A stretch of DNA of 64,000 nt from assembly GCA_033442325.1 (NCBI GenBank), contig JAWQFM010000011.1:53906-117905 (forward strand), written 5' to 3'. Both the position numbers and the translations under genes were made by a program. Below the pieces are notes generated by a model. The model did no database searches. It was not told where the DNA came from and was given only the letters and a program-made list of their open reading frames with translations. Shown one piece after another: positions 1 through 64,000 of the stretch (within the stretch, counting starts at the first letter, position 1; each line of letters starts with the position of its first letter). This DNA is from Salpingoeca rosetta. Lineage: Eukaryota > Protista > Choanoflagellata.

Positions 1-27
1 TCACTCTCACACACACACACACACACA

Positions 28-101
<74 letters not shown>

Positions 102-333
102 CTCGCTCGCTCACACACTCACTCGCTCGCTCACACACACTCACTCACTCACTCACTCACTCACTCACACAAACACACACACACACACACTCACTCACTC
201 ACTCACTCACTCACTCACTCACTCACTCACTCACTCACTCACTCACTCACACAAACACTCACTCACTCACACAAACACACACACGCAATGCACGCTCCCC
301 CCCCTTTCACTCTGCGCCCACTCGTGATTGCAG

Positions 334-888
334 GTGCAGTGCGGGCAGCGGCTCGGGGTGTCAGCGGCGCTGTGGCGGTCGTGGATGTTGCAGCTGAGCA
401 TGTACATGACCAACCAGAACGGCAGCATCCTGGATGCCCTCAAGACGTGGAAACGAAACGTGGACAAGAAGTTTGAGGGCATGGAGGAGTGCACCGTGTG
501 CTTTTCCATTGTGCACGGCACCAACTATCAGCTTCCCACCATCGTACGTCCCACCCTGTGAATGCGTGCGTGCGTGCGTGTGTGTGTCTGTAAGTTTGTC
601 TGTCTGCGGATGCGTGTGTGTGTGTGTGTGTGTGTGTTTGTCAGTATGTCTGCCTGTAAGTATGTCTGTCTGCGGATGCGTGTGTGTGTGTGTGTGTTTG
701 TCAGTATGTCTGCCTGCCTGTCCCTCGCCCCTGTTTTTCACAGCCAGCCCACTCACCCCCATCCCCCTCCCACCACTGCATTTCAGAAATGCCCCACGTG
801 CCGGAAGCTGTTCCACGCCGACTGCATTGCGCGCTGGTTCAGCAGCAGCGGCAACAACACCTGCCCCATGTGCAGGTCGCTGATGTGA
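334..888 (+). CDS. LTN1: E3 ubiquitin ligase listerin, last two exons (334-543, 787-888); 5' part lies upstream of the window
   Basis: Spliced translation ...WRSWMLQL...[76 protein letters not shown] matches the listerin RWD tail plus C-terminal RING. GT-AG intron 544-786. Confidence 0.93.
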
Positions 889-1743
889 AGACATGGGGGG
901 GGGGGGAGAGATTGATTGATGCGACGAGGGAGGAGTTGTCAGAACGCGGACACGAACGCAACAACGCATTCGGGACACCTGGTGATGATGTCATTCAAGT
1001 CCAATTAAACAAGTCAAACATGAATATCGGTGTGGCCCGGACGCAACGATGAAGTGCCTGCAGGTGCGAAGAAGTAGGCGAAGCAACACCACCACCACAC
1101 ACTTCGTGAGGCGACTTCACTTCACAACCCTGACCCAAAGTGTGTTGTGTCGTCCTGGGCTGCGTTCTGTTCTTGCTTCACCTCCTGTGTCACTACGCAA
1201 GCCTGTTGTGGCAATGGACGGTTGTTGTTGTTGTTGGGTGTGTGGCAAAGAAGCAACCCTTGGTTCATTTATCTCTTCGAGGTGTGTGGTGTGCGTTTGA
1301 GTGCATGAGTGGATGCACGCACCCCTGCCAGCCCTAGACAACCTATCCCCCCCCCCCCGCCCGGTCCATGCTTGCTTTCGCTTCCTTTCGCTTGTGCTTT
1401 CGCTTGTTGTCGCTTGCTTTGATCCGATCCCCCGTCTGCAATCAGCAATCAGCTGGCTGCTCTTTCCCCAAGCCAATCTCCTCTCCCCCTCCCTCCCCCA
1501 ATGCCTGACATGCTTTGCTGCCAATCACTCACTCCACTCCCCAAATGGTTTCTCTTGCTTCCACCTGGGTTCAGCGCTGTTGTGCAGGTCCTTTTGATGA
1601 GTAGAACAAGCGCTTCTTCTTCTTCTTCTTCCATCGAACCGTACACATAACTCCAAATCACTGCCAGCGCCAAAGGACCATTTCATCTCATCGCATTGCC
1701 AACTGCCCTTTTGTCTCCGTACTGACGACGACACAAGTCGGCA

Positions 1744-3056
1744 ATGTCGGACAACGACAACAACACCAACGCGCCGACACCGGCGACCACGACCACGGCT
1801 GCCACGCCATCCACGGAGAATGGCGGCACCCCTTCCATGAACGGCGACACGACCATCAAGCTGAACGGCTCCAAGGCTATGGCCGGCCTGACCCTCGAAC
1901 CGCTCGCAGAATCCCTCAGCTTCGACGAGGAGGATGAGGCGAAGCGACCCAAGGTGACCATGGAGTCCTTGAAGACCCTCGAAGGCTGGAAGAACGCCGT
2001 CCTCACCGTCATCTTTACTGTCCTGCCGATCCTCACCTGGGCACCCAAATACAAGTGCGTGCAACCACGTGTCGGTCGGTCTGTCTGTGTGCGTGTGTCT
2101 GTGTGTGTGCATGCGCGCTCGTGTGTCTGACTGTCGATCCCCCGTCGCTTGCTTCCCTCTCTTCCCCGTGTCCATCTCCTCCCCCTCACCAAAACCCTCA
2201 CTCACAACAGGGAAAACTGGAAGGAGAAGCTTGCTGGCGATGCAAGGGCTGGCTTGACCGTTGGTATTCTTCTGATTCCACAGGGTCTGGCCTATGCGCT
2301 CTTGGCAGAGCTGCCTGTGGAGTACGGCCTCTTCAGCGCCTTCATCCCCCCACTGCTGTATGGCTTCCTCGGCACGTCCAGCGAGCTGTCCACGGCCCCT
2401 GTCGCCGTCGTGTCGCTGCTGACCTCTGCAGGCGTGTCCGAGCTGTACGACCCGGTCACAGAGCGGCCGCAGTACATCGGCGCCGCCATCTCCCTCGCCC
2501 TCCTCCTCGGCTTTGTGCAGATGGGCATGGGCATCCTGCGTCTCGGTTTCATCATCAACTTCCTGTCCCACTCGGTGCTGAGCGGGTTTACCTCCGCCTC
2601 CGCCCTCATCATTGCGCTGTCCCAGCTCAAGCACGTGCTCGGCATCTCCATCGAGCGCAGCTCGCACGTGCACGAGGTGCTGCAGTGGACGTTTGAGGAG
2701 ATCCACAACGCCAACTGGCGCACAGTCGTCATCTCCCTCGCCAGCATGGCCATCATCCTCTTCTGGAAGTACCCGCCACAGTCCGAGAAGTTCAACTGGT
2801 TCCGCAAGTACTTCAAGCCCCTCCCCAGCGCCATGGTTGTTGTCATTATCTTCACCCTCATCTCAGCCAACACAGGCCTCAATGACAAGGGCGTGAAGGT
2901 GCGTCGTCACTGCTACCACCATTTCCTGCCACCATTTGTGACTTGACCCTCTCGCACAGAATACTGCTTTGTTGTGCGTGACTTTGCTCGGTTCTGTGTG
3001 CTTTTCCATACTCACACACTCGCACCCACACGTTCACACGCCCTCTCCCACCTGTT

Positions 3057-3113
<57 letters not shown>

Positions 3114-4599
3114 CAGATTGTTGGTGATGTGCCTGCTGGTCTGCCAACGCCGGAAGCGCCGGACACAAAGGACTTTGGAGACCTGCTGGTGTTGGTGCTC
3201 ACCATCGCGCTCGTGTCGTACATGGAATCAATGGCCATCGCCAAGAAGCTTGCTGATGACCGAAACTACCAACTCGACTACAACCAGGAGCTTGTTGCTC
3301 TCGGCGCATGCAACATTGTTGGCTCGTTCTTCCAGACATACCCAACCACAGGCGGCTTCTCTCGCTCCGCTGTCAACGCCAACGCAGGATGCAAGACACA
3401 GCTCGCCACCATCCTGGGTGTGTGTGTGCGTGTGTGCGTGTGTGTGCGTGCGTGTGTGTGTGTGCGTGCGTGTGTGTGTGCGTGTGTGTTGCCTCAATTT
3501 TTGGGTTGTTGTGATTGGTCAATGTGCTCGCCAAAGGCTCACGCCAACCTTGTTGCTTGCCATCGCGTGTGTGTGCTGTAGCTGGTATTGTTGTGATGAT
3601 TGCGCTGCTGGCTGCCACGGAGCTCTTCTTCTTCCTGCCAAAGGCCATTCTCGGTTCCATCATCATCATCGCCGTCCTCCCACTCGTCAACTTCAAGGTC
3701 AGCTGGTGGTGGTGTTGATGGTGATGCGCGTGGCTGTTGCTGTGTTGTCTTGCCTGCTTCTTTCTATCCCTCCTGCCACTGCTGCTGCTGTTGCTAGTGT
3801 TGTTGTTATTGTATCCGTTGCTGTTGGGAATTCTCTCTCACCCTTGCGGATGTGAATGTGTGCGCGCGCGATTGCGGTGTACAGGAGCCGTTTCATCTGT
3901 GGAAGATCAGCAAGATTGAGTCTGTGCTGACGGTTGTGACCTTCCTCCTCACCGCTTTCATTGGCGTCGAGCTCGGTGTCGGTATCAGGTGCGCAGCTCT
4001 TTGTGACCCTGCCTCTGCTCTGTGTGTGTGTGTGTGTGTGTGTGCGCGTGTGCATGCCGTCAAGGTACTTCAAACCTTGTCTTGCCACAATGCGCCGAGC
4101 ATCCATGACGCAATTCTCTCCCTCACACACGAACGTGTATGTGTCTTTGCAACAATGTGTTGGGTGCAGTATTGCGCTTGCGCTGCTTGCGGTGGTGTGG
4201 CAGGCGTCGCGTCCACACTACACGCTCGAGGGCCGCCTTCCCGGCACCGACGTGTACCGCAACATCAGGAGGTGGGTCCTGTGGGGTCCTGTGGGGTCGT
4301 GCGTGCACCGTGCGTTCTGGTGAATGGTCAACGGTGGACACACGAGCCGTTTGTGTCTTTCTCGGCTGTCTTGTTCAATTGGTGTTGTCGTGACGTATCG
4401 TACCGTGTGCATGGAGCCCATGATTTGCGCGCGTGCTGACGCCTGCACCCGCGACTGCTTGCAGGTTTCCTGATGCGATTGAGCCCAAGGGCATCAAGAT
4501 CTTCCGCTTTGACGCCGACATCTTCTTTGTCAACGCCACCGTTTTTGAGCGCCAAGTCCAGAAGAGGTGTGTTTATGTCTGCCTGTCTGTCTGCCTGCC

Positions 4600-4658
<59 letters not shown>

Positions 4659-5262
4659 TGCATGGTAGCTTGTGGGTGCTCCCGTGGTCGCCATGTGCCA
4701 CTATTTTTCTGCGCGTGCGCTGACAATGAGGGTGTGCGCTGTTTTGGCCTGTGCGGCTGCTTCAGGTGCTATGTGCGCGGCGTTGAGAATGTCATCATTA
4801 ACTTCACGCCCGTGAGCCACGTTGACTCCACCGCGTTCCACGCCATGGAGAAAGTGCTCGAGGTTCGTCCAAATGCTCTGTGTGTGTGTGTGTGTGTGTC
4901 TGTGTGTCTGTGTGTGTGTCTGTGTCTGTGTCTGTGTCTGTGTCTGTGTCTGTGTCTGTGTCTGTGTCTGTGTCTGTGGTGTGTCTGTGATATATGTGTG
5001 TACATACTTGTGCATCGTTGCGGTGCTCATGTTGCCCAACTCTGCTCCCCTCCTCAATCCAAAGTCACGACGTCTGTGTACCACATGAATGCTCACCGAA
5101 ACCCACCACACCACACCCCTCCACGCCAACAGGCTGCGGAGCGCAAGGGCATCTCTGTGTACTTTGCGGGCGTCAAGGGCCCCGTCCGTGACATCTTCGA
5201 GCGCATCGGCTTTACCGAGCACGGTGAGCATCCATGGCGGTGGTGTGTGTGTGCACATGTGT

Positions 5263-5297
<35 letters not shown>

Positions 5298-5499
5298 GTG
5301 TGTGTTCTTGGAGCGTCCACAACAGCGGTATATGCGTGAATGTTTTATTCTCCTTGTGTGGACTCACACTTTGTGCCATGCACCCACGCTTTCCACAGTT
5401 GGGGAGGATCACTTTTTCAAGACGGTGAACGAGGCGGTGATGCACCTGACGAACGAGCAGTTTACGCCCATGACCATGACAGACGTGTCCATTGTCTAG
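1744..5499 (+). CDS. SLC26/SulP family sulfate/anion transporter with C-terminal STAS domain (about 10 exons)
   Basis: Signature GDARAGLTVGILLIPQGLAYALLAELPVEYGLFSAF, GFIINFLSHSVLSGFTSASA, NQELVALGACN...TGGFSRSAVN, and STAS-like FRFDADIFFVNA...VSHVDSTA. Approximate exons 1744-2054, 2211-2898, 3117-3417, 3581-3697, 3884-3988, 4170-4271, 4465-4566, 4766-4863, 5132-5223, 5399-5499. Confidence 0.93.
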
Positions 5500-5756
5500 C
5501 CTGACTATGACTATTGTTGTCTTGGAGCACTATTGAGCACCGTGTGTGCGTGTGAGAGAGAGAGAGTGTGTGTGTGTGTGCTGTGTGCGTGCGTGTGTTG
5601 TGTGTGTTGTGTGTGTGTGTGTGTGTGTTGTGTGTGTTGCAGCGTGATGTACAGAATTGCCCTGGGTGGCTGGTGTGTTGGCTCTTGCTTGTGCCTTGTT
5701 TAACTGACGACCGTTCGCGTCTCTTTGAGCGCTCTGCGCTATTGCAGTGCAGGAGG

Positions 5757-5832
<76 letters not shown>

Positions 5833-6142
5833 TGCAGGTGGTGTGAGGTTGGAGTGGAAACTCACAAAGTAAAAGTCCCAAAAGCCAAAACGAAGACAAG
5901 CACGGAGGGAGGTGTTGCGTGGTGATTTCCAAGCAAGCAAGCGAGAATTACACCACCACCACCACCACCACCACCACCACCACCATCAGCACACCAAACA
6001 CGCATGTTGTGTTGCGGGTCGCTTTTAAGGAGGTGGCCGAAGCCAGCCACTTGAGCCATGCTTCTTGCTTGTTTGGTGTGCTTCTTGCTTGTTTGCATAA
6101 CGCTTGTGTACATATGATGAAATTTTGCCCCAAGTATCAAGG

Positions 6143-6214
6143 GGGGTCGTGGCACAGTGGTAGCGCGTTCGGCTGCAGTCCGATTGGTCGGTGGTTCGAT
6201 TCCACCCGGCCCCT
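6143..6214 (+). tRNA. tRNA-Cys (anticodon GCA)
   Basis: Cloverleaf folded by hand: acceptor GGGGTCG/CGGCCCC, discriminator T (U73, the tRNA-Cys identity element), D loop AGTGGTA, anticodon arm TTCGG-CTGCAGT-CCGAT, T arm GGTGG-TTCGATT-CCACC. Confidence 0.93.
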
Positions 6215-6221
6215 GTCTGTA

Positions 6222-6235
6222 TTTTGTTTTTTTTT
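6222..6235 (+). terminator. RNA polymerase III oligo-T terminator of tRNA-Cys
   Basis: TTTTG followed by a longer T run, starting 8 nt after the tRNA 3' end. Confidence 0.7.
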
Positions 6236-6323
6236 CCTTAGTTTGCTTTGTTTTGGTATGTGCGGTGCTTCGTTTCCTTGCTTGACGCAGACATTCATTC
6301 ATGTCTCGCATCACAACATCACC

Positions 6324-7362
6324 ATGGCTCACCAAACCAGTCCTCGCAAGCGGTTGCTCGACGATGAGGACGACGTACGTGCCTGTGTGTCTGTGTGTCT
6401 GTCTCTGCGTCTGCGCCTGTGTCTGTGTCTGTCTCTGTGTCTGTCTTTGCGTCTGCGCCTGTGTCTGCGCCTGTGTCTGCACCTGTGTCTGTGTCTGTGT
6501 CTGTGCCTCTGTCTCTGTCCGCGTCTGTTCGTCTGCGTCTGTTCGTCTGCCTGTGCATAGCTGAGTGTACCCCTCCCCCCCCCCTCCCCACTGCGCACCT
6601 CACACTCTTGTGCCAACCTCACCCCTGCTCCTCTCCCTCCATCTCTCTCCTTCATTCCCTTCCCCCCCCCCTCTCTCTCTCTGCCTCTGTCTTTCCGCCC
6701 ACTCACCTTGACACTCGTCTCTTCCCCTCCCCCCCCCCCCAACACACACACACACACACACACATGTCACCTCCCCCCGTTTCCTCTTCTTGCTTCCTTC
6801 CTCTCTCCCTCCCCCCACCTTCCCCGCCCGTACTCCAAACAACCGCGCTTCCTTTTACCAACACTACACCAGGACACATCCATCTTCATCGATGATCCCA
6901 ACCTTGCGTATGAGGACAGAGTACACGGCGCCTCCTCCGGTTCGTACACCGCACCATACCACCACCACCATCCACCATCACCAATATCAGGCACACTGGC
7001 ACTCTCCAAACTGGTACACGCTTCCAACAACAAGAACCATGTGACACTCACTCTTCCGTTCAGTCACATTCGCCTCACACCTGCCGCTGCACCCCCAACC
7101 CTTGCCTTCATCTGCACCCTACTTCTCTATCTACACCCCGCCCCCTACCCCATTTGCCGCAACCACCATGCTCACCCGTCAGGAATCGACAATCTGCTGG
7201 CCACGGGCACACACATCCTTCGCGACCTGGCTGAACAGGATGAAACCATGAAGGTGAGCAACGCCCGTGCCGCCCTTGCTAGCGTGCCGTCCTTGCTGTC
7301 GTGCGTATGCAAAACAATACCAGTCGTCTCACTGCACCATGCATGTGTGTGCTCTGTGTGTG

Positions 7363-7429
<67 letters not shown>

Positions 7430-7640
7430 TGTCTTGTGTGAATTAGAGAATACAACGGCGGCTGCTTGACGTGGGCCATCGCCTAGGTTTGTTCTTCTGT
7501 GTTGTGCTGTCTGCGTTGTGGTTGTGCGTGAAAACCTGCTACTCTTGCTCTCCAGGGGCATGTGTCTCGTGAATGCAATACCATTCATGCGAGAGCGGGT
7601 GCATTGACCCACTCACCCGTTATTGCGCTTCCACCAGTCA

Positions 7641-7695
<55 letters not shown>

Positions 7696-7730
7696 TCAGT
7701 CACTCAGTCACTCACACTCACACACACACA

Positions 7731-7768
<38 letters not shown>

Positions 7769-7908
7769 CTCACATGATATGTGCAGGACTGTCTCAAACT
7801 GTGATGAGGATGATAGAGCAGCGGTCGACGCAAGACATGTACATAATGGTTGCTGGGATGGTGGTGTCCACCATTGTCATGGTTGTTGTGTACATCTACT
7901 TTGGATAG
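6324..7908 (+). CDS. GOSR2: Membrin/GOSR2/Bos1-like Qb-SNARE, about 116 aa, apparently lacking the N-terminal Habc domain
   Basis: Exons 6324-6374, 6873-6939, 7183-7253, 7447-7486 and 7787-7908 total 351 nt and join in frame: ...GIDNLLATGTHILRDLAEQDETMKRIQRRLLDVGHRLGLSQTVMRMIEQRSTQDMYIMVAGMVVSTIVMVVVYIYFG*. This resembles the membrin GLSNTVMRLIEKR..QDK motif plus a C-terminal TM helix. Confidence 0.8.
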
Positions 7909-8235
7909 CCGACCCAACTGTTGTGTATCCGTCACATTTGCATTGAGTTACTCTCTTTTTCTGTATTAGGTGTTCGCCACTCCCCATTATACGCGCACGA
8001 ACTCATCCTCATGCGCATGGCAACACACACACACAATGACATTGGGAAACTGCACACACGAGCTCACTACGATGTGAAGCAAAGATATGGAAGAGGTGGA
8101 TTGGGTTGGTAGTATGTCATGTCAGTAGCGAAGGACGGGCGCATGTTGGTGGCTCAAGGGCACCCATGTCCATACACACAAACGAGCGCGGGGTGAGGTG
8201 GTCCCGACAACAAACGGATGTGCGTGGGCACATGC

Positions 8236-11980
<3,745 letters not shown>

Positions 11981-12268
11981 ATCCAAAGGTGACGAGAGTA
12001 TGGGAGAGTGCGAGAGAGAGCGAGACAGAGACAGAGGGACGAGGGAACAAGTGCGGTGCAGCGAGCGGAGTATCTGCGACAACGTTGCGAGCGACCAGGT
12101 GGTGCTGCTGGTGTTATTGCGCCTTGTTGTTGAGCTGTGTGCAGCAGCGAAGCAGCCAGGTTTTTGTATGTATCGACCACGACACCATGATTTGTATTCT
12201 ACATGTTTGCATCTTTTTGCATCTTTGCGCCATTTGTTTCATGAATTTGCACAGAATCGACACCCACG

Positions 12269-12739
12269 ATGACGATGCTGGCAGCGCTGCAACGTGGTGC
12301 AAACAACAACAGGATGAGGAGCATGCTAGCGCTGGTGCGGAGGGGGGCAGCAGCAGTGGTGTTTGGTGGCGGGAGGGCTGTGGCTGCTGGCCGCCTTGAG
12401 CTGGCCGCGTTGGCGCCAGCACGGTCCGTCTCCACAGCGACGACCGCGCGGTGGCTTCGAACCGCTCCTGCGACACCACACCGCACGTCGCCCGTGCACT
12501 CCTGCTCATCATCATCGCTGATGGCACCCACAAGGGCGAGACTACACACAACACGGAAGGCCTTGGCCAAGGAAGACAAGGTCCGCGTCGTGTTCAAGGA
12601 CACTGAGGGTGGCAGCCAGGTTTGTGAAGCCCGCGTTGGACAGAACCTCCTTGACGTGGCCATCGACAACGACATCGACCTCGAAGGTGTGCCCGTGTGT
12701 CTGCATTTGTGTGCACATGTGTCTGTCTGTGTGTCTGTG

Positions 12740-12790
<51 letters not shown>

Positions 12791-13043
12791 GTGTGGACTT
12801 GTCTCAAGTACAACGCCACATACCTTGCTTGTGTTGTTGGTTCATGAGCAGCAACAAATGTGCTCGAAGCTCAGTCATGCACGCTTGCCATGCGGTGATG
12901 CAGGGGCTTGTGGAGGAACACTCGCGTGCTCAACATGCCACTTGATCATCGACGAAGAGTGGTTCAAGAAGCTAGAGGAACCCGTGGACGAGGAATTGGA
13001 TATGCTTGACCTTGCCATCGGCCTCACAGACACGTCAGTGTGC

Positions 13044-13090
<47 letters not shown>

Positions 13091-13091
13091 G

Positions 13092-13129
<38 letters not shown>

Positions 13130-13429
13130 ATGTGTGTGTGTGTGTCCATGTGTGTGTGTGTGTCCATGTGTGTGTGTGTGTCCATGTGTGTGTGTGTGTG
13201 CGTGCCACGCTTTTCCCGCCACTGTGCATGCTGCTGCGTGCGGGCGAGCGTATACACATACACAAGTACGCACGCACACGCGCCCCTGCTCCTCATCGTG
13301 TTTGCTCTTACACCACACTGCAACCACACTTGCAGGTCTCGGCTCGGGTGCCAAATCATCCTGTCGCCCGAGTTGGACGGCATCGAGGTGACGCTGCCGG
13401 ACGAACAGAACGATCTTCGTCAGTTCTAG
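12269..13429 (+). CDS. Mitochondrial [2Fe-2S] adrenodoxin-type ferredoxin (FDX1/Yah1-like); start Met uncertain (12269-12323)
   Basis: Exons about 12269-12687, 12904-13033 and 13337-13429: [31 protein letters not shown]...[23 protein letters not shown]. Has the C-x5-C-x2-C...C ligands and a long Arg/Ala-rich presequence. Confidence 0.95.
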
Positions 13430-13848
13430 CAGCGTGTCGTCATGGCCACAGTCCCATGGTGTCTAGAGCCTCCTCAAGGTTACATAGGTTACGTCTACCC
13501 CGTTGTAGTTCCGTGCGTGCATGCCCCTGTGCTCCTTTTGTTAAACAACTTCAAGGCAGCTGTCAGCTACAGTGTATGTGTGTTGAATTGGTGACACCAT
13601 GCAACGGCCAGCAAAAGAGGAGCAAGGGAGGGGTGCGAGCAAAGGGAATGACTGATCAAGTGCACACAGACAGGCTATTGGGAGCAAGCAGTAAGCACAC
13701 AATGCACACAACACTCGCCACACAACAACACAACACAAAAGAGAAGGGGAGCAAACCGAGGCATTTACAAAACAGTGGAATGCAAGCGGGGTGGTGTATT
13801 GTCGACAACAAGGGACAATCGTGCATATGCGCGGCGAGGAGGGAACGG

Positions 13849-20537
<6,689 letters not shown>

Positions 20538-20761
20538 CGTTGCTCTGCTTCCTCACCAGCACTGCTGCCGCTGCTGTTGTTTGCCGTGGCTCACTGCACA
20601 AAACAGCTTCCGCACTTTTGAGTTGCCGCACTTTTGGCCAGCTGCTGGATATTTGCGATGTTCCTCCTGCACAAGCACCCGTGGGCACTGGCAGCAGTGT
20701 GTGTGTCGAACGTCGCGTTTATCCGCACGGCAGCACAGCGGTGGATAGCAGAGTGCGCACG

Positions 20762-20773
20762 TTTTGGCGCCAA
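20762..20773. promoter_or_regulatory. Candidate E2F site (TTTTGGCGCCAA) in the MCM3/LIAS bidirectional promoter
   Basis: Matches the TTTSSCGC consensus with a palindromic TTGGCGCCAA core, about 225 bp upstream of the MCM3 ATG. Confidence 0.45.
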
Positions 20774-20875
20774 CTTATTTCTACAATTTGCAACGCAGTC
20801 AGCTGAAGCCGCAATTGGCAAAACAGCCATTTCCAACCTCTTGCAGCAAGCAACCACGAGAGAGCAACAAAAGCG

Positions 20876-22529
20876 ATGATGATGACGGCGGCTTGTTCCA
20901 GCGCAGCAGCAGCGGCACGCGTGCAGCAGGTGCTGCTACTGCAGCGATCGGTGGCAGGGGCCAGCCACGTCGGCGCAAGGACCACGGTGTCGTCCCTGCT
21001 TCGTGCATCGGTGGCAACCTCCGCCATGACACAGACGCGGTTCTCGTCCTCCTCTTCCTCCTCTTCTCCTCCATCATCTTCCACAAACACAAAACGAGTG
21101 TACGTCAGCTGGACAGCGTGTGTTTGTGAACTTGTTTGTGTGTGTGAACTTGTGTGTGGGGGTGGTGGAGAGAAACGGTGACTCAAACAGCTTCGTGGTG
21201 AGATGCCATGGAAACCACACAACTTGGTTGTTGTTTGCATGCAAGGAACTACCCGTTAACGTGCTGGCCTTCATACACTCACATACTCACACGCGCGCGC
21301 GTGTGTGTGTGTGTGTGTGTGTTAAACGCTCGTGTGCTCCGCAAACAGCATCCCAGAGGACGGCCCAGGTCTGGATGACTTTATCTCCAACTTGCCTCCC
21401 CCACCAGCAGCACAAGCTAGCAAGCCTCTCAAGAAAAAGCAGCGGTACGTGTGTCTGTGTCTGTGTCTGTGTGGGGGAGGGGGGCTTTTGTGCACGTGTC
21501 CATGGGGCTGCTTCTGTTATCAAGACATGGGATGTCCCCTACACCTTGGTGGCACCCTTGTTGCATATTTTCATTCCCGCTCATTTCCACCCTCTTTCGC
21601 CCCACCTCCCCCCCCCCCACCATGTCCACTTCTCGCTTGCTGTAGACTGCGCCTGCCAGAGTGGGCCAAGACCAAGATTCCGCTTGGCGCAAACTACCAC
21701 CGCATCAAGTCGAACCTCAGAGATCTCAACCTGCACACAGTACGTACCTGGCCTGTCATGTGCGCTCTGCGTGCGTGTTTGTCCGTGCAATACACGCACG
21801 TCTGTGCGGGTTGGTATGGGTCTCCTTTACATGTGTGAATCAGTCTGCCTGTCTTTCTGCCGGCGTGCCTGGATGTCTGGCACTGTTATGCTTGCTTGTG
21901 GACTGTTGTGTGAGTGTGTGTGTGTGTGTGTGTGCTTATGGCGTGTATTCATATGTCTGAGTGTGCCATTCTGCTTGTGCTCACTCACGCCCCCCTCTCC
22001 GCTCTGCTCCGCTGTTGCGGCCCTGTTCGTCCTGTGACACTACTTCAACAGGTGTGCGAGGAGGCGCGATGCCCCAACATCGGCGAGTGCTGGGGTGGCA
22101 AGGAGGGCACAGCCACCGCTACAATCATGGTAGGCCCACCCCAAACACCATGTTCGCCACCCAGCGTTCATGCGTTGCCTCCCCGCCTCCATCTTGCATG
22201 GCATTCAACTCGCAACAATTCCAAGTGCATCCGCACATCATCATCACCTCTACATGCACCACTGTCTCGTGCCACCTTGTTTCTCACTGCGAGGCCACCG
22301 TCACCACCACCCACTCACTCATTCCGTCCATTCGCATGCCACACCACGCCACACTGCATTTTGCGACCAGCTGATGGGCGACACGTGCACACGCGGGTGC
22401 CGGTTCTGCTCGATCAAGACGAGCAACGCCCCTCCGCCCGTGGACCAGGACGAGCCCATCAACACCGCCGCCGCCATCGCAAAGTGGGGGCTCGACTACG
22501 TCGTCCTCACATCCGTCGACCGCGACGGT

Positions 22530-22608
<79 letters not shown>

Positions 22609-23470
22609 CTTTCTGTCTGTGTGTGCAATCTGTCTGTGTGTCTGTGTGTGTGTCTGTGTGTGTGTGCCTCTCTGTCTGTGTGCGTCTGTGTGTGTGTGTG
22701 TCTACCTGGCTATCTGCCTGTCGTGTCACGGTTCCGCCGTGACATCCACCCACCCACCTGTCATTGCGACCTCCCACGCCGTCCATGTGTGCACACCTCA
22801 CTTCCATTCCCCCCCCCCCCCAAATACAATCCAGACATGCCCGATGGCGGTGCGGACCACTTTGCGCGAACTGTTGAAGAACTCAAGCGCCTGTACGTGA
22901 ATGCACATGTTGTTGTGTCGTGTGGTGCTCACCTGTCATCATGCTCACATTACATGGCACCATTGCATCCACACACACGCGCACACACACACGCACACAC
23001 ACACACACACACGCAACGCTCCCGTGTTCGCCCAAGTTCACCTCGCTGTCACCATCACCTCCCTTCCCACCACCAACCAATCCACCACCGTGGCCACCAC
23101 CGCTGCAGCAACCCGGCCATCCTGGTTGAGTGTCTGACGCCGGACTTCTCTGGCTCGGTGCCGTCCATCGAGCGCATTGCCACCTCGGGGCTCGACGTCT
23201 TTGCCCACAACATGGAGACCGTCGAACGCCTCACCCCGTCAGTGCTGCTGTGCCTTGTGTTACGTCCTTTGTTGTGTTAGAGAGAGAGAGTGTGTGTGTG
23301 TGTGTGTGTGAGTGTGTTGAAAGGAGTCTCTGTGGCCTGAATTCAACATTGCCTCGAAGCCGGCCCTCATCGCTTGCTCTCCCCCCCCCCTTCCCTCTTC
23401 AACTCCCGTCTTCAGACGCGTGCGTGATCGCCGCGCCAAGTACGACCAGTCCCTCTTCGTTCTGCAGAAG
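20876..23470 (+). CDS. LIAS: Mitochondrial lipoyl synthase (radical SAM), 3'-partial because it runs into the assembly gap
   Basis: [14 protein letters not shown], auxiliary-cluster motif [14 protein letters not shown], radical SAM motif [44 protein letters not shown] and VRDRRAKY. Confidence 0.96.
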
Positions 23471-23564
23471 GTTCGCAGTGTGTCTGTCTGTCTGTCTGTG
23501 TGTGTGTGTGTGTGTGTGTGTCTGTGTGTGCCTGTGTGTCTGTCTGTGTCTATGTCTGTGTGTG

Positions 23565-24165
23565 NNNNNNNNNNNNNNNNNNNNNNNNNNNNNNNNNNNN
23601 NNNNNNNNNNNNNNNNNNNNNNNNNNNNNNNNNNNNNNNNNNNNNNNNNNNNNNNNNNNNNNNNNNNNNNNNNNNNNNNNNNNNNNNNNNNNNNNNNNNN
23701 NNNNNNNNNNNNNNNNNNNNNNNNNNNNNNNNNNNNNNNNNNNNNNNNNNNNNNNNNNNNNNNNNNNNNNNNNNNNNNNNNNNNNNNNNNNNNNNNNNNN
23801 NNNNNNNNNNNNNNNNNNNNNNNNNNNNNNNNNNNNNNNNNNNNNNNNNNNNNNNNNNNNNNNNNNNNNNNNNNNNNNNNNNNNNNNNNNNNNNNNNNNN
23901 NNNNNNNNNNNNNNNNNNNNNNNNNNNNNNNNNNNNNNNNNNNNNNNNNNNNNNNNNNNNNNNNNNNNNNNNNNNNNNNNNNNNNNNNNNNNNNNNNNNN
24001 NNNNNNNNNNNNNNNNNNNNNNNNNNNNNNNNNNNNNNNNNNNNNNNNNNNNNNNNNNNNNNNNNNNNNNNNNNNNNNNNNNNNNNNNNNNNNNNNNNNN
24101 NNNNNNNNNNNNNNNNNNNNNNNNNNNNNNNNNNNNNNNNNNNNNNNNNNNNNNNNNNNNNNNNN
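23565..24165. other. Assembly gap (601 N) flanked by (GT)n and (CA)n tracts
   Basis: Run of N in the sequence. Confidence 1.
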
Positions 24166-24173
24166 GAGCAAAC

Positions 24174-24364
<191 letters not shown>

Positions 24365-24379
24365 TCGCACGCAACGCGG

Positions 24380-25073
24380 ATGAGTGCGAGCGATGAGATC
24401 AGGGAGGACTTGCTCCATGTGCATGTCAACACGGCCAAGGAATGGCTGAGCGGCTACTCGCTTGCAGAGCGCAAGAAGTTCTGGGTGGAGGTGCGCCACA
24501 TATGCGACCGTGCTCTGTTGTACAGTGCTTTGCTCTGCTGTGCTTTGCTGTGCACTGTGCTACTGCGCAACTCTCCCCCTCTCTCGCTCACACACGCGCG
24601 TGCACACGCACATGCACACACGCACATGCACACGCACACTCCAACAAAACACATCCGCGAATCGCGGTCCTTTTGGTCAGCTGCTGCTGGAGGTGCCGCA
24701 AGAAACTGGGTTCATCATCACTGTGGCACATCGTGTGCAGAACATTCATGCTGCGCTGATGGGCTCCGACAACGACGATGACAACGACACTGGCATTGAC
24801 GCAGCACGTACAGGACACAGCAAGGCGAAGCATGCCACGACAGCAGAGCAGCAGGAGCACGCAGACCTAACACAGCCCTTTGCACAGGCTGCAGCCGAGA
24901 TTAACAGGTCAGTGACGCACATACACCACAAGCAGCCACATGCATCGGTACCTGCGTCGTCGCAGCACCGTACCAATCGAAACCGCACACTTACTCACAC
25001 ACTCACTCTCACTGACGCACTGACGCTCACTTAGTCTCTCTCCCTCTCACACACACACACACACACACACACA

Positions 25074-25107
<34 letters not shown>

Positions 25108-25916
25108 CACTGCTGTAATGTCTGTTTCCTTTGCCTCTCTGTGCGACTACCCAAAGGTTGAACAGCGATCGCGCCAAACAACAACGATGGGAAACGCAAC
25201 GTGATCTAGCACTACAGGTTAGGCACGAGCATGAACGCTTGCACTGGCACACACACACACGCTCTCTCTCGCTCCCTCTCTCTCTCTGTTATGTTCACAT
25301 CTGAAGCGACTGCCACCGCTGTTATCGATCTCACTGCCAACGAGTAACCTAACTTACGCTCACTGCCGCCACAACTGCGCCACATCCATGCCCTCACAAC
25401 ACCACGCACACACACACCATCGTGACAGCACATCACCGCCATCACAGACTCGCTCAACTCATTATCACGTGAGTTTGCCATGAACTACACCGTCTCCGAG
25501 CGTGTCAAGGTGAGGCTTGTCATCCACTATGTCACCTGTGCACCCCAACACACACACACACACATACACACACACACACACTGTGGGTCTGCCATCAACA
25601 GTGGCGTACTCAACCAGCACGCACCATCTGCCCCCTTCCATTGCAGGCGCCGCCAACGAACCTGGTGATGGTGTCATCTGCTGTGCCGGGATATCAGCTG
25701 CTTGCCGCCGCTTGTAACGAGACAACCACATGCATCGCTTATGACGCAACAGGTCGGTGACCACACACACGACGCACACATAGTTGTGCACACAGACGCA
25801 CAAAGATGTACAAACACAAACAAAGTCACGCAAATGCGTACATACACGCACACAGATGTAAACACACATACACACACATGTGTAAACACGGACACATACA
25901 CACACACACACACACA

Positions 25917-25969
<53 letters not shown>

Positions 25970-26862
25970 GCACACGCATACCAACACGCGCTCACGCCTG
26001 CAATGACACCCCAACACCTCGCCACCACGGACAACCAGGTACGCCGTCGCAGCTGCTGTCTCGCGTCGTCGCCGTCTTGAAGCAGCGACCCGTCCACCAC
26101 GCAGCGCTCGTCTGTCAGGGCCGCCCAGGCATCATCCACCTCACGCGCGGTGCGGTGCCTGTGCTTGTGCTTGAGGGCGCGTCTGTCTCTCTGTCCGTTT
26201 GTCTGTCTCTCTGTCTGTGTATCTGCCGTTGCGTTGTTGTCGGTGCCCAAATTCCATGTATGAGCACGTATCCTTCCTCACCCCCTCTCCTCCACCTCTC
26301 CTCCCCCACTCCTCCACCTCTCGGCCAACCCCATCCCCCAATGCGCAGATGTGGAGACGAAAGTTGCGTCCGTGGCGGAGAGCAAAGTGGTCGTTGAGTT
26401 TTGGCGCCGGCTCGGCCTCCTCCTCCAGCCGTCATCACACCACCACCATGCACATGCACACGACAGCCACGGCCACACGCGTGCGCCGCGGGCCACGCTG
26501 CACGTCTTCTCTCCACTGCTTACGGATTCAGGTGAGCAACACCTTCCACGTGCTTGTATTCATATTGTATGCTGTGCCCGTCTGTTCCCCTCTCCCCGTC
26601 TTCATATGCATTCGTTCGCTTGCCTTTGTTTACCAGTCGTTGAAGTCAGACAGCAGCTGCATTATCGTTCCGCTCACTGACCACTTTCCGCCACCCCTTT
26701 TTCCCGTTGCCCCACCTTCATGCGTCCCTCCCCGCCACCAGCGGAGGGCGGGAAGCTGATCAAGCTGCTTGCGCGCCAGGCCAACATCGCCCTCGTGCCC
26801 TGCAACGACCTCACCGTGGCGTTTGAGGGGGACCTGCGCCCCCCGCCACCGTCAGCAACATC

Positions 26863-26943
<81 letters not shown>

Positions 26944-29758
26944 GAACCAGCACCAGTCGCCCAACAAGTCATCGTCACTGGTTGTTTCGGCTCGACCCGA
27001 CACGGCACCAGCACACACCACCACTGGCACCACGACAACGACCACAATGACACACATGCGTGCACCAGCGACTGCGGCCTCGCTGTTCTTCGAAGCGTTG
27101 CCGCTGCACACGTGGCGTGCTGGCGCGCTCCTTTTTGCTGACGTCAGCACGGGCTGTGACGAGGCGTTTCGTGCGGAGCGCCAGGCCGCGCTGAGAACCA
27201 TTGTGGACCAGCAACTGCAGCTGCTGATTGCAGAGTGCACGGGGTTCACAACATCGGCGGGGATCATGGCGTGCATGTCTGAGCTGCGGCACTGGTTCGC
27301 GACACAGTGGGAGGACGTGCGGCGTGCTGCTGTTGCGTTTCCCTTGCACAGTGAAGTCGAGGGCGAAGACGACACGCACGTGAGCGCACAATCACACCAG
27401 CAGCACCCGTTGCAGCTCCTGCCGCTGTCAGACATGGACACGTCGCACCCTCCAGACTTCAAGACTTCGCACGTGCTGTCGTCGCTTGGCGGGTGGCTGC
27501 TGGAGCGCTCGCAAGTGTACGGATCGCAACACGCAGAGAACGCACTGCGGAACGAGGAGGTGGCGGCGGTGCGATTGCAGGAGTTGGACGAATTGGAACA
27601 GCACCTGTCGACGCTGCATGCTGTTCAGCAGGGCCTGGTGGCTTCGCTGGTTGCACTGGACGGGGCAAAGGCGCCGAGCTCCACAAACGCCAGTGGTGGT
27701 GGTGGTGGTGGTGGTGGTGGTGTGAACAGGAAGGGGACGAAGACAAAGACGAAGAGCACCAAGAAGCCGCGGCGAGGACACATGTCGCTCATGCGGCGCG
27801 CTGACCGTGACGAGGATGATGATGACGAGGATGATGATGATGACGATGATGATGATGATGACGATGATGATGATGACAGTGATGACGGCAGCGACGACGA
27901 AAACGATAGAGAGAGCGGTAGCAGCAGCGATACGACGGATGAAGATGAAGCCCGGGCCACTGTGGAGGATGTGCACACAAGCACGAAGGAGCTGGAGAGG
28001 AAGCTTCGGCGAGCTGCAGATAAACAGCAGCAATGGCGACAGCAAATGCTGAAGCGGCAGCTGAGCGAGCACCAGGAGATGGCGGTGCGGAACACACAGG
28101 CGCAAGAGGGCAGTGGCAAGCGCGGAGGGGACGCCAACCACGATGCCGCAGGTGGTGACGGCGGCGATGGTGGCGATGGTGCTGGCGCGTTTGCAGCGTT
28201 TATGGAGGACTGGCTGCGGAGTGAAGATGCGTTCGTGCACGTGCTGACCGCGTGTGAGCGCGTGGATGTGTCGACATTGGAGGCGCTGACGCGGGTGCGG
28301 CGACCGAGCGAGCACCGGCGTGGGCGGCGGCGGTGGATGCGTGGCCACTCGCGGGGCGACGACGACAACGACGCCGATGATGGCGATGGTGGTGATGGTG
28401 GTGGCAATGATGGCGGAAGGGTGGGACGAAGACGAGGAGGGACAGGGACCAGGAAAGACAGGTTGCACCGCAGCGACGCGCGTGGCCGTGATGGCAACGC
28501 GGGAGCAGATGCGCGGATGGCGCTGGACGTGCACACGGCGAGCACCATCTTTGGTCTGCAGCAGGAGGCCATGGAGGCGGCAGACACATACTATCGACGG
28601 CTGCGGTCGTGTGCGCGCCCGCTCACCCGCTTGGCCGCCGCGATTCACACCATTCAGCATGCAGAGGCGCCGGCTGTGCTGCAGCTCGTGTACCGGTGCC
28701 AGCCGCTCCTGCTGCAGGTGTGCAGTGCCGCGGCCGCATATGCACGGGCAGTGGCGGTGATGGCCGACAACCTGCACCTCGCAGACGGCGCGTGGAACGA
28801 TGAGGTGGGCGGCAACGCGCACCTTGTGAGCGCGTGGTCGCGGGTGCTGGTGCAGCGGCCCGTGCTGGCGCCGTCGTTTGCACAGGTGCGGCATCTCCTC
28901 GTTGCGCGGTTGAAGCGCATGCAGCTGTGCTTCTCGCGGCTGTGCTACCGCCTGCACCACTTGGAGGGCAGCGTGTTTGCGCTTCTCAAACTCGCTGGCG
29001 GGGACAGTGATGCGGAGAAGGCGTGGGTGTCGTGCTCGTCGCTGCTGGTGGAGATGCTCGCGCTCGCACGCAGCACAACAGCGGAGATCACGCGTAGGCG
29101 GGCAGCGGCAAGCAAGGTGCTGGTGGCGCGGCTGTGCGAGGCTGCCAGGGCACAGGGTGGGGCTCTTCGGCTTGCGGCTGCCGGCAGCAAGGGCAGGGAC
29201 GTGCACACGCGACTGGCTCAGCTGCAGCAAGCGGCGGACCGCACTGCAGCCATCACTGCTGGCGGCGATGGCGGCGATGGCGGCGATGGCGGCGATGGGG
29301 TGGTGTTTGTGTGGTGTGTTGGGTTGCGGGTGGATGAGGAGACGGGGCGTGAGCAAGGGCCGGCGTATCTTGCGTCATGCTTTGAGCGCGCGCAGCACCT
29401 CGTACCTGTGACCGTCACTGTAGAAGCGCTGCAACCACTGGAGGCTGGCGATGGTGGCGGTGGTGGCGATGGGGAAGCAGAGGATGGTGCTTTTGATGGC
29501 GCGGGTGATGTCGTGGTGCTACCACAGGTGCCGACGCTGTATGGGTCGTGCATTGTGCATGCGCCTCGCCCGGAGGCTGGCCTGAGACTGCGCGGGCACG
29601 TGTTGCATGACGCTTTCATCACTGATGCGGGGGTGCATGTGCTTCGGTTGCGTGAGCACGCGGAACTGGGTGATTCTGCGGTGCTGCTGTCTCCGTCTGC
29701 CATTGCCGTGCAACAGCTCATGTACCAGCTTGACCAGCACAACGCCCGCCGCCGCTGA
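24380..29758 (+). CDS. ECT2L-like protein: N-terminal helical motif, DUF4347-like domain, poly-Q and acidic tracts, possibly degenerate DH-PH at the C-terminus
   Basis: Spliced exons give [19 protein letters not shown]...[44 protein letters not shown]...VVEFWRRLG...[27 protein letters not shown], resembling the DUF4347 domain of ECT2L as recalled. The N-terminal [31 protein letters not shown] resembles the ECT2L N-terminus. The final exon is about 3 kb and ends at 29758. The start may lie in the gap. Confidence 0.65.
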
Positions 29759-29797
29759 GGGCGCACCGCCCTCCTCTCATAGTGTGTGCGTGCGTGC

Positions 29798-29900
<103 letters not shown>

Positions 29901-30543
29901 ACAGTGTGTGTTCTGGGACGATGTCATTGTTTTGCTTTCTGTTTTTTCTTGTGTTTACCGGTTTGATTGACCTACTCTAAACAACCATGTACAAGCACGT
30001 CAAGGTCTGCCCAACTTCTTCGAGGAGGCATACGACTTGACGCAGTCGTCTCAAGCTGCTTAAACGCGATGTCGTACATGTGACAACAGCGACAAAGACG
30101 GCAGCGGCAAGTGGGCAGCAAAGAAGAGTACAGAGACATTTGAATGAATAACTATCCAGAGAACAGAAAACAAAAAAGGTACAATAATAAACAAAGAAAC
30201 AAATGACTCTCTTGTAATTCTAAACAGCCAGCTCAACAATGATATGAACAACCACATCGCCCAACGAGTGCGCCAGCATGCCGCGTTCCTTAGCTTGCCG
30301 CTCCTTCTCCGCTTGCACCCAGCACAAACACCCGCGACACGTGAAGACGTGAGAGCACACGACACACTAGCACACTGGGTTTGAAGTTGCCGCGGCCCTT
30401 CAATGTCACATTTTAATTGCACAAAGTACTCAAGAATCAGCTGCGTGGAAATTGGTCCGAAGATGTCGCTGTTTTTCTCCGGTCGCTGCCACAAAACAAC
30501 AACACACAACAACATACCACACAACAACAACACAGACCAGAGC

Positions 30544-31323
30544 ATGACGACAACAGTGCGCGAGCTCCTGGACTTGGTGGCTGAGCAGGATGGCAGTGCA
30601 ACGCTGTCGCTTGTGGACGTGGACGTGGCCGATGACGCGTTGGAACACTTGATTGCGCTCTTGCCTCAGCCAGATGCCATCACAAAGGTGGTGCTGGAGC
30701 GGAACGGCCTGCAAAGCGGCGCCAGCGTCGCCCGCCTGGTGTATGCCTTGTCGGCGCTGGAGGAGCTTGTTGTGCGTCGCAATGATCTCACGCAGGACGG
30801 GTTCCAGGAACTGTGCGTGGCACTGCAAACCCACGACAGCCTGCACACGCTCGACTTGAGCCGCAACAGGCTCCCAGATGCAGCTGCAAACGAGCTCTGT
30901 GCTGCGCTGGCATCATCCAGCTCGCTGCGCACCCTCAACTTGAGGGACAACTGCCTGACGGGGGACTCTGCGATGACCCTCTCTGCCCTGCTCATGAGCG
31001 GCGAGTGCAAGCTGGAAACACTAGACCTAGGCGTCAACGATCTCTCGGACAGCGGGACCCTTGCCATCGCCGCGGCCCTTGAGGCGGACGCGTGCACGCT
31101 GCAACGGCTGTCACTCGACACAAACTCCATCACCATGGTTGGTGCGCAGGGCCTTGCATCTGCCCTCACCAAGAACAAGACCCTCAAGGTGCTCAGCATC
31201 ACGGACAACAAGCTCGGCGACGCAGGCGTACAGGCACTCGAAGAAGCGCAGGGAAGCAACGCTGTCCTGCAGGAGGTTGCAGTGCGAGGTAACAAGTCGA
31301 TCTTGGCTCATACCTCCATCTGA
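30544..31323 (+). CDS. Intronless ribonuclease-inhibitor-type (about 28-residue) LRR protein, 259 aa
   Basis: Repeats LHTLDLSRNRL, LRTLNLRDNCL, LETLDLGVNDL, LQRLSLDTNSI and LKVLSITDNKLGDAG. ATG at 30544 follows an A/C-rich leader. Confidence 0.88.
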   Translation: MTTTVRELLDLVAEQDGSATLSLVDVDVADDALEHLIALLPQPDAITKVVLERNGLQSGASVARLVYALSALEELVVRRNDLTQDGFQELCVALQTHDSLHTLDLSRNRLPDAAANELCAALASSSSLRTLNLRDNCLTGDSAMTLSALLMSGECKLETLDLGVNDLSDSGTLAIAAALEADACTLQRLSLDTNSITMVGAQGLASALTKNKTLKVLSITDNKLGDAGVQALEEAQGSNAVLQEVAVRGNKSILAHTSI

Positions 31324-31339
31324 CGCCGGCGCGCGCGCG

Positions 31340-31371
<32 letters not shown>

Positions 31372-32010
31372 TGCGTGCAAGTTTGTATGTGTGTTTGTGT
31401 GTGTGTGCGCGAGGGAGAGTGTGCGTGCATGCGTTAATGAGTGAGTCAGTGTGTGAATGAGTGTGATTTGCAAGCGTGAGTATGGGTGCTAGTGCACGTG
31501 GTGTCTTTGTGTGAATGTTATTCCGTGGTGCAAGACCATCCAACCACTGGTGTTGTCCTGCGTCCCCTCGCTCCCCATGTGCATGCTCGTTTTTGGTTAA
31601 TGCATGGCTAAGTGCTTGTCTGCTTTTTTACATCCTGTCCGATCGATTGATTGCCCCACTCGCGCCGGCGTTCACGCCGACACTGCGCTGTCTTGTTTTC
31701 CAACATGTCCCCCCTCCCCCTGCTTGATCGGACGCAAGACTCATTCATGTCCGTGTATTTATATGTCGGGTGCCAATGAAACCACGCCTCATTTGCCAGT
31801 ACAACAGCGCATGTCACGCGAAGCAGAGTGGCCATGACCGAACACCCAAACGAAACAAGCAAAAAATCAAGCGAAGCCATGAAGCGAGACAATCAAACAG
31901 GAAAAGCAATCAAGGATCTCCACAGATCTACGCCCCCCACCACTACCGCTACCACCAGCACTGACATGTCACCACAAGGGCAAAGGCCGTGTGTGTGCGC
32001 GTGTGTGTGA

Positions 32011-32062
<52 letters not shown>

Positions 32063-32120
32063 GTGAGTGCATGTGTGAGTGAGTGTGTGTGTGTGTGCGT
32101 GTGTGCGTGCGTGTGGTGCA

Positions 32121-32385
32121 TCATTTGCGCCTGCTGCCTGCGACGCGTGGGTTGTATGCAATGGCCTCCTCCGCTGCCCGCTCGTCACCGGCGTCTTCGT
32201 CCGCATCGGGCGCCTCGGGAACCTCCGCCGCACGCTGCTCAGCCACTTCCTTTGCCTGGTGTGAAACAAGCCGGGGGGGGGGAGCAAGACACGACGCAAG
32301 GATGTGAGAACAGGGCGAAGGATGCGCTGTGTGTGTGTGTGTGTGTGTGCGCGTGTGTGTGTGCGCGCGTGTGTGTGCGCGTGTG

Positions 32386-32433
<48 letters not shown>

Positions 32434-32441
32434 TGCGCGTG

Positions 32442-32473
<32 letters not shown>

Positions 32474-33652
32474 TGTGCATGTACATGATGTGTTTTCTGC
32501 GCAAGGCTCACCAGCTTCTCTGCGCGCTTTGTAAAGTCCGTGTTGCGGTCCCGGAATCGACGCAGCACTGAGGATGTCACGCACACCGCACAACCCATGT
32601 CAGCACACCATGAGCACCGTGCAAACAAGGACAACAGCAAAGCCAAAAGCATACAGCAGTGCCAACCAGCCAACCAACCAACCAACCAATCACCAGCACA
32701 ATGGTCACAGCACCTGGCCCGCTCTCGACAAGATGGACGATCTTCGCGCCGCCGTGGTGCCCACCGCACGCAAGCTGGTATCCGGAGTCCGGGCAGAAGC
32801 CCATCGTAAACACGGGGCCCTGTCACGGTGTGTGTGTTGGGGCGGGGCGCAGAAGGTAAGGAAGCGCAGCACTGCAACGAATACAGCACGAACGACCACC
32901 CCCAGTATCACCAGCAGTAGCAGCAGCAGCAGTAGCACAGTAGCAGCACCAGCATCATCATGACAACGCACGAGATCATAGTCCTTTGAGAGGATCATGG
33001 AGGGCTTGTCCTTGACGTCCCAGACCTTGACATGCTCGTCTGGCGAGCCTGTCGCCATCAGCCCTTCAATCTGCAGACAACACCACATGCACACGTGCAC
33101 AGTCGGGCTGTGAACAACGAGGCCATGTAACCACCGCGCACTGGCACCACGACGCTAAAAAAACCAGTGTACACACACACGCACACACACGCACACACAC
33201 ACACACACACGACGAGCACAGTGCTCTTCACGAATACCGACGCGTTCACTCCCAACACGTTCGCTGCCGACACCACACCCACAACAACACTGAAAGTTGC
33301 CAGCACCACCAGCACCACCAGCAACAGCAGCAGCAGCACCACCACCAACCACCACCACCCAGCAGCAGCAGCAGCAGCAGCAGCACGAACCTGTGGGCTG
33401 AGAGCCACGCACGACACGGCAGCATCGTGTGCCTTGAGCGTAAACACAGGCTTCCCCGGTGCGCGCGCAGAGCACTTGAACACCGTGCCGTTGGACGTGC
33501 TGCAGACACAACAACGGGTGCACAGGGTGATGGTGGACCAGGGGAGGTGGAAGGGATTCGGGGATGAGGCAAGGCGGAGGCTGGACACTCGTGCTGGTCT
33601 TTGCAAAGCTCTGTTCGCAGCGACACCAAGATAGCCGCTTGCATACACCACT

Positions 33653-33735
<83 letters not shown>

Positions 33736-34022
33736 CGCGTTTACTCACCCAGCGATGAACATGGCCGGGTCCCAGGGGCACCACTCCAGGCACTCGACGT
33801 CGCCGTCAAGCTCCCACGTCGCAACAGCCTGCGCAGTCAATGCACACAGCACAGCACGTGAGCAACCCAGCGCCAACACCACGCCAAGCAGCATTGGTGA
33901 AGAGCAGGGGGGGGGGGAGGGGGAACAATACAGGGAGCAGACGGCTTGACATTCAATATCACATGTACCGTGAACAACAACAACACCAACAACTTACACA
34001 ACACCAACAACATAAACAACAA

Positions 34023-34096
<74 letters not shown>

Positions 34097-36100
34097 CCAC
34101 CAACAACATCCTCTCTCACACTCGCGTGTTGTGTGGACCAAACACTACCCACTCAAAACTGAAACCAGCCACGCACCTCTGGCGTGCGTGTGTCAAAGAC
34201 GGAGACGTGACCGCCGTGTGCGCCCGTGGCGAGAACAGCAACCTCTTGCGGGTTCCACTTGACATTCTCCACCTTGGTGGTGTGGTGCGTGTATGTGCGC
34301 ATGCACTGCGTGGAGTTGAGGTCCCACAGACGTACGGTTGTGTCTGCCGATGCGCTGGCAAGCAGCGTGCGCTGTCCACGGTTCCACGCCAGACCTAGCA
34401 CAGCGTCCCGGTGGCCGGGGTACTGCCGTGCATGGTGGTGGTGTTGGTGGTGTTGTTGGTGTTGGTGAGGAGGCGAGAAGAAGGGGAGGAAGGAGAGCGG
34501 GAGCATTAAGGAGGGAAACAGGCGCCGTTTAGGGATGGCGATGACGTTGGATGAGCGCCAACGATAAAGGGACGGTGGTGGTGATGGGTTGTTGTCGGGA
34601 TGGGTTGCCGCGGTGCAAAGTGGTGATGGGCAATTGAGAGCACCGCAAGCGACAGCGAGGACGAGCTCAAGTGTACGCGTGCTTGCACGGCTTCACACAC
34701 CTTCTTCTTCCCCTTCTTTGTCTTCTTTGGCTTGCCGAGTGTGACAGCGGGCTCGGGCGCCTCGAGCACATCAAGGTCCCACAGCTCAATCTGCGGCTCC
34801 ATCGTGCCCAGCGCAAGGATGTTGCCCGTGCTGTTGTCGTCGTCGTTGCCTGGATCGTAACCAACCCACTCCATGCACACGGGGAAGGACGACAGCATCA
34901 CGTCCGTGTGGGGGAACAGCGAATCCTCCTCCTCGTTCCAGACTGCGCAGAGGTGAGTGTTGGGAGGGGGGAGGGTCAGTTTGGTGCATCTCAGCGACAC
35001 GTGGACCCAAGAAGCAAAGCGCTGACACTTGCGTACGTGCACATGAATGTGCACGACAGCACACAATAGCACACAATAGCACACACACACACACACACAA
35101 TTGCAGGTCGCTGGCATTGGGGCTTACTGTGCATTTCGAGGCGGCCGAGGCCATCGTCAATGCGGCCAAGCACGAGCATGTTGTCTGTCGGGCTGATGGT
35201 GAAGTCTTCCTCGTCATCATCCTGAATGGAGGGGGGGGGGGAGGGAAGTGGCGGCACATGATATGCAAAAGATCAGCCCCAGTTCAAGGAAAAGTATTAG
35301 CTTGGCAGCAGGATCTGGGCACATGCACATGTACTCACATGTACACGCGCATGTCTAGACACACACACACACACACTCACTCACGCAAACACACACACAC
35401 ACACACACGCACACACGCACTCACGCACGCACTCACGCACGCACATACATACGCGCACACACCTTGTCGAGGGTGATGTAAGGATCGTCCTTCTGGTTCT
35501 TGTAGTAGGTGAGACCTTTGATGCTGGAGAGGTTGGCACCAGACAAGGTCACATCCTCCTCATCGTCGTATGTGTCGAGACCAAACTCCTTGACAACAGC
35601 CTGGCGATATCAAGGACATGCATGCGTGTATGTGAATGAGTGAGGTGGGCCAGATCAGAGGCAGCGGTGGGAGAACAGAGTGCGCTACGCAGAGGGAAAG
35701 CACACAGCATGCGTTAGGTTGACTGGCGTGAGGGCCTGGTTTGAACGTGAATGTCGCCATGTCGTTGAACCATACCGCATCCTCATCGTCGTCCTCAGCG
35801 GCATCCATCTCTGCGTCCTTGTCATCGTCGTCATCATCGCCCTCCTCCTCCTTCATCGCCTTTGTGTCATCACCTTCATTGTTGTCGTCACCCTCATCAT
35901 CATCATCATCGTCATCATCATCGTCTGTCACCACATCATCGGCGTCCTCGTCCTCCAGCGTCGCATCACTGTGTGCAAACACACCAGGGATTCATGAACC
36001 ATCAGGCCAACACGAACGGGGAACGTGTGAGGACAGTGTGTGTGTGTGTGCATGTGTGCATACGTGTGTGTATGTGTGCATGTGTGTGTGCGTGTATGCA

Positions 36101-36134
<34 letters not shown>

Positions 36135-36746
36135 TGTGCGTGTGTGATCGGTTCGTGCAAATGCAACCACGAAACGTCATACCGCAGCTGTTCCTTGGTC
36201 TCTTCCATCAAGCGAGCAAGATCATCCTCCGTGACTTCCAGCTGATGTGCGCGTGTGTGTTTGGATGTTTGTTAGTGGGGGGGGGGATGGTGTTGGAAGT
36301 GGGGTTGGCAGGGTGCATGGGCGGCCGAGGCAAAGCGGAGGGAAGTGGATGGGGAAGGAAGAGAATAGAGGCGGAAGAGAAGAAGAAGAGGAGGAGGAGG
36401 AGGAGGAGAGTAGGAGAGTAGGAGGAGGAGGAGGAGGAGGAGGAGAGTAGGAGGCGGAGAGTAGGAGGAGGAGGAGGAGGAGGAGGAGGAGGAGAGAGCC
36501 AGATCGGCAGAGGAGGGAGTGATGCCCAAACATACGCAAAGAGACAGAGAGATAGATAGAGAGGCAGACACACAGACAGAGACAGAGAGACATAGACAAA
36601 CAGACACACAGACACGCAGAGAGCCCTCAAAGAGACATAGACAAACAGACACACAGACACACACAGACACACACCTTGGTTGGCTGTGCCTTTGGTGCGC
36701 CTCGTGGCACCCACACCGAGCACGCGGTCAGGCCTTGCGACTCCAT
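32121..36746 (-). CDS. PWP1: Periodic tryptophan protein 1 (WD40), multi-exon
   Basis: N-terminal [22 protein letters not shown], acidic region, [59 protein letters not shown]...[15 protein letters not shown] and [10 protein letters not shown]. Confidence 0.92.
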
Positions 36747-36918
36747 ATTGTGTAGTGGCAGATTGTGCAGAGAAAATGCCTTCCGTGCCTCTGCTTGCTT
36801 TGCTTCTCCTGGTGCTTCCTCACCCACACTCGTTACACGACGTTTACTTATGCTGGCACTCCTCGAAAGAACAGAGACAGCGCACAGTCCCACAAAGGAG
36901 AGAGCTGCACATGAAGAC

Positions 36919-36981
<63 letters not shown>

Positions 36982-37635
36982 AAGGGGGGGGGGGAGTGAT
37001 GCTCAGGATGGTGGCAGGAAGAAGTACACAATCCACAGCAGCGCACATCGCTGCTGGTACTCTCCACAAGCAATCCAAAGAGAACTCACAAACTGGGCAA
37101 CTAGTGTGTGTGTATGCAGAGCGGGGGCGGGGAACAAGCAGGCAGCTGGATGGCAGTGGTTAACTTGCGCAAATACCATGATGGCTGGCTGTGTGCCACC
37201 CAATCGAACAAAAAAAAAAAGTGGTGGGTGTACAAGCAGACAAGAAAGCATAGCATTGACAAGGAAACCAAAATGTACAGGCGCTCACACGCACGCGCGT
37301 GTGCACATGTGCGAGATATGGTGACACACAAAAGCAAGCACATGTGCACACTCACGCACGCACGCACTTGTGTGCGGGTGAGCATTCACATTGCATAACA
37401 AGTACGCAGCTGCGCGAAAGGAGGTAGCAACAGAAATGGATGTCATATACAAAGGCGGCGGGGGTAGAGAAGGAAGAAAGGGAAAAGAACGGACGAAGAG
37501 GGGCAAACAAAGAGGGGATGAGGGGAAAGAAACAAGAGGCCCGCGTGGTGTTAAACCAACAAGACCGCGACCGGAACAAGGGAAAAAAAAAAAGGCATGA
37601 CAGGGGAACAGCACTGGCAGATATGCACGCGGACA

Positions 37636-37914
37636 TCACGGGGATGGCGGGTGTGGGCGCTTGTGCTGCAGGTCGTTGCCAAAAAAGTGGCTCGAGCCAA
37701 CCTCTGCAAACACCGTGCCCGACGTTGGATACCTGAGTAGAGGGAAGCAGGGAGAGGGAGACAAGGAAGAGCGAGGCGAAGTGGGGCGGTGAGCGAAGCA
37801 AAACGGGATGACGACGTCACATGAAGGCGCAGGCGATCGCAAGTACGCATCAACCACAATTGAAGTACCAACCACAACACAGCGGCCAGCAATGGCCACT
37901 TCTGACACAGAACA

Positions 37915-37957
<43 letters not shown>

Positions 37958-38787
37958 AAACACACACGCACACACACACACACTCAAACACACACGCACA
38001 CACACACACACACAATTGCCCACAAACTCACTGTTGCACGGGGTCGTCTGCCGCCGTCTGCTGCTGCTGTTGGCCGTTGCTCGTCGCTGCAGCCGTTGCT
38101 GGATTACTCGGCATGGGTGCTGCCATGGATGGCACAGCAACCGGCGACTGCTGGTGGTGCTGAGGGGCGCCACCTGCTGCTGCTGCTGCTGCGGGGAGCT
38201 GCGGTGCCGGGTGGTGCAGCAGCGCGGTTGCGTCACTGGCGCCGTCCTGCCGCGTGTCCATGGCCGTGGTCGTGGTTGGTGCTGGCGGCGGGACAGCCGG
38301 ACGGGAGGGGAAGTGCCGCACAAACAGCAGCTGGCGGGGGATGCTGAGGTCGTGCTCGTCCTCAACGTGCTCCGGCTCCGGCTCAGCAAGCTCGTTCAGC
38401 GCGTCGTAGGTCGGGTGTGTGCGGTCAAAGATGACCCTGCGAGGGAAAGGGAAGGGAAAAGAGAGGCAAGAAAAAAGACGGGGAAGAAAGCGCAGACAAA
38501 CGCATGTATCACACCACCGAAGATGTGAGCAAAGGTGCGACTGTTCGCGACGAGAGCACAGACAATCAGAAAACCAAGTAGTCCACTTGAACGTTCACAC
38601 ACACACGCAAACAAACAAACGCGCACCTGCCACCGCGACCGATGCGACGGCGGCAAAAGCCGCGAAGGAGTGGAACACGACGAGAGAGGGACGGTGGGGT
38701 GACATGGCCAGGCAGTGCGTCATAGTGGCTGAAGCGGCCCTTGCGGTTGAAGCACATTGACTGTCGAGACAGCGGCTGGTTGCAATA

Positions 38788-38860
<73 letters not shown>

Positions 38861-39708
38861 GGGTGAGCGGTTGCACGGGGAGCGACGACAACGATGTGAA
38901 GTCAAGCACAACCGCACCCTCATGCATGCGCAATGGCCCGTATCCATCCGCGACATTTGTTCACAAGCACACGTCGCAGAAAGCTACCGCCAGCCTGACG
39001 TACAGCGTGGTAGTAGACGTTGGTGCGGCGGCGGAAGCGGTAGGGGTCATCGCGTGCGTACTCGGGCTCTGTCACCGCCGACGTGTCCACATACACAAGC
39101 TCGTCCTCTTCCTCCTGTGCAGCCAGCGCGCCCGGTCGAGACACACGAGTGAATAGCATGCGGGATGAAGAGGATAAGGGAAGAGAGGGAGAAGGAATGG
39201 TCGCTCGCGCAGTGCACATGCGCAATGCACACAACGCACAAGGTGGGTGCAAGCGCTGACCAGACACAGGCAAACACAGCCCCCACCCCACACCACCGCG
39301 ACCCGCACACACATGACGCACCTTTGGGCGTCTTTTCTTGAGGCGCTTGGCGTCGAGCTGGTTGATGGCGCCGAGCTTGATCTTGAGCGAGACCTTGGGC
39401 GGCGCCATGGGCTTGCCGGGTTTCTGTGCTTGTTGTTGGTCTGCAGCGAGCGTGTCAGCGGCGGCAGCAGCACCCTTCTTCTTTTTCTTCTTCTTTTTCT
39501 GTGCCCTAATGGCCTGCTCGTGTGCACCCATCAACGCACTTTTTTCCGACGTGGGTAGGGCGGCCTGCTTGGGCTGTTGCGGGGTCGGCGGCGGCTGCAG
39601 CCACGGCATGCACTCCCGCAGCAGCTGCCCAGAGTAGTCCTGCGCCGCATACCTGCAAGCAAGAAAACAAGGGTGGTTTGGTGGTTGCTGTGAGATGACG
39701 GCGTGGCA

Positions 39709-39769
<61 letters not shown>

Positions 39770-41852
39770 GCTCGATGAGTCGCAAGAAGCGTTCGCCCTT
39801 CGTTTCATTCACGCACGCACTCTCACACCCCGCCACCGACCTGCAGCGCAAGACGCGGATCTCCGAGTCGACAGCGCGCGCCTTTGCGTCCTCACGCTCC
39901 ATCATCAGCCGCAACATCTCCCTGCACGCGGTGAACGCAGGTAGGCGTACACGCACCGGTCGTGGCATTGGCAGAGGTGTCAGCGATGACAGGATGCGCG
40001 AGAGCAAAGCAGCAATGGGTGAGCAGGTGTGCGTGTGTGTGTGTCAAAGTGGTAGCGAGGAACAAACCTTGCGGCGCCAAGGTCTCTGCGCAGCTTCAGC
40101 ATGTTCATGAAGTGGGCCTCGTTTTGTTGGCGGTTCTGTGCACACCAATAATTATGAGCAAACGGGTAAGCCAGTACAAATGCGAGCAAGTGGGAAGGGT
40201 GAGTGAGTGAGTGAGTGAGTGAGTGAGTGAGTGAGTGAGTGAGTGAGTGAGTGAGTGAGTGAGTGAGTGAGTGAGTGAGTGAGTGAGTGAGTGAGTGAGT
40301 GAGTGGGTTGAGTTGCAAGGCAGTTTGTTGGCGTAGCAACCAAGTGCTCAGGAGCATGTTGTGCACACACGCACTAATACACAACAAGTTTAAAACGCTG
40401 CACACATACACCTCCACACACCCACACACCCACACACACACCTTTCTGGTCTGCATGCGCTCGACACGGCGACGGAAGGCTATGTACGGATCGCCCTTTG
40501 ATGAGGCGTCTGGCGCAGAAGTCTTGATCCGCGGCATCAACGTCTCCGCTTTCTGTGGTGCAACCCGTGTATGCACGCACGCATGGCGAAGGTGTGAGTG
40601 CCGAGGGCGAGCCAACACGCCAAGGTTAACCCGTAACCACACCCAACTCAAGCAGCAAGCACCGCAAGCACCACAAACACGCACGCGCAGGTACATGCAA
40701 GAGAGTGACTGACCACTTGGCCCAGGCGGCGAACGTAGTGTTGGTAAATGGGGTGGAGTGTGTCCTTGTCCAGACCAACAACGTCACATATTCGATCCAT
40801 GGTCATCTGTGGCCGTTGCACATTTCGTGTGGATTGATGAGGGGTGAGAGGAGTGGCTAAACGTCTTCCACTTGCTGCCGCGCTTGGAGATCCAAGACAC
40901 GTCTTGCACCCTGAATACACACCAACACGCCACCCTTCACCTACACCCACACCGACACCCACACGCAAACAAACATGTGGGCACATGCAAACTCATCCAC
41001 CGTGCGTGCACGATGAACGTACGGGGTAGTGTTTCTCGATGGCATCCATCTTCTTCTCAAACTCCAATTCTGCCATTGGCTCCCTGCGAACACAATGCGT
41101 AATGCGGTGCACGAAGAGCAACAACACAGCCTTGTGCGTGAGTCAACGGATACTACAACGCCAGCAACAGGAAGCGCGCTGTATGCTGCGGTGGCAATTC
41201 ATCTGCATCTTCGCCACATTCGGTGCTCAAGACACAGGGGCATTGTATGGCATGTCATGTGTGGGCGCTTCAAGCAGACGTACGTTCTGTTCTTGTTAAA
41301 CTCGTTCAGCCACTCTTTGTCTTCCTCGTCCATGTCATAGTCGGGAGGTTGTTCCTCAAGAGTTGCCAGCACTATGACCACGCGACAGTGCAAGTACGTC
41401 ATGAGGCATTGCGCTTGCTGGAAGGGGTGGAGTGGCACGCGAGGAGGCGGTGCACGCGAACCAGACGAAAAAGAAACGAAACCAGACCAGCACAAATGCA
41501 ACACAGCCCACAAACCAAGACAGAGCCAACGCAGGACTTACGGCTCGGTTTGATGTATGTTGATGGGAGCTTGTAGTCTGGTTTGTGCAGTTGCTTGAAC
41601 AAGGGGACGCCGTGGGTGATTTCGGGGATTGGGATTTCGAGGTTGAGCTGGGCCAGCGCACCTTTGCGGTTCTTCTGGTCGATGATTTGTTTCACATGAA
41701 TCTCCTGCACGCATTTCACGCGTTTGCGTTTGCGTGTGTGTTTCGAGCGCGTGTCAGTTGATAGCGGGTGGGTAGTGCGGGGAGTGAGAGACACAGAGGG
41801 AGGCAGAGAATGAGGGAGAGGACAAAAAGGGGGTGGGGGGAAGGAGGGAGGG

Positions 41853-41891
<39 letters not shown>

Positions 41892-42232
41892 GCGCGCGCG
41901 GAGATGAAACGACCAAAACAGCGACAACACACACACCAAAAACAGGCTACTTGAAGGGCTTGCGTGTGGGGTGTGGAAAATTTGTGGGTGGCAGTGCGAA
42001 AACACGGGTATGGATGACGCGATCAAGCTTCAAGGACCGTTGCGAGACAGGCTGCGAGCACAGTGGACGCGCTCACCTCCTCTTCCTCCTTCTCCATGCC
42101 AGTGGGCATGTCTGGGACGGCGCGGCTCAGCGCCGCTGTCTCCAGCAGCACATCTGGGTGGTCTTCCTCGCGGTAAATCGGCAGCGGCTTGTTGTGGTCA
42201 AGCGCTTTTTGCCGAAAGCGGATGCTGCTCAT
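37636..42232 (-). CDS. EPC1: Enhancer of polycomb (EPC/Epl1, NuA4 subunit), multi-exon; 3' end at 37636 if the last intron is spliced, otherwise 38028
   Basis: EPL1 domain motifs MSSIRFRQKALDHNKPLPIY, RAVPDMPTGMEKEEEE, PDYDMDEEDKEWL, DPYIAFRRRVERMQTRK and MLKLRRDL. Later DPYRFRRR...RIRYGPLR(G)...VIFDR resembles the E_Pc_C region. Confidence 0.92.
40200..40304. repeat. (GAGT)n tetranucleotide microsatellite in an EPC intron
   Basis: Directly visible. Confidence 0.9.
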
Positions 42233-43387
42233 GGTCCAAGGCTATGAGTCAGCACTACTGACGAGGCCACACGGAACAAAAGTTGGTGTGTGTGTGTGGG
42301 GGGGGGGGGAAATAAGCGCTTGCTGGTGGGTAACGTGTCAAACAAGAGCGCGTTGTACATGGACCAGCTTGAGCCAGTATAAGACAGGAGGGGACCAACC
42401 GCTGAGGAAGGAAAAAAAAAGTTTGTCGACAAAAAGAAAGGCGGGCTTGGCGGGCGGCAAGCCGCCAACAGTAAAGGGGGTTGGGAAATGCGCAGATGAG
42501 CGCCTCAACTCGCTGTCAAAGGGTCCACACAAAGGAAAGGGGTGAAGGGAAAGGAAGGGTGTTGGGGAGAGGAAAGCGGTGTTGGGTCCACGATGGAGGG
42601 AGCCCCGGGGTCACCAATGGGGGAAGGGATGCACACCGGGCGCAGCAAGTGTGGGCGGGTGGCCGATAACGGCCAGCAAGCAAGCGAGCGAGAGCGAGGG
42701 TGAGGGTCTTGCACCAACAACCCTGGTTTTGGCGGGCTTGCAAGCACCGCGTGCGTTCGTCGATGTACGATTCGCACAGGGAACACACTGCAGTGCGCAC
42801 AAAACCACGCAAGCGACGTATCCACCAAAGCAAAACTGGCAGAAATTTCCAATTCGCTCAGGGTGGGGAAATGTACATTTGCGGCCATTTGGATCAACGA
42901 AAAACCGCCGCAACGGAAACATGCCGCGAGAAACTCGAAAACCGCGCGCCTGCTCCTGTTTTGTTTGTGTGTGGTGTGTTCGTGTGTGTGTTGTGTGTTT
43001 GTTGTGTGTGTGTTTGTTGTGTGTGTGCGTGTGTGTTGTGTGTGGATGTGTGTTGTGCGCGCGTGTGTGTGTTGTGTGTTGTGTGTTGTGTGTTGTGTGT
43101 GTTGTGCGCGTGCGTGTCGAGGATGAGAAAGACTGTCAGGAAGCAAAAGGAAACAGATAGACAGCGAGGCAAATACAAACGACGATCATGATGGAGTGAT
43201 GGAGTGATGGCAAGACATCAGCAACAAGTACATACGCGGGCGCGCACACAGACACAAACACACACATGCACAGAGACACAAAGACAAAAACACACACAAA
43301 AACACAAAGAGGCACAAACACACACAGACACAAACATTCACAAACACACACGCAGAACACAACAAACACACCAAAGAGCAAAGACGC

Positions 43388-44457
43388 GCGCGGTGATCTG
43401 CCATAGCCATGAAGGGCTCCCGTTGTGCTTGCAGCCTAGTCACAGAGCACAAGTGAGCATTCACGCACAGCGCATGGCTTTCCTCCTTTCCTCACGGAGC
43501 AAAAGCAGCAGACCTCAAACAGCAACAGCGCACGCAAGGGAAGAAGGGCCGTTGGCCCTTTTGACTTGACTGACATGGAGAGCAGCGAAGCGACGTCCTC
43601 GGGGGTGTTGGATTGGATGGCGTCCAATCAACAGTGTCAAACGGTCACTTCGCCGAGCGCGATGAGCAGCGTGCTGGGCACTGCCTTGGGAATGCTACAA
43701 GCCAGACAAGCAACAAGGGTGCTGTGAGCAAGTGACACCGCAGCGCGAGACTGCGTGATCTCGGCAGTAGACTTGTGTGACTGTGCGTGCATGTGTTGTG
43801 TGCGTGTGTGTGTGTGTTGTATGTGTATGTATGTGTTGCGTGTGTGTTGTATGTGTATGTATGTGTTGTGTGTATGTATGTGTTGTGTGTATGTATGTGT
43901 TGTGTGCGTGTGTATGTGTGTGTGTGTGTGTGCACGCACCAGTTCGGATAGCACGGCGTGACAGCAGATGACCTGATGACAGACTCAGTGTGGCCGTTGA
44001 GCAAACCCCAAGCAAGGAGTGCGTGACACAGTATCCAAGCCACAACCCCAAAAGTCTAAAAGCTGACCGCAAGCGCATGCCATCTGAGGAAGGCGAAGGC
44101 TGTTGAAACATGCGAAGTGTGAGAGAGAGAGAGAGAGTGTGTGTGTGTGTGGAAGCGTATGTGTGTATGTGTGTTTGCGTATGTATGTGTGTGGAAGTGT
44201 GTATGTGTGTGCGTGTGTGTGAGTGTGTGTGGAAGTGTGTATGTGTGTGTGTGTGTGAGTTGTGGAAGGTGGGATGCTTGCTTCTTCCACGCTTGCTTGC
44301 TGGTTTGTGCCCTGAAGCCTTGAAGTAGGGACAACACAAACATACACACACCAGACCTTCACCTTGAGGTCAGCGGAGAAGAGGCGACTCGCACTTGAAC
44401 TGCAAGCCTAAGCACTGCCTCCTCCCTCCATTCCTCGCTTCGCGCCATGGTGGTCAT
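43388..44457 (-). other. Putative small spliced gene or pseudogene divergent from RDM1; structure uncertain
   Basis: ATG-initiated MTTMARSEEWREEAVLRLAVQ followed by a GT, and several short GC3-rich GT-AG-bounded segments (FAFLRWHALA, VICCHAVLSEL, IPKAVPSTLLIALGEVTV*HC*LDAIQSNTPEDVASLLS, LQAQREPFMAM). No recognisable family. Confidence 0.3.
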
Positions 44458-44598
44458 TGTCGCGTGTGGTGTGGGGGCTGTCATGTTATTGTGCGCCGCG
44501 AAACTTGAAAAAAAAAATCGCTCACATCACAGCAAGCAAGCAAGCAAGCAAACAGGCAGAAACAGGTTGTGGCCGTTGGCGAGTGGTTGGTGTCGGAG

Positions 44599-45421
44599 AT
44601 GGAGATGGAGGTGGGATCGCAACAGAGAGGTGCGACAGCTGCCATGCAGCGACAAGGCGCCGCTGGTGACGGTGCAAGGACTTGTGGTGAGGAGGAGGGC
44701 GATGTGGAGATTGTGGAGTTCACCTGCGACGACAGTGGCAAGAACTTGCTCGTCTCCAACCTCGACCCAAACGTACGGGATGTGTTTGTGTTGTGTTTGT
44801 GTTGTGTTTGTGTTGTGTTGTGTTTGTGTTGTGTTGTGTTGTGTTTGTGTTGTGTTGTGTGAGTGCAGGACGACTCGACAACACTCAGTACGAGACTCAA
44901 CCTTCATCACACACCAACAGGTTCACTTTGCAGACTTGCAGCGCATCTTCTGTCGGTTTGGCTTGCTGCGTGAGATTCAACTCAAAGAGGTGCGACAGCA
45001 TTGCTTCACTGCGGCTTCTCGCTCGCTTGTTCACTTACACTCAAAACCGTCTCACACGCTGCCTCGTGCGCTTGCTGCCCTCAGCCTGGCGAGTTTATGC
45101 TCACCCGCTTCGCCTTTGTCAAATTCTGCAGCAAATACGAAGCCAGGTACACATGTCTACTATGTGGGTGTGTTGGCGTGTGAAGGGGGGAGCTAGTGTG
45201 AGTGTGTGCTCTCGTGTCTGTGCTCTCGTGTCTGTACTTGTCAACGCACATACACACACATTTGCAAACACTCAAACACACACATGTGCAAACAATCAAA
45301 CACACACACATATGCAAACAAACAAACACGCACGCACGCACACACACGCACACACACACACACACACGCACACACACACACACACACACACGCACGCACA
45401 CACGCACGCACGCACACACGC

Positions 45422-45455
<34 letters not shown>

Positions 45456-46925
45456 CACACCCTTTTTGTTCAGGAAAGCCAAACGTGCAGTGCACCGCCG
45501 TGTGAAGCTGCGAGGACGCTACGTGCACGTGAGCATGTGCACGCGAGAGCGCAAGTATGACATCCCGCTCTCCCCGTCCTTCTCCGTGTCCATGCTGCAC
45601 CACTACCTCGGTGTTGGATCTGTCAGCATGGAGGTGGCATATGTGGACCAGGCGGCACTGCGCCACACTGCGTTTTCCTTCTTCGCACAACAACAACAAC
45701 AACAACAGCAGCAGCAGCCAGCACAACGGCAGCGCGGTCGGCAAGCAGCACCAGCCATGCCACAAGCACCCGCAGCCAGCCAACGCCAATATCACTCACA
45801 CAACCTCTCCCCGGTGTGTGCGTGTGTGTATGTGATGGGGGACTTTTCTGTACGAGCATGTGGCTCATGCTAGCTTGCTTGTATCGTGGCTGCACGAGCG
45901 TATCCACGTCATATGTGTTGTCTGTGTCGGTGTTCTTGTCAAAGATGCAGCAAGTGCCATCCCTATGCTCTTCCTTCTCTCACATGCGGTATCACACCAT
46001 CACCACACGACACCGTTTCTGCTGTGTTGACAGGCCCAGGCCGAGGAGGTTCACGCCGCCCTCACGAGCCACGCGCACGAAGACCGCAACCACAGCCCGC
46101 CCCACGAACACACAGCTGCCACTGCCAACGGCGACACGAAACAAGATGAGGCAGAGGCAGTGGAGGCAGAGGAGGACACGCTGCTGATTGTGGTGTGCGC
46201 CCACGTGACCACGTTACCATCACCGGTGTACGGCGGGTGCCTGCAATCCATGCTGCCAGACTTGCTGCAGCGGCAGGTGCGTGCGCCGTTCACCCCCACG
46301 CGCTGCCTGGAGGTCGCACACAAGCTTGCCCACACCAACGCCGCCAAGAACGTCTTTGAGCAACTTCGCCTCGTGCGTGTGTACAGCGGTGCACGTGCTG
46401 TGCGCTGGGTGCCGGCCATTGCACCGCTCCCGCCGTCCCGCCTACAGCGCCTCATCCAGTCGTACCTGCAGCTGCTGGAGCACGGGCCAGCAACGGCAGA
46501 CACCATCGTGCGTGCAATTGAGCGCGCGTGTGTGAGTGTGTTTGTGCGTGAGTGTGTTTGTGTGTGTGTGTGTGAGTGTGTGTGTGAGTGTGTGTGTGTG
46601 AGTGAGAGTGAGAGAGAGAGTGTGTGTGTGAGTGTGTGAGTGAGTGTGTGAGTGTGTGCGTGTGTGAGTGTGTGAGTGAGTGAGTGTGTGCGTGTGTGAG
46701 TGTGTGTGTGTGTGCACTTCACCTGCCTCTCTGTGCAGTCACCGCGTGTCTCCCTAACACCATCACATCGGCTCATAACGTTCACGACTCACCCATCTCA
46801 CCCCTCGTGCCCGTGGCTGCGGTTATTTTCAGATTGATCCGTTTGTCGACGTTCCAGACGACCATGACGACGGCAATGACGATGCAGGCGAAGGTGAAAG
46901 TGAAGGTGACGGCGACAAACTGTGA
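44599..46925 (+). CDS. RDM1: RDM1-like protein (RRM plus RAD52 motif)
   Basis: [41 protein letters not shown].../[19 protein letters not shown]...[15 protein letters not shown] and [25 protein letters not shown] parallel RDM1 as recalled (KTLLVWEL, FSQFGLL, IKFYS, LANYYFG, AQKLAIQKALSDAFQKLLIVVLESG). Confidence 0.75.
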
Positions 46926-46973
46926 CTTTGTCGGCAATGGCCAGCGGTGCAACACACACGCACATACGCACAT

Positions 46974-47062
<89 letters not shown>

Positions 47063-47658
47063 TACGCACACGCACACACACACACACACACGCACATACG
47101 CGCACACACCACACGCAGACATAAACACCTACACCTTCTTGCCCTTCATCTTCTTCTCTCTTCTCCGACCTAGTGCCCGTGACTCTACTGTTTTGCTCCT
47201 GTTCCTGACTATTGTGACTGCTGCCCCTTCCTCCATCCACTTGCCCCACCGGCTTCAATCGAGTGTGTTTCGATCGTGGCAATGGCCGACAGCGTGGTGT
47301 ACTTGAGCTACAAAAATATCTATACACATGTGTGCGTGGTTGAGCTACCAACCTAACTGACCCAGTAAACGGAAACATCCAACAACGAAAGACAACCGAA
47401 AAAGCTGCAGGTACAACACGTTTGCTGTGCTCCCTGTCGTACCAAAAGGCAATAATATGTACAGCCAGTGCAATGGTTTGCATGTGCGCACATTACTGCA
47501 GTGCACCTGGGGTTGATGCAGCGAGTGCATGAACACCACGAAGCTAAAAACCAGGCATGCACTCACCACTCTCGTATTCACACTTTAACCACGCGACCCA
47601 CCACCATCACCACCACCTCCAACTATTACATCCCTTTCCTTCATTCTCGTTATCGCTG

Positions 47659-50444
47659 CTATCTCATCTCGAGCTTGCGCGTGTGTGCGTGTGCGTCGTC
47701 GTCTTCAATTCTCGATCCGTCCCCCTCAGCTTTCAGCTCCACATCCGCTGTTCAGTCGCATGCACATGAATGAGCAAGGAAGTTGAGTTGAGTTGAGTTG
47801 AGTTGAGTTGAGTTGAGTTGAGTTGAGTTGAGTTGAGTGAAAGAGTTTGGAAGCGCAGAACACTCGCTATGATTCACAAACGCTGCGTGGGTTTGTGCAT
47901 GTGTACAAGTCATCACTCACATGTGTCTGCAACGAACGATGCGTTGAAGACGTGCTGTTGCGTGTCATCTGTCAGCGAGTACATGCGCCCATCGTGCCGC
48001 TTGCGGTCTGTTGCACGCAGCGAAGGCGCAATGGGTGCGTGGAAACGAGTGTGTGCGAGTGTGTGCGAGTGTGTGCGTGTGTGTGCGTGCGTGTGTCACC
48101 GAGTGTACAACATTGTTGTTGTTTAAGTTGTTGTTTAAGTTGTTGTTTAAGTTGTTTAAGTTGTTGTTGTTTAAGTTGTTGTTGTTGTTGGTGGTGGTGG
48201 TGGTGTGATTGTTATAAACACAGCAAGCACCTCACATTCCTGGTCGCAGGGTGTGTGCAAGCGACAGCAACAGGCATTGCACGTGCTGCGCACCTGGAAC
48301 GCTCATGGAGACGAAGAGCGCCACAAAGACGGACACACACCCAATCAGGAACGGGCTTCCGGGAAACGGAACAAGCGGCCGGTTGCCGCCTTCCTGATCC
48401 AGCGGCACCTCCGTGTACTGAATTGGTGGCACGTGGCAGACGACGTGTCGTGGCAAAATCGTGTGTGTGTGTGTATTTGTGTGTGAGTCAGTATTTGTTT
48501 GTTGGCAAAGGAGGTGAGTGGAAAAGGGTGGCGAACGAGGTGGTGTTCATCTACTGGACAGTGTGCATGCGACACGTGAGAGCATCACCACCATCACTAT
48601 CCATCACGCCGACCTTCACTCGCACCACCACCACCACCACCACCACCATCGCAGACCTGGAAGAGGGCGCCAAAGACGGCTGGGCCGAGACCCGTGCACA
48701 GGCTGCGAATCCCGGTCACCATGCCTTGAACAGCACCCTTCATGGTTGAAGAGACGGTGGTGATGAGCACAGGCATTGGAGTTAGAGCTTGGGGTCGGCT
48801 TGAACGGGGATGTAAACACACAAAACATACGCACACACGCACATAACACACACACACACACATAACACAGACAGACACAGACACAGACACAGACACAGAC
48901 ACAGACACAGACACAGGCACAGACACAGACACGCAAACGCGCGAACAAACCCACACAGCGCACCTGCTGGCCTGGCGCTGCTGTCTGGGAGAGGAGGGCT
49001 GAGACGGCGGGATAGTTAAGGCTGCTGAAGGCGAGCAGCCCGCCCGTCATGAACAGCGCCCACTTGGTCGTCACCACCCCATACAGCGCAAGCTGCAGCG
49101 ACGTGAGATTGGAGACGAGAGGGAGCGGAGGGGAGGGGGAGAGAGTGTGTGCGCGAGTGTAACCGTGAGTGGCGGCGGGAAGAATGGGTGAAGGCGGTCG
49201 ACGGGCATCGCACAGACGGACGCACAAACACGAACACACACAGGCACAGACACAGACACGAACAAGCAAACAAAAACAAAACAAAACAAAAAACCAAAAT
49301 AAACAAACTAACAAGCAAACAAAGCAAAACAAAACAAAACAAAATAAAAGCAAACAAACAAGCACACCAAAGCAAAATAAAAGCAAAACAAAAGAAAACA
49401 CCATCACAGTGGCAGACCTGGCATGCCTGGGCGATGAGGCCGGCGATGATGACGGATTTCTGCGACATGCTGTGGGACATGGTGGACAGCACATACCTGC
49501 AGCACGGACGGGGGTTGAGGTTGCATGCATGGGGGGGGGGAGGTGCACAGTTTGGAATGAGAGAGGAAGAACACAATACAACCCACCAGCACTGATGGGC
49601 ACTCAGTTCAACAAGACAAGGACAAATAGGAGACAGACAGATAGACAACACACGGTAAGACAGACACAAAACGCAGGCACAATACAAGACAAATGCACAC
49701 ACACACACAGACAGACAGACAGACACACACACACACACACACACGAAACATACACACGAAACATACACACGAAACATACACACACACGAAACACACACAG
49801 ACACACACACACACATGAACGAACGTTTGCGCGAGAATGGAGAGGATGCCAACACCGGCAATGAAACCAGCGAGATCGGGCTTGGAGAAGCCGATGCTCT
49901 GCAGATACAGCATCAGGCACTGGTACTGGCCCGCCTCAGGCAGGTAGCTGCAAGGGGGTGTTGTTGTTGTTGGTGGTGGTGGTGTCGGTGTGTGGAGGAG
50001 GTGAGTGTGATAGAGCGTGTGAGTGTGATAGAGTATATGTGAGAGAGTATTTGTGTGAGTATGAGGAGAGGGTATGGATGAGCGAGTGTGAGTGAGCGTG
50101 CGTGAGCGTGCGTGAGCGTGTGTTAGCATTTGTGAGCGTGAGTTTGTCAGACGGTGAGTGAGGATATGTGTGCATGTGTTGTGTACGAGGTGCTCTTCAC
50201 GAAACAGCGGCACTCATGCAAGCGCAAGCACACGGACACACCTGAAGAAGACGATGACCGACCACTTGAGCATGTACACGTTGCTGAACACAACCTGACG
50301 TGGCAGGAGAGAGATTGCAATGCGTGAGAGGTGAAGCATGCACATGCAGAGCAACTGCACGCCCAAAAGAACGCACAGACACACAGACACAGACACAGAC
50401 AGAGACAGATACAGACACACACGCATTCACACACACACACACAC

Positions 50445-50476
<32 letters not shown>

Positions 50477-50656
50477 GCATTCACACACACACACACACGT
50501 GTGCCTCAAGCTCACTTTGAGCGATGAAAACGGGCTGGCAATCTGCCATGAAAATGTTTTCTTCTGCACCTCCGATGGGGGCACGGACTGAGGATGGTGT
50601 TGGGTGCGACGGTCATATGGCTGCAGGTGAGGACGACGACAGGCCTCGAATCAAAC

Positions 50657-50696
<40 letters not shown>

Positions 50697-51349
50697 ACAT
50701 TCGAGGCGTATAAAGCACACAGCGCGTGCACATGCAAATGCAGATACACACAGACACACACACAAGACCCCGGCAGCCAACCGGCTTTACCTCTGGGACG
50801 AAGAGGGCGATGAAGAGGACGTCGATGGCGGCGATGATGGTGCTGACCGCGCAGACGAAATGAACGCCATACAGTGACTGCAGCAGGGAGCCGAGCGCAG
50901 GGCTGATGACAAGGCTGGCAGCAAAGGTGGCGGACACCTGCCCAAACGCCGCACTCCGCTCCTCCTCATTCGTCACGTCGGACACATACGCAAAGACGAT
51001 GGAGAAGGTGACGGCAAACACGCCGGAGAAGGCAACAACTAGCACGTGCCACCACAGGTTGGCGATGAGCAGGAAGGGCAGGGGTAAGCAGGTGGCGCCC
51101 ACAGCAAGGAGGAGGAACCGCTTTCGCCCAGAGGTGTCTGAGAGAGCACCCAGGACCGGCGCACTGAGGAAGGAGAGAAACCCTTTCAGCCCCTGTGTCA
51201 GCCCAAGCACCATCCACTTGCTCTCCGGCCCAAAGAAGTCCGCAAACGCCTGCACGCGCGTGTGTGAATGAGTGAGGCGCGGAATGCAAGGGAGAGAAAT
51301 GTGTGTGTGTGTGTGTCAGTGAGCATGAGAACATACGTCCATGTGAAGA

Positions 51350-51431
<82 letters not shown>

Positions 51432-52852
51432 CGTGTGTGCGTGCGTGTGACGGAGAGCGCGTCTCGCTCAACCAACAACCAATTGACCACCCAACAAATT
51501 CCCCACCCGCCGTTCACACCTCAGCATCACCCATCTTCTCCCTTCTTAGTTCCTCTTCTCCTGGTGCAGCACCTCTGGGAGGATGGTTGTGACGAGCCCC
51601 CACGCAAAGAACTCGAGGAAAATGACGACGGTGATGTAGTTGACATATGACTGCGATGTCATCTGTCAGCGCCACAGCAACGCAGTGGAGCAAGCGAGAT
51701 ATGGTGGGAGGAACCACGGTGAGGTGAGAGAATGGCAAACAGCCGAGTTGCTGGTCGCCAGCAACGGCAGCGCCAGCTGGGCTGCACTGCGTCCTCAAAG
51801 ATGCAAACAGCTTGACGCACAACCAAGCACCTTCACACGTTGATGCCTACAGGCAGACAGAAATACAGAGAGACAGACAGAGAGACAGACAGAAATACAG
51901 AGAGACAGACAGAGAGACAGACAGAAAGACAGAGAGACAGGCAGACACACAGGGGGAGAGAGAGAGAGAGAGAGAGACAGAGAGACAGACAGGAATACAG
52001 GCCACCACCACCACCACCACCACCACCACCACCACCACCCCACCACCACCACCACAGAAACACACGCTGCAGAAAGAATACCTTGTCTGGGTTTGTCATC
52101 ATGCGGCAGCGAAGGCGACGGCTGAGCCACCGCCCAAAACCGGAGCAGCACGCACTGACTGCGCCAGCACACGTCGACGCCGCTGATGACGATGACGTGC
52201 GCCGAGATGACTTGCGCTTGCGAGCAGATGCAGAGGTGGAGGAAGATGAAAGAGAAGCCCCCGCCCCTGGCAGCGCAGACATGACGGCGGCGGCAGCTGT
52301 TGTTGTTGCCGATGCTGCTGCCTTTGATAGAGAGGCGGCGGTTGTTAGCCCAGGCCCGTTGCTTGCGGAGGCGGGGAGCGGGGCAGCGCCAACCACGGCC
52401 CCGCTGTCGGCACCGCCCATGACGTGCACATGGTCCTGTGCGCATGCCGCACACGCCTGGTGCCCCGCGCGGTCCTTTGTCAGCGCTGGATTGGCACTGC
52501 AGGTGCATACGGCCTCGGGGTGGTCACCTGGCGGCGCAGCTACGGTGGATGTCGTGCGGGCACGGATGGTCGCCGACGACGCGGTGCTGTTGCCGTTTGA
52601 TCCATCGATAGGCAGTGCATGCGACATGTGTGCTGTTGCATCTGCACGCATGTCGTGATTCGATCCCACGTTCATCAGTATTGCGTCGTCGTTGTGCTCG
52701 TCGTGGTGGTGGTGATGGTGGTGCTGTGGCAGGCGGTGGCTGGCATGTCGGTGGCGGTGGTGGTGATCGCTGTCATCATCGTGTGACTGCAAGCGGATGT
52801 GGCGCTGGCGTTTTCGCGGCAGCAGTGCCCACACCGCTTTGAGCAACCCCAT
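47659..52852 (-). CDS. MFSD14: MFS transporter of the MFSD14/HIAT1 type with a long His-rich N-terminal extension
   Basis: VIFLEFFAWGLVTT, GLTQGLKGFLSFLSAPVLGALSDTSGRK, FAVTFSIVFAYVSDVT, SATFAASLVISPALG, SYLPEAGQY, QGAVQGMVTGIRSLCTGLGPAVFG and PGSPFLIG. The last exons (DRKRHDG..., SDVELK...KLEMR*) join in phase. Confidence 0.9.
47780..47838. repeat. (AGTTG)n pentanucleotide repeat in the last MFSD14 intron
   Basis: Directly visible, about 11 units. Confidence 0.9.
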
Positions 52853-53416
52853 CAGTCAATGCTGGATCAGATGGAAGGGAAAGAGTAGGAGGGGGGAGGG
52901 GAAGAGGGGAAGAGGAGAACTGGTGCTCGGCGCATATGTATGTGGATGTGTGTTTTCTGCGTTTGCGTGGGTGGATGCGTATGTGTGTTGGGGTATGTGT
53001 GTGTGTGTGTGGTTGTGTTTGTTTGTGTGCCGCTGGGGAGGGTCAGTTGTTCCAGTTCAGAGACCACTCGTCTCCTCTCTGGTCGTGCGTGTCCGAGTGT
53101 TGTTCGTCTGTCTTGCTTGTCGTTGATGCCAAGAACAGCAACCAACAGCAACCAAGCAATGAAAGGTGGCCTGCACGCACACACAAAACAGACAGCAACT
53201 TGTATTTTTGGTGTCACGACTGAATTCAGTCTCGACTATGGCATGACTCATTTCTCGCTCTCGCTTGCTCTGTTTGTGCTCGCTCCACAAGACACAAGCA
53301 AAAGACAGACAGACACACAACCTCTGGTTCCTCCGTGTGACACACACACAGACACAGACACAGACACAGACACATAAACACGCACACCTCCCCCCGACAC
53401 ACACACACCGACGTGC

Positions 53417-53990
53417 ATGGCGGAGCACACGAAGCTGTTGCACAAGCAGGGCGCAGGGCCGCAGCAGCGGTTTGGTGGCGGTGGCGGCATGATGGACAAG
53501 CCCAGCGTGTGGGACCAGGACCGCCCGCACGAGGGTGCGCTGGAGCGCGACATCGAGGACGACGATGGCGGTGGTGGTGCTGATGATGGTCAATATGAAA
53601 ACCGCGGCAGAAACTTGGAGGCAGGGGCGGCCGCCTTTGCCAACAATGCCCGCGCCAACAGCAACCACCACGTGCACAGAGAATCAGAGCGCCAGCGGCT
53701 GTTGGATGGCACCGAGGATGATCCGCCAGAGGCGCTCCTCTTCATGTGCTGTCCGTCGCCTGACTCCTGGACACAGGCATTTTGCGTGTGTGCCCTTGCC
53801 ACCGTGCTGACCATTTTGGCGACTGCCCTTGTCGGCTCTGCCGGCAACAACAAATACGCACCCAGCACCTTTGTCCAACGCGTCACCTACCAACAAGTGT
53901 GTGCGTGTGTGTTTGCGTTTGTAGGTGTGCGTGTGTGTTTGTAGGTGTGCGTGCGTGTAGGGTTGTGGTATGCGTGTATAAGGGTGCAAC

Positions 53991-54038
<48 letters not shown>

Positions 54039-55827
54039 TGCCTGCCTGTCTGTCTGTCGGTCTGTCCGAGTGAGTACGTTTCGACTGGTTGTTTTAGTTG
54101 CTGTGCCCGCTTGCTTTTCCACCACCACCACCACCACCACTGACACCACCACCACCACTGACACCACTCATCACCAACACCCTATTTCACCACCTCACGA
54201 CCACGGCCACCACCCCTGCCACTATTGCGACCACCCGATGCAGCTGTATGACCACTTGCACGAGCTGAATGCGACTGCAGCGAGCACGCCAGATGGCCCG
54301 CCGTCCCGGAGTGTCCTGTACGGGTTCAACCGCAGCGCCGCATATGTGGAGGCGCAGCTTGAGCCCCATCGCGCCGGGCTCACCAACGTCACCCGACAGT
54401 ACTTTGAGGCGCCCGTGTGGGAGGACAGGGGCAACCACACCATGACCGTGGCCAGTGGCAGCATCACCCTACACCTCCACCCCTACGTCGAGTTCCAGCC
54501 GCTCCGCTTCTCCGGCGGGACAGGCGACCCCATATCCGCGGTTGCCGTCAACTTTGACGGCGCCGCGTGCACGCGAGCGGCGTTTGCTGCGGCGAGCGGC
54601 AAGGTGGCGGTGGTGCCAGACACCAGCACGTGCAGCAACCTGTACCAGCGAGCGCGGGCAGCACAGCAGGCTGGCGCCGTGGCCATGGTGGTGTACCGAG
54701 AGCAGGCGGATGCCATGCTGCCCAACGAGCGCGTGCGAGACCCGACGTGGGCGTACAACGCCTCGGTCCCCTTTGTGCAGATCCCTGTTGTTGGCGTGGT
54801 GCACTTGCTAGCTGCCGCAGTTGCCGATGGGGTGCAGGTGAACATGACGGTCAACGCAGCAAGTGCCGTTGTGGAGACATTCAACCTGCTTGCTGTGCGC
54901 CAGGGCACGCTGCCGTACGCGGTTGTTGTTGGCGCCCACCTCGACAGCGTTCCGCGTGGGCCCGGCATCAACGACAACGGCTCTGGCGCGGCGGTGGTGC
55001 TGGCCATGGCGCAGCAGATTGCGCGCTTCAACCTCCGCCCAACCCTCACCGTCATCTTTGCCTTCTGGTCAGTCACTGCGATTGGTGTATGGTGCGGGGG
55101 GGGGGGCGTGTGCGTGGTGGGTGGAGAGGGGAGGTGATGGGGATGGGGTGTAGGTGTGTGCATCTTGTGGTCTTTCTTTGGCGACCACGAAATGGGTCGA
55201 TGGGACACACCCAGAAAAACGCACGCACACATGAATGCATCTACTCATCCACATCCACACACGCACACACACCCACGCACACACCCTCCCGCACACACCA
55301 CACCACCACACCACACGCACATGTTGTGCAGGGGCGCTGCTGAGGAAGGGCTGCTTGGGAGCGGGTACTTTGTGTCGAAGCTCAACTCCAGCGACACCCC
55401 AGTCCATGAGCCCGTCATTGCCAACATCAACGTGGACACGTTGGCCAGCCCAAACTACGCGCGCTTTGTGTACGAGGGCTCTCTGCTGCCGCCGGGCACG
55501 GCGCGTGCAGGATCCATCTTCCTGCAGCAGCAGTTTGAGGCGTATTTTTCCGCCAACTTGGAGGCGTTTGAGTACATGCCCTTTGTCACCAAGGAGACGG
55601 ACATTGACGGCTCAGACTACCTCCCCTTCTTCCTCCACGGTGTGTATTGTGTTGTGTGTTTCGTGTTTCGTGTGTGTTTGCGCGTGAGTGAGCGTGTGAG
55701 TGAGTGTGTGTGGGTGTGAGTGAGCGTGTGAGTGAGTGTGTGTGTGTGAGTGTGTGTGGGTGTTTGCCTGTGTTTGCTGGCGTTTGTGTGGTTCACATTT
55801 TTCCCCGCTCACACGCACACACACACA

Positions 55828-55905
<78 letters not shown>

Positions 55906-56158
55906 GATTGCTGTTGGCGGGGTGACGGCTGGAACGACGTCACTGAAGAACATCAAGCAGCGGTCGCAGTTTGGCGGGCTCTCTGGCGTTCCCTTTGACC
56001 CGTGCTTCCATCGCGCATGCGACACGTTTGAGAACGTCAACATGTTTTCGTTGTTGAATCTCGGGCACGCCACCGCCTATTCGCCCACGCCACCTTGCTC
56101 AACCTGTGCGGCCTCGTGTGCAAGCTCTCCTCCAAGATGGAGGGCGTGCACGACGTGA
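53417..56158 (+). CDS. Type II membrane-anchored PA-domain M28 (SGAP/aminopeptidase Y-like) peptidase; C-terminus after about 56080 looks non-native
   Basis: TM segment AFCVCALATVLTILATALVG, PA domain (ARAAQQAGAVAMVVY), GAHLDSVPRGPGINDNGSG, FAFW/GAAEEGLLGS, NINVDTLASPN, SDYLPFF and DPCFHRACDT. Exons about 53417-53896, 54244-55067, 55332-55639 and 55904 onward. Confidence 0.88.
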
Positions 56159-59100
56159 TGGTGGAGTGCGTGCGCCACAACTACTTTGACGCCTTTGTGC
56201 AGGGCTTCTACCACACCTCCCGAACCACCATCGCCGACCTGCCCACGTCGTCAAGCACAATCCGCTCCAACCACAGCACCTACCCCTTTCTCAAGTTCTT
56301 CGAGCACATCTTCGCCGCACGTAACCTCCTGTACGAGCTCAGGTTCCGCCTGCGTAGCGGTGCTCCTCTCCCGCGCACGTTCAACGGCGCTGTGGGTCAA
56401 TCCTCCAAGGACCAAGTGCTGCAGATGTACGAGACGGGGCTCGATCGCTTCGATCGCCTCATTGGCAAGCACGTCGCCTACCGCATGTTCTGCCTCTTCC
56501 TCGACGCCTTTGGCAAGCTGGGTGATGTCTTGCGTCAGGGCATTGAGGACGCGCTGGAGGCAGAGCGACACGAGGACAAGCAGCTCGTGCGCGATGGCAG
56601 CAAAGGTGATGGCGAGGACGCCGGTGACACCAAGGACGACGATGATGATGACGACGACGACGACGACGACGATGGCGATAATGGTGATGGTGACAGCACG
56701 GAGGGCAACAAGGAGCAGAAACAAAAGGAGCAGGGAGGCACTGTGGAGAAGTTCAAAGCCATCAACACGAGGCAGAAGGAGGAGTGGGTGCTGTGCTTGA
56801 GCCAGGGCGTGTCGCAGCTGACCAAGTCCCTCAGCTCGATGGTGGTGTTTGCCAGTGACCTGCCGTACGCCGCGCCAGAGCTCATGCTCATTGTGGAGCA
56901 GGCGGTGACCAACACCACCAGCAAGACGGCCCAGGCCTTCCAGCACCGCACCTCGGAGCGGGTGATTGAGCTGCTGGCCAACATCACGGAGCACGCCGTC
57001 GTGCGCGATGTCTCCGATGCCGCAGACGTGCGCGTGTCTGGCCAGCTGAGCGAGGAAGGGAAGAAGGTGTACCCGTACCTGCGCAAGGTGGAGCTTGTCT
57101 CCTCCGTCATCTTCCAGGCCAACCCCGTGCCCGTGCTCGTGTCCCTGCTGCGCGGCCGCAAGCAGCACAACAACGTCTTCCGCACCACCGCCCAGCTCAG
57201 CACCCAGATGGCCTGGTTCACGAGCGCCCTGCGTGCCCTGGCCAACCTGGCCAAGTCGAAGAAGGAGCACCGCCTGCGCATCGTGCACGAGGGTCTCGTT
57301 CCCGTCCTGCTCCGCTTCCTCATTGTCGGCAACCTCAAGCTGCGGCACAACGCCACGCGCTGCCTCAACGAGACGCTCAAGTTCACGCCGGAGAGCGTGG
57401 AGCAGTTTGTCAAGGAGCAGGGCCACCTCACCGTGCTGCGCTTGGCCCAGGAGGCCACGAACAAGGCCATCACCAGCGTGGACACCCGTCTCGAAGGCAT
57501 CCTCTTCAGCGTGCTCGGCGCCGTGTGCTCTGTGCCCGCGGGCGCCAACGCCCTGCTTGACGAGCCAGACTTTATGGAGCTGCTCTCCAACGCTGCACTC
57601 GAGCAAAAGGAGCTGTACACATCCGGTGGCGGCCTCAGCGGCGCGCGCCTCAACATGTGCGACAAGGTCAACCTGCTCTTCCTCCTGCTCACAGAGCTGC
57701 AGTTCCCGGCCAGTCTCAAGGAGGTGCAACAGCACCTGTCAGGCTTGCACGTGCAGCTGTCGCGCTCGCGCGAGTTCCGGGACAGGCACCACAGGGTGAG
57801 CGTCAAGATTGGGCGGGACAACGACAAGGCGCAGCGCCGGGCCGATAGCGCGCGGGATGAGGCTCTCGACATGAACGAGGACGATCCAGACTCGCAGCCG
57901 GAGCACGAGAGCGACCGTGACTCGCTCCAGGCCGGCGAGCTCTCCTCGCGGGATGGCGTGCCCTTGTCCAAGTTTGAGACGTATGTGTACCAGCTGGCCG
58001 AACTGGCCAAACTGTGCGCCGAGGATGAAGCGGACACAGCAAAGGCGGTGGCCGCTGGCACGCGCATCTGCTTCCTGTCGTATTCCTGGAAGCACAAGAC
58101 TCGCTTCAAGCAGCTGGAGCACGCCCTCAAACAGGCTGGCTTCACAGTCTGGCGCGACGAGAACGAGATGGGCAAGGTGCGCGTGCGTGTGTGTGTGTGT
58201 GTGTGCAGGCTGGGCAGTGGTTGTCGTTTTCGCATTGTGCGTGCGTGCGTGTGTGCGTGTCTTGTGTAACCTTGTGTTCGTGGGTAATTGTGTGCACGAT
58301 TTGCGTATGCGTGTGTGCGTTGCAGTGTGCCGTGTATGGTGCGCTCTTATCTCACCTCCCCATCTCACATCTTGTCACATTATTATTTGACTGGTTGCGA
58401 GTGCAGAAGGACAGCATCCTTGAAAGCATGGGCGACGGCATTCATGGGTCTGCGTGCGTGATCATCGACTACTCGCCAGAGTATGCCGAGTCGCACAACT
58501 GCCGCAGCGAGCTGCACTACGCCCACAAGAAGCGCAAGCCGCTCTTCTTCGTCAAGACGACGCGTGCGAACGTACGTTCTTGTGGTAGCTTCTGTCAGGT
58601 GCTTTTGCTTGAAGCGGCGATGGCCACAACCTCTTCGCGTCTGTCCGTCTTTGTTTCGGACATGCCAACGGCATCTCACGTTCTGTTCAAAACACACACA
58701 CACACACACATACACACACACAACACAACACACACACAAATGCACATAAACACACACACAACACAACACAACACAACACAACACAACACAACACAACGCA
58801 ACACAACACGCACGCACACACAAACAAACAAACAAACGTACGCGCGCGCAGCCACCGGACGGGTCCTCGCTTGACTTTGCCCATGGCAGCCACCTGTATG
58901 TGGACTACTCCAAGGTCAACTCCGGCACAGATTACCGCCGTCTCAACCAGCAGCTGTGCAACCAGATTGAGGCACGCCTCAAACTCCCGCCATCCGAGAT
59001 CACAGACGCCGGTTGGGGATTTGAGGAGACGCTCGAGAACTTCCTCTCGTATGCGGGCGTCACCCACGAAGACTCGCACCAAGCGCTGTCCATCCACGGC

Positions 59101-59803
59101 GTCAAGACGTACGCGCTGCTCAAGTCGCTGTCACGCGAGGAACTGCGTCATATGGGCGTAATGATGAGCGACGTCGTTGCCATCATGGACAAGCAGAAGA
59201 CATTCAAGCCGTCGGAGTTTGGCGGCTCGTCGGAGTTTGGCGGCTCGTCGCAGTCTGGCGGTCGTCCGTCTGCTTCGTCGTACTCCAGCACGTACACCAC
59301 CAGCCTGCCGTCAAAGGTGCAGCTGTCAACGCAGCAAGAGCATGAGCAGGCACCGCCACCATACCGCTCTGGGCACTCGACCAGAGAGCGCCCACTCCCG
59401 CCAACGCCGAGCACGGCGCCGGCCACCAGCGCTGCGCAGTCGGCTTACTCCACGTTGCAGCGTGATCCATCGTTCACCGCCCCGCCAACACGCCGCGCCA
59501 CACAGCGCCAAGGTGCGTGTGCATTGTGTTTGTATGTGTGGATGTGTGGATGTGTGTGTGTATGTGTGGATGTGTGTGTGTGTATGTGTGGATGTGTGTG
59601 TGTGTGTGTGCGTGTGTGTGTATGTGCGTGGGTTGTCGACACTGTTGCCACTAGTTTGGCGTGTGTGGCGCGTTCTCATTCACGCCTTCATTCACGCCTT
59701 CATTCACGCCTTCATTCACGCCTTCCCCATTCGCTTGCCTGTCGCAGACGATTTTGGCTTCGAAGGCTCCGAAGACGCCGTGTTTGATCTGGATGAAGCG
59801 TAA
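56095..59803 (+). CDS. ARM-repeat - TIR - SAM protein (SARM1-like domain set); N-terminus probably missing, first ATG at 56137
   Basis: Exons about 56095-58176, 58407-58571, 58852-59512 and 59748-59803 join in frame. ARM-like: ALRALANLAK..HRLRIVHEGLVPVLLRFL. TIR: CFLSYSWKHK...LKQAGFTVWRDENEM...ESMGDGIHGSACVII...SPEYAESHNCRSELHYA...KPLFFVK. SAM-like: LENFLSYAGV...LSIHGVKTYALLKSLSREELRHMGV. Confidence 0.85.
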
Positions 59804-60280
59804 ACCAATCACCACAAATCCTCCATTCGCCTCGGTGCTCATGTTGTTACCCACGCCCACCTCTGCCTTCTTCCATCTTGTTACACATACCAACAGTCAA
59901 CGTTCCGCAATGTTTGGAGGAACTGCCGCTTTCTCTTCCTTGTGCTCTCTCTGCCTTTGGTGCTTTCTTCACTGGCTGCCGATGTTGTTGTTTGTTGGTC
60001 GACACCCGCATGCTTGCTCATCGTGTTGGTGTTGAGATGCTTGCTTGCGTTTGTCTTCCTCGTGCCTTCCTGCTTTTGGTTTGCCTGTTTGTTTCTTCAA
60101 CTTACCCCACCAAACTGTGTTGCTGTCCTGTTGCCCTTGTCGTTTGTTCTGCGGCCTCTGTTCATGCATTTGTTCTCACGTTGCCTGAATGTGCGGTGGT
60201 TGTGATGCCCTCACTCATCACGCTCTCACTGCACATCAACCACACCACATGCACGCGCCTTTCGTTGCCCACACACACGC

Positions 60281-60326
<46 letters not shown>

Positions 60327-60848
60327 GCGCGCGCCTTTCGTTCGTTACACCCCCTCCTACCAATACACACAGCACGACACAATCAGCAGCCACGTCCAAC
60401 GTGTCTTGAAGCTGTTTTACAAATACGACTCGAAACTGGATGGTGTCAACCGCACACATCCGTCAACAAAAGAAAAAAAAAAGTCAGAGCAAGCACAGCT
60501 GCAGCAAGTAAACGTGCACAGCGTGCGCCCGCAAACAACAACTTAAACAACTTAAACAACAACAACAACTTAAACAACAACAACAACAACAACAACAACT
60601 TAAACAACAACAACAACTTAAACAACAACAACTGAGACAACAACAACTTAAACAACAACAAATAAGCAAGCAAGGGCAGACATATATGTTGCGGTTCTTC
60701 GAATAATGGTCAGGTTGTGCTGGCTGTGGTGGATGGATGGAAATAGAGATAAAAGCAGAGGAAAGGGAATCGCAACAATAATCAAAGCAGCAGGATCCGT
60801 GCATCTGTTGCACGTGATGCTGGTGGTGGAAAGTGGCGCACGAGGGCA

Positions 60849-64000
<3,152 letters not shown>

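What the first reader, a model, noticed from the sequence alone, without database searches (positions are those of the whole stretch)
56095..59803. Domain-permuted SARM1-like ARM-TIR-SAM protein with intact TIR catalytic glutamate: candidate NADase or immune/cell-death effector in a likely choanoflagellate
Seen: four exons splice in frame into ARM repeats, a TIR domain (FLSYSW, VWRD, NCRSEL; Glu codon at 58509-58511) and a SAM-like domain. Established: SARM1 is ARM-SAM-SAM-TIR, where ARM senses and autoinhibits, SAM oligomerises and the TIR cleaves NAD+ using the Glu of the (W/C)xxEL helix. The same chemistry is used by plant TIRs and bacterial Thoeris. Inference: this is a sensor-oligomeriser-NADase with a different domain order in a unicellular relative of animals. 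Similar orders may already be catalogued in invertebrates, so novelty needs checking.
Basis: partly seen in the sequence, partly recalled or inferred. Interest (0 to 1): 0.8.

Follow-up and report, generated by a model that had tools for sequence, protein, structure and literature searches.

The report
Choanoflagellate ARM-TIR-SAM gene, truncated here
This is a real, weakly expressed protist gene encoding armadillo repeats, a TIR domain and a probable SAM domain in that order, but it is not a rearranged SARM1, its TIR lacks a tryptophan that cyclising TIR enzymes carry, and the window holds only the 3' part of the gene.

Summary
The four exons are real. An RNA contig reproduces all three GT..AG introns, and stranded RNA reads lie on the + strand at low depth.

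- **TIR:** genuine. It reads continuously across two introns and scores 70.9 bits against a family profile. The Glu at 58509-58511 aligns with the catalytic Glu of Cat1, RPS4 and AbTir.
- **ARM:** genuine repeats.
- **SAM:** only sub-threshold evidence.

1. The gene is cut at 56080. Its transcript carries about 2.3 kb more 5' sequence that is absent from the window, so the 973-residue model starts inside the protein.
2. It is not a permuted SARM1. The TIR matches SARM1 by sequence more weakly than it matches Cat1, RPS4 or AbTir, the ARM repeats are of the importin type, and choanoflagellates have true SARM1 homologues.
3. The helix-C Trp is Asn throughout this family. Cyclic-ADPR-producing TIRs all carry an aromatic residue there.

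The ARM-TIR-SAM order is shared with Mylnosiga fluctuans and one further genome. Atlas clusters dominated by green algae also combine Arm, TIR_2 and SAM_2.

Verdict: a new variant of a known kind, of moderate interest. Other agents of this scan noted other TIR fusions in this genome, which they took to be Salpingoeca rosetta.

The parts
56080..56080 (+). Breakpoint: the window lacks the 3' end of the M28 peptidase gene, the intergenic DNA and the 5' exons of the TIR gene
   Evidence: 33 and 60 RNA reads of the upstream gene leave here with one consensus. RNA contig X4 record 10 enters here with about 2365 nt more 5' sequence. Neither flanking 30-mer occurs in the window. There is no GT/AG at the junction.
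56080..58176 (+). Exon 1 as far as the window holds it. The frame is open from 56032, and the ATG at 56137 is most likely internal
   Evidence: The letters before 56080 in the RNA contig continue the frame without a stop.
56627..56694 (+). Acidic low-complexity run (poly-Asp)
   Evidence: reads and contigs break at this repeat.
57097..57696 (+). Armadillo / helical repeat region. The canonical repeats recognised lie at 57217-57474
   Evidence: Pfam ARM_ARMC5 E 4e-5 and Arm E 9e-4. Designed ARM proteins in the PDB match at E 2e-11. The region is colinear with the Arm-positive region of Mylnosiga P0003.
58072..58176 (+). TIR domain, part 1 (strand A FLSYSW to the BB loop)
   Evidence: TIR_2 profile positions 2-34. 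Family profile 70.9 bits over residues 646-752 of the spliced protein.
58177..58406 (+). Intron 1, phase 0, in the TIR BB loop
   Evidence: GT..AG. RNA contig. L002 has an intron at the equivalent position, within one codon.
58407..58571 (+). Exon 2: TIR domain, part 2, including helix C with N-C-R-S-E
   Evidence: TIR_2 31.1 bits, above the cutoff of 28.
58497..58499 (+). Asn codon at the position of the conserved helix-C Trp (AbTir W204)
   Evidence: Profile alignments to Cat1, RPS4 and AbTir. The family alignment shows Asn in all three ARM-TIR-SAM members.
58509..58511 (+). Glu codon at the catalytic position (AbTir E208, and the Glu of W-C-x-x-E in RPS4 and Cat1)
58572..58851 (+). Intron 2, phase 0, microsatellite-rich
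58852..58980 (+). TIR domain, part 3 (strands D and E, helix E)
   Evidence: profile match to residue 752. Predicted strands and helix, at low confidence.
59008..59205 (+). SAM-like segment
   Evidence: All evidence is sub-threshold: SAM_EPH E 0.022; Caskin-1 and EphA SAM E 0.1-0.6; Atlas SAM clusters 0.80-0.82. The homologous Mylnosiga segment gives SAM_1 E 0.004 and five predicted helices at pLDDT 60-76.
59206..59512 (+). Ser/Pro-rich low-complexity tail, with a tandem SEFGGSS
   Evidence: It is absent from the Mylnosiga clade.
59513..59747 (+). Intron 3, phase 1
   Evidence: GT..AG. Five spliced reads in X20 and the RNA contig.
59748..59803 (+). Exon 4: acidic C-terminus and stop codon (59801-59803)
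59804..60262 (+). 3' untranslated region, at least this far
   Evidence: RNA contig X4 record 11 runs to 60262.

Best explanation
Shown:
- This is the 3' part of a real, spliced, weakly expressed gene of a choanoflagellate. Other agents of this scan name the genome Salpingoeca rosetta; I did not verify that.
- The encoded protein is large and shows no secretion-related domain in the part seen. Its C-terminal 760 or so residues run helical/armadillo repeats, then a TIR domain, then one SAM-like segment, then a disordered acidic-ended tail.
- It belongs to a small family with the same order in Mylnosiga fluctuans and in one further genome.
- Its TIR belongs to a eukaryotic subgroup with the helix-C motif S-x-N-C-x-x-E. 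That subgroup keeps the catalytic Glu but has Asn in place of the conserved Trp.

Inferred:
- The family arose independently of SARM1 by combining the same kinds of domain.
- The SAM-like segment self-associates and brings TIR domains together, so that they form the two-TIR active site known from SARM1 and AbTir.
- The TIR then hydrolyses NAD+ to linear ADPR rather than making a cyclic ADPR signal.
- The ARM region and the large unseen N-terminal region hold the protein off or receive the input.

The enzymatic step is the weakest link. A purely scaffolding TIR is almost as likely.
For: - Gene reality: splicing and strand.
- TIR: Pfam TIR_2 on both halves. It scores 70.9 bits across the exon joins against a profile of relatives. 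The Mylnosiga homologue scores TIR_2 63 bits and folds as a TIR: VIA Z 17.0 to Hydra TRR-2, 15.3 to MyD88, 15.1 to SARM1 TIR.
- Glu: it aligns with the catalytic Glu of Cat1, RPS4 and AbTir and is kept in all three ARM-TIR-SAM proteins.
- ARM.
- Conserved order: blastp of the window protein (residues 321-838) against Mylnosiga (882-1365) gives E 3e-24 and is colinear. L002 has the same order and an equivalent BB-loop intron.
- SAM-like: several weak hits, most of them to SAM domains.
- Literature: TIRs that make only ADPR show weaker conservation of the Trp position. A S. rosetta TIR has measured cADPR-producing activity that depends on the Glu.
Against: - No SAM hit is significant, and the window's own SAM-like segment folded poorly as a single sequence (pLDDT 44.6).
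- Asn replaces the helix-C Trp. W-to-A at that position abolishes NADase activity in the plant TIRs L6 and ROQ1 and reduces it in AbTir. The domain may therefore be inactive.
- No activity, oligomer or ligand data exist for any member.
- The N-terminal 800 or so residues are unseen here, and the Mylnosiga N-terminus has no Pfam match, so the input side is unknown.
- Expression is low (depth 0.5-8, against 20-60 for the neighbouring gene).
- If the break at 56080 is a real deletion in the assembled strain, the gene is broken in that strain.
Confidence: 0.45

Rival explanations
1. Non-enzymatic scaffold. The TIR is a protein-protein assembly module, like classical Toll-pathway adaptors. The ARM repeats and the SAM-like segment recruit partners or build a signalling polymer, and no NAD+ is cleaved.
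For: - Asn stands at the Trp position that lines the nicotinamide/isoquinoline site in AbTir and SARM1. W-to-A kills plant TIR NADase activity.
- The best structural matches include adaptor and receptor TIRs: Hydra TRR-2, MyD88 and TIRAP.
- One relative, the third TIR of P0006, has lost the Glu.
- Another agent of this scan described a degenerate TIR-ARM scaffold gene in this genome (unchecked).
Against: - The Glu is kept in all three ARM-TIR-SAM proteins and in most TIRs of the subgroup.
- A 2026 preprint reports that even TIRs once taken for pure adaptors, such as TLR4, are catalytic through this Glu.
Confidence: 0.35
2. This would be a SARM1 relative whose domains were permuted, keeping an NMN/NAD+-sensing autoinhibitory ARM, a SAM ring and a cADPR/ADPR-producing TIR.
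For: - The same three kinds of domain are present.
- SARM1 TIR is among the tied top structural matches (Z 15.1, rmsd 2.2 over 124 residues).
- The Glu is present.
Against: - SARM1 TIR is a weak sequence match (E 0.04-0.1), behind Cat1, RPS4, AbTir, PdTIR and TLR2/15.
- The ARM region hits importin-type and designed ARM proteins and no SARM1 chain at E up to 10.
- There is one SAM-like segment, placed after the TIR.
- Trp is replaced by Asn.
- Choanoflagellates already have SARM1 homologues in a separate gene family.
Confidence: 0.05
3. In the genome that was assembled, the locus is a 5'-deleted remnant. A real deletion at 56080 removed the promoter and the first exons, together with the end of the M28 gene, so this copy makes no normal protein. 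The RNA seen comes from other strains that carry the intact gene.
For: - The break is clean, shares only 1 nt, has no splice signals, and neither flanking sequence is elsewhere in the window.
- No RNA read supporting the window's junction was reported.
Against: - It could equally be an assembly error.
- A first-reader note reports another gene in this window with missing or replaced exons (unchecked).
- The RNA runs carry the same species label and match the exons at 99% or more.
- The downstream reading frame is fully intact.
Confidence: 0.15

Closest known systems
SARM1 (animal ARM-SAM-SAM-TIR NAD+ hydrolase)
   Same: It has ARM repeats, a SAM-type segment and a TIR with a Glu at the catalytic position. 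The TIR fold superposes well on the homologue's model (Z 15.1). The plausible logic is the same: regulatory repeats, an oligomeriser and a TIR.
   Different: - The order here is ARM-TIR-SAM, with one SAM-like segment instead of two.
- The TIR sequence is no closer to SARM1 than to bacterial, plant or TLR TIRs.
- The ARM repeats are importin-like, with no SARM1 hit.
- The helix-C Trp (W638 in SARM1, from my own knowledge) is Asn.
- The protein is far larger, and its N-terminal region has no recognised domain in the Mylnosiga relative.
- Separate SARM1 homologues exist in choanoflagellates.
Mylnosiga fluctuans EP00047_P005662 (P0003, 1381 aa, uncharacterised) and the L002 gene of GCA_040960315.1
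   Same: These are true relatives. They are colinear through ARM, TIR and SAM-like (E 3e-24), share the S-x-N-C-x-x-E motif, and have an equivalent BB-loop intron in L002.
   Different: - Identity is only about 25-35%.
- The window protein has a 120-residue Ser/Pro tail, a poly-Asp run and probably a longer N-terminus.
- None of these proteins has been studied.
Invertebrate and choanoflagellate ARM-plus-TIR proteins (Richter et al. 2018; Aplysia 'ARM-TIR' class; ecTIR-DC families)
   Same: These are cytosolic TIR proteins paired with armadillo folds. Richter et al. noted Arm with TIR in several choanoflagellate species. Aplysia has 11 ARM-TIR genes. An Atlas cluster of 121 mollusc proteins carries TIR_2 and Arm.
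   Different: The phrase 'ARM-TIR-SAM' occurs in no paper of the library.
ESM Atlas clusters with TIR_2 + Arm + SAM_2 (about 730 aa, commonest phylum Chlorophyta)
   Same: They carry the same three Pfam domain types in one protein, and their TIR superposes on the family model (TM 0.58 by the model, rmsd 2.3-2.4).
   Different: The proteins are shorter and come from a different eukaryotic supergroup. Their SAM is a clear SAM_2, whereas ours is sub-threshold.
Catalytic TIRs of bacteria and plants (Cat1, AbTir, RPS4, ROQ1, ThsB)
   Same: These are the best sequence matches of the family profile. The Glu aligns with their catalytic Glu.
   Different: They carry Trp four residues before the Glu, and this family carries Asn. 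They are coupled to other domains (CARF, coiled coil, NB-LRR).

Membership tests
TIR domain (Pfam TIR_2, PF13676) | Profile match above the curated cutoff | tested here: met
   Exon 2 alone scores 31.1 bits against a cutoff of 28, and the exon 1 tail scores 23.6 bits on the adjoining profile positions. The homologue P0003 scores 63 bits.
TIR domain (Pfam TIR_2, PF13676) | Flavodoxin-like TIR fold | tested here: met
   Tested on the Mylnosiga homologue only. In the model the TIR part has pLDDT 71-93. Foldseek and VIA top hits are all TIR domains, with Z up to 17.0. The window's own TIR is split over three exons and could not be submitted.
NAD+-cleaving (enzymatic) TIRs | Glu at the catalytic position of helix C | tested here: met
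   The Glu of N-C-R-S-E (58509-58511) aligns with the catalytic Glu of Cat1, RPS4 and AbTir E208 through the family profile.
NAD+-cleaving (enzymatic) TIRs | Aromatic residue (usually Trp) four residues before the Glu, present in all tested cyclase TIRs | tested here: not met
   Asn at 58497-58499, and Asn in all three ARM-TIR-SAM proteins. The requirement is described.
NAD+-cleaving (enzymatic) TIRs | Measured Glu-dependent NAD+ consumption | not testable with these tools
   Needs a biochemical assay.
SARM1 orthologues | Domain order ARM, two tandem SAM domains, then a C-terminal TIR | tested here: not met
   The order is ARM, TIR, then one SAM-like segment.
SARM1 orthologues | TIR and ARM sequences closest to SARM1 among known proteins | tested here: not met
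   The TIR profile gives SARM1 E 0.04-0.1, against Cat1 3e-7 and RPS4 4e-5. The ARM region gives no SARM1 chain at E up to 10. No tree was built, because no SARM1 sequences could be fetched.
SARM1 orthologues | Allosteric NMN/NAD+ pocket in the ARM domain | not tested
   No alignment to SARM1 ARM was obtainable.
SAM domain | Significant profile match to a SAM family | tested here: inconclusive
   SAM_EPH E 0.022 in the window, and SAM_1 E 0.004 and 0.22 in homologues, all below cutoff. Profiles of two or three members hit SAM domains first but only at E 0.1-0.6, and a TNK1 domain ranked second in one search.
SAM domain | Five-helix bundle | tested here: inconclusive
   Five helices are predicted in the Mylnosiga segment at pLDDT 60-76. 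The window segment alone reached only pLDDT 44.6.
Armadillo repeat proteins | Tandem ARM repeats detectable by sequence | tested here: met
   Designed ARM proteins match at E 2e-11, with importin-alpha weaker. Pfam Arm scores 19.6 bits, just under the cutoff of 20.6, in the window and 31.1 bits in Mylnosiga.

The most novel reading that the evidence does not exclude
The S-x-N-C-x-x-E TIRs would form a distinct Trp-less enzyme class. I saw this motif in the window's protist, in Mylnosiga, in a chytrid fungus and in metagenomic eukaryotes. Fused to ARM repeats and a C-terminal SAM polymeriser, such a TIR would give the sister group of animals a SARM1-independent, convergently built NAD+-consuming switch, possibly with a product or substrate different from those of known TIRs.
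Probability: 0.15. Interest if true: 0.6.

Novelty: new variant of a known kind. Interest (0 to 1): 0.35.

Why it matters
[quoted passage not shown] This family shows that the ARM, TIR and SAM combination was assembled more than once, in another order, beside true SARM1 homologues. That is useful for separating what in SARM1 is ancestry from what is recurring design.

The consistent Trp-to-Asn change next to a retained catalytic Glu gives a natural test of what that Trp does. The practical value is limited: Arm-plus-TIR combinations in choanoflagellates were already noted in 2018, three-domain combinations exist in other eukaryotes, nothing is known of function, and this window carries only part of the gene.

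Tried and rejected
- **Word-index homologue searches.** Two searches with exon 1 found nothing. The likely cause is that only proteins of 374-1190 residues were candidates while the true protein and its relatives are longer, so these blanks say little.
- **Exhaustive phmmer.** It gave only 6 hits and no near-identical protein. This gene's product therefore seems absent from the public protein sets searched. I could not tell whether the genome's annotation misses it.
- **Exon 2 against the PDB by phmmer.** Only spurious RAD51B matches came up, and a single Mylnosiga TIR+SAM sequence also failed to reach any solved TIR. A six-sequence profile was needed.
- **Single-sequence structure prediction of the window's exon 3.** Too poor (pLDDT 44.6) for a fold search.
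- **Finding the missing 5' part.** Both 30-mers that flank the break in RNA are absent from the window, even with 3 mismatches.
- **Naming the organism.** An exact look-up of ten long ORFs from the window found none in the collection. The name Salpingoeca rosetta comes only from other agents' notes.
- **Literature.** 'ARM-TIR-SAM' occurs in no paper, and 'ARM-TIR' refers mostly to the SARM1 domain interface. The ecTIR-DC catalogue paper itself is not in the library.
- **TIR tree with SARM1.** Not built, because no tool left could fetch SARM1 or other reference TIR sequences.
Full report
**1. What is in the sequence**

The region 56095-59803 holds a + strand reading frame in four pieces. With exons 56137-58176, 58407-58571, 58852-59512 and 59748-59803 the pieces join in frame through three GT..AG introns of 230, 280 and 235 nt, giving 973 residues and a stop at 59801-59803.

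**2. Transcription and splicing**

I laid two stranded RNA-seq runs and two sets of run contigs on 54500-60300.
- One run's contigs are spliced and are therefore RNA. Its record 11 covers 56695-58172, 58405-58571, 58852-59510 and 59746-60262, which means all three introns are removed as predicted and there is a 3' UTR of at least 460 nt.
- Five raw reads span the last intron.
- All reads have the first mate on the - strand, as expected for a + strand RNA in the usual stranded libraries.
- Depth is low (0.5-8), against 20-60 for the gene upstream.

**3. The gene is cut at 56080**

- RNA contig record 10 (2948 nt) matches 56080-56626 and then continues for about 2365 nt of upstream mRNA that does not match the window. 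The 30 letters before 56080 continue the reading frame without a stop.
- At the same base, all reads of the upstream gene leave the window with one consensus that continues that gene's own frame (33 and 60 reads, agreement 1.0). That upstream gene is a PA-domain M28 peptidase.
- Neither 30-mer occurs anywhere in the 64-kb window. There are no splice signals at the junction, and only one base is shared.
- The window therefore lacks a segment holding the peptidase gene's end, the intergenic DNA and the 5' exons of the TIR gene. I could not decide whether this is a real deletion in the assembled strain or an assembly fault.
- The ATG at 56137 is thus almost certainly internal, and the true protein may approach 1,700-1,800 residues.

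**4. Domains**

*TIR.*
- Pfam TIR_2 hits the end of exon 1 (profile positions 2-34, 23.6 bits) and exon 2 (positions 38-89, 31.1 bits, above the cutoff).
- A profile built from the TIRs of relatives scores 70.9 bits over residues 646-752 of the spliced protein, reading straight through both exon joins.

*ARM.*
- Pfam gives near-threshold hits.
- A PDB sequence search gives designed armadillo proteins at E 2e-11 and importin-alpha more weakly, with no SARM1 chain.

*SAM.*
- The window segment 59008-59205 gets SAM_EPH at E 0.022.
- The Mylnosiga and L002 equivalents get SAM_1 at E 0.004 and 0.22.
- Profiles of two and three members hit Caskin-1 and EphA SAM domains first, but only at E 0.1-0.6, and a TNK1 domain ranked second in one search.
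- Atlas feature hits to SAM clusters score 0.80-0.82.
- The Mylnosiga segment is predicted as five helices at pLDDT 60-76.
- The window segment folded alone was unusable (pLDDT 44.6).
- I call it SAM-like, probable but unproven.

**5. Relatives**

- Word-index searches were blank, most likely because of their length limits.
- The exhaustive search found six proteins and no near-identical one.
- The only full-length relative is Mylnosiga fluctuans EP00047_P005662, 1381 residues, from a choanoflagellate transcriptome. It carries Arm (31 bits), TIR_2 (63 bits) and sub-threshold SAM_1. It aligns colinearly with the window protein from ARM to SAM-like (321-838 against 882-1365, E 3e-24).
- A search with that protein found a 61%-identical gene on an NCBI genome contig (GCA_040960315.1). 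Its next ORF supplies the rest of the TIR and the SAM-like end. Its TIR is interrupted by a phase-0 intron in the BB loop, within one codon of the window's intron 1.
- Fragments from a Tara Oceans sample and from ENA metagenomes are closer to the window protein (46-62% identity).
- All three ARM-TIR-SAM proteins share S-x-N-C-x-x-E in helix C. The same motif type occurs in a three-TIR metagenomic protein and in a two-TIR protein of the chytrid Polychytrium aggregatum.

**6. Is the TIR SARM1-like, and is it catalytic?**

- By sequence, the profile of this TIR subgroup matches these solved structures, best first: Cat1 (3e-7), RPS4 (4e-5), AbTir (3e-4), a SEFIR domain, PdTIR, TLR2/15 and Roq1. 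C. elegans TIR-1 and human SARM1 follow at E 0.04-0.1.
- By structure, the Mylnosiga model is a standard TIR. Hydra TRR-2 scores Z 17.0, and MyD88, SARM1, TIRAP and RPS4 are tied at about 15. Structure therefore does not single out SARM1.
- In the printed alignments the family's Glu pairs with the catalytic Glu of Cat1, RPS4 and AbTir (E208), and the family's Asn pairs with the Trp four residues earlier (AbTir W204).
- The cADPR-isomer preprint (bioRxiv 10.1101/2022.05.07.491051) reports four relevant results: W204 contacts the nicotinamide-mimic ring; W204A lowers activity and cuts 2'cADPR from 93% to 24%; L6 W131A and ROQ1 W82A lose NADase activity; and every tested cyclase TIR has W, Y or F at this position, with weaker conservation among ADPR-only TIRs.
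- If this TIR is an enzyme, I therefore expect linear ADPR and not a cyclic signal. It may also be inactive.

**7. Comparison with what is known**

- Richter et al. 2018 (PMC6040629) reported choanoflagellate SARM1 homologues that keep the catalytic Glu. Separately, they reported that Arm, Ank and SH2 domains accompany TIR in several choanoflagellate species.
- Aplysia has 11 ARM-TIR genes (PMC9334734).
- Invertebrates have conserved TIR-domain families of unknown role (PMC6321704).
- A 2026 preprint measured Glu-dependent cADPR production for many eukaryotic TIRs, including one from S. rosetta.
- A shape search in the ESM Atlas found two clusters, commonest in Chlorophyta, carrying TIR_2 + Arm + SAM_2, and a mollusc cluster with TIR_2 + Arm.
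- The string 'ARM-TIR-SAM' occurs in no paper of the library.
- The domain combination is therefore not new. The order, the single C-terminal SAM-like segment and the Trp-less motif are undescribed details of an uncharacterised family.

**8. Mechanism**

The gene, its splicing, ARM, TIR, the Glu, the Asn and the conserved order are shown. The following steps are inferred:
- SAM-like self-association concentrates the TIRs.
- A composite TIR active site hydrolyses NAD+ to ADPR.
- The ARM and N-terminal regions regulate the protein.

I put this at about 0.45. A non-enzymatic scaffold stands at about 0.35, a true permuted SARM1 at about 0.05, and a locus that is a deleted remnant in the assembled strain at about 0.15. 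That last reading concerns this copy of the gene and not the family.

**9. Verdict**

This is a new variant of a known kind, with interest of about 0.35.

Other agents of this scan had already noted several other TIR fusions in this genome, including a TIR-SAM ending and a TIR-ARM protein, and named it Salpingoeca rosetta. I did not verify those notes.

Noticed in passing
window 53782-56080 (+): The upstream gene is a PA-domain M28 peptidase (Peptidase_M28 E 2e-15, PA E 1e-8). It is well expressed, and its introns 55067-55330 and about 55641-55912 are confirmed by RNA. Its 3' end is missing from the window: its reads leave at 56080.
   Followed up: partly
window 58236-58267: This is a 33-nt stretch inside intron 1 covered by very abundant RNA, with loose ends on both sides and C>T at 58256 in every read. 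It looks like a short match to a highly expressed transcript from elsewhere, not part of this gene.
   Followed up: no
window 16953-17768: A first-reader note says the MCM3 gene here lacks its Walker A/B exons, with foreign exons in their place. Together with the break at 56080, this suggests the assembly of this window may have several local faults.
   Followed up: no
L002 (GCA_040960315.1, JBFOMO010024100.1) 1333-4886: A two-exon gene encodes a Mylnosiga-like ARM-TIR-SAM protein of about 1141 residues. In the database it is called as two separate proteins (957 and 184 residues), and its intron lies in the TIR BB loop.
   Followed up: partly
P0003 residues 1-870 (Mylnosiga): The large N-terminal region has no Pfam match at E up to 1. 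It contains two similar modules with a Y-x-x-W ... R-W-[FV]-I motif, and its start looks PH-like by eye. This may be the input domain of the family.
   Followed up: no
window 59206-59800: The C-terminal tail is specific to this species. It is Ser/Pro-rich, carries a tandem SEFGGSS-SEFGGSS and ends in an acidic, Phe-containing stretch, which could be a short linear binding motif.
   Followed up: no
window 55680-55905, 58680-58850, 59520-59640, 60270-60330: The introns and flanks are packed with (CA)n, (GT)n and (CAACA)n microsatellites. Assemblies and read mapping break at these repeats.
   Followed up: no
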